A stretch of DNA of 64,000 nucleotides from Nostoc sp. DedSLP01 (GTDB lineage Bacteria > Cyanobacteriota > Cyanobacteriia > Cyanobacteriales > Nostocaceae). The position numbers and the translations under genes are program-made. Positions 1 to 64,000 of this stretch are shown here, in pieces. Position 1 is the first letter of the stretch. Each line of letters starts with the position of its first letter. The stretch is taken from assembly GCA_034530875.2 (NCBI GenBank), contig JAVRCJ020000002.1, forward strand, positions 96,001 to 160,000, in the 5' to 3' direction. Under the pieces are notes generated by a model. The model did no database searches, had not been told where the DNA came from, and saw only the letters and a list, made by a program, of their open reading frames with translations.

Positions 1-43
1 TTTCATTTACATGAGGTACAAAGTTACAGGTTTTGAGGCAGGA

Positions 44-73
44 TAGCGCAGCGTTAGCGAGTCCGCGAGCGTC
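44..73. repeat. Small dispersed repeat (SDR-like)
   Basis: TAGCGCAGCGTTAGCGAGTCCGCGAGCGTC; related reverse-complement sequence (GACGCTC...ACTCGCTAACGCTACGCTA) at 40381-40433. Confidence 0.6.
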
Positions 74-1133
74 GCCAGAAGGCTTTTATGGAATCCCCAT
101 AAATAAATTTAGGGGATTTAAACACTTTTGGCAGAGGGCAAAAATTAAATTATATTCTCTTCCTTCTGCCTCCTGCCCTCTGCCCTCTGCCTTTCTTCGG
201 TAAGTGTAATCTTGTGATTTTCCCAATTCTAGAGGTTTGCTTGCCATCGCCAACAAAACTTTAACAACGGTTCAGCGATTGATAAAAATTTTACAAATTT
301 TATGGAGTAAAATTACTTAATCTTTTTTAAAAACGTAGATAAAATAATACTTTTTATTTACTTTGTCTCAGCAATCTAATGGGTAAAACTGCTCAAGCTT
401 GTGCTAAATAATAATGAGATGCAACTCTCACTAATGACTGACGACGGCGCTTGATTCACTCATTTACAATGATCTTAAGCTCGATAAAGTATTTTATTTT
501 ACTTGTTTTTAGCGCTTGCTGTCTCCTGCTCTTTAGTTTAATAGTTTTGAGTTCGTTTGTTGATAATTGTTTTAGAGGCACGGATCGTCACTTAGAAGTG
601 CAATCCTAAACTCGGCTCGATTAAACAGACTCAGCATCAAATAAAGTCAATTCAAAGTTAGGAAACCCTAAAATAGCGATCGACATTCTCATGGAGGAAA
701 ACTAAATTGATGGTATGAATGTCAAGAGCGTATTTATGAAAATTAATATTACTAACCTGGAGCAAAACTTATCACTCTTGGGCTGCGATCGCAGTTACCC
801 TGGTAAGGATATATCAAACTACGCTTACTTTTGTTGTTTGAGAGTTAAGGGTTTTGCTCGACTCAAAAGAGTTATGGCAAATGCTAGCGATCGGTTAGAG
901 ATTAACCTGAGTCTAGTATGATTGGAATATCGATTGTCAATCAAATATTTATTTTCCCGATTTTTTTAACTATTGTGATTTATAAATTTTGAAAAGTTTC
1001 CATATTATCAAAATGTCTTAGTTAATTAAGTTACAGATTTGAGATATCAGAAAATCTTACATTCTTTAATAGAAGAATCTGAAAATACAAATGTTATACA
1101 TCAACATCTGTTTAACGACGAAAATAAAAACCA

Positions 1134-2465
1134 ATGGAAGAGACGCTGAAAATTTTGGTTGTAGACGATGATGAAGTAGACCGGATGACGTTACGCCATG
1201 CTCTAACACAAACAGGCGTGAAAATGTTTTTGTCCGAAGTCGGTAACGGTAATGATGCGCTCTCTACCTTAACCACTTCTACTTATGATTGTGTTTTCCT
1301 CAACTATCGCTTACCAGACCAAGACGGATTAACCTTAATTCAACAGATACGCTCATCGGAAATCAAAGTTCCTTTAGTAGTGCTGACCGATGCAGGAGAT
1401 GAAGAAATTACTGTTGAATTAATAAGAGCTGGTGCTACAGATTATATTTATAAGTCTAGAATATCCTCAGGGATTTTAGCACATATTCTGCGCAATGCGA
1501 TTCGAGTTTATCGTGCTGAAGTTGAACTAGCTGTGGCAAATCAGAAACTTCGAGAAAGTCACGAACAACTGACTCGTAAGAATCAAGAATTAGAAAGACA
1601 ACAGCAACATATTCAAATACAAAACTTCAGGTTGTTAGAGGCATCGCGGTTAAAATCACATTTTTTAGCCACTATGTCCCACGAATTGAGAACGCCAATG
1701 AATGCCATTATTGGTTTTTCGCAAATACTATTGCGTCCTAAGTTCGGCCAACTAACGCACCAACAAACGGATATGGTCGAGCGCATCTTGAATAATGGAA
1801 AACATTTACTGATGTTGCTCAATGAAGTTCTCGATTTTTCCAAGCTGGAGGCGGGACGATTATATTTAAAGCCAGAAATATTTGATGTTTCAAAAATTAT
1901 TAATGGCGCTGTAGAAGAAATGCGTTCTCTAGCTGAGGCTAAAAATCTCCCCTTGCAAGTAGAAATAGACTTGCAAAATCCTTTAGGATTCAACGATCCC
2001 CTGCGTCTCAAACAGATTTTGATTAACTTGCTTTCCAATGCAATTAAATTTACGGAGTCCGGTCAAATCTGGGTTGAGGTTAAGGAATTACCAGCAAACC
2101 AAGTGGCAATTATTGTGAAAGATACAGGTATTGGCATAGCAGCAAAAGATTTCAAACATATTTTTGAAGCATTTCGCCAAGTAGATCAAAGTATAACTCG
2201 CAAATATTCAGGCACAGGGTTGGGTTTGGCGATTGTAGATTCGCTAGTGCAAATGATGGGCGGTAAAATTTTTTTGGAGAGCCAATTAGGTGCTGGTTCA
2301 ATGTTTAGAATTGAATTACCCCGTCAAGTAACATTACCAAATCTAGAAGTCGAGCCTCCCCCCTTACAGTTAGAGAAGGATAGCGTTTTTTGTTCTGCTC
2401 AAAATCCGCATCAATCATCTAATAAAGTGAAAAAAGCTCTTATAGAATCTCCTAAATTTCAATAA
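1134..2465 (+). CDS. Hybrid sensor histidine kinase (REC-HisKA-HATPase); receiver Asp replaced by Asn
   Basis: ILVVDDD receiver start, H-box MSHELRTPMNAI, N-box NLLSNAIKFT, DTGIGI, GTGLGL. Confidence 0.93.
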   Translation: MEETLKILVVDDDEVDRMTLRHALTQTGVKMFLSEVGNGNDALSTLTTSTYDCVFLNYRLPDQDGLTLIQQIRSSEIKVPLVVLTDAGDEEITVELIRAGATDYIYKSRISSGILAHILRNAIRVYRAEVELAVANQKLRESHEQLTRKNQELERQQQHIQIQNFRLLEASRLKSHFLATMSHELRTPMNAIIGFSQILLRPKFGQLTHQQTDMVERILNNGKHLLMLLNEVLDFSKLEAGRLYLKPEIFDVSKIINGAVEEMRSLAEAKNLPLQVEIDLQNPLGFNDPLRLKQILINLLSNAIKFTESGQIWVEVKELPANQVAIIVKDTGIGIAAKDFKHIFEAFRQVDQSITRKYSGTGLGLAIVDSLVQMMGGKIFLESQLGAGSMFRIELPRQVTLPNLEVEPPPLQLEKDSVFCSAQNPHQSSNKVKKALIESPKFQ

Positions 2466-2507
2466 ATTAAAATTCCTCCTAAAAAAGCTGATAAAAGTCG
2501 AGCGAGT

Positions 2508-3632
2508 ATGTCTGTAATTGAAAATAATAAAATAGATCGCATTCTCGCAGTTGATGATACGCGAGATAATTTGATTTTAGTACAAACAATTTTAGAAAGT
2601 GAAGGTTATGAAGTAGATTTAGCCCCAGATGGGATAACTGCTTTGCAAAAGATTGAAAAATCGCCACCGGATTTAATTTTGCTAGATGTGATGATGCCGG
2701 GGATGGATGGTTATGAAGTTACGGATCGAATTCGTAAGAATCGTGCAATAAGTTATATCCCAATTTTGCTAATTACAGCTTTTCACGAATCCAGCGTTGT
2801 TGAAGGTTTGGATGCTGGTGCTGACGATTTTATTCGCAAACCATTTGATACTGATGAACTGTTGGCAAGAGTGCGATCGCTATTGCGTCTCAAGCACAGT
2901 CTCGACGAACAACAAAAAATGGCACGCCAGCGAGAAGACTTTGTTTCTCGTCTGACTCATGATTTGCGAACTCCCTTGGTAGCGGCCGATCGCATGTTGA
3001 ATTTGTTCGAGATGGAAACATTCTGCAAAATTTCACCGGAAATGAAGCAAGCGATCGCGGTGATGATTCGCAGCAACCAAAATTTGATGCTGATGGTCAA
3101 CACTCTGTTAGAAGTTTATCGCTTTGAAGCTGGTAAAAAAACTTTGAATTGGGAGGAATGCGATTTACCAGAAATTGCTCAAGAAGTAGTGAGTGAAATC
3201 GAACCTCTGACAAATGAAAAAGGCTTGAGTTTGAAACTAGATACCAGCCAATTAGACCCACAAGCTAAAAATCCTGGTATAGTTATGGGCGATCGCCTCG
3301 AACTTAGACGAGTACTATACAACTTGATTGCCAATGCTATCAAATTTACAGATACGGGAGGGATCGCAATCCGCATTTTTGAAAAATCACCAAATCGTCA
3401 ACAGCAAGATTGGGTAACTATTGAGGTAGAAGATACAGGATATGGAATTGCGCCTGAAGACCAAGCAACAATTTTTGAGCGATTTCGCCAAGGTAGAAAC
3501 AAACGTTCGGGTAGCGGCTTAGGGCTACATCTATCGCACCGAATTATAGAAGCTCATACAGGAACTATCCAAGTCACTTCTCAAGTAGGTAAAGGCAGTT
3601 TATTCACTGTGGGACTACCTAAAAATATTTAA
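2508..3632 (+). CDS. Hybrid response regulator/histidine kinase (REC-HisKA-HATPase)
   Basis: LLDVMMPGMDG receiver, THDLRTPL H-box, NLIANAIKFT, GSGLGL. Confidence 0.93.
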   Translation: MSVIENNKIDRILAVDDTRDNLILVQTILESEGYEVDLAPDGITALQKIEKSPPDLILLDVMMPGMDGYEVTDRIRKNRAISYIPILLITAFHESSVVEGLDAGADDFIRKPFDTDELLARVRSLLRLKHSLDEQQKMARQREDFVSRLTHDLRTPLVAADRMLNLFEMETFCKISPEMKQAIAVMIRSNQNLMLMVNTLLEVYRFEAGKKTLNWEECDLPEIAQEVVSEIEPLTNEKGLSLKLDTSQLDPQAKNPGIVMGDRLELRRVLYNLIANAIKFTDTGGIAIRIFEKSPNRQQQDWVTIEVEDTGYGIAPEDQATIFERFRQGRNKRSGSGLGLHLSHRIIEAHTGTIQVTSQVGKGSLFTVGLPKNI

Positions 3633-3736
3633 TACCATTTTTGTTTAATTATTTGTAGAAAAATTTCTACATTAAGTGTCAGTCTTAATAATCAATTGTT
3701 ATTTTTGGAGAAATTTTTTCTGGTTGATTACTAATC

Positions 3737-4186
3737 TTAGCAAAGCTCAAAAGCTGATTGAAGGTCGAATTTTCCCTTAAGTAAACGGCTAATCATAGCT
3801 TCTAAATCTTCGAGCATGTAGGGTTTGCTGATGTAATCATCAAAGCCTGCTTCAAGAATCTCCTCTCGAGCCTCTGGGGTAGCTAAAGCTGTAACTGCAA
3901 CCACTGGAATTGTGCGAGTTAAAGTTTCTTGCTTCAAATGACGCGCAACATCAATACCACTCATACCTGGTAACAAAATATCCAATAATATCAAATCTGG
4001 TTGATATTCTTTAGCTACCAGCACCGTTGCAGTGCAATCTTTTTGACAAATGAATCTACAACCAATCGCCTCCAGAGCATAGCTAATCACCAGAAGACTA
4101 TCATCACGATCTTCAACTACCAAAATCAAAGGCTGGTGACAAGTTTGCTTTTCGTCATCAATTGTGAATGAGTGTGCCAAATACAT
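3737..4186 (-). CDS. Single-domain response regulator (DivK/CheY-like)
   Basis: ILVVED, LILLDILLPGMSG, VAVTA, YISKP. Confidence 0.9.
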   Translation of the reverse strand: MYLAHSFTIDDEKQTCHQPLILVVEDRDDSLLVISYALEAIGCRFICQKDCTATVLVAKEYQPDLILLDILLPGMSGIDVARHLKQETLTRTIPVVAVTALATPEAREEILEAGFDDYISKPYMLEDLEAMISRLLKGKFDLQSAFELC

Positions 4187-5830
4187 CTCTACTCCGGAGG
4201 ATTTTTTTTAATCGATTGTCATTCTTGAGAGATAGGAAGAGGCTTCCTAAAAAGGATAAAATATTTTTTTTAGTTAGGATTGGCTGTCGCTTTGACCTAG
4301 CTTATAATCGTTGCCCATAAAAAAACAGTGAGGAAAGAAAGCCCTAAGCTTATAGCCTTAGCGGCTACTTTTCGATTATAGGCAAAATTACAAAATATCT
4401 TTTTAATAAGTTCATAATAAATTTATATAGTAATGAGCTAGAAAAATCCAATAGTTATTTATACCAATCTGTGTATTTTGGTGTAACTTTTAGCTGCCAC
4501 ATTCGTTAAACAGGCAATTTCTCGCCTCTTTAGCGGATTCGCTAAGAGAAATTTATCAATTCAGCAAATGGCATACAAACTACGTATGACAACAAATTGC
4601 TTTAACTATGGTGCTTTGAAAATAAAAATATACTGTAAACTAAGTGATAACAACTAGTTTGGTTATATTAATTACTCTATTTAAGTAATTAAAAAGTTTA
4701 ACAGTTATTACTAATAATATACGCATCTTAATATTGAATTAGTATTACTATTGGCGATCGCTGAATTTACAGCGTATTTCAAGTTAATGAAGTAGACAAA
4801 CTAGGTTTCCAAGAGTGGCGTTCAGCCTGTTTTGCTTCTGTTCGCGCAGCAGTGTGTATGCTATTGTGACTCTTGAATTCTGCTGTCAAGAAGTCGGTGC
4901 TAATATTTCCATGTAAAGTGTGTTGCCGCCAAGAGCCGCACCATCGAGAATTTAACTGCTTGAGCTTAAGTCATAACTAAAGCATAATTTCAAATAAAAG
5001 TTAATCAAATTGTTCCAAAATATTAAGATATTTTTTTATTCTCAAAGGATAATTATCAAATATTTGGTCAACATTCACTAGCAACATATTTCATAACTAT
5101 TGGGCACACCCTAAAGGAAGATGACTATAAGTCTGACTCAGCTTAAATTATTTTTGGTGTGTCGAATAACTGCTTTCTATGGAGGTTTAGCTGCGAGCTA
5201 AGCCTTTTTTATTATTAAAATAATTCTGCGATCGCCAAGATTAAGCAATATTTATCTACTCTCTCAAGACAGATGTATTTCTCAACTAAAATGACTAAAT
5301 TTTCCTGATAGACTCTACTCTTACTTAAGGCTTGGTTAACAATCAAGCCTTTCTCTATTAATTAAAGTTCCTGTAAAAGTAAATAATAGCAAATATTAAC
5401 GAAGGCAGGAGGCAGAGGGCAGTTCTTGCTGGAGGCCGTTTTTGTAACGAGGATTTATACCCCGTGACAAAAAATTTTCGCCTTAAAAGGCGTTAGCGTA
5501 GCAGAACGAAGTCCGGTTTTAGACCCGATTGTTTCGATAAATAAAATTAATTGCTTCTTACTTTAGCTTGTAAGTTATTCTTTGTAAAAATCAAAATAAG
5601 CTAATTCATCAATAGCGTGCAATATTGTTGTAAACCCGCTGTAGACAGATGAACTCACCAAAAAGTAATCCTAAATTAGCTATGTATGGTAAACACTTGG
5701 TATATATAAGGCGTGGCTGCTAAAGGTCATGCCTTTTTCGTTATTTATACTAACTAAAACGTGTAGCTATAGAACTCGTATTTGATGTTTTAAACAACTA
5801 ATTACCCTTTGATTGCTTCTTGTTTGTTCC

Positions 5831-6340
5831 CTATTTTCTGCTAAGAGTTCTCTCTCTAGGATTGTGTCCTGTGAATAGATATTCGAGTAACCTCCTTACA
5901 GCTTCAGTTGCATAGCCGTTATACCGTTTCACTTTCAGGTTGATACATTTAGGCAAGCAGGGGGAGCAGAGGGAGCAGAGGAGGCAGGGGAAGAAAGAAA
6001 AATGATTTGTATCAACAATTGAGTGAAACGGTATTACTTGGTGCGATCGCGTCAGTCGTCCGCGATCGGCTAAAATGCAGAAGGCGCAGTCCCTAATCAT
6101 TTCGCCTGTATCCTTAAGCACAATCGCCAGCTGATACCACTCGCCCAAGACACCTGGTGTTGACTGCTGCATGGATTGTATAAATTTCATGGCTTCCATT
6201 TCTAGATAAGGCGGATCCCAAGTTTGATACTTCGCCACTTCCAGATCGTTGCGATAGGGCAAGAACGCCGCTAGGTCGTTATCCTGGAATCTACGTAACA
6301 GCAATCGTGGAGTTTCCAACCCCATGAGAACTTGAGACAC
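5831..6340 (-). pseudogene. RimJ/RimL-type GNAT acetyltransferase pseudogene interrupted by a MITE-like insert
   Basis: LETPRLLLRRF N-terminus and NGYATEAV motif; 112-bp inverted-repeat insert inside the acetyl-CoA motif; apparent internal deletion and truncated C-terminus. Confidence 0.75.
5922..6033. mobile_element. MITE-like element with TTA flanking duplication
   Basis: Perfect 12-bp TIR TACCGTTTCACT/AGTGAAACGGTA plus inner GTTGATACA/TGTATCAAC; TTA at 5919-5921 and 6034-6036. Confidence 0.75.
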
Positions 6341-6563
6341 GATCTAAGATGAAATAATTACTAGTTTTACAAAGGCAATGTCTACGACGGGCTACGCCTA
6401 CGGTTATTCAAGCCATAGGTAGAAAAATCTCTGGCTATAAAACGCTGATTTACTTCCTGGCCTTTGCTCCAAGTACTGAATTCGCCAAAATGCAAAATTA
6501 AATGTCAATTATTTCTTCTTTAATTGTGGTTTATTAACTTGAATTTTTCGTTTTTCACTGATT

Positions 6564-9377
6564 ATGAAGTCACGCGCATACATGCTTATCGGATTTTTTC
6601 TCAGTATTCTCCTCAGTTTAGTGCCATTTTCAGGGAACTTTACCATTGCCGCAACACCAACAACAACTGCTGCACCTGTATCTCCACTGTCATTTACCCA
6701 AGGAGTGCAAAAAACAGTATTGGACAATGGTTTAACCGTCCTCACCAAAGAAGTCCATACGGCTCCCGTGGTAAGCGTGCAAGTTTGGTATAAAGTCGGT
6801 TCGCGCAATGAAGGTAAGGGAGAAAGCGGTATCTCGCACCAGTTAGAACATTTGATGTTCAAAGGTACAACCGACCGTCCAGTGCAGTTCGGACGGTTGT
6901 TTAGTGCCTTGGGTAGCCAGTTCAACGCCTTTACTAGTTATGACGAAACAGCTTACTTTGGCACAGTGCAGCGAGACAGACTCGAAGCATTGCTTGTACT
7001 GGAAGCCGATCGCATGAAAAATGCTTTAATTAACCCAGAACAACTTGCAAGTGAGAAACGAGTAGTCATCTCTGAGTTACAAGGCTACGAAAATTCGCCA
7101 GAGTATCGTTTGAATCGAGAACTCATGCGCAATGCTTTCCCAAATCGAGCTTATGGCTTACCAGTGGGAGGTACAAAAGCTGATGTCGAAAAATTCACGG
7201 TAGAGCAGGTACGAAATTATTACCAAAAGTACTACAGTCCAGAAAATGCCACATTGGTAATTACTGGAGATTTTGCCTCCGAACCTGTACTGAAAATTGC
7301 CAAAGAAACTTTTGGTAAGTTATCGCCACAGGCAAAACAAGACAAAGTAGTTGATGATACAAGCCAAGCGCTCGATCGCTTCTCGACATCTTCTGCCCTC
7401 GCCGATGCTTCCCCGGCTACTGCTAAGAAAAAGGCTCCGATTGTCCTCAAGCAACCCGGAAGTGCAGCATTACTACAAGCGCTGTATCCTCTGTCAGATA
7501 TCAAGCATCCTGATGTGCCAGCAATTGATGTCATGGATGCCGTTCTCACTGGCGGACGTAGTTCTAGACTTTACCAGGCTTTGGTAGAATCTGGACTCGC
7601 TAGTTCAGTTAGTGGCGGTGCCGTGGAACTTATCGAACCGGGTTGGTATGAAATTGATGCTACGGCGGCTCCCGGTCAAGAATTAAGCAAAATTGCTCAG
7701 GTTATTGACGAAACTTTGACAAAACTGCAACAGCAGCCAGTCACCCCAGAAGAGTTGAAGCGAGCTAAGACGCAGCTGCAAGCGTCATATATATTGGGTA
7801 ACCAGGACATCACTAGTCAGGCCAACCTCCTGGGATATAACCAAACTGTCGCTGGAGATTATCATTTTATAGAAAAGTATCTCGCTGCGATCGCCAAAGT
7901 CACCCCAGAACAGATACAAAAAGCCGCCAAAACTTACTTAGATCCTGCCAAACAAACCATTGGCTACTTTGAACCGACCCAACCAGACGGTCAACCGGGA
8001 GCTTCCAATGCTGGTTCTGGTCGTACCGCAGAAAACTTCAGCCCTGGTAAACCTGTAGACCCAGCAGAACTGGCTAAATATCTGCCACCTGCCACATCAA
8101 CTACAGATTCCAAAAAACAATCGCTACCAGAAGAGTTTACTTTGAGTAATGGTTTGCGAGTTTTGCTGTTAAGCGATCGCAATGTTCCTAGTATTAATCT
8201 CAGCGGTCAAATTGACGCTGGTACTGAGTTTGACAGCAATCAAAAAGGTGGATTAGCGAATTTAACTGCAATCAACTTAATGAATGGAACGAAGACTAAA
8301 AATGCTCTCACCCTCGCAAAAACCTTAGAAGACCAAGGAGCCGGTTTAAACTTCAGTGCTAGCCGCGAAGGGGTAAACATAAGCGGTGAGGGCTTGTCAG
8401 CAAACCTGCCAATTTTGGTTCAAACTCTGGCAGATGTCTTAGAAAACGCTACTTTCCCCACCGACCAGTTAGAACTCAGTCGTAAAAGGGCGTTAACAAG
8501 TCTCAAAATCCAGCTAGATGACCCCAACGGTCTGGGAAGACGGGTATTTCAACAAGCAATTTACCCAGAAAATCATCCGTTCCATACCTTTCCTACGGAA
8601 GAGAGTTTAAAAAGCATTACTCGTGATGACTTGCTTAATTTTTACCAGACACATTACCGGCCAGACACCACAACCATCGCATTAGTGGGAGACTTCGATT
8701 CAGCTAAGGTGAAAGCATTGCTGAATGAGGCATTTGGTAAATGGGAAGCCACAGGTAAGCCACCCGTTCTCAAAGTGCCGTCAGTGCCATTACCGAAAAG
8801 TTCGACACAATTAAATAAAGTAATTCCCGGCAAAGCTGAGGCTGTGACCTACATTGGCTACAACGGAATTTCTAGGAAAGACAAGCGTTTCTATGCAGCA
8901 TCGGTACTGAATCAAATTTTGGGTGGCGATACCTTAGCGAGTCGCTTGGGTACGGAAGTGCGCGATCGCCAGGGATTAACTTACGGTATTTATAGTGCTT
9001 TTGCTGCTGGAATTAATCCCGGCCCCTTCTTGATTCAAATGCAGACTGCTCCCGGAGATGCTCAAAAAGCGATCGCCAGTGCTGTTGCTTTACTTAAACA
9101 ATTACGCGAACAAGGAGTAACTGAAGCTGAATTAAATACAGCAAAACGCTCAATTACTAACAGCTACCCTGTAGATTTAGCTAATCCTAGTAATGTATCT
9201 AGCATCATTTTGGATAATGCTGTCTTGGGACTTTCACGAGCCGAAATTCGAGAATTTCCCCAGCGAATTCAGGCAGTTACTATGGCTCAAGTCCAACAAG
9301 TAATTGAGGATTTAATTCAGCCGGAAAATTTAGTAATTGTCACTGCTGGCCCTGGAGATAGCGTGCCAGATAAATAG
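6564..9377 (+). CDS. M16 (pitrilysin/insulinase) family zinc peptidase, two-module, N-terminal signal peptide
   Basis: Inverted zinc motif HQLEH (HxxEH), FNAFTSYDET, EVRDRQGLTY; duplicated LxNGL modules. Confidence 0.93.
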   Translation: MKSRAYMLIGFFLSILLSLVPFSGNFTIAATPTTTAAPVSPLSFTQGVQKTVLDNGLTVLTKEVHTAPVVSVQVWYKVGSRNEGKGESGISHQLEHLMFKGTTDRPVQFGRLFSALGSQFNAFTSYDETAYFGTVQRDRLEALLVLEADRMKNALINPEQLASEKRVVISELQGYENSPEYRLNRELMRNAFPNRAYGLPVGGTKADVEKFTVEQVRNYYQKYYSPENATLVITGDFASEPVLKIAKETFGKLSPQAKQDKVVDDTSQALDRFSTSSALADASPATAKKKAPIVLKQPGSAALLQALYPLSDIKHPDVPAIDVMDAVLTGGRSSRLYQALVESGLASSVSGGAVELIEPGWYEIDATAAPGQELSKIAQVIDETLTKLQQQPVTPEELKRAKTQLQASYILGNQDITSQANLLGYNQTVAGDYHFIEKYLAAIAKVTPEQIQKAAKTYLDPAKQTIGYFEPTQPDGQPGASNAGSGRTAENFSPGKPVDPAELAKYLPPATSTTDSKKQSLPEEFTLSNGLRVLLLSDRNVPSINLSGQIDAGTEFDSNQKGGLANLTAINLMNGTKTKNALTLAKTLEDQGAGLNFSASREGVNISGEGLSANLPILVQTLADVLENATFPTDQLELSRKRALTSLKIQLDDPNGLGRRVFQQAIYPENHPFHTFPTEESLKSITRDDLLNFYQTHYRPDTTTIALVGDFDSAKVKALLNEAFGKWEATGKPPVLKVPSVPLPKSSTQLNKVIPGKAEAVTYIGYNGISRKDKRFYAASVLNQILGGDTLASRLGTEVRDRQGLTYGIYSAFAAGINPGPFLIQMQTAPGDAQKAIASAVALLKQLREQGVTEAELNTAKRSITNSYPVDLANPSNVSSIILDNAVLGLSRAEIREFPQRIQAVTMAQVQQVIEDLIQPENLVIVTAGPGDSVPDK

Positions 9378-9387
9378 GGGCAGAGGG

Positions 9388-9648
9388 CAATACTACTCGA
9401 TTAAGCATTTTGAACTCAGAATTTGGTTTGGGGAAAAGGTTAAAGGGGAAGGGTTATATCAAGTTCGGATGATTAGTTATGATTGCAGTCCTCGCGTTAC
9501 CCCTCCCCAACCCTCCCCTTAGCAAGGGGAGGGTGCCGTAAGGCGGGTGGGGTGTTTCAGGATTTATAAGTAATTAAGCGAACTTGATATTAAAGGTTTT
9601 TTCTTTCCCTTTTTCCCTTCCCCTTTTCCCCTTAACCGACAAGTATTG
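9388..9648. mobile_element. MITE with 18-bp imperfect TIR and 10-bp direct repeat (outer element of a nest)
   Basis: CAATACTACTCGATTAAG / CTTAACCGACAAGTATTG (15/18); GGGCAGAGGG at 9378-9387 and 9649-9658. Confidence 0.8.
9457..9589. mobile_element. Inner MITE-like element with TTA duplication, carrying a GC-rich REP-like hairpin
   Basis: Perfect TIR TATCAAGTTCG/CGAACTTGATA (20/24 extended); TTA at 9454-9456 and 9590-9592; CCCTCCCCTT-AGC-AAGGGGAGGG hairpin inside. Confidence 0.8.
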
Positions 9649-9773
9649 GGGCAGAGGGGAGAATAATAACTTCTGTACAAACAAGGGTTAATCGCGTCTC
9701 TCACTCCTAACTCAGCACTCTCAATGCCCCATCCCAATCCAAAATCTAAAATTGTCTGACTTGTAAATAATTA

Positions 9774-10409
9774 CTATTCTTCTTCCTTCTTGTTTTCAAT
9801 ATTAGTTATTTTGGTATTTTCCATCACAATATAGTTTTCCGGTTTTTTTTGTTCTTCTTTCTTCTCTTGTACAACTTGTGTGGCATATATTTCTACATCT
9901 CGCTGGATAATATCTTCTACTTGACCAGCAAAAAAATTAAATGCCTGTTCGTGACTTGTATAATCACGATAAGGGCCTGTCAATTGGGAAAATTGCCATC
10001 CTTGAGTTTTCAAAGATTCCACCGTGCGGCGATAATGCCGCCAGCGTTCTCCATAATGAAAAAATTCTTCAACGGCAGCGCTAATAGCAACGAATTGGCC
10101 GAGAACAAAAGTAGAAACGTTAATTAAATTTTTAACTTCAATATTAGTTCCAGGAATTTTATTCTTTAAATCAGTATTCAGATTGAGAGTAATCAACGCG
10201 GGCAGAATTACGCCACCGATAATGGTTGATAGCCGCCAAAAATAATAGCGATCGCGGGAAAAATTCGCCTTACCTTCCATCCAAAGTACTTGGTCTAACC
10301 AACGCGATCGTAAAAAATGTCTTTGGACATCTCCTAGCTTCATGCCTTCAAACAATTTGTTAAAATCTTCCTTTAAAAATTCTTGATAACTATTCTTTTT
10401 TGCCATCAT
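9774..10409 (-). CDS. SLATT/DUF4231 family two-TM membrane protein
   Basis: RWLDQVLW, two hydrophobic helices (IIGGVILPALITL; FVLGQFVAISAAV), then ERWRHYRRTVESLK. Confidence 0.8.
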   Translation of the reverse strand: MMAKKNSYQEFLKEDFNKLFEGMKLGDVQRHFLRSRWLDQVLWMEGKANFSRDRYYFWRLSTIIGGVILPALITLNLNTDLKNKIPGTNIEVKNLINVSTFVLGQFVAISAAVEEFFHYGERWRHYRRTVESLKTQGWQFSQLTGPYRDYTSHEQAFNFFAGQVEDIIQRDVEIYATQVVQEKKEEQKKPENYIVMENTKITNIENKKEEE

Positions 10410-11162
10410 TTACTCCTTAGCAGAAAGCAAACCCTTAATTATTTCCCCTAAGTTACCAACTTCTTCCTCTATATCGATTAAATTGATATACAGCAATTTA
10501 CCAGATTTGGCTAATTCTTTAGCGCGATCGTCCGTGGCGTTTCCCACCAAAGCACCAGCGAGTATATCTGCGGTTCTACCACTACCAGCAATTACTACAA
10601 CTAACCTACCAGTATTAACACTAGAAAACGCATCTTTAAAGGTAATTTCGCCACCATTTAAAAGTACTGTTACCGAAGGCGCGCCATTAGCTAATACCGT
10701 CGCCACTTCAGATATCCAAGGAGATTCATCGCCCCAATTACTACCAGGAACTAACACAAAATGAGTATGATTTGGCTCTAACGGCGTCAAATCAGCGTCA
10801 GCTGCTAACTGATTTGGTAAAATCGCTTTCTTTTCAGGTGTCACACCAACCAAAGCAAACTTAGCATCTATTTGGGTACGAGCCGCACCCATTAATCGCA
10901 TGACTCCCGCATCCGTACCCCCATCCACGACATAAGCGCCTAAACTTTCAGCGATGGGGGCTAAAACTTCCACGAATAACCGTTGGATGCGGAGAAAGTC
11001 AGCTTCACTGATATTACTCGCACCCCCCACCACCACTAAAACAGGACGCGAACCGCTAAGTCCTATTTCCTCTAAAGCATTTGGCAAATTTGTTTGTTGA
11101 TTAACTCGAATAGCTAATGCTGTTTGTCCGTTGTCAAAGGTAAGTTCCAAACAATTGTTCAT
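10410..11162 (-). CDS. Stand-alone SLOG protein of the TRPM-like (LSDAT_prok) type
   Basis: PVLVVVGGA, VVDGGTDAGVMRLMG, LEPNHTHFVLV, VLLNGG, VVVIAGSGRTAD match TRPM N-terminal SLOG motifs. Confidence 0.85.
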   Translation of the reverse strand: MNNCLELTFDNGQTALAIRVNQQTNLPNALEEIGLSGSRPVLVVVGGASNISEADFLRIQRLFVEVLAPIAESLGAYVVDGGTDAGVMRLMGAARTQIDAKFALVGVTPEKKAILPNQLAADADLTPLEPNHTHFVLVPGSNWGDESPWISEVATVLANGAPSVTVLLNGGEITFKDAFSSVNTGRLVVVIAGSGRTADILAGALVGNATDDRAKELAKSGKLLYINLIDIEEEVGNLGEIIKGLLSAKE

Positions 11163-11834
11163 TTGTCTAAATTACTGACTGCCTAAGTTTTACAGGGTAG
11201 ACCTTTGCAGTCATGTTCGGCAAGCGTTGTATTACGCACACTTGTCGATTAAGCATGTTTCCATAACGTTTTCATCTCGGTTGGAGAAAGTCTGAGATTC
11301 CTTTTGGTTTCCATCGTCTTTGGGGATGAGGTAAGTGGAAAGTTATCTCACTTTTCAAAAAAACTTCAAATGCTTCTGATGTTTCCATGCCCTTTCGAGG
11401 CGATCAATGTAATAAATCAAATCATAAGTTCATTACAACAATTGCTGCAATGATTTAAGCGTTTTTTATATATGGAATAGCAATTGCTGCAAAGTATTAA
11501 ACATTTTTGCAACTAGTGATATAAGTAGAATGCCGTAAAAAATCAAAGTATGTAACGAAAAGTAAAGTTGCCCAAAAAGCTCTTCCCTCCTGCCTTCTGC
11601 CCTCTGCCTCCTGCCTTGCCATAACGACAATTTTCAACACCAACCTACTTATTTTCAAGAAAGACTTAAGCCTTTCTTATATATAAAATAGCCTTTGTTG
11701 CAAAGTATTAAGCTTATATCTAAACTATTGACAAACTTTTAAAAGACTGGTCTTATTTAATAAAAATAAGTTGTTTTCCAAATAAAGAAAATGCATCAAC
11801 TCAATAAAATTACCATCAAATCAATAAGATTACT

Positions 11835-12290
11835 ATGTCTATAACATCTACAATTTACAAAATTAACACTCCATCAGTTGCTCATGAAACAATTGATGGT
11901 GAAGTTGTAGTCATTAACCTAAAAACAGGAGAGTATTATAGTTTATTAAAAGTAGCTGCTGAAATTTGGAATCAAATCGAAAAAGGCATCTCTAAACAAA
12001 ACATCATTGCAGAACTCTCTGAACAATATAATAATATCAACCAAGAAATTCAAAATTATGTAGATAATTTTTTTGAAGAACTACAGCAAGAACATCTCAT
12101 TAAGTTAGAAGGAAATAATATAGATATACCAAAAAATTCCAAGGTTTTTTATACACAAATACAAACAGAAACAATTACAGAAAAAATAGAATTTGAACCA
12201 CCAAAATTAAATAAATTTACTGATATGAGAGAATTACTTTTGCTAGATCCCATCCATGAAGTAAATGAAACCGGCTGGCCAAATACTTAG
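11835..12290 (+). CDS. PqqD-family RiPP recognition element (RRE) with C-terminal leader/precursor-like tail
   Basis: ETIDGEVVVINLKTGEYYSL..VAAEIW...VDNFFEELQQEHLI PqqD pattern; tail FEPPKLNKFTDMRELLLLDPIHEVNETGWPNT. Confidence 0.85.
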   Translation: MSITSTIYKINTPSVAHETIDGEVVVINLKTGEYYSLLKVAAEIWNQIEKGISKQNIIAELSEQYNNINQEIQNYVDNFFEELQQEHLIKLEGNNIDIPKNSKVFYTQIQTETITEKIEFEPPKLNKFTDMRELLLLDPIHEVNETGWPNT

Positions 12291-12411
12291 TAAAATCATG
12301 CAATAGACCTGCCTTGAAAATAGGGACTCTTTACTGGTGACTGGTGACTAGGAAAGAAATATTTTCATTCCTTCGTTGTGAATTGTATTCATGGAGTAAG
12401 AGTGCATAAAT

Positions 12412-12508
12412 ATTAGACCTCTTGCAAAAGTCCCTTAATACCCCACCCCCCAGTTCCTCCCCGCAGGCGGGGTGGGGTTCTTTTTTTGATTTCTGCAAGA
12501 AGTCTAAT
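12412..12508. mobile_element. MITE-like inverted-repeat element with internal GC-rich hairpin
   Basis: ATTAGACCTCTTGCAAAA / TTCTGCAAGAAGTCTAAT termini; CCCCACCCC...GGGGTGGGG inside. Confidence 0.65.
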
Positions 12509-12642
12509 GACTTTTTTCAGCCTAAAGGTATGAATAATCTTCTCTCAGCCTTGATAAAAAACCTCTATATTATTTATGTTCAAATTTAGCAATACTGAAA
12601 TAATGTATTAAACCTTCTAATTTCAAAGGGAAATATTCAAGA

Positions 12643-13326
12643 ATGAATCAAGGATTGGTTAGTGTTATTATTGCTATAAAAAATGGAGAACGGTACTTAG
12701 CAGCAGCTATTGACAGTGTTATAGCTCAAACTTATAAATGCTATGAAATTATCGTGATTGATGGCAACTCTACAGATAATACTGAAAAAATTGCTAAATC
12801 TTATAAGCAAGTTCGCTACGTATCTCAGCCTAGTCAAGGGATTGCTAATGCTTATAACTTAGGAATCGATCTAGCTCAAGGAGAGTTCATTTCCTTTATT
12901 TCCCATGACGATCTGTGGACACCCGATAAATTAACTATTCAAGTAAATTATTTACTAGATCGTCCAGAAATTCAATACACGATCGCTAGAGTCAAATTTT
13001 TTCTTGAGGAAGGATTTTCTATTCCACCTGGATTTAGACCAGAGTTGTTAATAGGCGATCGTATTGCCTATATTATGGAAACTTTGGTCGTGCGAAAAAC
13101 TATATTTGCTCAAATCGGTATGTTAAATCCTGAACTTAGTGTAGCAGAAGATGTTGATTGGTTTGCTAGAGCTAGCGATCGTCAGGTTTTACACATGGCA
13201 ATTCAGAAAGTTTTACTTTATAAACGCGTTCATGATAGCAATCTTTCATTAACATCATCAATTAATAATCAGAATCTACTAAGTATACTTAGACAATCAA
13301 TTAAACGTAAACGTAATTTAATATAG
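12643..13326 (+). CDS. Glycosyltransferase family 2
   Basis: VSVII..KNGERYL, IDGNSTD, SHDDLW (DxD variant), AEDVDW. Confidence 0.9.
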   Translation: MNQGLVSVIIAIKNGERYLAAAIDSVIAQTYKCYEIIVIDGNSTDNTEKIAKSYKQVRYVSQPSQGIANAYNLGIDLAQGEFISFISHDDLWTPDKLTIQVNYLLDRPEIQYTIARVKFFLEEGFSIPPGFRPELLIGDRIAYIMETLVVRKTIFAQIGMLNPELSVAEDVDWFARASDRQVLHMAIQKVLLYKRVHDSNLSLTSSINNQNLLSILRQSIKRKRNLI

Positions 13327-13337
13327 GAAAAATATGG

Positions 13338-14048
13338 ATGGCAAATAATCCATTGGTTAGCGTAATCATTCCAGTGTATAACTGTAATCAATATCTCGCC
13401 CAAGCAATTGAAAGTGTATTATCACAAACCTATCAGCCAATTGAAATTATCGTCGTTGATGATGGTTCAACTGATAATAGTGCTGAAGTTGCAAAGCATT
13501 ATGCTCCACTAATTCGCTACTGTTTCCAATCTAACGCTGGTAGTGGTGCTGCCCGAAATCGTGGCATAGAATTAGCCCAAGGAGAATTCTTTGCTTTTCT
13601 CGATGCAGATGACCTTTGGGTGAAAGATAAATTGATGCATCAAATGGCAGCTTTTAATAATAATAGTGAACTTCATATTGTATTCGGACAAGTCAAACAG
13701 TTTCATAGCCCAGAATTAGATGAGGCTTTTAAAGCCAAAATACACTGTCCTGCTGAATTAATGCCAGGAACTATACCCTCAGCACTACTGATGAAGCGGG
13801 AGGCTTTTTTCCATGTAGGTCGATTTGAAGTTAATTGGCAAGTAGTAGAATTTGCTAGTTGGTATATGCGTGCAAATGAATTAAATATGAATATGCTGAT
13901 TCTGCCAGAATTAGTCACACTCCGACGTTTACACACAACAAATAAAGGGGTTAGCCAACAACGTCAAGAAATTACAGAATATGCGCATATTTTGAAAGCT
14001 TCCCTTGACAGACGTCGGATAGCTAGCGAAAGAAAAGTAGAGGTTTAA
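13338..14048 (+). CDS. Glycosyltransferase family 2
   Basis: VSVIIPVYN, VDDGSTD, ARNRG, FLDADDLW. Confidence 0.92.
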   Translation: MANNPLVSVIIPVYNCNQYLAQAIESVLSQTYQPIEIIVVDDGSTDNSAEVAKHYAPLIRYCFQSNAGSGAARNRGIELAQGEFFAFLDADDLWVKDKLMHQMAAFNNNSELHIVFGQVKQFHSPELDEAFKAKIHCPAELMPGTIPSALLMKREAFFHVGRFEVNWQVVEFASWYMRANELNMNMLILPELVTLRRLHTTNKGVSQQRQEITEYAHILKASLDRRRIASERKVEV

Positions 14049-14300
14049 TATATTCAAATAAAATCTGGATTATTCGAATAATATTGAGGATTTGACTACA
14101 AAAGTCAAGATTAAATTGGAAAAATGAGCAAAATTATAGAAGAAAAAATTTAATTTATGTATTAAGTCTAAAAAAAGACTGAAAATAAATTTTATAAATG
14201 AAAAATTGAATAAGAATTAATGTTTTTTATAACTAAATAAGAATTATTACTAATCACATATAAAATCAAATTCCATGATAAATAAAGTGAATTAAAACAC

Positions 14301-15185
14301 ATGAAATCTGAGAAAAAACCTAACTTAGATTTACCAACTCCTCAGCAAAAATTACTTTTGCAAGCCTCTCTTCTTCATGGTCAAAATGCGCTGAATGCTT
14401 GGCAATCGTGGAGTGAAATTGTTGATATTGAAAAGTTAGATTCAGAATCATATAATTTGTTGTGTTTACTTTATCGGAATTTGTCTGTACACAAAATACA
14501 ACACTCAAAAATAACAATAATTAAAGGTATTTACCGCCGTACATGGTATGCTAACCAACTCCTATTTAGCAAAATTCAACCTATTTTACAGACTTTTTAT
14601 GAGACTGGAATTAAAATACTGATGCTTGCAGATATTGCTTTGATTAGCAATTATTACCAAGATTACGGTCACCGACCAGTGTATGCCATAGATTTGTTTA
14701 TACCTTCATTAGATATTGATAAAGCAATTAAGCTGTTGGCAAATTTAGGCTGGAAAAAAGTCACATCAGAAAAACTTGATTTTGAATTGCAGGATGAATT
14801 CCCACAATTACTTTTTATTCCCCGTGGTATCTTCTGGGCTGAACCTCAAGAAAAGACCGATAATCAACTTTGGAATTATGCAATTTCCTGCAAAATTAGT
14901 AATATTTCTACTCTAGCTCTGAGCCATACCGATCAATTATTATATATCTGCTTACGGGCGTTTCCAACGAATCAGTTGCAAGAAATTCGTTGGCTAGCTG
15001 ATGCTATGATTATTCTTCAAGCTTATGGAAATGAAATTGATTGGAGCAGATTAGTTACCCAAGCACAAAGGTATCAGTTAGTTTTACCATTAAAAAATAT
15101 GCTGACTATCCTAGAAGAAATTTTTAATTTTTTAATACCTAACTGGGTTTTAGCAAGTTTAAATAAAACGCCAAATTGTCCTTGA
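14301..15185 (+). CDS. Nucleotidyltransferase-family protein (NTP_transf_5-like), degenerate catalytic motif
   Basis: KGIYRRTWYAN, YYQDYGHRPVYAIDLFI (cf. R.m.D.D), DQLLYIC, IRWLADA, IDWSRL. Confidence 0.75.
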   Translation: MKSEKKPNLDLPTPQQKLLLQASLLHGQNALNAWQSWSEIVDIEKLDSESYNLLCLLYRNLSVHKIQHSKITIIKGIYRRTWYANQLLFSKIQPILQTFYETGIKILMLADIALISNYYQDYGHRPVYAIDLFIPSLDIDKAIKLLANLGWKKVTSEKLDFELQDEFPQLLFIPRGIFWAEPQEKTDNQLWNYAISCKISNISTLALSHTDQLLYICLRAFPTNQLQEIRWLADAMIILQAYGNEIDWSRLVTQAQRYQLVLPLKNMLTILEEIFNFLIPNWVLASLNKTPNCP

Positions 15186-15299
15186 AATTTGTTATTAAAT
15201 CAAATTAAACCTGAAAAAAGTCTAATTATTCAAATTTCCTTAATAAAAACCCAAATAAAGTTAAATTAATTTCTAATTAATACCAACCAAGGTTAACTA

Positions 15300-16718
15300 A
15301 TGAATCAAGAATCATTTGACAATACAAATTTAGCAGAAGCTAAATGTAAATTGGCTAATATATGGCAAGTGAAGGGGAGAATAGAATTAGCAACTGCTGG
15401 TTATCAAGAAGCTTTACGATTACAACCAGACTATATACCAGCGTATGAATCTTTGGCTAATTTAAGCATCCATCAAAACCGAATGAATGAAGCAATTCAA
15501 TATTATGAAAAAGCTTTATCTATAAATTTTGAGGCTACAGATTTATCTGTTTATTATATATATCTTGGATTATCATTAAAAATAATTAGACAGGAAGATA
15601 TAGAAATCTACAATTCAGATTTTTTGCAAGCTTACTATATCAAGGATAATCCAAATGGAAAAATAAATTTATCTAGCCAGAAGGAATTTGATTTTCATAG
15701 AAGTGGTTGGAATTTTGCACTCAATGCTTTAAAACCTTTGCATAATAGTCAAGGTATTTTGTTTGATGGATTTATTGAGAATAATTTTGTCTGGGATTAC
15801 GGAATTGCTAATGAAATATCTCCTTTAATTGTGGAAAAAATGAAACGAGATGGAGTATTTAATATCCTGAAAAATAAGTTTGCATTAGAAAAAAAACTAA
15901 TTGTACCTTATACCCAACCTTGGGCAGGTTTCATTCATAATCCACAAGAAATGCCAACTTGGCTTTATTATGAATCTTCTCCTCAAAAACTTTTTACTAA
16001 AGATATATGGAAGAAAAGTTTATATTCTTGCATTGGTCTATTTGCATTTTCAGAATACCATGCTCAATGGTTACGAGAACAAACAGGAAAAATAGTTTCT
16101 ACTTTAATCCATCCAACAGAAATACCAGAAATACAATTCAATTTTCATAAATTTTTAGAGAATCCTGAGAAAAAAGTTGTGCAGATTGGTTGGTGGTTAA
16201 GAAAGCTAAGTGCAATTTATCAGTTACCTATTGCTAAAAATAATGTCTTAAACTTTGAAAAACTAAGATTAATTCCTATGTATTGTGACAATGCAGATGA
16301 ACAGCAAGAAGAAATCATCGCCAAGGAAATTAAGATTAATAATTTAAAAATTGAACCTGCTTTTTCAAGTAATACTAAAGAAATAAAGCATATATCAAAT
16401 ACTGAATACGATATACTCTTGTCAGAAAATATAGCGTTTATGGAATTATATGACTCTAGTGTAAATAACGCAGTTATTGAATGTATTGCTAGAGGAACTC
16501 CACTTTTAATTAATCCTTTACCCGCAGTAGTAGAATATCTTGGGAAAGATTATCCTATGTACTTTACTAGTTTATCAGAAGCTGCAAAAAAAGCTGTGGA
16601 TACTTCATTGATTTTAGATACTCATAATTATTTAATAAATTGTGAAACCAGAAATAAGTTATCTCAAGAGTATTTTTTGAAAAGCTTTGAGGAAAGTGAA
16701 GTCTATCAATTAATTTAA
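15300..16718 (+). CDS. TPR protein with C-terminal GT-B-like domain of unknown function
   Basis: Two N-terminal TPRs (YQEALRLQPD, YEKALSIN); C-terminal NNAVIECIARGTPLLINPLPAVVEYLG resembles the GT4 ExxAxGxP motif. Confidence 0.7.
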   Translation: MNQESFDNTNLAEAKCKLANIWQVKGRIELATAGYQEALRLQPDYIPAYESLANLSIHQNRMNEAIQYYEKALSINFEATDLSVYYIYLGLSLKIIRQEDIEIYNSDFLQAYYIKDNPNGKINLSSQKEFDFHRSGWNFALNALKPLHNSQGILFDGFIENNFVWDYGIANEISPLIVEKMKRDGVFNILKNKFALEKKLIVPYTQPWAGFIHNPQEMPTWLYYESSPQKLFTKDIWKKSLYSCIGLFAFSEYHAQWLREQTGKIVSTLIHPTEIPEIQFNFHKFLENPEKKVVQIGWWLRKLSAIYQLPIAKNNVLNFEKLRLIPMYCDNADEQQEEIIAKEIKINNLKIEPAFSSNTKEIKHISNTEYDILLSENIAFMELYDSSVNNAVIECIARGTPLLINPLPAVVEYLGKDYPMYFTSLSEAAKKAVDTSLILDTHNYLINCETRNKLSQEYFLKSFEESEVYQLI

Positions 16719-16784
16719 GTACCAGACCAAACCCATCTAAATGATTTACTACTTGTTTAATTCCGAAAATGACAAAATAGGGAT

Positions 16785-17540
16785 ATGCTCAAAGTCACAT
16801 TATCAATTAGTGTTATTCTTCCGGTTTATAACGGAGAGAGGTTTTTAGTGCAGGCGATTGAGAATATTCAAGGGCAAAATTATCAGCCCCTGGAAATTAT
16901 TGTTGTCGATGATGGTTCTACCGATCGCACCGCCGAAATTGCCAAAGAATTTGAGGACAACATTCACTATATCTATCAACCCAATCAAGGCCCTTCCTCT
17001 GCTCGCAATCGCGGAATCAAAAGCGCGCGAGGAGAAGCGATCGCTTTTCTCGATGTTGACGATCTATGGGAAGAGGGAGTATTGGCCGAATTCGCTGATT
17101 ATTTAGTAGCTAATCCCGAAGTGGATATCGTTCAGGGATTAATTCAGCAAATGCAGATAGAGAATCTTCCCTCGGAAAATGATTCTTACCAATTCAAACC
17201 TGTCTTTCAACCTTATCAGTTTATTAATCTGGGGAGTGCTATCTACCGTCGATCGGTGTTCGATCGAGTGGGTTTACTCGACCCCAAGCTACATGATAAT
17301 GAAGATACCGATTGGTTTATGCGCGCTTGGGAAAACGATATTTGTAAAGTTGTTATACCTAAACTTATGTTGTATTACCGAAAACACGATCGCAATATGA
17401 CCCTACACCAAAAAGATTTAGTACATTTCGGAATGCTCAAAATCTACAAGCGTCGCATCGATCGTATGCGGGCGCAGGGGAAAGAAAAACATACTTCCTC
17501 CGTATCCTGGTATAGCTATTATGGTAAAACGCCGGAGTGA
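16785..17540 (+). CDS. Glycosyltransferase family 2
   Basis: ISVILPVYN, VDDGSTD, ARNRG, FLDVDDLW, NEDTDW. Confidence 0.92.
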   Translation: MLKVTLSISVILPVYNGERFLVQAIENIQGQNYQPLEIIVVDDGSTDRTAEIAKEFEDNIHYIYQPNQGPSSARNRGIKSARGEAIAFLDVDDLWEEGVLAEFADYLVANPEVDIVQGLIQQMQIENLPSENDSYQFKPVFQPYQFINLGSAIYRRSVFDRVGLLDPKLHDNEDTDWFMRAWENDICKVVIPKLMLYYRKHDRNMTLHQKDLVHFGMLKIYKRRIDRMRAQGKEKHTSSVSWYSYYGKTPE

Positions 17541-17694
17541 ATTTAATTGTTTGCGTAAGTCCTGAGTTAGAAAAGCAGCAATACTACCTTCCAAAGAAGC
17601 ATGTCTAGCTCTCAGCAGTGCTGAGTCTAAACTCCAGTTAATTACTCAGTATATAGAAGTGTTAAGGAGAAAAGGCGATGAAGCTGATTCTATC

Positions 17695-18519
17695 TTATCT
17701 AGGCAAGCGGTCAAAATCTTGCGGATTTATTTTATCAACATATTTTGAAATAATATCTCCAATCCTGTTTTCAAATTTTATGCCAGAATCCGAAGTGAAA
17801 CTTTGCGGCTCCCACCATACGTAGTTATCAGACGGAAAAGGGAGTGGGTAATAGTCGATTTCTTTCTGATAAATCTCTACTGGGTAAAAGTCAGACATCA
17901 CAATTTGTCCTGGAAAAAAAGTGTTAAGCGTGACTATTTTGTAGGTTAGTTGAGGAAAGACACATTTGATGACCTGATTCAAGCGACTTGGATATGTATT
18001 GTGTTCACAGACAAACAAAATATTATCGTCTGCAATATACCGATAGAAATTAGCAATACGCGCCCTATATAGCTCTATTAATTTGGCAAAATTGTTGGCT
18101 GCGTATAGCTCGTGTTTGCCATCTATTGATTCGTGACGAAACCTCACATTGTATTTAGTATGCTCAATGTAATTATCCTCGGTCACTATCAGGAAATCAG
18201 AGTTACAATAATCCTTAAAGCTTGACTTAATAATTTCACACAGACCATCATAATGATGCAAAGATAAATCAAAAGGTAATGTCAGTTCCCCTTGAGCTTT
18301 TGTCTGTTTATATCCTTGGCGTGTAAGTATGGTGCGTGGAAGACAGCTATATCCTAAAGAAATTATATGGTTATAATTTACTTGTCTCACTATTGCTCTG
18401 TGTGAATATATTAGTGATTTTTTGAACGGCAGGTAATTATCAGTATTTAATTTAAACCTGTACTTATAAAAAGCAGCATAACTTCCTGGAATATTACAAC
18501 AATTTCGCACTTTGGGCAA
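17695..18519 (-). CDS. DUF1796-like putative papain-like cysteine peptidase (start uncertain)
   Basis: IISLGYSCLP...LPFD...RFRHE...YRARIANF pattern. Confidence 0.65.
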   Translation of the reverse strand: MPKVRNCCNIPGSYAAFYKYRFKLNTDNYLPFKKSLIYSHRAIVRQVNYNHIISLGYSCLPRTILTRQGYKQTKAQGELTLPFDLSLHHYDGLCEIIKSSFKDYCNSDFLIVTEDNYIEHTKYNVRFRHESIDGKHELYAANNFAKLIELYRARIANFYRYIADDNILFVCEHNTYPSRLNQVIKCVFPQLTYKIVTLNTFFPGQIVMSDFYPVEIYQKEIDYYPLPFPSDNYVWWEPQSFTSDSGIKFENRIGDIISKYVDKINPQDFDRLPR

Positions 18520-18863
18520 GTTGGAACTGCCAGTACCAGAAATTCCAAATTCAAAAATTTAAAAGGATGTTTGAAAAGTAGTTAAAAGCGAATGAATATG
18601 GCATTAGCTACATATTCAATTGTCCATTTTTATTTCGGCGACTAAATTTGCTACTTTAGCGTTAGCTCGTTTGTCTGTACACCTATGCAAGCGGGGAGGC
18701 GAAGTCCATTGCAAATTGGTATTATGCCCCTACCGATGTACTTCATGTACCTGAAAAATGCTGTATATCTGGTATCTAGGCACAAAGCCTATTTTAATTC
18801 TGAATTTTGATTGCGACTCTCAAAACTGGGTGATTTGAAATTTTTAATCGGGGCAAAATTACC

Positions 18864-19766
18864 ATGACTGCTGCTGTCTGCTTAGAAAACGTCTACAAAT
18901 TTTACAACAATGTACCTGTAGTCAATGACTTGTCATTCCAAATTGAAACCGGGGAAATATTTGCTTTACTCGGCCCTAACGGTGCGGGAAAATCTACCAC
19001 AATTCGGATGCTGACTACACTCACCAAACCTTCCCAAGGACGGATAGAAGTAAATGGATATGATGTGGTACGGCAACCAATGTTAGCAAAACAGAGTATT
19101 GGCGTAGTCTTGCAGCAAGTCAGTGTAGATAACGATCTAACCGTTTGGGAAAATATGGAACTGCATGGAAGACTGCATCATATTAGCAATCCGCAGCGAC
19201 AACAATTAATTAATCAATGGTTAGAGTATGTTGAATTAACACAAAAGCGTAATGATTTGGTCAAAACCCTGTCTGGGGGTATGAAACGACGGTTGCAGAT
19301 AGCGAGGGCTTTATTGCATCAACCGCAAATGTTATTTTTGGATGAACCAACGGTAGGACTAGACCCCCAAACCAGACGACGCCTTTGGGAAATTATTCGA
19401 GATTTGAATAAGCAGGGAATGACGATGCTACTAACGACCCATTATATGGATGAGGTCGAATTTTTGTGCGATGCTTTTGGCTCTACCAAACCAGGACGCA
19501 TCGGTATTATGGATGGCGGGAAGCTAATTTCTCTGGGAACGCTAAAACAACTGCGTTCTACTTACGGTGAAGGTTTGGTGATGAAGCAATTAGGTTTATC
19601 CGAAGTAGGAAGTGACAGCGCCCTAGCTTTAGAATATTTGTTTTTCCCTTCGTTGGAAGAAGCAAATAGCTACTTGAATCAACAACCCGATAAAACTGGA
19701 ATGATGGTGCGTCCCTCTAACTTGGAAGATATTTTTGTGGAATTAACGGGACGCCAGTTAGATTAA
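18864..19766 (+). CDS. ABC-2 type exporter ATP-binding protein (NodI/DrrA-like)
   Basis: GPNGAGKST, LSGGM, FLDEPT, TTHYMDE. Confidence 0.92.
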   Translation: MTAAVCLENVYKFYNNVPVVNDLSFQIETGEIFALLGPNGAGKSTTIRMLTTLTKPSQGRIEVNGYDVVRQPMLAKQSIGVVLQQVSVDNDLTVWENMELHGRLHHISNPQRQQLINQWLEYVELTQKRNDLVKTLSGGMKRRLQIARALLHQPQMLFLDEPTVGLDPQTRRRLWEIIRDLNKQGMTMLLTTHYMDEVEFLCDAFGSTKPGRIGIMDGGKLISLGTLKQLRSTYGEGLVMKQLGLSEVGSDSALALEYLFFPSLEEANSYLNQQPDKTGMMVRPSNLEDIFVELTGRQLD

Positions 19767-19768
19767 TC

Positions 19769-20491
19769 TCAACCTCCTAACTGTCGCAGCATGGTTTCTA
19801 CTCTATCCACGCCATCTAAATCATTGCGTTGCTTGTACAAGTCGCGGGCTTTTTGAAGTGCAGCGTTTGCTTGTTTAGCTTGCCGTCGCTGTTTATACAT
19901 CGAACCCATTAATTCATAAGTTTGGGCATTATTTCTATCTAAGCTCAGTGCTTGTTCGTAAGCCCAGCTAGCGGCACTATAATCTCCTAAACGAGATTGG
20001 GTTACAGCTAAGCCTAAGTAGGCGTTAACATTGTTACGGTTCAGTTGTATGGCACGACGGTAACCTTCTTTAGCCCCCGCGGTGTCTCCCAAATTCGCTT
20101 TAATGTAACCGACTGCGTAAAAAAAGTCACTATTATTAGGGTTGATAGCGATCGCCCGACGATAAGACGTTAATGCCGCTTGATAATTTCCTTGTTGAGC
20201 GTATAAGTAGCCAATACCAGAGTAAATTTTAGCATTCTTGGGATCGAGGCTAGCTGCTTGTTGATAAACAGCGATCGCCCCAGCATAATCGCCTGTATCA
20301 ACTAACCTCCGTCCTTCTTCTAATAATTGCTTTAATTCTGGGTTTTTAGCTTGCGCCACTAATACCTGACCCTGAGCCGGTGTAGGCATACTAAAGGCAA
20401 AACATCCTAGTAACACCACACTAAACACAAATGATGTTGGCTTGTACACAGTAAATTTCCTGAAATTTTGGACGACTTTTTTCTTGTACAT
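19769..20491 (-). CDS. Secreted tetratricopeptide-repeat protein
   Basis: Signal-like N-terminus, about 4-5 TPR repeats (AIAVYQQAASLDPKN, YRRAIAINPNN). Confidence 0.85.
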   Translation of the reverse strand: MYKKKVVQNFRKFTVYKPTSFVFSVVLLGCFAFSMPTPAQGQVLVAQAKNPELKQLLEEGRRLVDTGDYAGAIAVYQQAASLDPKNAKIYSGIGYLYAQQGNYQAALTSYRRAIAINPNNSDFFYAVGYIKANLGDTAGAKEGYRRAIQLNRNNVNAYLGLAVTQSRLGDYSAASWAYEQALSLDRNNAQTYELMGSMYKQRRQAKQANAALQKARDLYKQRNDLDGVDRVETMLRQLGG

Positions 20492-21120
20492 TAAAACAAA
20501 AATGTGGACTTTTGAAAACTGTATTTTTTCGCATTAATAAAGATGTTAAGAGTTCATTTTTTGCTTACTTTACAGTCAGGACTATACCATAGAGTTTTTA
20601 CTGAATAGTGAAGTCTAAGCTCTCCCTCGGTCACCAAATTGTTCTAGATATCAATCATTCCAAGAGGAAAAATTACACTTTTTTATCAGTGCTTATACGT
20701 ATCAGGGAAACACGAACCGATGTCTGAACTCATCATCAATACGGGATGCAACAATCTTTACAGAGGCTGGAAGATTAATAACTATCTGTTAGTTTATTTA
20801 GGAATTTGTTCGGACTGTATTTAATATTTAGCCTCTAATACTAGCTTTGGTAACCGAAATAACAGGTTTTTGATTTTTTTTGCAGTCCTTACACGCTAAG
20901 ATAAATTCAACAAACAAAATGTTCCTCAACTCCTGCTTTGGTTAAGCAATACTCGCCGATGAGAATGGCGATCGCTTTTAGGAATTCTGTAAAAGTCTAT
21001 TTATCAAAATAGACACGATTAATCTCGCCTTGGGGTATTCCTTGACTATAGCGATCGCTTCAGACATCAAAGCTAACTAGTATATATAATAATGTTGATA
21101 AATATTGATGAGGTGAATTC

Positions 21121-21447
21121 ATGATTATAACTACCACTGATGTGATTCAAGGAGCCGTTATCGAATCTTATTTAGGTATTGTGACAGCAGAAGTTGTTTA
21201 TGGTAGCAATTTTTTGCGAGATTTTTTAGCTAGTATTCGGGATATTGTTGGTGGGCGCACTGGTAGTTACGAGCGTTTATTTGAGCAGGGTCAACGCAAA
21301 GCCTTAGAAGAATTAGAACAACGAGCGCAACGTTTAGGAGCAAACGCTGTAATAGGTATTGAAATTGATACTGGCACAATCAATGTTGACCAATCAGGAG
21401 TTCTATTACTAATTACCGCCACAGGTACTGCTGTGAGAATACGTTAA
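21121..21447 (+). CDS. YbjQ/UPF0145 family protein
   Basis: MIITTT..IQG..I..YLGIV, RDIVGGR..SYE, GANAVIG, ATGTAV. Confidence 0.9.
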   Translation: MIITTTDVIQGAVIESYLGIVTAEVVYGSNFLRDFLASIRDIVGGRTGSYERLFEQGQRKALEELEQRAQRLGANAVIGIEIDTGTINVDQSGVLLLITATGTAVRIR

Positions 21448-21783
21448 TTTTGATTATTTTGATTTTTGACAGCGATTATAAAGTTTTGTGCTGAGTCTAA
21501 TTGCATATACGAAGTAAAATATTTTTTCATAAAATTTAATAATCGTATTTTAATTTAACAATTTTCATATAGACATTTTCTAAATATCTATTTAACAACT
21601 TGATTGAGATGAAATTGTATTACGAACTTTTAATCAAAGCCTCTTTTTCTAACTAAAGATAGACAGATTAATTATTTCTATTGATAGATAGTGAAGCAGA
21701 TAATTTAGTTATTTAATCTTAAGCAAGAACATAAATATACCTGAACAGAAACATTGCTCAAGCAGCGCTGGAGAATATAAGCT

Positions 21784-22407
21784 ATGTCATACGTAAATCG
21801 AACAGGCAATGACGTTATTTCTACCGAGTCTACGGTAGGAGGCCGAGTAGGCGAATATCACGACCTTGTTCGCTGGGGGCCAATTATTGCAGGTTTGTTA
21901 GTTGCTTTAGCTACTCAATTAATCTTGAGCGCTATAATTGGTGCTGTTGCCGCTGGTGCAGTTGAAGGTTCAGGTGCGCCCAGGACAATTGCGCCTAATG
22001 CTGCGGGTAATGCCGGGCTTTGGTCAACGATCGCTCTATTAATTTCTCTATTTACTGGTGGTTGGGTTACAGCTCGTGCTTGCGGCCCAATGAACCGCAA
22101 TACAGCTCTGCTTAACGGCGCAATTCTTTGGGCAACTACCTTGGCAGTTAGCTCGTGGTTATTGGCAAATGGAGTGACTGGTGCTTTTGGTGTTGCTGCT
22201 TCCAATGCTGGGGAAGTCATAAACCAAGTTGGTACCCCCAATCTACCCCGGACAAACGTAACTGCTCAAGAAGCTCGTGACATTGCAGGAAATGTGCGTT
22301 CGGGATTGTGGTGGTTTGTGTTTGGTTCGTTGTTGGGTTTAGTAGCCTCAATGATCGGATCTGTAACTGGTGCTCGCAGCCCTCGCGCTAACACTTACAA
22401 TCCATAA
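21784..22407 (+). CDS. Conserved multi-TM membrane protein
   Basis: VRWGPIIAG motif and four hydrophobic segments; SD-like GGAG upstream. Confidence 0.8.
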   Translation: MSYVNRTGNDVISTESTVGGRVGEYHDLVRWGPIIAGLLVALATQLILSAIIGAVAAGAVEGSGAPRTIAPNAAGNAGLWSTIALLISLFTGGWVTARACGPMNRNTALLNGAILWATTLAVSSWLLANGVTGAFGVAASNAGEVINQVGTPNLPRTNVTAQEARDIAGNVRSGLWWFVFGSLLGLVASMIGSVTGARSPRANTYNP

Positions 22408-22446
22408 AAAATTGTCAGGAAATTCAAAATATTATTTATTTTCAAT

Positions 22447-22477
22447 AAAAGCACCTTGGTTCAAGAAAGGTGCTTTT
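22447..22477. terminator. Bidirectional intrinsic terminator
   Basis: AAAAGCACCTT-N9-AAGGTGCTTTT between convergent genes. Confidence 0.75.
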
Positions 22478-22488
22478 TGTTTATTATT

Positions 22489-23130
22489 TTAAGACTGGCG
22501 TTTGTAGCGTCCAATTAATTCTGCTGTTGCCAAAACATGACCTTCCATTGCGGCTAATATTTGGTTTTTAGTAGCACCTGCTGCTAAACTCAAACTTTTA
22601 TCTAAAGCATAAAGTTTAAAAAAGTAGCGATGGGTACCGCTGGGCGGACACGGGCCACCGTAACCAAAGTTACCAAAATCATTTTTGCCCTGCACTCCAC
22701 CATTGGGTAAAGTTTTTACAGCTGAGATATTCTCTGGGAATTCACGAATTGTATTAGGAATATCGTAAATGACCCAATGAACAAATGTTCTTCCAGGTGC
22801 ATCAGGATCGTCAACAATCAATGCTATGCTTTGCGTTTCTTTTGGGATTTCATCCCAGAGAAGTGGGGGAGAAATATTTTTTCCATCACAGGTGTATTGA
22901 GCAGGAATTAAATCATTAGCTTTAAAGGCATTGCTTTGTAATTTCATAGCGATCGCTTCCTTTGCCGATTGGTTATTATTACTCGAATTAACGAGCATAT
23001 TGCCATCACAACCAGAACTAAAAATAATTATAAATACCGATAAAACAAAAAAAATAAATTTGATTAGATATATATCAATTTGGCTTTTATTCATGAAAAA
23101 TTTTTCCATAAAAATATAATAAAATGACAA
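22489..23130 (-). CDS. YbhB/YbcL (PEBP/RKIP-like) protein, possible lipoprotein; start may be 23094
   Basis: YTCDG.N.SP, DDPDAP...FVHW, GYGGPCPPSGTHRYFF. Confidence 0.9.
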   Translation of the reverse strand: MSFYYIFMEKFFMNKSQIDIYLIKFIFFVLSVFIIIFSSGCDGNMLVNSSNNNQSAKEAIAMKLQSNAFKANDLIPAQYTCDGKNISPPLLWDEIPKETQSIALIVDDPDAPGRTFVHWVIYDIPNTIREFPENISAVKTLPNGGVQGKNDFGNFGYGGPCPPSGTHRYFFKLYALDKSLSLAAGATKNQILAAMEGHVLATAELIGRYKRQS

Positions 23131-23324
23131 TAAATAACCACTTTAGTTATATATCAAAAGTTGAGCAAAATACTTTAATCTTTCTAACTAAAGGTTAATG
23201 AATCTAAATTATTAAGATAGCTAAATTGATAAAGCCAATAACATTTGATGAAATGAAAAACCGATTTAAGGTTTTGATTGGCTGAAAACAACAAAAGCTT
23301 TAATTAGTTTCAAGGAGTATTATC

Positions 23325-23657
23325 ATGTCAGATACAAGCAAACGTGGTTTCGCTTCGATGGATGAAAATAAGCAACGCGAAATAGCAAGCAAAGGTGGAC
23401 AAGCTGCTCATGAGAAGGGTACTGCCCATGAGTTCACATCTGAAGAAGCTCGTGAAGCTGGACACAAAGGTGGTGAAGCTGTAAGTAAAGATAGAGAACA
23501 CATGGCTGAAATCGGCCGTGAAGGTGGCAAGAGTTCTCGCAAAGGAAATCGCGATCGCCATAACGACGATAGCGATACTGAAGAAAAGGGAACCCAAGGA
23601 GGCACATCAGAACAACATTCTAAAGCAGGACGGCAGAGCCACAAGAATAAGAAATAG
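23325..23657 (+). CDS. KGG-repeat general stress protein (YciG/GsiB-like)
   Basis: RGFASMD..KQREIASKGG, EAREAGHKGG, MAEIGREGG; AAGGAG SD. Confidence 0.9.
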   Translation: MSDTSKRGFASMDENKQREIASKGGQAAHEKGTAHEFTSEEAREAGHKGGEAVSKDREHMAEIGREGGKSSRKGNRDRHNDDSDTEEKGTQGGTSEQHSKAGRQSHKNKK

Positions 23658-23693
23658 ACTCATCTTCAATTAGCCCACTGGTTTTTATCTATT

Positions 23694-23741
23694 AATATCC
23701 CGCTTTTAAGAAACGTTTCTGCTTTTTAAAAGCGGGATATT
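23694..23741. terminator. Hairpin/terminator downstream of the KGG gene
   Basis: AATATCCCGCTTTTAA / TTAAAAGCGGGATATT 16-bp stem. Confidence 0.65.
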
Positions 23742-23972
23742 CTGTATATATAAATCCGGTTGAATTCTTAAAATTTTTTGCGTAGGAAGGGAATAGGGAA
23801 TGGGGAGTAAAAAGTAAGGAATCCAGTTTTCGATGTATACGGAGTTTTTTCACCAAATCAAATATGATTCCTATAACTTTTGAAAATTAAATTATTATAG
23901 GGATGCATAGCTAGCTGCCTCTACTTTAGTCTATTCAATCAGTACAAATTGCTATAAACTTTATTACACAGT

Positions 23973-24233
23973 TCACCACTTCAAAAATGAAGCTTCAATT
24001 CCTTGTTCGCGTCGAATTTTGGCATCTTTTTCAAACCAAGCAATTACTTGCTCGGATGTCAAATCTTCAATAGCAACGCCGTATTCTTGAGCTATATATT
24101 TTAAAAGTTTCAGTGATGAAAGTGTCAATCTGGTTAAAAATTTTTCTGGAGAAGACAACAAAGCCGCGTCTACTTGTGCTGACTCTTCCAATGTTAAAAA
24201 TTGGGTTGACGGTTGCTGTGGTGCTACATCCAT
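23973..24233 (-). CDS. Small hypothetical protein downstream of sufR
   Basis: 86-aa ORF, co-oriented with sufR, protein-like composition. Confidence 0.7.
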   Translation of the reverse strand: MDVAPQQPSTQFLTLEESAQVDAALLSSPEKFLTRLTLSSLKLLKYIAQEYGVAIEDLTSEQVIAWFEKDAKIRREQGIEASFLKW

Positions 24234-24295
24234 AAAATCCTATCTCAAATTTATTTTATTAGGTATGGGGCATAGGGCATTGGAGATTAGTTTTC

Positions 24296-24335
24296 ACTAA
24301 TGACTAATGACCAATGACTAATGACTAATCACTAA
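24296..24335. repeat. STRR heptamer array (CTAATGA)n
   Basis: ctaatga ctaatga ccaatga ctaatga ctaatca. Confidence 0.85.
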
Positions 24336-25012
24336 TTACAAGCTTGTACCAAATAACCACAACGGTGTTCGCCGTTGATAATCCAGTGGGTGCGTTCTAC
24401 AGTACAGTCTGGTAAAACGGCGGCAAACATTTGTAATTCATGACCGCAAATGGTGGGGAAAGATTCAGCAACGTTGGAAATGGCGCAGTTATGTTCTATT
24501 AATATGAAACTTTCGCCTCTAGAGGAGTCAGGCACATCAACGGAGTGATACTCAGCCATGAAGCCTTCAGCTTTTCTCAACTCTACTAGGTTGGCTACAC
24601 GTTCTCGCAGCGAACCGTTACCCACGCGATCGCGGTATTCTTGTGCTTTACGCTCCCACTGCTTTTGTAAAATCGATTTAAATTGGTCGTATCCTACGGT
24701 TTCAGCTAAGGTATCGAGCAGCGAAACCGCAAAATTGCCGCTAGCATCACCAAATTTATCGCTCATTGTCCGATGCAAGCGATCGCGTCCTTGACGACTC
24801 AGTTGATAAACATGCTGCGGACGCCCCATTCCGGCTTGTTCTGATATCGAAAACAAAACTAACTCCTCCGTCTCCAAATCTTTGAGGTGACGGCGAATCG
24901 CTTGCTTGCTGACTTCCAAAACTTCAGCTAGCTCAATAGCGGTTGCTTTTTCGTGCTTGTGCAGGTACTCTAGGATTTCTTGCTTGGTTGAGGACTGGTT
25001 GATAGTCGCCAT
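24332..25012 (-). CDS. sufR: Fe-S cluster biosynthesis transcriptional regulator SufR
   Basis: N-terminal HTH, GRPQHVY, C-terminal C-X12-C-X13-C-X14-C; divergent from sufB. Confidence 0.95.
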   Translation of the reverse strand: MATINQSSTKQEILEYLHKHEKATAIELAEVLEVSKQAIRRHLKDLETEELVLFSISEQAGMGRPQHVYQLSRQGRDRLHRTMSDKFGDASGNFAVSLLDTLAETVGYDQFKSILQKQWERKAQEYRDRVGNGSLRERVANLVELRKAEGFMAEYHSVDVPDSSRGESFILIEHNCAISNVAESFPTICGHELQMFAAVLPDCTVERTHWIINGEHRCGYLVQACN

Positions 25013-25071
25013 CTTCTGATGTCAAACGCTGCGGGAACGTCCCAAAAATTTCTCTGAAAATTTGACTTTGA

Positions 25072-25130
25072 CAACATTGTTGTTGTTAATTTAGCGTAAA
25101 ATGGAGATACATAAAACAACATAGCTGTTG
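25072..25130. promoter_or_regulatory. Two SufR operator sites (CAAC-N6-GTTG)
   Basis: CAACATTGTTGTTG at 25072-25085 and CAACATAGCTGTTG at 25117-25130 in the sufR-sufB intergenic region. Confidence 0.85.
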
Positions 25131-25252
25131 TTTTTGTCTCCACCACTATTCTAGCAGCCGTGTAACCACTCCGTAACGGAAGATGGGAGTCGGCAAAAAA
25201 TCTTGTCTCCCATCCTTAAAGAGATTGAACTGAACGCGAGAGATTATTACCG

Positions 25253-26692
25253 ATGAGTGCCACTGTCAAAACCTTAGTCAACCAACCTTACAAGTACGGC
25301 TTTGTCACCGACATTGAGACGGATACTATCCCTCGTGGGCTAAACGAGGACGTTATCCGCTTGATTTCGGCGAAGAAAAACGAGCCAGAGTTCATGTTGG
25401 ACTTTCGCCTCAAGGCTTATCGCCAGTGGCAAAAAATGACAGAACCAACTTGGCCTAATGTCAAGTATCCGCCAATTAATTATCAAGATATTATTTATTA
25501 CTCAGCACCAAAACGCAAGAAAGAAAAACTCAACAGCTTGGAAGAAGTAGATCCAACGCTGCTGGAAACCTTTGAAAAGCTGGGTATTCCTCTATCCGAA
25601 CAAAAGCGACTGGCTAACGTAGCTGTAGATGCGATTTTCGATAGCGTTTCTGTTGCGACTACATTTAAAGAAAAGCTAGCCAAAGACGGCGTGATTTTCT
25701 GCTCGATTTCCGAAGCGTTGCAGGAACACCCAGAACTCGTAAAAAAATATCTGGGTAGCGTCGTTCCCGTAGCTGACAACTATTTTGCCGCCCTCAACTC
25801 TGCGGTATTTAGCGATGGTTCCTTCGTCTACATTCCTAAAGGCGTCAAATGTCCGATGGAACTGTCTACCTACTTCCGCATCAACTCCGGAGACACGGGA
25901 CAATTTGAGCGGACTTTGATTGTCGCCGAAGAAGGTAGCTACGTTTCCTACCTCGAAGGTTGCACCGCGCCAATGTACGACAGCAACCAGCTGCACGCGG
26001 CTGTGGTGGAACTCGTCGCCCTCGACAACGCTGAAATTAAATACTCCACTGTACAAAACTGGTACGCTGGAGATGCTAACGGTAAAGGCGGTATTTACAA
26101 CTTTGTCACCAAGCGCGGTTTGTGTCAGGGCGTAAATTCTAAGATTTCCTGGACTCAAGTAGAAACAGGTTCGGCAATTACTTGGAAGTATCCTAGCTGC
26201 GTTTTGGTGGGTGATAACTCTGTGGGTGAATTCTACTCGGTGGCGCTGACAAATAACATGCAGCAAGCCGACACGGGTACAAAGATGGTTCACGTAGGGA
26301 AAAATACCCGCAGTACAATTATTTCTAAGGGAATCTCCGCAGGTCAATCCAGTAACAGTTACCGGGGTTTGGTAAAAATCAACCCGACTGCTAAAGGGGC
26401 GAGAAACTATTCTCAGTGCGACTCAATGCTGATTGGGGATAATGCCCACGCCAATACTTTCCCATACATCCAGGTGCAAAATAATACCGCAAAAGTAGAA
26501 CATGAAGCTTCTACTTCCAAGATTGGGGAAGACCAGTTATTTTACTTTGCTCAACGGGGTATTTCTTCAGAAGATGCGATTTCGATGATGATTAGCGGCT
26601 TCTGTAAGGATGTTTTCAATCAGCTACCAATGGAATTTGCTGTGGAAGCTGATAAGTTGTTGAGTTTGAAGTTAGAAGGCAGTGTTGGATAA
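25253..26692 (+). CDS. sufB: Fe-S cluster assembly protein SufB
   Basis: [40 protein letters not shown]. Confidence 0.97.
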
Positions 26693-26776
26693 ATCGAACC
26701 AGAGATGAACGCCGAAAAACCAGCGTTCATCTTTGAACAAACCGATTCAGGCGCACAGAAAGAGAAGAGAGAAAAG

Positions 26777-27565
26777 ATGATTATTGAAAATAGCGAAGTC
26801 GTGCTGTCAGTAAGGGATCTGACGGCTAATGTTGATGGGACACCGATTTTAAAAGGTGTGAACCTAGAGGTGCGATCGGGTGAAATTCATGCGATTATGG
26901 GGCCGAATGGTTCTGGTAAGAGTACCTTTTCTAAGGTGTTGGCTGGGCACCCGGCGTATGAGGTGACTGGCGGCGAAATAATTTTCCAAGGACAAAATCT
27001 CCTGGAGTTGGAACCAGAGGAACGCGCTAGAAGTGGTGTATTTTTAGCTTTCCAATATCCGTTAGAAATTCCTGGTGTGAGTAATTTGGATTTCTTGCGG
27101 GTGGCGTACAATTCCCGGCTGAAAGCGCAGGGTTTAGAAGAAATAGACGCGTTTGATTTTGACGATTTAATTGAGGAAAAGCTGGAAGTGGTAAAAATGA
27201 ATGCCGCTTTCCTCAATCGGAGTTTGAATGAAGGATTTTCTGGTGGTGAGAAAAAGCGCAATGAAATTCTGCAAATGGCGCTGTTAGAACCGAAGTTGGC
27301 AATTTTGGATGAAACAGATTCGGGTTTAGATATTGACGCGCTGAGAATTGTGGCGAATGGCGTAAATCAACTGGCAAATCCAGAAAATTCCACGATTTTA
27401 ATTACCCACTATCAACGGTTACTCGATTATATAGTGCCAGATTTTGTTCATGTGATGGCAAACGGGCGGATTCTCACCAGTGGCGGTAAAGAATTGGCAC
27501 TAGAATTGGAGTCTCGCGGTTATGACTGGGTGCTGGCAGAATTCGCGGCTGAGGTGGGTGTCTAA
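26777..27565 (+). CDS. sufC: Fe-S cluster assembly ATPase SufC (likely start MIIENSE)
   Basis: [28 protein letters not shown]. Confidence 0.96.
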
Positions 27566-28917
27566 TGACTATTCAAGTTTCTCCTAGTCCAATTCCTAAC
27601 TCGGATGCAGTGAGTTTGACAGCTACTCTGTTGGATAAAGATGCGTATTTAATTGGTTTGTTAGATCGAGTAACCGCATCAAAAACAGAAGGCTGGTTGC
27701 AAAGTCTACGTGAAAGCGCCGCTAATGTGGTACGCCACTCTACTATTCCCAACACCCGCGAAGAAGAATGGCGATTTACTGATTTATCTTCTCTGCGACA
27801 AGTGCAATTTAATGTAGAGACGTTACGTGTAACCTCTCTACCAGAGATTTTGCCAGAAACGGCTAACAGTCGTTTGGTTTTTGTGAATGGCCTTTACGCA
27901 CCGGAGTTATCCGCAGTCGCAGATTTACCGCCTGGAGTGGTGGTGAATAATTTGGCTGGTTTATCTGTAGGTGAACAAGAAACTGTACAACAGTATCTAG
28001 CTCAAGCTGAAGGAGCGCAAGAAGTTTTTACAGCTCTCAATACTGCTGGAATCACTGATGTAGCAGTAGTTTGGGTAAAGAAGAATGTGGTAGTTGAAAC
28101 GCCAATTCATCTGGTATTTGTTGCGGTTGCGAGTGAGAGTGCGACAATTTCACAGCCGCGTTGTTTGGTGGTGGCTGAAGCTGGTTCGCAGGTGACTTTG
28201 GTAGAAGAGTATAGGAACCTGACACAAGGGGTTTACTTTACTAATGCGGTAACGGAAATCTGGCTTGGTGAAAATGCCGAAGTGAGTCACACTAGGGTTG
28301 AGCGAGAAGGTGGAGAGGCTTTTCATATTGGGAAAACTGCGATCGCTCAGTCTCGTGATAGCCGATATACTTGTCATGCCATAACTTTCGGTGGCAAATT
28401 ATCGCGGCACAATTTGGAGATTTTGCAGACTGGCGAGCAAACCCAAACTACTCTCAATGGGTTGACGATGATTTCTGGCAAGCAGTTGGCGGATACTCAC
28501 AGTGCGATCGCTCTGAATTATCCTTATGGTACAAGTAAACAATTGCATAAGTGTATAGTTGGCGATCGCGCTCATGCAGTGTTCAATGGTAAAGTTTTTG
28601 TACCCAAGCCGGCGCAGCTCACAGATGCAGCCCAGCTAAATCGGAATTTGCTGCTATCATCAAAAGCCAGAGTCGATACCAAACCCCAATTAGAAATTAC
28701 TGCGGATAACGTCAAATGCGCTCACGGCGCTACCGTCAGTCAATTGGAGGATGATGAAATCTTCTATCTCCAAAGTCGGGGAATTGATGAAAATGATGCT
28801 CGCAAATTGTTAATTAACGCCTTTGCTGCTGAAATTATCAACCAAATACCCGTTCCCTCTCTCAGGGAAATATTACTAAACACAGTCAATAGTCTCAAGT
28901 CTCTAACTAATGACTAA
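27565..28917 (+). CDS. sufD: Fe-S cluster assembly protein SufD
   Basis: EEWRFTD, VFNGKV, KPQLEITADNVKCAHGATV, FYLQSRGI. Confidence 0.96.
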   Translation: MTIQVSPSPIPNSDAVSLTATLLDKDAYLIGLLDRVTASKTEGWLQSLRESAANVVRHSTIPNTREEEWRFTDLSSLRQVQFNVETLRVTSLPEILPETANSRLVFVNGLYAPELSAVADLPPGVVVNNLAGLSVGEQETVQQYLAQAEGAQEVFTALNTAGITDVAVVWVKKNVVVETPIHLVFVAVASESATISQPRCLVVAEAGSQVTLVEEYRNLTQGVYFTNAVTEIWLGENAEVSHTRVEREGGEAFHIGKTAIAQSRDSRYTCHAITFGGKLSRHNLEILQTGEQTQTTLNGLTMISGKQLADTHSAIALNYPYGTSKQLHKCIVGDRAHAVFNGKVFVPKPAQLTDAAQLNRNLLLSSKARVDTKPQLEITADNVKCAHGATVSQLEDDEIFYLQSRGIDENDARKLLINAFAAEIINQIPVPSLREILLNTVNSLKSLTND

Positions 28918-28952
28918 TGACTAATGACTAATGACTAATGACTAATAACTAA
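28906..28952. repeat. STRR heptamer array (CTAATGA)n overlapping the sufD stop
   Basis: About 6 tandem CTAATGA units. Confidence 0.9.
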
Positions 28953-28959
28953 TCTACCA

Positions 28960-30222
28960 ATGACTTTCACCACTACTAAAACCCTTGCCGATAAAGTTCG
29001 CGCTGACTTCCCGATTTTGCATCAGGAAGTCAACGAGAAAACCCTAGTTTATCTCGATAATGCTGCGACATCCCAAAAACCTTTACTCGTATTAAATACT
29101 CTGCGGAATTATTACGAGCAATATAATGCCAACGTGCATCGTGGCGCTCATACCTTGAGTGCTAAGGCTACCGATGCTTATGAAGGTGCGCGAAACAAAG
29201 TTGCTAAATTTATTAATGCTGCATCCCGTCAAGAAATTGTCTTCACCCGCAACGCTAGCGAGGCAATTAATCTAGTTGCTTACAGTTGGGGAATGAATAA
29301 TTTACAGCCGGGAGATGAAATTATTCTCTCGGTGATGGAACACCATAGTAATATTGTGCCTTGGCAATTGGTGGCACAAAAAACGGGCGCAGTGTTGAAA
29401 TTTGTTGAACTGACACCAGAACAAACTTTTGATTTAGAACAGTTTAAAAAGCTGATTTCCGATAAAACAAAACTGGTGTCAGTAGTGCATATTTCTAATG
29501 CTTTGGGTTGTATTAATCCAGTGCAAGAAATTGCTAGTATTGCTCACAGATACGGTGCGAAATTCTTAGTCGATGCTTGTCAAAGTGTACCTCACTTTCC
29601 TACTGATGTCCAAAAAATAGATTGTGATTGGCTGGTTGCTTCCGGTCATAAAATGTGCGCTCCAACTGGCATCGGATTTTTGTATGGCAAGTTGGAATTG
29701 TTAAACTCAATGCCTCCATTTTTTGGTGGTGGTGAGATGATTGCAGAGGTGTATTTAGACCATTCCACCTATGCAGAATTGCCGCATAAATTTGAAGCTG
29801 GTACGCCTGCAATTGGGGAAGCGATCGCTCTTGGTGCTGCTATAGATTATCTTAGTAGTATTGGCATGGATAAAATCCACGCCTACGAAGCTGAATTAAC
29901 AGCTTATTTGTTCCAACAATTAGAGCAAATTCCCCAAATTAGACTTTACGGCCCCAAACCAAACGCTCAAGGCGAAGGTAGAGCCGCCTTAGCTACATTC
30001 ACCGCCGAAGGAGTCCACGCCAACGACTTATCTACATTATTAGATCAAGAAGGCGTTGCCATTCGTTCTGGGCATCATTGCACTCAACCATTACACCGCT
30101 ACTTAAGGCTTTCTGGAACCGCACGGGCAAGTTTATCATTCTACAATACCCGTGAGGAAATTGATGTTTTCATCAAAGCACTCAAGGAAACCCTAGACTT
30201 TTTTGCTCAATTCTCTAGTTAA
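28960..30222 (+). CDS. sufS: Cysteine desulfurase SufS
   Basis: [22 protein letters not shown] (PLP Lys), RSGHHC. Confidence 0.96.
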
Positions 30223-30316
30223 CAGTAGACAATGTTTAGATACTGATTGTGTCAATTATTAAGTAATAATATTTGGCACAATTTCACTACCTGGATTATT
30301 TACAGGAGTAGCTAAA

Positions 30317-30925
30317 ATGTCTTACAGTGACTTTACTCTCGACAAAGTTAGAAAAACCTTTGATTTAATCATTTCTGACAAAATTGATATATTTGCATCT
30401 ACGCCACAAATAGAATGCCCACCATTACTTGCAGAAATATTGCAGGAAAATATCCCTTTAGCTTTAGCAAGTAATACAGAAAAATCTCGTTCAGAAATGA
30501 TTATTGCGCCTATTTTAATCGCTATTAGAAAATATTTAAACAATCAAATAAGTTTATTTTCAGGTATTGATTTTACTGTGGATGCACCACAGGGACTAAA
30601 TGGAAATTGCGACTTTATTATTAGCCGTTCGCCAGAACTATTAATTCTTAATGCACCAGTAGTAACAATTGTAGAAGCAAAAAAGGAAAATATCAATGCA
30701 GGATTAGGTCAGTGTGTAGCAGAGATGTTAGCAGCTAAGTTGTTTAATGAACGTGAAGGAAATAACATTAAAACAATTTATGGTACTGTCACCACTGGAA
30801 CTATCTGGAAATTCTTAAAACTGATTGGGCAAGTTGTTGAAATTGACTTGGGCGAACATTATATTAGTGACATAGGTAAAATTTTAGGAATTTTATCTCA
30901 CATCCTGACAGAAGAAGTATTTTAA
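30317..30925 (+). CDS. Putative PD-(D/E)XK restriction-endonuclease-fold protein
   Basis: GNCDF...IVEAKK...GLGQCVAEM...YGTVTTG.IWKF. Confidence 0.7.
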
Positions 30926-30926
30926 T

Positions 30927-31559
30927 ATGCTTGTCCAGTCACCGCCTGCCGAACAAAGAACAGTCCTACACAACATTAGCTGGGAAACCTTTGAAGCCTT
31001 ACTGAGAGAGACAGGCGAAGATAGAGGTTCTCGGTTTGCTTATGACTGCGGCACTTTAGAAATTATGACACCAGTGTTTGAGCATGAAAATCCTAAAATT
31101 CAGTTTGACAGATTTATTGTAGTTTTAGCTGAAGAATTAGATATTGAAGTCAGAAGTGCTGGTTCAACAACATTGAAACGAAAAATAGCAAAGAAAGGAA
31201 TAGAACCAGATACTTGTTATTATATCCAGAATGAAGCAGTTATTAGAGGTAAGCAAAAGCTAAATTTAGAAACAGATCCGCCACCTGATTTAGCAATTGA
31301 GATTGATATCACCAGCAGTTCAGTTAATAAATTTGACATTTACGCAGCATTGGGTGTAAATGAACTTTGGAGATATAACGGACAAGATCTAAAATTTTAT
31401 CAGCTGGTAGAGGGACAATATGTTGAGTGTCAGTTTAGTATTGCTTTTCCTATAGTTTCAGTGAGTGAGATAAGTAGATTTATTGAGCAGAGTAAAACAA
31501 GTGGCGAAATTGCGTTGCTTAAATCATTTCGCGCTTGGCTTAAGGGTAAACTAAGATAG
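30927..31559 (+). CDS. Uma2 family endonuclease
   Basis: ISWETFE, LEIMTP, IEPDTCYY, PPDLAIEID, LGVNELW. Confidence 0.9.
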   Translation: MLVQSPPAEQRTVLHNISWETFEALLRETGEDRGSRFAYDCGTLEIMTPVFEHENPKIQFDRFIVVLAEELDIEVRSAGSTTLKRKIAKKGIEPDTCYYIQNEAVIRGKQKLNLETDPPPDLAIEIDITSSSVNKFDIYAALGVNELWRYNGQDLKFYQLVEGQYVECQFSIAFPIVSVSEISRFIEQSKTSGEIALLKSFRAWLKGKLR

Positions 31560-32423
31560 TTATTTATAAATTAAAAAATAATTTTCTCCATTAATTATTA
31601 CTAGCCGTTTATTGTTCTCTTTGTCTTTAATTTCTACTTGAGCATAATGTAGCATTCTATGATGATTGGGACATAAAATAACAACATTATTTTCGTTTTG
31701 TGAACCTTCCTGAGATAAAATAATTAAATGATGTGCTTCCGAATAAAAGCCTCCATTATTTTTTGAAAATGTAAACCCACAATTTTCAAATTGGCAGCGA
31801 TTATTATATTTATTCTTAATTTTTAATATTATCTCTCGATCCCTTTTTATTCTTTGTACAATAACTTCTTCCCTTTCATTCTCTAAATGTGGCTCATGTT
31901 CAAAAATATTATTTTTTATTTCCTGATATTCTATTGTATTAATTTTTTCTAAAATTTCTTGAATATATTTTTGTTTGCAACAAATAGTTTGATTGCATTT
32001 AGATTGTTGAAGTTTTTTATGAAAATATTCTAATTCTAAAGGTTCAGCTAAAATATTATTACAATTCCATCTGCCTATAACTGCACGCTCTTTTGTATTA
32101 TCTACTCTTTGAGTTATATCAGTATTCGCAAAACACCACCACAACTTGTTTTCAAAATGATTTATTCATAAAGTATTTTCATCAGATAAATAGAAATTGC
32201 GAATTTCATTACGACGACGTGTAATTGTTGTATTATCGAAATGTTTCTTTAATTCTTCTTCAACTTCAATCCATTCATTCTTTGATTTACACTCAAGACA
32301 AAGTTCATGAGATATTTGTATATAGCCTAAACGAATAGTATTATCTCTATAAATACAGTCATTACGCCATTTGTTTTTTGGCCCAAGAGTGATATACAAA
32401 ATTTGAGTAGGGTTAATTTTCAT
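31560..32423 (-). pseudogene. HNH endonuclease split by a single in-frame TGA (32166-32168)
   Basis: ORFs 32166-32423 and 31560-32144 are in one frame: ENTL*INHFENKLWWCFA; C-terminal CQFENC..YSEAHH...ILCPNHHRMLH. Confidence 0.75.
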
Positions 32424-32716
32424 AAATTTTCTTTATTGTTTAAAATTTATAGACAATTCAGATATTGACGCATATATTTCAAAGCAAACTAAAATCTAGC
32501 TCAAAAATAATGACACATTTTATAAAAACTTAATTAATTCTGTGTTAGCATATAAAATTAATTATGCAAATACTAAGTTATATAAAATTAAGATTAGTAA
32601 ATAATCTCAGGTCAACTTTGTTTGGTTAAGAATCAAACCTGTTTGTCTAAATTAATATTTTAGATAAGCTTTCCTTTCTGTCTTATAGCTCTACCCTTAT
32701 TCATTGACTAAATATT

Positions 32717-33394
32717 TCAACTCAAAGCATCTGGATCTATCCCCATTTTTCGCAATTCTTCTGCCAATCTTTGAGCGCGTTGTTCGGCAGCATTAGCGCG
32801 TTCTTCTGGTGTTAAATATCTAACTTTTTGCGCGTCGTACCAATACAACCAATCCCGCGTAATTCCTTGATAAGTTCCGCGTTCGTAGCCAATTGCTAAA
32901 TTTATTTCTGGTAACCAAACTGGGTTTCCAGGTTGCAATACATATTCGCCATTTACAAAACGGTAAACTTCTAAAGGTGGTTTTCTTCGACGTTGGGGAT
33001 TGTAGACAACATAATATAAAATTTCCATCTCAGCATAAAGTTTCTTTTTGCTGGTGTATTCCCCACGCCGTCTGTGAGAAACAACTTCTAATGCCATAAT
33101 TGGCATCACCTTTTCTTCCCACAGCACATAACTTAAACGCAAGTTCTCATCAAAAACTCGCTCGACTCCCAAGCTTAAAAATCCATCTGGGACAATAGGA
33201 GGTAATTCCGGATCGTAATAAATCCCCATATCAACGCCAAAAAACCAATCCATACGGTTTGCCCACAGCCAAGCTAAAATGGCTTCTAGCAAGCCGGGAA
33301 TCAAGTGTTGTAGTTGATTATCTACAGGTTCATCGTCAGAATCGGGCAGATCCTCGGCGGAGGGTAAACAATGCAATGGGTTGTAATTTAACAT
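32717..33394 (-). CDS. Uma2 family endonuclease
   Basis: LPDSDDEPVDN, VPDGFLSLG, LEVVS, C-terminal EQRAQRLAEELR..GIDP. Confidence 0.9.
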   Translation of the reverse strand: MLNYNPLHCLPSAEDLPDSDDEPVDNQLQHLIPGLLEAILAWLWANRMDWFFGVDMGIYYDPELPPIVPDGFLSLGVERVFDENLRLSYVLWEEKVMPIMALEVVSHRRRGEYTSKKKLYAEMEILYYVVYNPQRRRKPPLEVYRFVNGEYVLQPGNPVWLPEINLAIGYERGTYQGITRDWLYWYDAQKVRYLTPEERANAAEQRAQRLAEELRKMGIDPDALS

Positions 33395-33610
33395 GGTGGG
33401 TGCGCTACAGACTTATAGCCAACTCATAATATTGATAATATCTATCCAGCTCTGACTTTTTCTTGCGATAATTCCCAAGGAGACCTAAAGAGAAGGGACG
33501 AGGGAGGCACAGCAGCAGAGGGGACAAGAAGAATAATTCTTAATTCTTGTACAGACGCGATTCATCGCGTCTCTCAGCACTCGGCCTTGAGTACGGTAAA
33601 AGGGGGATAG

Positions 33611-35188
33611 ATGACACTTAAGCGGTTCGTTTTAACTTTTATATTGACGCCAATGGCAGTTCTGTTGGCACTTTTGTCTTTATTTGGTAGTTGGCAAGAA
33701 CCTCAGTTTCAAAGCCGCTTAGAACTGTACCAAACTAATATTGCTCTACAAGCCCAAGCGTGGCGATCGCAAGATAGCAGCGATGGCAATCTCCAAGCAA
33801 TTAGAGATGCGATTCTGGGGGAGAAACCTTTGGAAACCGCTACTCAGCAGTATCAAGAGGCGCGTCAATCTGTTCAAACTAATTTAGACAAAGTTAACAA
33901 CAAAGTTGTACAGTTGCGTTCTCAACCGGAAATAACTCCCACACCTCCTAAACCTCTACCCGATCTTTCTCTAACTACTAAAGCTTCTCAGCCAGGACAG
34001 CAGCAAAAGTTAGAAAAATCCCTCAAGGAACTACAAAAATTACTGGCTGAATTAGACCTGCGGTTGGGAATTTTGCAAGCGCAGCAAGGACAAACGGATG
34101 CAGCTGTGAAAACTTGGAGTGAATTACAACAACGCTCGAATATCAATCCAGAATTTCAGGAAACTGCTACTGTATTGAGTGGACTTTGGAGCAATCCTCC
34201 TCGTCTGCTCCCGGATGCTCAACAACCAATTCAAAAGAATTTAGAAGGTTGGTTTCGCTCTACTGCTTTGGTTCGGCTATATCAACTCCAGCAGCGAGAA
34301 GAAACCTTGTCAGCAGTTAAAACTGCACAGCAAGAAGCAGCTACCCGTGCTGTTTTAAAATTGGCAATTATCGGTACTATTCCGACTTTGGCAGCATTAA
34401 TTGGTCTAATATTGCTAATTTTCTTATTCGCCCAACGTTTACTCAAAGGAAAAGAATCTTTATTAGGTCAAAATAGCGATTTAGTTTGGTCAACGCCTTG
34501 GGATGGGGAAACGGTTTTGCAGGTTTTTGTGGTGGGCTTTTTCTTCATGGGACAACTTTTTGTACCCATACTACTATCACTACTCCCCATCCCACGCCCC
34601 GTTACCGATGTGCGACTTCAGGCTTTTTCGGTTTTAGTTAGTTACATTCTGGTAGCATCAGGTGCGCTGTCAGTCCTGTATTTCTCTATTAAACGCTTTT
34701 TTCCGCTACCAAAGTTCTGGTTTCGCTTTCGTTTTCAAGACAATTGGTTTTTGTGGGGGCTAGGGGGCTATTGCGCTGCTTTACCCATAGTTGTAATAGT
34801 ATCTCTGATTAATCAACAACTCTGGCAAGGACAAGGTGGTAGCAATCCACTGTTGCAGCTAGCCCTGGAAAGTCAAGATGGTGTCGCACTTGCCGTATTT
34901 TTCTTTACAGCAGCGATCGCAGCACCATTTTTTGAAGAACTTCTATTTCGCGGCTTTTTGCTACCCTCTCTCACTCGCTATTTACCGGTGTGGGGATCGA
35001 TTATTGTCAGTAGTTTGCTATTTGCGATCGCTCACCTGAGCTTATCAGAAATTCTCCCACTCACCGCATTAGGCATTGTATTAGGCGTAGTCTACACGCG
35101 ATCGCGCAATCTCTTGTCCTCCATGCTCCTCCACAGCCTTTGGAATAGCGGCACATTATTAAGTCTGTTTTTATTAGGTAGCAATTAA
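33611..35188 (+). CDS. CPBP (CAAX/Abi) family intramembrane metalloprotease
   Basis: EELLFRG, FAIAH, HSLWN motifs; multiple TM segments. Confidence 0.9.
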   Translation: MTLKRFVLTFILTPMAVLLALLSLFGSWQEPQFQSRLELYQTNIALQAQAWRSQDSSDGNLQAIRDAILGEKPLETATQQYQEARQSVQTNLDKVNNKVVQLRSQPEITPTPPKPLPDLSLTTKASQPGQQQKLEKSLKELQKLLAELDLRLGILQAQQGQTDAAVKTWSELQQRSNINPEFQETATVLSGLWSNPPRLLPDAQQPIQKNLEGWFRSTALVRLYQLQQREETLSAVKTAQQEAATRAVLKLAIIGTIPTLAALIGLILLIFLFAQRLLKGKESLLGQNSDLVWSTPWDGETVLQVFVVGFFFMGQLFVPILLSLLPIPRPVTDVRLQAFSVLVSYILVASGALSVLYFSIKRFFPLPKFWFRFRFQDNWFLWGLGGYCAALPIVVIVSLINQQLWQGQGGSNPLLQLALESQDGVALAVFFFTAAIAAPFFEELLFRGFLLPSLTRYLPVWGSIIVSSLLFAIAHLSLSEILPLTALGIVLGVVYTRSRNLLSSMLLHSLWNSGTLLSLFLLGSN

Positions 35189-35946
35189 TACGCAAAAATA
35201 CTGTTGTCAAAAAGTGAAATATCTGATTTTATCTGCATAGATAGCAACAAATTACTAGTAATAATTAGTTGTAAGCATAAATACTCGCTAAAAGCCAAAT
35301 AAAAAATGGCAAAAGCAAATTAAATAATGCTTTGAACATAGACAACAAACTATCTAGTTAAGCATTTATTTTCATCTGGGTGATTTGAGCCATTTTCGAG
35401 ATGTGTTAATTGCCTTAGGAAGTTATTTGTGTCTGTAACTAATTAGATTGCAAATTCAGTTTGCACTAGGTGTTAAGTCGCGATCGATAACTCAACAGAA
35501 GTTACGATTCTGCATTTTTACTACCCACGCAAGCAATACTTGTGATTGCTGCGATTATAAAAAACTCCGGAAATAACACTGATGGAGTTGTAAAAAGTGG
35601 TATGGTCTAGCAGTTGTTGTTGATTATTAAGGTTAATTCTTGTCAAGATAAATATCTTGCCTGAAAATCGGCATAATTGCTGCACTAGGATTTGCGATCG
35701 TAATCCACCAAAAGCCCTCAACGAGAAACGGACAGATTTTTAGGCAATTTTGAAAGACATTTATGATGTCTGATATTGCCAGTGCCATCCTGAGACTAAA
35801 ATCGCACTGATTTTAGTTACCCATTTTGGCGCGAATTCATACTCAAAAAATTAAAAAATATATTTGCTTGGCAAATATATTCACTCACTTTTATTACAAT
35901 AAAAGCTTTATTTTTATACCTCACTAATTAAGGAGCAGCACTGAAT

Positions 35947-36222
35947 ATGGCAAATCTCAACCCCAGTCATCCTACTAAACAACTTTTAGCTGGTTACTGC
36001 GGCATTATTCTCGGAGGATTTGGCGTTCATAAGTTCATTCTAGGATACGCCCCAGAAGGCTTGATCATGTTGGTAATTTCTCTAGTTGGGGGTTCTTTTA
36101 CCTACGGTCTTGCCTTACTGATTATGCAACTTGTAGGTTTAATTGAAGGGATGATCTATTTGAATAAGTCCCCCGAACAATTTGTAAATACGTACTTTGC
36201 GAATAAGCAGGGTTGGTTTTAG
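35947..36222 (+). CDS. TM2 domain protein
   Basis: GIILGGFGVHKFILG...GLIEGMIYL. Confidence 0.85.
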   Translation: MANLNPSHPTKQLLAGYCGIILGGFGVHKFILGYAPEGLIMLVISLVGGSFTYGLALLIMQLVGLIEGMIYLNKSPEQFVNTYFANKQGWF

Positions 36223-36369
36223 TACATCGTGGTGCAAGTTTGCTTATATTGAACAAGGGGTCTAAGCCCCTTGCCTATTAATTTATGTCTAGCTGGCTTG
36301 GTGCTTTGCCGTACTAGTAACGCTTCGGATAATTCGTAATACTCGCCTCCGTCGAGAAGCAAGCTACGT

Positions 36370-36395
36370 AATGGGCTACGCCCCGCTACGCTAAC
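36370..36395 (+). repeat. 26-bp small dispersed repeat inside a nested repeat cluster (36223-36460)
   Basis: AATGGGCTACGCCCCGCTACGCTAAC; exact reverse-complement copy at 59071-59096. Confidence 0.8.
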
Positions 36396-36596
36396 GTAAT
36401 TACTGTTGCGTAAGGGTTTTAAGCATTTCAAATGGTATGTTTATTTCCACGCCCGCTGTAGTAGTAGGTCATGGCGTAAATACAGAATTATTTAAAAATC
36501 CTCAAAAGCTCATTCCATATACTTTTGACTCCACAACGGTAGTAAGCTGAACCAGAGCAGCAGTTATACAGCACTTTTACATTTATCCTTCTTGAT

Positions 36597-36800
36597 ATGG
36601 TCGTTGTCAAATCTAAGCAGCTTAGTTGGACTATGCTTCTCTTTTTGGGCATAGGGTATTTCAGTATCATGTCTCATCTGGAAATCAACTATTTCTTGAA
36701 AAGCCTAATTGTCGTCATGCCATTACAGATTGCGGCTATTGTTTATGTGACTTATATACGCTGGAGCCGTCGTCATGCTCGGCACGGTACCATAAATTAA
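36597..36800 (+). CDS. Small two-TM hypothetical protein
   Basis: 67 aa, two hydrophobic helices, basic tail; upstream of the ATPase. Confidence 0.5.
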   Translation: MVVVKSKQLSWTMLLFLGIGYFSIMSHLEINYFLKSLIVVMPLQIAAIVYVTYIRWSRRHARHGTIN

Positions 36801-36910
36801 TAAATTTAATATGGTTGACATTAAGTCGTAGTTCCATATTTCGCCTACGCTCAAATTAGAGACGCTTTTAGCCAAGCGTTAAATTTCCGTAGCGAATCTA
36901 AACACTTGCC

Positions 36911-39406
36911 ATGCAACTTGTTCCCAAAACTAAGGTAGACCAAGAATTTGTCCCAACCCTGGAGAAAATTATTCTAGACGTCGGAGGTATGAAGTGTGCC
37001 GGGTGCGTGAAAGCAGTAGAGCGACAACTCACCCAGCATCCAGGAGTCAAAAGTGCCTGTGTGAACCTAGCGACAGAGGTAGCAGTTGTAGAGTTAGAAA
37101 CTGGTGTCGTAGATGCAGATGCACTCGCAAAGCAATTAACAGCCGGTGGATTCCCGACTCAACCCCGAAAAGCCAACGGTTCAGTAGCAGGGGAAATAGC
37201 TAACTTTCCAGACCCAGTAGAGCGACAACGCCAACAAATGCACTCTTCACTCAGACAGTTGGCGATCGCTGCCGTGTTGCTGGTGTTGTCGGCAAGTGGA
37301 CATTTTGGTAATCTTGGCAGTTCAATACTACCCGAGTTGAATAACATCTGGTTCCACTGTGGGCTAGCAACCATCACCATCCTAATTCCCGGTCGCCCAA
37401 TTATAGTAGATGGTTGGCTGGGATGGCGGCGAAACGCACCTAACATGAATACCCTAGTGGGATTGGGAACCCTGACAGCCTACATTGCGAGTTTAGTAGC
37501 ACTGCTTTTTCCCCAAATGGGTTGGGAGTGCTTTTTTGACGAACCAGTAATGATGCTGGGCTTTATTTTATTAGGAAGGACATTAGAACAACACGCTAGA
37601 GGTCGCGCTGCTGCTGCATTTAGGCAATTGCTGGCACTCCAGCCACTCTTAGCGCGGTTAATTGCCAACCCAGAGAAAGCTGGAGTCGGGTCTTCTAGTG
37701 TAGAGATTCCTGCCGAACAGGTGCGGGTTGGAGAATGGTTACAAGTACTGCCAGGTGATAAAATCCCCGTTGATGGTGAAGTGGTAGCCGGTCAAACAAC
37801 AGTCGATGAATCGATGTTGACTGGGGAAGCAGTACCAGTTAGCAAGCAGCCGGGAGATGTGGTGACAGCCGGCACGCTAAACCAGTCAGGAGCGATCGCT
37901 ATTAAAGCCACACGTGTCGGCAGCGATACAACTTTAGCTCAAATTGTTGCCCTAGTAGAAACTGCTCAAACTCGCAAAGCTCCAGTACAAAAATTAGCAG
38001 ATACAGTCGCAGGTTACTTTACCTACGGGGTACTGACGGCATCTGTATTGACATTTATCTTTTGGTACTTTTTTGGCACTCACATCTGGGCTGATATCAC
38101 CATGTCTGGTGGTATGGAAATGGCTCACCACTCCCCAATGAGTACATACGCGATGAATGGCGTCTCTACGCATTCCCCTTTATTAATTAGCTTAAAGTTA
38201 GCGATCGCCGTTATGGTAGTCGCCTGTCCCTGTGCCTTGGGACTTGCCACGCCAACAGCCATTCTTGTCGGTACTGGTATGGGTGCAGAACGGGGTCTGT
38301 TAATCAAAGGCGGCGACGTTTTAGAAAAAGTACACAAGCTAAACACAGTAGTTTTTGATAAAACTGGCACGTTGACTACGGGTAATCCAGTCGTCACAGA
38401 TTGTTTGTTAATTTCACAAATGGGGAGTGGGGAGGAGGGAGTCGGGAGTGAAAATCCCTACTCCCTCCTCCAACTAGCCGCAGCAGTCGAAGGCGGTACT
38501 TACCATCCCCTAGCAAAAGCAATTGGGCAAGAAGCACAGCGGCAAGAATTATCGATTCCGGAGGCTGTGGGCTTTCACACTGAACCAGGACTAGGGGTAT
38601 CTGCTGTAGTAGAGGGTACAGTTGTGCTGTTGGGTAATTCTGACTGGTTGAGTTGGCATGGAATTACCATCAGCGCCACTGCACAACAGGTAGCACAAGA
38701 TTGGGCAACAGCTGGTAAAACAGTAGTTTTCGTGGCAGTTGGCGGAACTTTAGCCGGAGCGATCGCTGTTTGCGACCCCCTCAGACCAGATGCCAAAACC
38801 ACCGTAGACAAATTACGCCAGATGGGTTTACGGGTAATGCTGCTCAGTGGCGATCGCCAAGAAGCAGCCAACGCGATCGGCAAACAATTAGGATTAGATA
38901 GTAGTAATGTCGTCGCAGGCGTTCCGCCAACCAAAAAAGCGGCTGTCATCCAAGCCCTCCAACAAGGGACAAAGGGACAAGGAGACCAGCAAAACTCGTC
39001 ACTCCTCACTCCTCACTCCTCACTCCCTAATCAACACTCCTTTGTCGCAATGGTCGGCGATGGCATCAACGATGCTCCAGCTTTATCCCAAGCTGATGTC
39101 GGAATAGCACTATACTCAGGGACGGATGTGGCGATGGAAACTGCTGAAATTGTCTTGATGCGCGATCGCTTAAATGATGTCGTTGAATCTATTAAACTCA
39201 GCCGCGCCACCTTCAACAAAATCCGTCAGAATCTATTCTGGGCTTTTGCATATAATACAGTTGGTATTCCTTTAGCAGCAGGTGTTTTATTTCCTAGCCT
39301 TGGTTTTGTTCTTAACCCATCAGGCGCAGCTGCATTAATGGCTTTTAGCTCTGTTAGCGTCGTCACAAACTCAATATTATTAAGGCGCTTGGCTCATCAG
39401 CCATAG
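36911..39406 (+). CDS. Heavy-metal (Cu-type, CtaA/PacS-like) P1B ATPase
   Basis: GMKCAGC HMA domain, TGE, CPC, DKTGT, HP, GDGIND, YN, MAFSS. Confidence 0.95.
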   Translation: MQLVPKTKVDQEFVPTLEKIILDVGGMKCAGCVKAVERQLTQHPGVKSACVNLATEVAVVELETGVVDADALAKQLTAGGFPTQPRKANGSVAGEIANFPDPVERQRQQMHSSLRQLAIAAVLLVLSASGHFGNLGSSILPELNNIWFHCGLATITILIPGRPIIVDGWLGWRRNAPNMNTLVGLGTLTAYIASLVALLFPQMGWECFFDEPVMMLGFILLGRTLEQHARGRAAAAFRQLLALQPLLARLIANPEKAGVGSSSVEIPAEQVRVGEWLQVLPGDKIPVDGEVVAGQTTVDESMLTGEAVPVSKQPGDVVTAGTLNQSGAIAIKATRVGSDTTLAQIVALVETAQTRKAPVQKLADTVAGYFTYGVLTASVLTFIFWYFFGTHIWADITMSGGMEMAHHSPMSTYAMNGVSTHSPLLISLKLAIAVMVVACPCALGLATPTAILVGTGMGAERGLLIKGGDVLEKVHKLNTVVFDKTGTLTTGNPVVTDCLLISQMGSGEEGVGSENPYSLLQLAAAVEGGTYHPLAKAIGQEAQRQELSIPEAVGFHTEPGLGVSAVVEGTVVLLGNSDWLSWHGITISATAQQVAQDWATAGKTVVFVAVGGTLAGAIAVCDPLRPDAKTTVDKLRQMGLRVMLLSGDRQEAANAIGKQLGLDSSNVVAGVPPTKKAAVIQALQQGTKGQGDQQNSSLLTPHSSLPNQHSFVAMVGDGINDAPALSQADVGIALYSGTDVAMETAEIVLMRDRLNDVVESIKLSRATFNKIRQNLFWAFAYNTVGIPLAAGVLFPSLGFVLNPSGAAALMAFSSVSVVTNSILLRRLAHQP

Positions 39407-39810
39407 AATTTTCACTTGCAGGATTTACAAACAAAAATCTTGCTTATTTGTAAACTATTAGGCACTGAAGTTGCTTATTTACTCTTGGAGGTTGTGATTA
39501 ATCATTATCCATTCGTTACTTTTAGTTAACAAAAAACAAAGTTCACACATCACTTCTGAGACTACGGGTTCTCCCTACCCCTACTTTGAATTAAGGTTGG
39601 GTGTAGCTTCTCGTATAGAAATAGTGCAAGTGCTGAAAACTTTGCAACACAGTAGCTTAACAGCAGTTCCTTTAAGCGGGGGAACCCCGCCAACGGACTG
39701 CCTCAACTTTGTAAGATAGGACAAATGACAAACCACGAGTAGAACGCCCATGTTCTACTCTTTCAAGGTATTATGCATTTTTAAAGCTTATTTAGATTGC
39801 CACCACAAAT

Positions 39811-40329
39811 ATGGTGAGAATGGCAGAATACTATACTAAACAAATCTTGATTAATAAAAGTTCCACCGATTTTAGCAACGATTTGTCAATGGCAGCAGAA
39901 ATCAATGAAAACCATCTACTGATTATTGAAGACGATCAAGGTCGCAAAGAATTTTCTTTGGAGCAGCCCGTCTATTCTATTGGTAGAGACCGCGAATGTA
40001 ATATCCGTTTGATGTCGCAGTTTGTCTCCCGCCGCCATGCCACATTAGTGAGATTGCCACGAGAGCATAATAGTCATAGCTACTATTACCGCATTGTAGA
40101 TGGCGATGCCAAAGGAAAGCCTAGCTCCAACGGTTTAATGATTAATGGACGCAAAATGCCAGCCCACGATCTAAAAAATGAAGACGAGATCGTTTTTGGG
40201 CCTCAAGTACGTGCCATTTATTACTTGTTAAGAAATACTCAGCGCTTGGGGCAAACAGATTCCAGTGAGTATGACATTACATTAATAAACCCCGGTATGA
40301 CCGAGGATTTAGAGGATCTAGACGACTGA
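39811..40329 (+). CDS. FHA domain protein (start may be 39889)
   Basis: IGR...VSRRHA...SSNGLMING. Confidence 0.88.
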   Translation: MVRMAEYYTKQILINKSSTDFSNDLSMAAEINENHLLIIEDDQGRKEFSLEQPVYSIGRDRECNIRLMSQFVSRRHATLVRLPREHNSHSYYYRIVDGDAKGKPSSNGLMINGRKMPAHDLKNEDEIVFGPQVRAIYYLLRNTQRLGQTDSSEYDITLINPGMTEDLEDLDD

Positions 40330-40650
40330 ATTACGACTACCCAAGTGGAAAAGACCCATTAAAAATTCAAAATTCAAAATGACGCTCCTTCGCGTAGCGT
40401 GTCGCAGACAGAACTCGCTAACGCTACGCTAACAAAATTCAAAACATTTCAGACAAGGACTATTATCTCGACTGAAACTAAGGCTGCATTGGTTGTGTCT
40501 GAGCGTCAGTTTCCGGCTCAGACACGCGAAGGACGGCTTGCAGCAGACGTCGGAACTTTGTAACACAGGGGTCTTAAACCCTTTAATTTACTATAAAAGT
40601 CTGGAATTCCACAGCCTGAAGCTGTGGGAGGATCTATCTCAACATCAAAC

Positions 40651-40998
40651 CTATCCTGCAATAATTTCAATCAACTGCCAATGACGGTTAGTTTCGATCG
40701 CCTGCTTGATGAATTCAAACATTTGTCGGCAGTAATTATCCACTTGCAGTGGCAGTTCTTCATTTTTAATTACAATAGTCATCCGGCTTTCTGTTTCAGT
40801 ACTTTTTGATTTATCAACCAGTATTTCCACTGTGACTAATTTAGAAAACGGAACATTACCAGGAAATTCACGAGCGATAATGTAATCGTTTCCCTGGTAT
40901 TGAATATTCAACTGACACTCCTGTAGAAGTTCTACAAGTAACGGCTGAAGATGGTCACTAGGAACAGAAACAAGAAATGAACAGGTATAGCGACCCAT
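40651..40998 (-). CDS. Hypothetical protein
   Basis: 115-aa ORF with ATG start and globular composition. Confidence 0.65.
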   Translation of the reverse strand: MGRYTCSFLVSVPSDHLQPLLVELLQECQLNIQYQGNDYIIAREFPGNVPFSKLVTVEILVDKSKSTETESRMTIVIKNEELPLQVDNYCRQMFEFIKQAIETNRHWQLIEIIAG

Positions 40999-41195
40999 AT
41001 TAGCCCCACGCCTTGCAACACTGCGTCCATCCTATAATACCGAAGCATCTAAATACCAAGTCATTAAAAAGGCAAACTTTTTGAGTTTGTTCCCTTGTCT
41101 CCTTATCCTCATGTCTTCTTGTCTCCTTGTCCTCTTCGCGTAAGCTGAAAAATTGATAAAAAACTTTAAAATAAGGCTTTAGCAGAGGGTAAAAA

Positions 41196-42116
41196 ATGAA
41201 AATAGCAGTTACTGGAGCAACAGGGTTTGTCGGTAGTCGTTTAGTACAAAAACTCCAGACCCAAGGTCATAGAATACTAGTGTTAACTCGGAACACTGCT
41301 TTTGCTCAAAAAGTTTTTCCATCTCAGGCTTTCCCCAATGTTGAAATCGTTGCTTATACGCCGACTAAATCCGGTTCTTGGCAAAATGCGATCGCCAACT
41401 GTGATGGAGTAGTTAATTTGGCAGGAGAACCCATTGGTGAGGGGCGCTGGACGCCAGAACGCAAGCAAGAAATCCTCAATAGTCGCAAACTAGGCACGCA
41501 AAAAATTGTGGAAGCAATAGTTAATGCTAACCCTAAACCAACTGTGTTAATAAATGCTTCAGCTATTGGCTACTACGGCACCAGTGAAACAGCTGCCTTT
41601 GATGAAACCAGTTTGTCCGGTAACGATTTTCTCGCTCAAGTCTGCCAAGCCTGGGAAGCAGAAGCTACAAAAGTAAAAGATGCCGGCGTGCGGCTAGTAA
41701 TTCTGCGCTTGGGCATTGTTTTGGGCAATGGTGGTGTTTTGGGTAAAATGATTCCACCATTCAAACTCTTTGCTGGCGGGCCCATTGGCAGCGGTCGCCA
41801 GTGGTTCTCTTGGATTCACGTAGACGACTTAGTTAATCTGATTTTCCAAGCTCTAACTAAACCAGAAATTGAAGGCGTATATAATGCCACAGCACCTCAA
41901 CCAGTGCGGATGGCAGATTTGAGTCATACTTTAGGACAAGTGTTGCATCGTCCTTCTTGGTTACCCGTCCCTGGTTTTGCGATCGAGGCGCTTTTAGGAG
42001 ACGGGGCAATAGTAGTTTTAGAAGGTCAAAAAGTCTTACCCAAGCGTACCGTAGAAACAGGCTTTGAGTATCAGTATTCTAATTTACAATCGGCATTAAC
42101 AGAAATTCTGAGATAG
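41196..42116 (+). CDS. TIGR01777 family NAD-dependent epimerase/oxidoreductase
   Basis: TGATGFVG, NLAGEPI...RW, SAIGYYG, QWFSWIH. Confidence 0.9.
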   Translation: MKIAVTGATGFVGSRLVQKLQTQGHRILVLTRNTAFAQKVFPSQAFPNVEIVAYTPTKSGSWQNAIANCDGVVNLAGEPIGEGRWTPERKQEILNSRKLGTQKIVEAIVNANPKPTVLINASAIGYYGTSETAAFDETSLSGNDFLAQVCQAWEAEATKVKDAGVRLVILRLGIVLGNGGVLGKMIPPFKLFAGGPIGSGRQWFSWIHVDDLVNLIFQALTKPEIEGVYNATAPQPVRMADLSHTLGQVLHRPSWLPVPGFAIEALLGDGAIVVLEGQKVLPKRTVETGFEYQYSNLQSALTEILR

Positions 42117-42225
42117 AGTCAAAGGGACTAGGGATTGGGGGCTGGGGACTGGGAGAGACTTGTTGCAAGTTGCATTTGTGTCTCCTTGTCTCCTAGTTCC
42201 TAATCCCCAATCCCCAGTCGCTTGA

Positions 42226-42471
42226 CTATTGACTAGAGAAAAATTTTTTGGAAACCCAGCTGATAATACCGCTGAGAATGGCACCGCCCATGAGAATACC
42301 AATTGCTGGGTTAAATAAAGGTTGCCATAATTGATGCCACAAATCCAAGCCTAGGTTTACCCCCGCAGCATCACCTACTGCTGCGATCGCTAACCAACCA
42401 AAGCCAAGTAAAACCAAAAATACATCTGCTACTAAAATCAGGTTTAGCCAATTTAACAACTTATCTTTCAT
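42226..42471 (-). CDS. Small two-TM membrane protein (start MKDKLL)
   Basis: Two hydrophobic helices; the upstream ORF extension is only STRR sequence. Confidence 0.7.
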   Translation of the reverse strand: MKDKLLNWLNLILVADVFLVLLGFGWLAIAAVGDAAGVNLGLDLWHQLWQPLFNPAIGILMGGAILSGIISWVSKKFFSSQ

Positions 42472-42586
42472 AATTCGCAATGGGGCATTAGACATTGGGC
42501 ATTGGACATTGGGCGTGCGGCATGGGGAGGTGGGCAATAACTAATGCCCACCTCCCCATCTCCCCATCTTCCCATCTCACTACTGC

Positions 42587-43009
42587 CTACTCTTCAAACA
42601 ACCACTTTTTGACTTTTATCAAACTCTGCCAATCTGGTTTTCTGGCTAAACCATCTTCAATACTCTTTTTAACTTCATCTTCCCATTCGGGGTTGACAAA
42701 AATTAATTGTTGTGCAAAGTCTATGTGTTCCCGCAAACCTTTTTGACCTGTTTCCAACATTGCTAAGGCGAGATTGATTCTCCCCTGTGGGTCTTGTGGA
42801 TTTAACTTCACTGCTTTGTTAGCAGCTTTGTAAGCCAAGTTAGCCTTGTTATTGAGTAGATACAACCACGCCAAACAAATCCAAGCTGCACTGGATTTAG
42901 GAGCGCGATCGCACACTTCCTTAAACACAGGGATTAAAGAATCCACTGCTTCTCCAGCTTTATAACGTTCTAAACCTGTATCAAACAGGGATTCTACTGT
43001 TTGAGTCAT
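42587..43009 (-). CDS. Tetratricopeptide-repeat protein
   Basis: AWICLAWLYLL...KAVKLNPQDPQGRINLALA; operonic with iscA. Confidence 0.85.
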   Translation of the reverse strand: MTQTVESLFDTGLERYKAGEAVDSLIPVFKEVCDRAPKSSAAWICLAWLYLLNNKANLAYKAANKAVKLNPQDPQGRINLALAMLETGQKGLREHIDFAQQLIFVNPEWEDEVKKSIEDGLARKPDWQSLIKVKKWLFEE

Positions 43010-43101
43010 ACTAAATTAGTCAATAGTCATTGGTTTTTGGTCATTGGTGGTTAGTCATTGGTCATTTGCTTGGGACAAACGACAACTAACAAATGACAAT
43101 A

Positions 43102-43458
43102 TTACACCCCAAATGACTTACCGCAACCGCAAGTTTGGCTGGCGTTGGGGTTAGTGAATTGGAAGCCGCCACCAATCATTGCATCGCTGTAATCGAGCAT
43201 TAAGCCATAGAGATATAATAGGCTCTTGCGATCGCTAACAATTTGGAAGCCGTCATAGTCGAAAACTTCATCCTGAGGGCCGATCTTGCTGGTATCCTCA
43301 AAGTCCATCATGTAAGACATACCAGAGCAACCGCCCTGACGTACTCCTACCCGCAAGCATAGGTCTTTGCCTTGCTTTTCCTGGAGGGATTTTACCTGGC
43401 GCAATGCGGCTTCGCTCAACAGAATTCCGCGTTGTTGAGGCTGAATTGCTTGTGTCAT
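43102..43458 (-). CDS. iscA: A-type Fe-S carrier (IscA/SufA/HesB family)
   Basis: GGCSGMSY and TCGCGKSF. Confidence 0.92.
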
Positions 43459-43786
43459 CTGCTTTTCAACTCCTTAGTTAGTCCAAGCGTTACCCTGTAT
43501 AGGCTTGTTATTGCCTCTGGATTTGCCCTTGGTGTTTTTGGATCCATTCTAACGATATAGATGTCGCTAAGTGCCAAATTGTAAACACTCTGTCAAAAGC
43601 GGCCAAAGATTTCTATTCTAGAATTGAGAGACTCACTGTATTTACATAGATTGGTATTTTTGGAGTTTAAGCCTTTTGGCAGCCACAGATGCAACCACCC
43701 TTCTGGTGCAGCCATGAAAAATTAATCCCAGGCTAGCCATCCCCAAAAGTTTACTTCTAAATTGCTTCTTTTGATTAAGTTACTCT

Positions 43787-45427
43787 ATGACAAGTTTTAA
43801 TCGCTCTACCAGTCGTCGGTTGAAGAAATTAACCCAAATTCCTTCTGTATGGGAGGGCGATCGTCGTCCGTTGTCATCACCAAATCAGCATTCAGATTCA
43901 GAAGCCAAGGGAGAATGCATTCTTTGGGTAGATTACTCCCAAGGTATTGTCCGAGGCATGGATGTAGTCGCTTCAGATATCGGCCCGGAAGCAATAGTTC
44001 GCACCTTAATGCGAGCAATGGAACATCCCCATAGTCCTGCAAAACCAGCCAGACCCCAAAGAATTGTAGTCAAAGACCGCGAAATCCAATTTTACCTGCG
44101 AGGGGTACTGCAAGATTTGGATATCGCCATTGACTACGCACCGGAACTACCTTTAATTGACGAATTGTTTCGCGGGTTCGCTGACATCCTTGATAGCCAA
44201 ACCCCCGATTTACCTCCACAATACGCCCAAATTTTGCGAGAGAAGGCATTTGCAATTTGGCAAGCGGCACCTTGGGAATTTCTGGAAGAACAGCAAATTC
44301 TGTCAATAGAAATTAATAAGTGGGATGTTGGTACGCTCTACGCTTCCATTATGGGAATGCTGGGAATGGAGTATGGGATTTTATTTTATCGTTCAGAAGA
44401 GTCTCTCAAGCGGTTTCGCGCCGCAGTTTTAAGAGATGAAGAATCAAAAGAGCGTTTAGAAGAAGCTTTCCTCAAGCAAGATTGTCTGTTTCTCACTTTT
44501 GAAAGTAATGACGAAACCGACGAAGATGACGATGATATGGGCGATTTGGCAGATTTGCCGCTTTCAGATATCGATCCCACTTTCGGTAACATCCACCCTT
44601 TGGAAGGACTGCGTTCTGTTTTGTATGACGAGGAAGCACTTGTAATCTATGTTGCCATCGAAAGCTTAAGTCGTTTTCTGCGCGACCACCGACGCCAGCT
44701 GCATTCTGAAACTTTCCCCAGCCTCAGCCGTCGCTATCGGATTTCTCCCCCACAGTCTGAAGAATCAACAAAATCTGTGTCTGTGACAGTCTCTACTATG
44801 CCGGAGTTAGCAGCAGAATTAGAGGAAATGGCTGGCTTTGGTGTTGAGGATCGAGAAATTGACAACCTTGGCGCGGAAAATTTCCGTTCGTTACAAGATG
44901 ACTTGATCCCCGAAGATTCTTTCCTCAGTTTAGGTGTGGTGTCTTGGGAAATGTTGGAGTATCTACGTAAAGGCGTCAATTACCATAAGGCTGGCGAAAT
45001 CAAACAAGTGGGTGACGGTTTGCCGGTGATTTTAATTCAAACTTCCCGACCGAAGGCTAAAACTGTAATCGAAAGAATTGAAGCAGCAGGCGGACTCAAA
45101 GCAATTTGCTTTAATCCAGGCGCTGACCCATTTGATGGCGATCGCTACGATCTCGGTTTATTACAAACTGAAAATGACGAATTGTTCTTATTCGGTGAAT
45201 TTTTAGATGAAGATCCCATCCATCTGGAAGCCCGAAAAAAATGGAATCAGCGCTGTAAAAATACTAAAGGCTACTGTGGTTTAATCATTGCCAAAGGACT
45301 CACCGGCGCTTCTCGCGGTAATCCCCAGTTACGAGATATGATGGCTTTGTTTGAAGCGCGATCGCTTTCACCTAAAGATTTAGGCATTGGCACTCTCCAA
45401 CTCATGCCTCAGCTTAAATTTGAATAG
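43787..45427 (+). CDS. Conserved cyanobacterial hypothetical protein (DUF6930-like)
   Basis: 546-aa ORF; APW..L, SIMGMLGMEYG motif. Confidence 0.8.
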   Translation: MTSFNRSTSRRLKKLTQIPSVWEGDRRPLSSPNQHSDSEAKGECILWVDYSQGIVRGMDVVASDIGPEAIVRTLMRAMEHPHSPAKPARPQRIVVKDREIQFYLRGVLQDLDIAIDYAPELPLIDELFRGFADILDSQTPDLPPQYAQILREKAFAIWQAAPWEFLEEQQILSIEINKWDVGTLYASIMGMLGMEYGILFYRSEESLKRFRAAVLRDEESKERLEEAFLKQDCLFLTFESNDETDEDDDDMGDLADLPLSDIDPTFGNIHPLEGLRSVLYDEEALVIYVAIESLSRFLRDHRRQLHSETFPSLSRRYRISPPQSEESTKSVSVTVSTMPELAAELEEMAGFGVEDREIDNLGAENFRSLQDDLIPEDSFLSLGVVSWEMLEYLRKGVNYHKAGEIKQVGDGLPVILIQTSRPKAKTVIERIEAAGGLKAICFNPGADPFDGDRYDLGLLQTENDELFLFGEFLDEDPIHLEARKKWNQRCKNTKGYCGLIIAKGLTGASRGNPQLRDMMALFEARSLSPKDLGIGTLQLMPQLKFE

Positions 45428-45493
45428 TTGCACTTATAGCTGTAATCCTTAACGTCAGATTGCAGTTATAAAAATTAAATTTATCTCAATCCC

Positions 45494-45530
45494 CGTAATA
45501 CCGCACTCTCTTTTAGAGTGCGGTATTACG
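45494..45530. terminator. Perfect 16-bp-stem hairpin after the 546-aa gene
   Basis: CGTAATACCGCACTCT-CTTTT-AGAGTGCGGTATTACG followed by TTT. Confidence 0.7.
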
Positions 45531-45740
45531 TTTGGGAGTGAAGATAAGATTCTGAAGGTATATAAAAGCGAACTATCTCTCTATCTCCATTCCTGCAAAG
45601 CTTTATTTGTAGTAATTAAAACGGTTTAAAAAAACCAAACTATGTAAAGAAAAATGAAATAGGCTCAAACTCTGTTTCCTCCTGTCTTATGTCTTCAGCA
45701 TAGCTGCCTTATTCCAGTAATAAATATTCACACCGACTTA

Positions 45741-45834
45741 TACCGTTTCTCTAAAATCTAGTTACACATAAATCTTTGCATCTCCCAGTCTCCACGTCAC
45801 CGCGTCATCATTACCTACTTTTGGAGAATTGGTA
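45741..45834. mobile_element. MITE-like element with TTA flanking duplication
   Basis: TACCGTTTCTCTAAAA / TTTTGGAGAATTGGTA (13/16); TTA at 45738-45740 and 45835-45837. Confidence 0.6.
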
Positions 45835-47359
45835 TTACTTAGCCCCAGTCGAAGCAAGCTAGCAAAATTCTCTCTAAGAGTTCTGTGAAACTTGCAGACA
45901 CGACTTAGCTGCCAAGCGTTAGTTTAGAGTTCTCTACCTTCTACCTCTCCTCTAGCCTCTGCTTGGCTTGTTCTCGTCAACACCAATAACCACCCTTATA
46001 CCAATTTGAAAAAAGAATTCAATACATCGAGCAGCAGTTTGCTTTACCCGAATTTCATGAAGTAGCCATATTCTCAGATTTCTCGGTATTTTTATTTATA
46101 TATTTTTAATATTAATTATTGCATTTTTATCATTTTTATTTATAAATAATCTTTTGATTGAACCTAGTTAACGCACTTAAATATCTAAATCTTTTTTGAA
46201 ATTGCTTTTTCAGCTTAATGTCTTGTTATGTATCAAGATTTTTAAGTAAAAGTTTAAAAGCTTATCTTCTACTTTGTAAGTTCTTTATAAAGAGCAAAAA
46301 AAGCTATTCTTCCTACCTAAATAAAGATTATTTAAAGCGTATATTTCCTGGTTATAATGAATCCAATTGCTACAAAACAATGAAGATTGAATTATTATCT
46401 CTCGGGATTGTTATTACTAAACAATGATTTGATTTTCAACATTTTTAGGCAATTATTTATATCCTGATTTAGATAATTTAAAGAGTTTAACTCTTAAATC
46501 TGTCATACAATGAATAACTCAGAATAATTTCTATCCCATTCAGCATCGATGAATAGAATTAGGAAAAAATGATTTTTTGTTTTAACAATAAACCACGTAA
46601 CTCAAAGGAAGAAAAACATTCAAAATTTCATTGTATCTTTACGGTAAATTAATTTAAAAACATGAAACAAAACTAAAATATTATTAGAGGCAACAGTCAA
46701 GTAACATCACATTAATGTCATCCATTAATCTGTGTAATATTACAGATGATGTTGTTAAAATTTAGCAGCAAATCTTGTATATTTATACTCCTGTTTTCTT
46801 GGCTACAAAACAGAGGAAATCAATCTGTTGCATCGGCAAAAGCTCAAAGTTGTGACATTTAAAATAACTTTTAGCTAATTGATTAGAGTAATGCATGTAA
46901 ATAATGTTTGCTTTGGAGTAATCGCTTATTTGCCTGCTTTTAAGTAACTGTTTGCTAGTTAGGTACACCATTGAAACCTGCTTCAGGTTAAGCATTGAGG
47001 TATATAAATCATTCTTGAGTTAGATTTTCAGGTATTAGGTCAATAGTTTTAGAAATCTTGATTTAGTCAACAGTATGCATCTCAAAGTCACTCTTGAAAA
47101 TTTAATTGTCAGGGTTTACTCATGCTGTTAATGGGGTTATTATTTTCAAAAGCAAGTATGTGCCTTTTATGCTGTCACAATAGTAACAAAAAGTGTAGTT
47201 ATTTGATTTTTTTAGAAAATCATGAATCTTTTGACAAAGATGAACAATCTTAATATTAATAATATTACTTGTTTCCTGACACAAACTCTGATAATCTGAT
47301 CGTTTTCCTCTTTAGTTAGACTTTTTTAATGATGCAAATATACAGCAAACAGCATGATA

Positions 47360-47530
47360 ATGACAAATAAAAAATGGGCCGTAAAACGTATAACTGTCAA
47401 TCTCGCAACACAGGAAGCGGAGAAGCTAGAAAAATATTGTCAGCAAACAGGTAGACCCGCAACTGATGTGATTCGCGAACTGATTAGAACTTTGCCTTTA
47501 TCTGAAGATGGAAAGGATGTAAATAGGTAA
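47360..47530 (+). CDS. Small CopG/ribbon-helix-helix protein (56 aa, not in the ORF track)
   Basis: MTNKKWAVKRITVNLATQEAEKLEKYCQQTGRPATDVIRELIRTL: beta-strand RITVNL plus two helices. Confidence 0.8.
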   Translation: MTNKKWAVKRITVNLATQEAEKLEKYCQQTGRPATDVIRELIRTLPLSEDGKDVNR

Positions 47531-47791
47531 CAAAATGTTTTTACTAACTACTTGACTACCAAAAAATTACGATACTTTTTTGAGTCCGCTGCAATGGACA
47601 AGAGTTTGTTTAATCGATACAGGCGCGTTTTTCTCGCGCTTGATCGCTTGCTTAGGACTAACAAGAGTAATCAAAGATGTTTTAGTATTGACATCACCCA
47701 GCCTTTATCTGCTGGTGGAGTTGATATTAAGTAGCAAATTCCGTCGCCAACCCAGTTACAATCTGTAAAGAAACTGAAAAGGAACGACGGA

Positions 47792-49231
47792 ATGCGTGTT
47801 GCAATTGTAGGTGCGGGACTGGCTGGGCTAGCAACAGCAGTAGATCTAGCTGATGCTGGTTGCGAAGTGCAGATTTTTGAGTCCCGTCCCTTTGTGGGTG
47901 GTAAAGTTGGCAGTTGGGTTGATGGAGATGGCAACCATCTAGAAATGGGGTTGCATGTATTTTTTGGGTGCTACTACCAATTATTTGACTTGATGAAAAA
48001 AGTGGGGGTGTTAGACAACCTACGCCTCAAGGAACATACCCACACTTTTATTAACAAAGGAGGTCGGACTGGTGCTTTAGATTTTCGCTTTATTACAGGT
48101 GCGCCTTTTAATGGCTTGAAAGCATTTTTTACGACTTCTCAGTTATCATTACAGGATAAATTGCAAAATGCGATCGCCTTGGGTACTAGTCCGATAGTTC
48201 GCGGATTGGTAGACTTTAACGGGGCGATGAAAACCATCCGTAATTTAGATAAAATTAGCTTTGCTGACTGGTTCCGCAGTCACGGCGGCAGTAATGGTAG
48301 CATCAAAAGAATGTGGAATCCCATTGCTTACGCATTGGGATTTATTGATTGCGAAAATATTTCTGCCCGTTGTATGTTAACCATCTTCCAGTTCTTTGCA
48401 GTCAGAACTGAAGCTTCAGTCCTCCGAATGTTGGAAGGTTCTCCAGCCGAATATTTGCACAAGCCGATTCTGGAATATCTGGAAGCCAGAGGCACTAAAG
48501 TTTATACGCGTCGGCAAGTGCGGGAAATTCAATTTACACAATCAGGCGAACAAACCAGCGTCACTGGGATTGTAGTTGCCCAAGGTGATACAGTACAAAC
48601 TATTACTGCTGATGCTTATGTCTTTGCTTGCGATGTTCCAGGAATTCAGCGCATCGTTCCACAAGAATGGCGTAAGTGGTCAGAATTTGACAATATTTAT
48701 AAGCTAGATGCAGTGCCGGTAGCAACAGTACAGTTGCGCTTCGATGGTTGGGTGACAGAACTCAACGATGAAGCACAGCGTAAACAATTAAAACACGCCG
48801 CTGGAATAGATAATTTGCTTTATACAGCCGATGCTGACTTTTCTTGTTTTGCCGATTTAGCGTTGACTAGCCCTGCTGATTATTATCGCCCAGGACAGGG
48901 ATCGTTGTTACAGCTAGTGCTGACGCCGGGAGATCCGTTTATTGCACAAAGTAATGAAGCGATCGCTCAACATGTTCTCAAGCAAGTCCACGAACTCTTT
49001 CCCTCATCACGCGAGTTAAATATGACTTGGTACAGCGTGGTCAAACTTGCTCAATCTCTCTATCGAGAAGCGCCGGGAATGGATGTGTATCGTCCCAACC
49101 AAAAGACACCAGTGCATAATTTCTTCCTTGCAGGAAGTTATACCCAGCAAGACTATATTGACAGTATGGAAGGAGCAACTATTTCTGGACGGCGTGCAGC
49201 AAAAGCGATTTTGGAGAGTTTAAAAAATTGA
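47792..49231 (+). CDS. zds: Zeta-carotene desaturase (plant-type ZDS/CrtQ)
   Basis: GAGLAGL FAD motif, [22 protein letters not shown]. Confidence 0.95.
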
Positions 49232-49282
49232 CATAGGCAATATGGCTTGTGTCAAAAAATCGACGCCAAGGAAGAAAAAATA

Positions 49283-49726
49283 ATGCCAAATTGGTTAGAG
49301 CATACTGTGCAAATAGAAGTAGAGGCTCCCATAGATTTAGTATGGAGCCTCTGGTCTGATTTGGAGCAAATGCCGCGATGGATGAAGTGGATTGATTCAG
49401 TCAAGATTCTGCCAGATAATCCGGATATATCTCTTTGGAAATTGAGTAGTAGCGGTCTAGAATTTACTTGGAAATCCCGAATTCTGAAAGTTGTTCCCAA
49501 CCAAATTATTCAATGGGAATCCATTGATGGTTTGCCGAATCAGGGAGCGATTCGCTTTTACGATCGCCACGGTAGTACTATCGTTAAAATGACTATTTCC
49601 TACGCTATTCCTGGTGTTATTGGCAAAATAATGGATAGCTTATTTTTAGGGCGGATAGTTGAATCAACAATTCAAGCTGATTTAGAAAGGTTTAAACAAT
49701 ACGCTTTAAATATTAAATCTAATTGA
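49283..49726 (+). CDS. SRPBCC/polyketide-cyclase family protein
   Basis: WSDLEQMPRWM, IQWESIDGLPNQG, DLERFK; follows zds. Confidence 0.88.
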   Translation: MPNWLEHTVQIEVEAPIDLVWSLWSDLEQMPRWMKWIDSVKILPDNPDISLWKLSSSGLEFTWKSRILKVVPNQIIQWESIDGLPNQGAIRFYDRHGSTIVKMTISYAIPGVIGKIMDSLFLGRIVESTIQADLERFKQYALNIKSN

Positions 49727-49863
49727 TATAGATCGCAAAAACAGGCAGTAGGCAGCTTTTGTATTTTGTTTTTTACTGCCTAAAAGTGGCTATTGCATTT
49801 GGTGATAACCAAAATAACTGCACAAATTGTGTAACATTAGTCACTAGCTATTAAAGTAGGTTA

Positions 49864-50079
49864 CTACACCCTACTTACTGTTGGTTCTGGAAGTGAGTCA
49901 CCCGTAGCTTCGTAAGCGATAATTAGAGACTCTAAGGCTTCAATCCCATTTGCCACCGCTAACTGGTAAGTATCTCCATGAGTCCGCCAACGTTGTCCTG
50001 GAAAATCAGGGAATCCTACTAAGAAACAATTATCTTCTTCAGACCATTGAATAATCATTTGGTACTTAAGCTTACTCAT
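49864..50079 (-). CDS. hicB: HicB family antitoxin (short, no DNA-binding domain)
   Basis: YQMIIQWSEED..F...PD...THGDT...A; overlaps the hicA stop. Confidence 0.85.
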   Translation of the reverse strand: MSKLKYQMIIQWSEEDNCFLVGFPDFPGQRWRTHGDTYQLAVANGIEALESLIIAYEATGDSLPEPTVSRV

Positions 50080-50284
50080 CTTCTTTTTTCCCTTCTACTT
50101 CCTCAATTGCCTGTTTCACTTCCTTCTCTTGGTAGCGTTTAGCATCTGCTCCATCTTTTCCTGAAATCGTGATTTTTCCGTTGTAGAGAGGATGAACCCA
50201 GTTAGTGTGACTTCCTTTTCCTGGGACTTCTGTAAAACCTGCTTGGTAAAGCATTTGCTTGAGTTCTCGGATTTTCTTTGGCAT
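50072..50284 (-). CDS. hicA: HicA family mRNA interferase toxin
   Basis: L..AGF....GKGSHTNWVHP. Confidence 0.88.
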   Translation of the reverse strand: MPKKIRELKQMLYQAGFTEVPGKGSHTNWVHPLYNGKITISGKDGADAKRYQEKEVKQAIEEVEGKKEDE

Positions 50285-50318
50285 TAATTTTTTATCCCTT
50301 GACTTAACAAAGGCAACA

Positions 50319-50558
50319 TTACCAAGTTGGGTCGCTAAACAAATTAATCGTTAATTCCTCGCGTGGCGGTACTGCTGTGATACAAGCGCGGATGTTCTCT
50401 CCATCTTCTAATTCCACGGTGCAAGCGTAACAAGACCCCATCAGACAACCAGTGGGAATAAATACTCCAGCCCGGTCTGCTACATCCAAAAGGGCTTCTC
50501 CCACTTCAGCGTCTACTGTCACGTCATCTGGTAAAAAGCGGACACGAACAATCATCAA
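50319..50558 (-). CDS. Small 2Fe-2S ferredoxin-like protein
   Basis: GCLMGSCYAC...RAC. Confidence 0.85.
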   Translation of the reverse strand: MMIVRVRFLPDDVTVDAEVGEALLDVADRAGVFIPTGCLMGSCYACTVELEDGENIRACITAVPPREELTINLFSDPTW

Positions 50559-50673
50559 TACTTACACTTTTGATTTGGAATTGGTTCCTAAGGTTTGTTA
50601 TTTGTCCTTTGTCAAGACAAATGACAAATAACTATCTTAGCGAAAAAATTTGCAATTTATTCTATGCAACTTA

Positions 50674-50732
50674 TACCAATTTGAAAAATTATTACTCAGA
50701 TTCACCAACACTATTCCTAATCCAAAATGGTA
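50674..50732. mobile_element. Short MITE-like element with TTA flanking duplication
   Basis: TACCAATTTGAA / TCCAAAATGGTA (10/12); TTA at 50671-50673 and 50733-50735. Confidence 0.5.
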
Positions 50733-50737
50733 TTAGG

Positions 50738-52216
50738 TTAAGACAAAAACGGACTTAAGTCTAAATGGCTTTCAACTTGAGTGGCTAAAGAATCTAAAAT
50801 TTGCTCTCGCTGTTCTCGGTAGTTAGCAACACCAGTGGGCAAAGATTTTAGACCGCGTTGTTGGCGGAGGCGGTTTAACCAAGCCCGACGCCAAGGGCCG
50901 TTGTCAAAAATTCCGTGGAGGTAAGTACCCCACACTGATTGACAACTATCCACCAACCCTAAGTTAACATCGTCAAATAACGCATGGTAAGATTGGCTAT
51001 CTATTCCTTGTTGTTCAATGCGCGATCGCCCTTGATGAATCTCAAAGCCATTGACTGGCAAGCCCAACTGCGGATAATTCGAGCTAACTTGCCGTTGGCG
51101 GGCAATTTTCTGTCCTGTAATTACAGTTCTGATTGGTAAAAGATTTAATCCCTGATACCTGCCAGCTTGTCCCTCTATTCCTTCTGGGTCGGCTATGATT
51201 TGTCCGAGCATTTGATACCCGCCACAGATACCTAAAACTGTGCCTCCAGAGGCAGCGTAATGTTGGATTGCTTCTGCCATACCGCTTTTTTGCAGCAGTA
51301 GTAGATCGGCAATTGTAGTTTTTGTACCTGGGATAATTACTGCATCCGGATGTCCCAAATCTTGTTTAGGACTAAGGAATTTTATTGAGACAGTACTTTC
51401 TGATTCTAGTGGATCAAAGTCGGTGAAGTTGGCAATTCTTGGTAAGCGGATAACAGCGATGTTGAGGTCGGTTTGGGCTTTGGTTGATTGACGTTCTAGT
51501 AAGTCAAGGGAATCTTCGGCGGGAAATACTTCTTCCAAGTAAGGTATAACGCCAACAACGGGGATACCAGTACGTTCTTCTAACCATTTTATTCCTGGTT
51601 CTAAGAGCGATCGCTGTCCTCGGAACTTGTTAATCACTACGCCTTTAATTAAGGCACGTTCGTCCGGTTCCAATAACTCTAGAGTGCCTACTACATGGGC
51701 AAAAGCACCACCCCGGTCGATATCAACGACTAGTAGAGTTGGCGCATTCAAATATTTTGCTACCCGCATATTCGTTAAGTCGCGGTGCTTGAGGTTAATC
51801 TCCGCGGGACTACCGGCACCTTCACAAACCAGCAAATCGAATTCTGTTCCTAAATGCTGTAGCGATTCTTCAATTGTCCGCCACCCCAATTCAAAATATT
51901 GCTCGTAGTAATCTGCGGCACCCACTTTACCTACAGGTCTACCTTTCATAATTACTTGCGAAGTCATATCGCCTTGGGGTTTGAGTAAAATTGGATTCAT
52001 TTCTACCCAAGGCACGACTCCTGCTGCCCAAGCTTGTACTGCTTGCGCGTAGCCAATTTCTCCACCACTGGCAGTGACATAAGCATTTAAAGCCATATTT
52101 TGACCTTTAAAAGGAGCCACTCGCCAGCCGCGTCGAGACAAAATTCGACAAATAGCTGTACTTAAGAGTGATTTCCCTGCGTGAGATGTCGTCCCCACCA
52201 CCATAATTGATTTCAT
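50738..52216 (-). CDS. cobQ: Cobyric acid synthase
   Basis: GTTSHAGKS, PFKGQNM, EGAGSPAEINL, GICGGYQMLG, GTYLHG. Confidence 0.95.
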   Translation of the reverse strand: MKSIMVVGTTSHAGKSLLSTAICRILSRRGWRVAPFKGQNMALNAYVTASGGEIGYAQAVQAWAAGVVPWVEMNPILLKPQGDMTSQVIMKGRPVGKVGAADYYEQYFELGWRTIEESLQHLGTEFDLLVCEGAGSPAEINLKHRDLTNMRVAKYLNAPTLLVVDIDRGGAFAHVVGTLELLEPDERALIKGVVINKFRGQRSLLEPGIKWLEERTGIPVVGVIPYLEEVFPAEDSLDLLERQSTKAQTDLNIAVIRLPRIANFTDFDPLESESTVSIKFLSPKQDLGHPDAVIIPGTKTTIADLLLLQKSGMAEAIQHYAASGGTVLGICGGYQMLGQIIADPEGIEGQAGRYQGLNLLPIRTVITGQKIARQRQVSSNYPQLGLPVNGFEIHQGRSRIEQQGIDSQSYHALFDDVNLGLVDSCQSVWGTYLHGIFDNGPWRRAWLNRLRQQRGLKSLPTGVANYREQREQILDSLATQVESHLDLSPFLS

Positions 52217-52259
52217 AGTCACTACCAGGTTTTTAATATATATAAGGTCAAATTTTACG

Positions 52260-52390
52260 GGCATTGGGCATTGGGAAAAGGGAAAAGGTAGGATTTACTG
52301 CCATTGCACTTTGCCCTTTGCCCTTTTCCCAAGGCGAAGCCTTTTGGCGTCTTCCCATGCCCAATGCCCAATGCCCAATGCCCAATGCCC
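52260..52390. repeat. STRR arrays (GGGCATT/AATGCCC) forming an inverted-repeat composite
   Basis: gggcattgggcatt ... (cccaatg)n. Confidence 0.8.
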
Positions 52391-52497
52391 CATATCCAAT
52401 ACCCCACCACATTGTAAAGACTTCATGAATGGGTGTCACGTTTCCGTATATTATTGTTCCCTTTGATTCACAAATCCTAACTATTTAGGTTTCTGTT

Positions 52498-52902
52498 CTA
52501 AAAGGGTAAGCGTAACCAACGAATCACAGCATTATATAAGCGATCGCGCCATGAAGGAGTACGCCAATTTTTTCCCTGGTATTGTTCTATCAACTGCCGT
52601 CCTAAGGGAGTGAGGCGAAAACCATCAGTAATTCCCTGGCCATCAACTTCTCGCCGCAATACGCCCACTTGAATCAGCCAACTCAAGGCGTTGTCACATA
52701 CTAATTCTGATAAAGGACGCTGAGTATAACCTTGCTTAAATCCATTTTCCAGGGCGATCGCACTTAATGACACGCTTTGGTGTCGCATGGCTTCAAATAA
52801 AGATGGATTAAAGGGCGAACATATTAGCGATCGCTCGGCTCTTGCGATTGTGCTGGCAGGATATACAAAAGTTTTTGGGTTTTGGGAATCAACAGTAGGC
52901 AT
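52498..52902 (-). CDS. Npun_F0494-like conserved cyanobacterial protein
   Basis: WLIQVGVLRREVDGQGITDGFRLTPLG. Confidence 0.85.
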   Translation of the reverse strand: MPTVDSQNPKTFVYPASTIARAERSLICSPFNPSLFEAMRHQSVSLSAIALENGFKQGYTQRPLSELVCDNALSWLIQVGVLRREVDGQGITDGFRLTPLGRQLIEQYQGKNWRTPSWRDRLYNAVIRWLRLPF

Positions 52903-53099
52903 TGTGCAGGAGTAGATATTTTTCTTTTTTGTTTTAATAAAAATTAATCTATAAATCTATTTTATTTTTCAACTTAGCTAACTAATTTAAACAAAATTGG
53001 TTATTCCAAGATAGCCATGCTGTTTTTTAGCATTTATATCATTGTAAATTATTGTAAAATTTCAAGTGCATCAACAATCTGAAACAGGAAAGCTTAATT

Positions 53100-53537
53100 A
53101 TGCCTCTAGCAGTTGGTACGGATGCACCTGCATTTACCGCCAAAGATACAAACGGCAACACAGTCTCTTTATCTGATTTTGCTGGGAAGACAGTTGTTTT
53201 GTATTTTTACCCCAAAGATGACACTCCAGGCTGCACCAAACAAGCCTGTAGTTTCCGGGACGCCCAATCTAAATATCAAAATAAAGATGTTGTAGTGTTG
53301 GGAGTCAGCGCCGATGATGAAGGCTCTCATCAGGCATTTACTCAAAAATATAATTTGAATTTTCCTCTATTGGCCGACACTGACAAATCCCTCATCAAAG
53401 CATTTGATGTGGATGGCGGCGGTTATGCCAAGCGCGTCACCTACGTAATTGGCCCTGACGGCAAAATTACCCATGTTGACGCTAGTGTAAATACCAGCAC
53501 TCATGCTGAGGATGTGTTAGCTGCACTTGGGCTGTAG
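53100..53537 (+). CDS. bcp: Peroxiredoxin, BCP/PrxQ family
   Basis: YFYPKDDTPGCTKQAC. Confidence 0.93.
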   Translation: MPLAVGTDAPAFTAKDTNGNTVSLSDFAGKTVVLYFYPKDDTPGCTKQACSFRDAQSKYQNKDVVVLGVSADDEGSHQAFTQKYNLNFPLLADTDKSLIKAFDVDGGGYAKRVTYVIGPDGKITHVDASVNTSTHAEDVLAALGL

Positions 53538-53572
53538 TTTTTTGCCTAATAACTAACCATTTTTAAAAAATT

Positions 53573-53605
53573 TAACCCCAATTCCAAACTTTGGGATTGG
53601 GGTTA
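53573..53605. terminator. Hairpin between convergent genes
   Basis: TAACCCCAATTCCAAA / TTTGGGATTGGGGTTA. Confidence 0.6.
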
Positions 53606-53617
53606 TTGTTTTGAATT

Positions 53618-54106
53618 TCAGTTACCCGATGGTAATTTAACCGATGGTAACTGTGGGGTTGTTTGCTGTGCTTGTTGGCATTGCAATGGTTGTTGATTTG
53701 GTTTCAAAGCATTTGCTGTTGCTGGTTGAGTTGATGATGTCGCCGACGCCGATGCAACTGATGGCTGGGGAGTTGTTTGTTGCGCTTGTTGCTGACATTG
53801 GAGTAATTGTTGTTGTCTGGCTCTAAACGCTGCTGCGCTTGAATCTAGTTGTTCGTTCTGTTGTTGAGAATTCCAGTTGAGAGTTCCGAAGTTTGCTCGA
53901 TGAATCAGATCGAACATGTTGAAATTATCTGAGTTCGAGCGAGAGAACGGATCGGTATTTTGGTCTGTTGTACTAGTACTGGGAAAAGCATCTGCTGGGC
54001 TGCTAATCTGAGCCGAACTGGGTTGAGCCATCAGTAAGGGCGCAAAGCTAATTCCTGCAACTGTAGCCAACAAGAGTCTAGTAATTTGTAAAAATGGTTT
54101 TTTCAT
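53618..54106 (-). CDS. Secreted Gln-rich hypothetical protein
   Basis: Signal peptide, MFDLIHRANFG core, duplicated QCQQ.AQQTTPQ. Confidence 0.75.
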   Translation of the reverse strand: MKKPFLQITRLLLATVAGISFAPLLMAQPSSAQISSPADAFPSTSTTDQNTDPFSRSNSDNFNMFDLIHRANFGTLNWNSQQQNEQLDSSAAAFRARQQQLLQCQQQAQQTTPQPSVASASATSSTQPATANALKPNQQPLQCQQAQQTTPQLPSVKLPSGN

Positions 54107-54138
54107 GGGTTTTGACTCGGAAATTGCTTTCTTTTATC

Positions 54139-55026
54139 TTAAGCAAGAGTCCGTCGTAGTTGGGGCTGAATGCTAACTAAAGCAACAAGAGCAAATCCAA
54201 ACAACACCAATAACGCCCCACCAAAGGTAACATCACCCCAAGGAGCCTGCATAACTACACTATCTAATGCCCAACTACTGTGGAGATAGAGATAGCGAAT
54301 GGGTTCGATCGCATAACTGAGAGGATTTAAGGTAGCTACAACCTGCAACCACTTAGGCATAAACGATAGAGGAGCCAAAGCGGTACTAGCAAACAATAAT
54401 GGTAGGTTAGTGACGAAAATTACCGCAATCAATTCAATGTGACCGGGTAGGGCAAAAGCCAAGCCTAGAGAAATGGCTGTCACACCCAAAGCTAGGAGGA
54501 AAACAATTAAAGCGATCGCACCCAAACCAGTTGCATCAGGTATTCCCGCACCTAAAAACGCTGCTGCTCCTACAATGACTGCTGCTTGCAGTAAACTTTG
54601 GCTGATAATAAAGATTGCCGAAGCAAAGACAATGGAAAACCGCGATGCTAAAGGTGCTACCAGTAAACGATTCAAAAAGCCGAACTCGCGGTCAAACATC
54701 ACAGGCAAGCCAGCATTCAACGCTCCTGCAAAGGCTGTAAATACAATTACTCCAGCAGCCAAAAATTGTCCGTAATTTGTCGTACTGCCAAACAAGCCTT
54801 TGGGTGCATTTTGGAATAAAGCACCAAACAGCACCAACCACATCACTGGCTGAATAATTCCAGCAACTAATGTCGAAGGACGGCGTTGCAATTGAATAAA
54901 CAAGCGACGAGTTAAAGCCAGGGTCTCTTGTACCAATTCACCGAAAAAATTAGAAGGAGGATTAGCATCGACTTGGGGTGATGCTAATGTCTGCCAATCG
55001 ATCTCAGATTTAGGGGTAACACTCAT
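54139..55026 (-). CDS. ABC-2 type permease (Ycf38-like)
   Basis: IIQPVMWL, FDREFGFLNRLLVAP, NPLSYA; six TM segments. Confidence 0.92.
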   Translation of the reverse strand: MSVTPKSEIDWQTLASPQVDANPPSNFFGELVQETLALTRRLFIQLQRRPSTLVAGIIQPVMWLVLFGALFQNAPKGLFGSTTNYGQFLAAGVIVFTAFAGALNAGLPVMFDREFGFLNRLLVAPLASRFSIVFASAIFIISQSLLQAAVIVGAAAFLGAGIPDATGLGAIALIVFLLALGVTAISLGLAFALPGHIELIAVIFVTNLPLLFASTALAPLSFMPKWLQVVATLNPLSYAIEPIRYLYLHSSWALDSVVMQAPWGDVTFGGALLVLFGFALVALVSIQPQLRRTLA

Positions 55027-55032
55027 AATAAT

Positions 55033-55092
55033 TAGGGATTGGGGATTAGGGATTGGGGATTAGGTATTGGGGATTAGGGATTGGGGATTAGG
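55033..55092. repeat. STRR array (TAGGGATTGGGGAT)n
   Basis: About 4 tandem 14-mers between the ABC genes. Confidence 0.85.
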
Positions 55093-55131
55093 TAAACTCT
55101 TTCCCAGTCCTCAGTCACCAGTCCCCAGGTC

Positions 55132-56151
55132 CTATCTCATATTCTGCTTTTTCTCAGCTTTAGGATCGCGAGTGGCGATGGCTGCTAGTTCTGCATCCAT
55201 GAGGGTGCGTCCTGTGGCGGCGAGGTAAACATCATCAAGACTGGGGCGAGATTGGGCGATGCCAAATATGGGCAAGCCTGCTGTATTTAGGGTTTGCTGG
55301 ATGTTGATGAGAACATCGTTTTGGGGTGTCACCACTAAGTTGAGAGAATTACCTTGAGCGTTGTTAATGATGACTTCTTGGACGAAGGGCAAAGATTGGA
55401 GGAGGTTTTTAGCAATTTCTGCTTCTTCAATGGGGGAAAACTCCTGAATTCGCAAAGTGATGCGATCGCCCCCTACTCTGTCTTTCAATTGGGAAGGTGT
55501 CCCAGCAGCGATGACAACACCGCGATCGATTATTGCCACGCGATCGGCTAGGGCGTCAATCTCTTCTAAATAATGGCTGGTAATTAATACCGTCGTCCCA
55601 GAGGCACGTAATTTTCTCAAAAAATCCCACACCACAAAACGGCTTTCTATGTCAAGCCCTACAGTCGGCTCGTCCAAGACTAAAACATCCGGTGCGTGGA
55701 GTAACCCAGCAGCTAAGTCAAGGCGCTTGCGTAAACCGCCAGAGTAGGTTCCGGTTTTTTTATTGGCGTATTCTTGTAAACCGAGTAAATCTAATACTGT
55801 TTCAATACGCTGTTTGGCTATTGCACCTGGCAGGTGATAAAGTGCTGCTTGCAATTGCAGCAGTTCTCGTCCAGTTAACACCTTATCTATAGCGACTTCC
55901 TGAGCTACATAGCCTAGTCGTTGCCTTGCCACTCTCGGATTATCTAATACAGAGATGCCGGATACTTCGATTTTGCCAGCATCGGGTGTGGTGAGGGTAC
56001 ACAAGGCGCGCAAGGTGGTAGTTTTTCCCGCACCGTTGGGGCCCAGCAAACCAAAGATTTCTCCTGATTCTACCTGAAAGGAAACATCCTTAACAGCAAC
56101 TACCGTGCCGTAGGATTTTTGCAGATTTTGAATTAAAACGGCGGGAGCCAT
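55132..56151 (-). CDS. ABC-2 exporter ATP-binding protein (DrrA-like)
   Basis: GPNGAGKTT, YSGG, LDEPT, TSHYLEE. Confidence 0.93.
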   Translation of the reverse strand: MAPAVLIQNLQKSYGTVVAVKDVSFQVESGEIFGLLGPNGAGKTTTLRALCTLTTPDAGKIEVSGISVLDNPRVARQRLGYVAQEVAIDKVLTGRELLQLQAALYHLPGAIAKQRIETVLDLLGLQEYANKKTGTYSGGLRKRLDLAAGLLHAPDVLVLDEPTVGLDIESRFVVWDFLRKLRASGTTVLITSHYLEEIDALADRVAIIDRGVVIAAGTPSQLKDRVGGDRITLRIQEFSPIEEAEIAKNLLQSLPFVQEVIINNAQGNSLNLVVTPQNDVLINIQQTLNTAGLPIFGIAQSRPSLDDVYLAATGRTLMDAELAAIATRDPKAEKKQNMR

Positions 56152-56284
56152 GACAGCTTTTCCCCAACTATACAAATCTCAATAAATCTATCTTTATTGT
56201 AGAAGGTGGGGAGAAGGAAATAGCGCACGAGCGAAAATCTGTAAATCAGTTCGCTTCATGCGCCATGCTGCCAAAAATTTCTGA

Positions 56285-56494
56285 TTATTTTACGCAAGTT
56301 GTTCGATCGCGTTTGTGGCGAAATACACCAAATGCGATCGCAACTAATCCTAAACCTGGTAGATTGGCAGGTTCGGGAATCGAAGCAGGATTAGGAGGGT
56401 TATTGTTATTTGTAGTATTAGGGGGAGTGTAATAATTCTCAGTTTTTGGTTTAGGAAGCTGCTTGATTTGATTAAGATTATCAAGTTGCAGCTT
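56285..56494 (-). pseudogene. Start-less 3' remnant of a PEP-CTERM protein gene
   Basis: Open frame KLQLDNLNQIKQLPKPKTENYYTPPNTTNNNNPPNPASIPEPANLPGLGLVAIAFGVFRHKRDRTTCVK*, preceded by an in-frame TAG. Confidence 0.7.
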
Positions 56495-56501
56495 CTAAAT
56501 T

Positions 56502-58028
56502 TTATACTTTTACGGATTCTGCACTTGAAAGAATTACAGAATTAGTAAGTGATTTCACTACTTTTAAAGTTTTTAGCGTAGTGTCATGGCAACCACCAAT
56601 CGATCCTCCCATTGCTTTAATTTTTTGCAAGTAGTCGAGAACAGGTTTGGTAATAATTTCTCCCGGCATTAATACAGGAATTCCCGGTGGATAGGGACAG
56701 ACGATTTCAGCACAAATACAATCGCAAGTCTGTGCTAAAGGTAATGTTTCACTAGCAGCAAAAAAAGCTTCACGGGGAGATAAACACACATTACTACTAA
56801 CTGTTCTGGCAAAATTCTGAAAAATATCGTTTTTAACAGTCACATTGGGTTGCCTATATTCTTTGGCAAGCATGGTAAAACCTTTTACTAATTGCTCGAT
56901 ATCTGAAGGGGTGTTGCCTAAACTAATGATAAAAGTCAGGTGTTGCTGAGAGGGAAATTCAGGAGTAACGCCAAATTTTTCATCTAAAATTTCATCTGCT
57001 GCAAATCCAGTTAAACCTAGATTAGAAACAGTTACAGTTAGTCTTGTTTTATCTAAAGCTACAAAGCCGGGAGATCCCTCAAAACCCCCTTGGTTAAGAA
57101 GTTCTAACACAGATAATCCAGGAATCTCCCTGATTCTGGTTCTGGCTTCTTCAGCAAGTTGCAAAGTCTGAGACATCAGCATTTTGCCGTCAAGTGCCAT
57201 TTGCTGACGCGCTGCATCTAGAGAAGCTAAAAGTATATAGCTAGGACTGGTAGACTGTACAAGTCGTAAAGCTTTACTAATGCGATCGCTATCTATCCTA
57301 TTACCTTGAATGTGCAACATTGATGTTTGGGTCATCGCACCGAGTACTTTATGGACGGACTGTACAGTTAAATCCGCACCTGCGGCTAAAGCTGAAATGG
57401 GTAATTTGGGATGAAAGCTAAAGTGTGCGCCGTGTGCCTCATCTACAAGTAGAGGAATATTGTATTTATGGGCAATGTTAGCGATCGCCTTTAAATCTCC
57501 ACAAACACCGTAATATGTTGGGTAGACTGCAAACACTGCTTTAGCGTCGGGATGTTCTCGGAGTGCAGATTCTACAGCAGCAGGCGTGATACTGTGGGCA
57601 ATATCTAAAATTGGGTCATATTCAGGATTAAGAAAAATTGGAATAGCACCAGAAAGAATTAAGCCACCTATGACCGAAGAATGGACATTTCGAGGCAAAA
57701 TGATTTTATCGCCAGTGCCACAGGTAGCGAGAATTGCCGCCTCAATTCCACAGGTAGAACCATTAACAAGAAACCATGTTTGTGAAGCGCCAAATGCTTC
57801 AGCCGCCAATATTTGTGCTTTTTGAATTACCCCTTGGGGTGAAAAAAGATTATCTAAATCAGTTAATTCTGTTAAGTCAGCACGAAATACACTTTTGCCA
57901 ACTAAATCGGCTAAAGGCTGAGAAATGCCCTTGCCTTGTTTGTGTCCTGGCATATAAAAAGGAGCATGGGGACGTGTTGCATTGACTTTTAAAGCATCTA
58001 ACAGGGGTGTTTGATTTTGATTGAGCAT
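56502..58028 (-). CDS. Orn/Lys/Arg decarboxylase (PLP, fold I)
   Basis: PGHKQG, LVNGST, PRNVHSS, VDEAHGAH, QSVHK, PYPPGIP. Confidence 0.92.
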   Translation of the reverse strand: MLNQNQTPLLDALKVNATRPHAPFYMPGHKQGKGISQPLADLVGKSVFRADLTELTDLDNLFSPQGVIQKAQILAAEAFGASQTWFLVNGSTCGIEAAILATCGTGDKIILPRNVHSSVIGGLILSGAIPIFLNPEYDPILDIAHSITPAAVESALREHPDAKAVFAVYPTYYGVCGDLKAIANIAHKYNIPLLVDEAHGAHFSFHPKLPISALAAGADLTVQSVHKVLGAMTQTSMLHIQGNRIDSDRISKALRLVQSTSPSYILLASLDAARQQMALDGKMLMSQTLQLAEEARTRIREIPGLSVLELLNQGGFEGSPGFVALDKTRLTVTVSNLGLTGFAADEILDEKFGVTPEFPSQQHLTFIISLGNTPSDIEQLVKGFTMLAKEYRQPNVTVKNDIFQNFARTVSSNVCLSPREAFFAASETLPLAQTCDCICAEIVCPYPPGIPVLMPGEIITKPVLDYLQKIKAMGGSIGGCHDTTLKTLKVVKSLTNSVILSSAESVKV

Positions 58029-58209
58029 TTTCTAGACAAAGAATATAAGATGAGGTTCGCACAAAGACAAGGCAGCACATTCAGCGGCTTTGTCAACTTT
58101 TACTCCTTTCCTACAGGATGTTTGCAACACGTTCTGCGAACGCCTAGCTTACATCTCCGTAGGAATGCGGAGAACTTCAAGTCTAACAAGTGCTGCGAGA
58201 ATATAGAAA

Positions 58210-58920
58210 ATGAACAAACCTTATCATCAAATTCCGATTTGGGAGTGTGGGGAAAGACTCCTCAGGATTCCTTTAGAATTGTTTGCGGTAGAATCTCCCC
58301 ATCCTTATGAAAAGTTAGGCGCACCTTATGGCGATCGCTCTCCCTATTATCTCCGTGAAAGTGCCATTGAAAATTTGATTGCAGCGCAAAATTACTTAGA
58401 ATTGTCGCATCCCAACTGGCGGATTCAAATTTTTGATGCCTATCGGCCGATCGCAGTCCAGCAGTTTATGGTAGATTACAGCTTCGCCCAAGCAGTACGA
58501 GAAAGGGGACTTACTGAAGCCGATTTATCGCCAAACCAACGTCAAGAAATTTGGCAAGCGGTTTATGAAATTTGGGCTATGCCGAGTTTCGATGAAAAAA
58601 CTCCCCCTCCGCATAGTACTGGTGCTGCGGTGGATATAACGCTGGTAGATGATACTGGGGAAATAGTCGATATGGGTTCGCCCATTGATGAGATGTCAAA
58701 GCGATCGCTTCCCGATTATTATGCCAATAGCGCCCATCCAAAAGCAGAGAAATATCACGCTAACCGTCAGCTATTGCGAGATGTAATGTTAAAAGCTGGC
58801 TTTCAACGCAATCCTAAAGAGTGGTGGCATTTTTCTTTTGGCGATCAAATGTGGGCTTGGCTGAATAATCTATCCAATCCAACCAATCCTGTTAGCGCGC
58901 GTTATGGGCGTCTTGTATAG
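58210..58920 (+). CDS. D-Ala-D-Ala dipeptidase (M15/VanX family)
   Basis: FDAYRP, HSTGAAVD, EWWHF. Confidence 0.92.
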   Translation: MNKPYHQIPIWECGERLLRIPLELFAVESPHPYEKLGAPYGDRSPYYLRESAIENLIAAQNYLELSHPNWRIQIFDAYRPIAVQQFMVDYSFAQAVRERGLTEADLSPNQRQEIWQAVYEIWAMPSFDEKTPPPHSTGAAVDITLVDDTGEIVDMGSPIDEMSKRSLPDYYANSAHPKAEKYHANRQLLRDVMLKAGFQRNPKEWWHFSFGDQMWAWLNNLSNPTNPVSARYGRLV

Positions 58921-59070
58921 AAAGAATTCAGGAGTCAGAATTCAGAATTCAGAATTAAATTAAAGTCCAACTGGCGGAAGAATAAATGGTGAAATCATCA
59001 TACTAAATCTTTCCTGCCGAAGACTGCGCTAACGATAAGCACTCATCCTTCAATTCTTATTCTGGCTCCT

Positions 59071-59096
59071 GTTAGCGTAGCGGGGCGTAGCCCATT
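59071..59096 (-). repeat. 26-bp small dispersed repeat inserted in an (ATTCTGA)n STRR
   Basis: Identical to 36370-36395 on the opposite strand. Confidence 0.8.
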
Positions 59097-59115
59097 CTGA
59101 ATTCTGAATTCTTCT

Positions 59116-59589
59116 TCAAGCATCTTGGGGATTTAATTCCCTTAACTCTTCAGTGGTGTAAGTACCAATGGGAGTCCAAATTAGATAAGGAAGAAGTAAC
59201 AGCGCTGCTAATGGAGAAATCGGCAAAACGCAAATTACTAGGAGAACGGCACAAATCAAACCGGATACTCCGAGAATTTCTCCAACTTTGAGACTACGAA
59301 ACCTCAGCATTAAAGGTATGTAAGCGACGGTGATAATTTCCACCAACAGGTACAAAACCATTAACAGCCAAGTAATTATGCTTCCTGAGTTTTTTTGCCA
59401 AACAAAATTAGCTGAAGCTGCACCACAAATAAATATTACAGTCCAGATGAATGGAATCAGCGGCTCAAAAACTAGCCATTGAGGGCGACTTAACTTGGCA
59501 AACCATTTAACATCGCGGGGGGTGATGAAGAAACTACCAAGGGCGACTAAGAAAGTTACAGCCCCAATTATTATCCAAGATGGAATCAT
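59116..59589 (-). CDS. TspO/MBR family protein (paralog 2)
   Basis: WFAKLSRPQW, IWTVIF, LLLPYLIW. Confidence 0.88.
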   Translation of the reverse strand: MIPSWIIIGAVTFLVALGSFFITPRDVKWFAKLSRPQWLVFEPLIPFIWTVIFICGAASANFVWQKNSGSIITWLLMVLYLLVEIITVAYIPLMLRFRSLKVGEILGVSGLICAVLLVICVLPISPLAALLLLPYLIWTPIGTYTTEELRELNPQDA

Positions 59590-59679
59590 ACTGCACTCTT
59601 GCTTTGTGTATTTTGTCAATTAGTACACTGCAAGTTTGACAATTTAGAAGATAAGTTTAATCATTCGTTAGTGCTAATC

Positions 59680-60153
59680 TTAGGCATCTTGAGGATTGAG
59701 ATTAATCATCCGCCAAGTGGTATAAGTTCCGATGGGACTCCAAAGTAAATAAGGAACTAGTAACAGCGCCGCCCAACCAGAAATACTTAAAACTGCAAGT
59801 GTCAATAAAGCACCAATAATAAAACCTGTACCGCCTAGAACTGTACCTATTTTTAGGCTTCGCAGCCTAAACATTACAGGGGTATAAGCAATAGTGACAA
59901 TTTCTAATAGTAAATATAAACCCATAATTAACCACGTTGAAGTGCTTCCTGGGTCTTTTTCCCAAACAATATAAGCCGACCAACCACCGCAAATAAATAT
60001 TACAGTCCAAATAAGTGGAATTGCTCCTTCAAAAGTTAGCCATCTTGGTCGCTGTAAGCGCTTGAACCACTGGCGATCGCCTGGTGTAATTGCATTGGCT
60101 GCTAGAGCAACTAAAAAACCCACACCTGCAATGACCATCCAAGATTTAATCAT
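59680..60153 (-). CDS. TspO/MBR family protein (paralog 1)
   Basis: WFKRLQRPRW, IWTVIF, LLVPYLLW. Confidence 0.88.
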   Translation of the reverse strand: MIKSWMVIAGVGFLVALAANAITPGDRQWFKRLQRPRWLTFEGAIPLIWTVIFICGGWSAYIVWEKDPGSTSTWLIMGLYLLLEIVTIAYTPVMFRLRSLKIGTVLGGTGFIIGALLTLAVLSISGWAALLLVPYLLWSPIGTYTTWRMINLNPQDA

Positions 60154-60432
60154 GCCCTTTATCCTTTACAAGTGCTATCTATCGCTTAAATATCACTATT
60201 TATAGTGTAATTTTGTCAATTTAGTCGCTAATTATTCATCATCCTTGAGTTTGATAACTTTTCATCGTTTGGCAGGATTTTATTTAGTTATTGGTTATTG
60301 GTTATTTTTCTGTGGCTTTGCGTTCTTATTGGCGATTTATTCCCTACGATTGCAAGGCGATTCTGTCTCAAGGTGGGCGTATGGGGTAAAGCGGCGAAAT
60401 ATTGTGAGCAGTAGGAGTATAAGGTATTTAAT

Positions 60433-61002
60433 ATGCAAACTGAATCAGAAATACGTTCGCCAGCGCCAGAAACTAAAGGAATTGGTAATACTATTCGCAT
60501 TACAGGCTGGATTAGTTTTTGGTTACAATTGGGGCTTGCAGTGGTTTCTGCGTTAGCTTTATTTTTTGCCGTGACTGCTCGTGGCTTGGCACAGCAACCA
60601 AACACTGGCCTTGGAGTTGGCGTATTTTGGGCTATATGTGGAATTGTAGTACTGTTAATCGCTGTCTATTGGGATTTTCGTAATGTTCGTATCGGCAAAA
60701 GTTTACAAAATCCTAATCCAGCCCTACATATAAGTAAAGCAGATACAATTAACATCCTCCGACTTGGGGTAATTATAGGTTTGGTGGGAATGCTTTTAAG
60801 CCTTTTAGGTGCTGGAGCAACAATTTTAGTATTAATTGCAAAATCTATATCCCAACCACCAGGAGTCGCAATCACTGACCCCTACAGAGTTATTCGAGCG
60901 CTGGATGTTTTTGTAGCTGTGGCAAACATCGCTGGAATTGCTGCTCATTATGTCGGTACTGTCGGATCTTTATGGTTGCTGGAGCGAGTGCATCAACACT
61001 AG
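60433..61002 (+). CDS. DUF3611 family membrane protein
   Basis: GWISFWLQLGLAVVS, LDVFVAVAN...AHYVG. Confidence 0.85.
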   Translation: MQTESEIRSPAPETKGIGNTIRITGWISFWLQLGLAVVSALALFFAVTARGLAQQPNTGLGVGVFWAICGIVVLLIAVYWDFRNVRIGKSLQNPNPALHISKADTINILRLGVIIGLVGMLLSLLGAGATILVLIAKSISQPPGVAITDPYRVIRALDVFVAVANIAGIAAHYVGTVGSLWLLERVHQH

Positions 61003-61328
61003 TACTGCTTTGAGACGTTCGTAATTCTTAATTTGAACTCTATTAACGAGTATTTGATATTCGTAGTGGCGATCGCAATCCAAAAAAAGAGCCATAAGAT
61101 ACTGATTCCTTACTCCCCAAGACCGCAGTGACTCGTTCCTGGCTACATAGATAAGTGCAAACTTAAAACTGATTACTATAGGTTTTACATTCCCTTTGAG
61201 GTCTTAAAGTTGCGCCTTTAAGACAAATGTGCTTATTACTTATGATAGTTACTAAGACTCACCTGAATAAGTGAAAGTAGTGAGAGCAATGAGTGAGGTA
61301 AATATACTTAGTAATTGAGGTTCAAAGC

Positions 61329-61568
61329 ATGAACTCAACAGGTGAGGCTCAAACTGTGGACTCGTCCTGGTATCTTCCACTGCCGTTGAAAGAGTATGCA
61401 ATGAGCCGAGTGACTGTCTACTTTTATAGCGACGGGTGGGTTCCAATTAAATATTGTTTTTTGGAAAAGGCAATTTTGCTATATAACAGAGCAAAATTAG
61501 AGGGCAAGGAGATTTTATTATTTCCTCCTGATTTAGACCCTAATGAATTCTCACACACTTTTAATTAA
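61329..61568 (+). CDS. Small hypothetical protein (start 61329 or 61401)
   Basis: ATG ORF with compact C-terminal FPPDLDPN; no recognised domain. Confidence 0.4.
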   Translation: MNSTGEAQTVDSSWYLPLPLKEYAMSRVTVYFYSDGWVPIKYCFLEKAILLYNRAKLEGKEILLFPPDLDPNEFSHTFN

Positions 61569-61917
61569 AATCCATTTAGCTCTGCCATTTTTCAAAAAAA
61601 CATTGTAATAATTTTTTCCAATATACTGGCGTACTTTGTACGCCTTTATTAATCAATATCTTCTCTAAAATTTTATTAGTTTTAATATTAAATACAATTA
61701 TAAATTTTAAATTTAAGATGGATATAATTATTTTTAAAGGTTAAATTTTTAGTAAAAACGAGTAAAAAAAGGATTTTTAGTTTATTTGTTTTCAATAAGT
61801 TATTAATTTTATAATTAGGAAGAATCAAACTATTAAAAGTGAAATTAAACGCCGATTCTCTGGATATTGCCCATGAGATATAAAATATAAGAATTCAGTA
61901 AGTCAGCAAAGGTCAGT

Positions 61918-62352
61918 ATGCGATTACTACATACAATGTTGCGGGTAGGCAACCTTGAAGAGTCATTAAAATTTTATTGTGAAGTTCTGGGTATGAAATT
62001 ACTGCGGCGAAAAGATTATCCAGGAGGAGAATTTACCCTAGCTTTTGTAGGCTATGGTGACGAAAGCGATAACACGGTGATAGAACTAACCTACAACTGG
62101 GGAGTAGAAAAATATGAATTAGGTAATGCTTACGGTCACATTGCTCTTGGGGTTGATGATATTTACAGTAAATGTGAAGAAATTCGCAATCAAGGCGGTA
62201 AAATCGTGCGCGAACCAGGGCCAATGAAACATGGTTCGACAGTAATTGCTTTTGTGGAAGATCCAGATGGGTATAAAATTGAACTGATTCAACTGGGAAC
62301 TCAAGGCTCGGCAATCAAACCCGAATCACAAGAGCAACTTGTAAGTCAGTAA
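61918..62352 (+). CDS. gloA: Lactoylglutathione lyase (glyoxalase I)
   Basis: [29 protein letters not shown]. Confidence 0.96.
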
Positions 62353-62494
62353 TTCTAAAACTAAGAATTTATTTACTGTTGTTAACGAGCAACGCAGCGA
62401 TCGCTCTAAATAGTACCATTTGGCAAACTACGCTCATCAGCATGTTTTCGTTTTAAATTAGGGAATAGGTAGGGATTGGGGAGATGGCTTCGCT

Positions 62495-62605
62495 AAGGGC
62501 AAAGGCAAAGGGCAAGGGGTAAAGGGCAAGGAGCAAAGGGCAAGGGGCAAAGGAGAAAGGGAATAAACCCTACCTTTTCCCTTTCCCCTTTCACCTTTTC
62601 CCTAC
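62495..62605. repeat. STRR composite (AAGGGCA)n with pyrimidine-rich inverted counterpart
   Basis: Degenerate heptamers upstream of clpB. Confidence 0.75.
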
Positions 62606-62667
62606 CCGAAGGGTTTTGCCCGATACCCAATCCCTAAAATAAAAATCTCAAATCGAAACTTTTAAAG

Positions 62668-64000
62668 ATGCAACCTACAGATCCGAATAAATTTACAGAT
62701 AAAGCCTGGGAAGCGATTGTGAAATCTCAGGATATAGTTCGTGCTTATCAACAACAGCAACTAGATGTCGAACATTTAATTATTGCTCTGTTAGAAGAAC
62801 CCACTAGTTTAGCAATACGTATTTTAGCTAGGTCTGAGGTCGATCCAATCAGGTTGCAGCAGCAATTAGAAGCTTTTACCCAACGTCAGCCAAAAGTTGG
62901 TAAAAGCGATCAGCTTTATCTCGGTCGCAGTTTAGATGTTTTGCTAGACCAAGCCGAGGAAATTAGAGCCAGAATGAAAGATTCCTACATTTCTGTAGAA
63001 CACATTCTGCTAGCTTTTGCAGATGATGAACGCGTTGGGCGGCGGGTGCTCAAAGGCTTTAATGCAGATCCAGCGAAGTTAGAAGCCACAATCAAAGCTG
63101 TTCGCGGTAGCCAAAAAGTCACAGATCAAAATCCAGAATCCCGCTACGAGGCTTTACAAAAGTTTGGCAGAGACTTAACAGAACAGGCAAAAGCTGGAAA
63201 ACTCGACCCGGTAATTGGACGGGATGACGAAATTCGTCGCGTAATTCAGGTATTGTCACGCCGCAGCAAAAATAATCCGGTCTTGATTGGCGAACCTGGA
63301 GTTGGTAAAACTGCGATCGCGGAAGCATTAGCACAGCGTATGGTCAATGGTGATGTTCCCGAATCCCTGAAAAATCGCCAACTCATTTCTTTAGATATGG
63401 GTAGTTTGATTGCTGGGGCAAAATACCGGGGTGAGTTTGAAGATCGTTTGAAATCTGTTCTGCGCGAAGTGATGGAATCGAACGGTCAAATCGTTCTGTT
63501 TATTGACGAATTACACACCGTAGTCGGCACAGGTTCCAATCAACAAGGGGCGATGGATGCGGGAAATTTACTCAAACCCATGCTCGCGCGGGGAGAATTG
63601 CGTTGCATTGGTGCTACTACTTTGGATGAGTTCCGCAAACACATTGAAAAAGATGCTGCCCTAGAACGCCGCTTTCAGCAAGTATTCGTAGATCAGCCAA
63701 GTGTAGAAAATACTATATCCATTCTGCGGGGATTGAAAGAACGCTACGAAGTCCATCACAACGTTAAAATTTCTGACTCGGCTTTAGTCGCAGCAGCAAC
63801 CTTGTCAGCACGTTATATTAGCGATCGCTTTTTACCAGATAAAGCCATTGACTTAGTAGATGAGGCCGCCGCACAGTTGAAAATGGAGATTACCTCCAAA
63901 CCCGCAGAATTGGAAACCATCGACCGCCGCCTCATGCAGTTAGAAATGGAAAAGCTGTCATTAGCTGGTGAAGAAAAAGGTACTATCCAAACTAGAGAAC
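62668..64000 (+). CDS. clpB: ATP-dependent chaperone ClpB (5' part, runs off the window)
   Basis: [64 protein letters not shown]. Confidence 0.95.

Follow-up and report, generated by a model that had tools for sequence, protein, structure and literature searches.

The 151-aa protein encoded at 11835-12290 (+) of the window, the 64,000-nucleotide stretch of Nostoc sp. DedSLP01 DNA analyzed here, is a lasso-type RRE that is joined by a variable linker to a C-terminal tail of its own. The tail is real and conserved, more so than the RRE itself; it is fused to the RRE in every intact locus that was read, and it co-occurs with an HprK-like kinase and with one ortholog group of GT2 glycosyltransferases, GT2-0. 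The FxxPxL segment that begins the tail very probably docks in the RRE groove in the register of a lasso leader, judging from structural models, and either docking in cis or a domain-swapped dimer would fit. Tentatively, we favor a self-leadered and uncleaved RRE, the tail of which would be the docking site of the cassette enzymes and probably also their acceptor.

The RRE-tail protein of Nostoc sp. DedSLP01

The protein is composed of the following parts.
11835-12290, + strand: RRE-tail ORF, 151 aa
11835..12119, + strand: RRE (PqqD family, lasso-B1 type), residues 1-95, from PF05402, NCBIfam and a model match to TbiB1
12120..12191, + strand: variable linker, predicted to be disordered (conservation 0.18; pLDDT < 50 at 99-114)
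12192..12221, + strand: self-leader motif F120-x-x-P123-x-L125 with strand 126-128, which is predicted to occupy the leader groove of the RRE (pLDDT 87, DSSP, covariation 38-126)
12222..12281, + strand: near-invariant distal tail D130-P149, likely an enzyme docking site or acceptor (conservation 0.85-0.90; pLDDT 51-58 in the monomer model)

Residues 23-89 match PF05402 (PqqD) with an E value of 2.4e-14. The best NCBIfam match of the RRE is lasso_PqqD_Bac at 54.9 bits, which does not reach the cutoff of 80, and the RRE model superimposes on TbiB1 (5v1v) with a Z score of 14.2 and an rmsd of 2.1 over 88 aligned residues. Base 12192 belongs to the codon of F120, and residues 120-151 agree with the earlier reading, including the two Thr, two Asn and N-E-T sequon of D138-T151, which are confirmed in the translation. 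When the lasso leader pattern is started at F120, its Thr position falls on L135, which would put the first core residue at L137 instead of D138. The six-residue motif by itself is not beyond chance: [FYW]xxPx[LIVFA] turns up 11.6% of the time when residues 96-151 are shuffled, and 7.5% of the 5,555 ORFs of the Nostoc genome have it within their last 56 aa. Its conservation is beyond chance, and because the motif alone is common, the case rests on the homologs.

The Nostoc genome yielded no further copy of the tail. The only other PqqD of the genome lies in a pqqB-C-D-E-like operon on contig C13 (L104:5625-8885); the RRE-tail ORF is not within pqqBCDE, the genuine pqqBCDE set being on that other contig. 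Intergenic repeats flank the RRE gene at about 12291-12390 and at 11570-11610 of the window, with about 20 and more than 100 BLAST matches in the genome.

Conservation of the tail and its fusion to the RRE

The original prediction of a conserved tail behind a PqqD domain and a variable linker is borne out by an alignment of 120 of the 132 homologs, in which the top residue has a mean frequency of 0.53 over the RRE and 0.18 over the linker, rising to 0.63 at residues 120-128, 0.85 at 129-137 and 0.90 at 138-149. F120 is kept in 102, P123 in 116 and L125 in 110 of the 120 homologs, and D130, M131, L134-L137, D138, P139, I140, H141, V143, G147, W148 and P149 are each kept in 112-120 of them. The linker span, residues 89-119, is 22-31 aa long in 90% of homologs. 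At 50% identity, 2,981 clusters are matched by the tail profile; scanning GTDB for the tail pattern, with 567 of 579 stretches confirmed, places the tail in at least a dozen phyla by record title.

Sets picked by the tail pattern lean toward the tail and are circular for residues 134-141, so an RRE-only test that is independent of the tail was run; the RRE-only, genus and family searches are not circular, or less so. Among 251 genomes of the family, 21 were matched by the RRE-only search, and in each of these the tail is encoded by the ORF of the RRE. A tail-first scan of metagenomes, in which contigs were ranked by the tail alone, found a full RRE in frame with 78 of the 79 tails parsed; the remaining tail is cut by the contig end, and one contig of 80 was unparsed. 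No stand-alone tail copy occurs among the 79 parsed contigs. The best 150 tail representatives include 106 with a full RRE, the other 44 being mostly N-terminally cut pieces, and about ten tail-only proteins of 46-66 aa without genomic context are found among the same 150. A genus search matched 4 of 126 genomes, and of the three that were read (G141 was left out) two are without the distal tail and one has it. The RRE-only protein search was weak, giving three matches, one of them tail-less. No relatives were found in viral contigs, and no RNA holder is listed. In one 164-aa protein, P0144, the tail follows an N-terminus that looks HAD-like by eye instead of an RRE; this protein may be an assembly chimera.

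The earlier remark that no separate precursor ORF is seen nearby also holds, with 78 of 79 tails fused, no such ORF recurrent in the homologous loci, and no intergenic small ORF with a leader-like motif in the window within 10 kb of the RRE gene. Leader-like small ORFs are found in 20 of 81 loci and are mutually unrelated by eye.

Predicted docking of the tail in its own leader groove

AlphaFold2 was run on 43 sequences, and docking was read from DSSP and from the pLDDT of the model. Residues 121-130 emerge from the disordered linker with a pLDDT of 87, and DSSP assigns residues 126-128 to a strand, 65 and 118 to isolated bridges, and 131-135 to a short helix, with low confidence beyond. In the LppB-LppA complex, the residue two positions ahead of the LppA aromatic forms a bond to the backbone next to the conserved Tyr in the alpha2-alpha3 loop; in PbaB1-PbaA, the sheet is extended by the three residues that come after the motif Leu of PbaA (PMC13381572). 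Mapping onto the solved complexes with F120 set as the leader aromatic pairs 118 with 65-66 and 126-128 with about 34-36, and the predicted secondary structure at 121-130 is that of the solved leader complexes.

In LppB, D70 binds the hydroxyl of the leader Tyr (PMC13381572). It maps to RRE position 75, which is likewise Asp in TbiB1 and TfuB1 and is Asp in only 1 of 120 and 1 of 81 homologs of the RRE-tail protein. The loss of the Tyr-binding Asp fits the presence of Phe instead of Tyr in the tail motif.

Covariation also fits the predicted docking. By corrected mutual information over 303 sequences, 38-126 scores highest among 6,796 pairs (z 3.9), and where both positions are charged, an acidic 38 is accompanied by a basic 126 in 42 of 43 sequences and a basic 38 by an acidic 126 in all 24. 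After thinning to <50% RRE identity the charge swap stands at 11:1 versus 0:12 (p 5e-6), the best of 177 pairs. Replication in 66 new sequences was partial, with a basic 38 and an acidic 126 in 15 of 15 and an acid at both positions in 4 of 20. A tree-based independent-pairs test of the swap had 2 and 9 pairs, gave p = 1, and is underpowered. The proposal that FEPPKL docks on its own RRE is supported, as a prediction, by the modeled strand, its pLDDT, and this covariation.

Residues of the distal tail

The Thr, Asn and sequon of D138-T151 had been put forward as sugar acceptors of a core that is cleaved off at DPIH. The N-E-T sequon is present in 7 of 118, 2 of 80, 0 of 143 and 1 of 79 homologs in four sets, and by these counts is a lineage accident. 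The position of N144 is normally Asp (D144 in 86 of 120), and T146 and T151 are not conserved. Because N144, T146 and T151 are not conserved, none of them can be the acceptor, and both N-glycosylation at the sequon and O-glycosylation at T146/T151 are ruled out by conservation. Between 8 and 29% of homologs have no Ser or Thr at all from D138 to the C terminus (11/118, 8/80, 26/143 and 23/79), and the closest homolog, P0002, is one of them. An acidic residue, E or D, is found at 145 in 115 of 120.

The best-kept hydroxyl is T/S129 (99/120, 77/81, 133/143 and 72/79), where Thr dominates. The tail has no invariant hydroxyl residue and no conserved Ser, and four GTDB loci with D, N or A at 129 have intact kinases. 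The position just before a helix favors S, T, D or N, and residue 129 directly precedes the predicted helix. Judged by conservation, the candidate acceptors would be T/S129, conserved at about 90%, or the invariant non-hydroxyl residues H141, D138 and D130.

The position of the penultimate leader Thr (-2) is Leu (L135) in 117 of 120 homologs. No peptidase or cyclase family is present in 29 cluster representatives plus 95 of 130 singleton neighbors, and no signal-peptidase (SpI-like) family is present among the scanned neighbors. The B2 peptidase PF13471 was not found in the Nostoc genome, which is 99.78% complete; across 50 tail genomes a B2 family gene exists somewhere in 27, not among the scanned neighbors, and was not found in 23. 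With Leu at the Thr(-2) position and no recurring peptidase, cleavage at DPIH is without support. Of the single-chain RRE-leader-core architecture first proposed, the RRE-leader fusion is supported and the cleaved, glycosylated core is not, the supposed core being the least variable part of the protein.

About 9.3 kb upstream of one cassette, at L001:1-719, there is a lasso B2 gene together with a discrete RRE that has no tail, recalling LPP/lasso co-location. A DUF1796 papain-like gene at 17695-18519 (-) of the window faces the cassette end; as a leader peptidase of the family it was rejected, being a singleton among 81 loci.

The Nostoc cassette and its partners across genomes

Downstream of the RRE-tail gene the window holds the following features.
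12459..12487, + strand: terminator-like hairpin with a T run, separating the RRE gene from the first GT2 (by consensus scan only, with 2 hits versus 0.9 expected)
12643..13326, + strand: GT2 glycosyltransferase, cassette subfamily 1 (PF00535; subfamily in 28/48 long loci)
13338..14048, + strand: GT2 glycosyltransferase GT2-0, the ortholog group that tracks the tail (PF00535; 37/48 long loci)
14301..15185, + strand: PF14907 nucleotidyltransferase of 294 aa (family about 340-420) with A-x-D for D-x-D, likely inactive
15300..16718, + strand: TPR protein, of which a 390-aa domain belongs to no Pfam family (cluster in 16/81 loci)
16785..17540, + strand: GT2 glycosyltransferase, subfamily 2, kept beside tail-less RREs

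Of 80 GTDB loci, 66 encode the HprK-like kinase, 65 a GT2, 52 a PF14907 protein and 28 an ABC protein; the 48 long loci, with at least 8 kb downstream, give corresponding counts of 42, 44, 38 and 22. The accessory neighbor genes encode variable glycan enzymes, and no other conserved acceptor gene was found in the 80 loci. Of 14 genomes without a kinase in the locus, nine have a kinase elsewhere. The kinase is modeled as a PEPCK fold (TM about 0.55), and its His, Walker A and DD are intact in 63 of 64 sequences. D-x-D is present in 36 of 57 PF14907 proteins, and those without it are mostly cyanobacterial.

In the family draw, 20 of the 21 tail genomes encode the kinase and 20 of 21 a GT2-0 ortholog, the exception for GT2-0 being 86% complete, and neither was found in the other 230 genomes. 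For these counts only 8-11 candidates were scored in each genome, and related genomes are not independent of one another. Of 18 genomes checked outside the family, 9 have a clear GT2-0 and eight a borderline one, and in one it was not found.

Nostoc sp. DedSLP01 is the sole tail genome of the 21 without a kinase. No HprK-like kinase was found in its genome (99.78% complete), and tblastn detected no kinase remnant in 11201-15400. The PF14907 enzyme at 14301-15185 is likely degenerate, judging from its sequence. With the kinase not found and the nucleotidyltransferase apparently dead, only a GT2 step could remain here.

The RREs of genomes G012 and G036 are sisters of the Nostoc copy (clade 99/95, in a tree of which the mis-cut row newL099 is ignored) and end a few residues after the docking motif, the distal tail having been lost, probably in one event; kinase, PF14907 and GT2-0 were not found in these two genomes. 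The TPR protein encoded at 15300-16718 (+) is kept at 69% identity near these tail-less RREs. Two Ignavibacteria genomes (MAGs of unstated completeness) keep the tail with 29 of 30 residues identical and 10 synonymous changes, so that it is apparently under selection, as far as sequence can tell; this pair has GT2-0 (54% identity), and neither kinase nor PF14907 was found. Taken together, the Nostoc copy, its tail-less sisters and the Ignavibacteria offer the lead, and only the lead, that the distal tail follows GT2-0 and not the kinase.

Comparison with known systems

The closest known systems are the LPP and pseudomycoidin tailoring sets, and on the features tested the RRE-tail protein belongs neither to the lasso nor to the LPP class. 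LPP (lppAKBSDN, Bacillota; Popov et al. 2026, PMC13381572) shares a cyclase-free lasso-type RRE, an HprK-like kinase and an NTP transferase beside glycosyltransferase genes, and also an aromatic-x-x-P-x-aliphatic motif in the RRE groove, which here is predicted. LPP has a discrete RRE, a separate precursor with a variable C terminus, an SpI peptidase and a phospho-Ser. In the RRE-tail family, by contrast, the motif is fused C-terminally to the RRE (21/21, 78/79), the following segment is near-invariant, no peptidase recurs, and there is no conserved Ser. No separate precursor with the LPP leader YxxPxVLxHQxIxFETxxS was found, no small ORF being recurrent near the gene. The RRE-tail family ranges over at least a dozen phyla by record titles, as against the Bacillota of LPP. 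The HprK-like kinase of LPP is present in 20 of 21 tail genomes and was not found in the Nostoc genome, and the Nostoc counterpart of the LPP NTP transferase, at 14301-15185, is short and without the first Asp of D-x-D.

The pseudomycoidin and paeninodin type of lasso cluster (PsmB1/PsmK/PsmN, PadeK, ThcoK) shares a B1-type RRE, an HprK-like kinase with His-Lys-Asp-Asp, and a nucleotidyltransferase that is needed there for hexosylation of the phosphate (PMC6993621, PMC9266682). The RRE-tail family differs in having no linked cyclase, B2 or separate precursor and no C-terminal Ser, in having several true GT2s as core members, and in that many of its cyanobacterial nucleotidyltransferases, the Nostoc copy included, are without D-x-D.

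The solved lasso B1-leader complexes of TbiB1 (5v1u, 5v1v), TfuB1 (6jx3), PbaB1 (9x90) and LppB (9x8z) have the same fold as the RRE (Z 12-14) and belong to the same sequence family (E 7e-18 to 3e-5). In all four the leader is a separate chain, whereas the ligand of the RRE-tail protein is predicted to be in the same chain. Compared with a lasso system, the B1-type RRE is present, though below the NCBIfam lasso_PqqD cutoffs. Of the lasso leader [Y/W]xxPx[L/V/I/A/F/Y], the P and L are conserved, position 1 is Phe in 102 of 120 and Tyr or Trp in 13 of 120, and docking is predicted; the Thr of leader -2 is replaced by Leu, and no B2 peptidase was found in the Nostoc genome.

A model for the role of the tail

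In the model that we tentatively prefer, FxxPxL of the conserved 30-residue tail, tethered by the variable linker to the lasso-type RRE, would occupy the protein's own leader groove, and the near-invariant segment behind it would be held out, uncleaved, as a docking site for the kinase and GT2. The HprK/PEPCK-fold kinase would phosphorylate the held peptide, as LppK, PadeK and PsmK do theirs, the first phosphate or sugar being placed on T/S129 or on an invariant His or Asp. The PF14907 enzyme would cap the phosphate with a sugar, by analogy with PsmN, the double Asp mutant of which is inactive (PMC6993621/PMC9266682). Variable GT2, GT4, methyl- and sulfotransferases would extend the product, making the protein a primer for a phospho-glycan. 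We infer the kinase, capping and extension steps by analogy.

The tail is taken to be the acceptor because the characterized related kinases LppK, PadeK and PsmK modify a precursor peptide (PMC13381572, PMC6993621, PMC9266682) and because no other peptide candidate was found. Against its being the acceptor are the lack of an invariant hydroxyl, the Thr at 129, given that LppK rejected Thr in place of Ser (PMC13381572), the Ignavibacteria that keep the tail with neither kinase nor PF14907 found, and the lack of precedent for His or Asp acceptors among the characterized relatives considered.

Ranking close behind is the possibility that the tail is a permanent adaptor, docked and never modified, that binds, switches on or organizes the kinase and GT2 while another acceptor (a sugar, a lipid carrier or an unrelated protein) is decorated. 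Its invariant residues, none of them Ser or Thr, are mostly hydrophobic or structural (M131, L134-L137, P139, I140, V143, G147, W148, P149), as in a binding motif. The LppA leader beyond the docked strand is off the RRE and has been suggested to bind the modifying enzymes (PMC13381572), and B1 proteins boost tailoring enzymes (PMC9266682). The neighboring enzymes are of polysaccharide type, with an ABC exporter in only 22 of 48 long loci. An adaptor would leave the 80 loci without a conserved acceptor gene and the cassette kinase unlike its characterized counterparts, which modify the precursor peptide. Nor does the conservation of the tail disqualify it as a modified core, strongly conserved cores being known in cofactor-type RiPPs such as PQQ and mycofactocin.

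It is unlikely that the tail is an auto-inhibitory pseudo-leader that guards the groove until an unlinked precursor with a better motif displaces it. Phe may bind more weakly than Tyr or Trp, the tail-less sisters keep the docking motif and drop the rest, and the roughly ten tail-only proteins of 46-66 aa among the best 150 representatives would suit such a precursor. Since LppB is insoluble without its leader (PMC13381572), the bound motif may simply stabilize the fold. A guard of the groove would leave unexplained why residues 130-149, which lie outside it, are the most conserved; the pocket lacks the Tyr-binding Asp and so matches its own Phe, no small ORF recurs nearby, and no stand-alone tail is seen in the 79 parsed contigs.

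Very unlikely is a single-chain leader-core precursor that is cut near D138 to release a core glycosylated on Thr or Asn, for which the motif with its predicted docking, the B2 genes somewhere in 27 of 50 tail genomes, and the conserved acidic 144-145, which would fall at core positions 7-9 where lasso rings close (PMC9266682), can be cited, against the rare sequon, the homologs with no Ser or Thr after D138, the Leu at Thr(-2), the lack of B2 in the Nostoc genome and 23 of 50 tail genomes, and the lack of a peptidase or cyclase among the scanned neighbors.

Novelty and implications

A discrete RRE is taken as a sign of a nearby separate precursor, and many clusters are filed as 'precursor not found'; among PF05402 proteins, 21% exceed the length of a discrete RRE and have no other domain (PMC12710340). 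The RRE-tail family represents a natural case in which the RRE apparently supplies its own leader, which explains the missing precursor and allows the cassette to be tested directly with a single soluble protein. Should the tail prove to be the acceptor, many orphan kinases, PF14907 enzymes and GT2s would gain their first substrate; should it prove to be an adaptor, the protein would be a natural always-loaded RRE, useful for engineering. The Nostoc window copy is reduced and is a poor bench model. The most far-reaching form of our model is doubtful: a widespread peptide-modifying class in which precursor and recognition element are one never-cleaved chain, an invariant His or Asp, and not a Ser or Thr, is primed by an HprK/PEPCK-fold kinase and a conserved GT2, and a phospho-glycan is then built by interchangeable transferases, a glycan protein primer derived from RiPP machinery.

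A literature search, with subscription journals mostly outside its coverage, turned up no account of an RRE that bears a C-terminal leader of its own, and the tail motif searched as text returned 0 papers. The data sets of PMC7470986, PMC12710340 and PMC13381572 may list such proteins.

Variants of the cassette and a neighboring gene pair

Kinase-GT2 fusions of about 600 aa, tying both activities, are encoded in seven loci (L011, L027, L039, L054, L058, L075, L076). In six cyanobacterial loci (L010, L012, L017, L019, L026, L051) a PF14907 protein without D-x-D directly follows the RRE and a second PF14907 is encoded elsewhere in the locus; the former are possible pseudo-enzyme scaffolds. The cassette can be split, as in genome G050, where the RRE-tail gene and two GT2s are on one contig and two kinase copies on another (C34, C128). 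Upstream of the RRE-tail gene, at 9774-11162 (-) of the window, a SLOG (LSDAT_prok) gene followed by a DUF4231/SLATT two-helix effector gene looks like a nucleotide-signaling defense pair.
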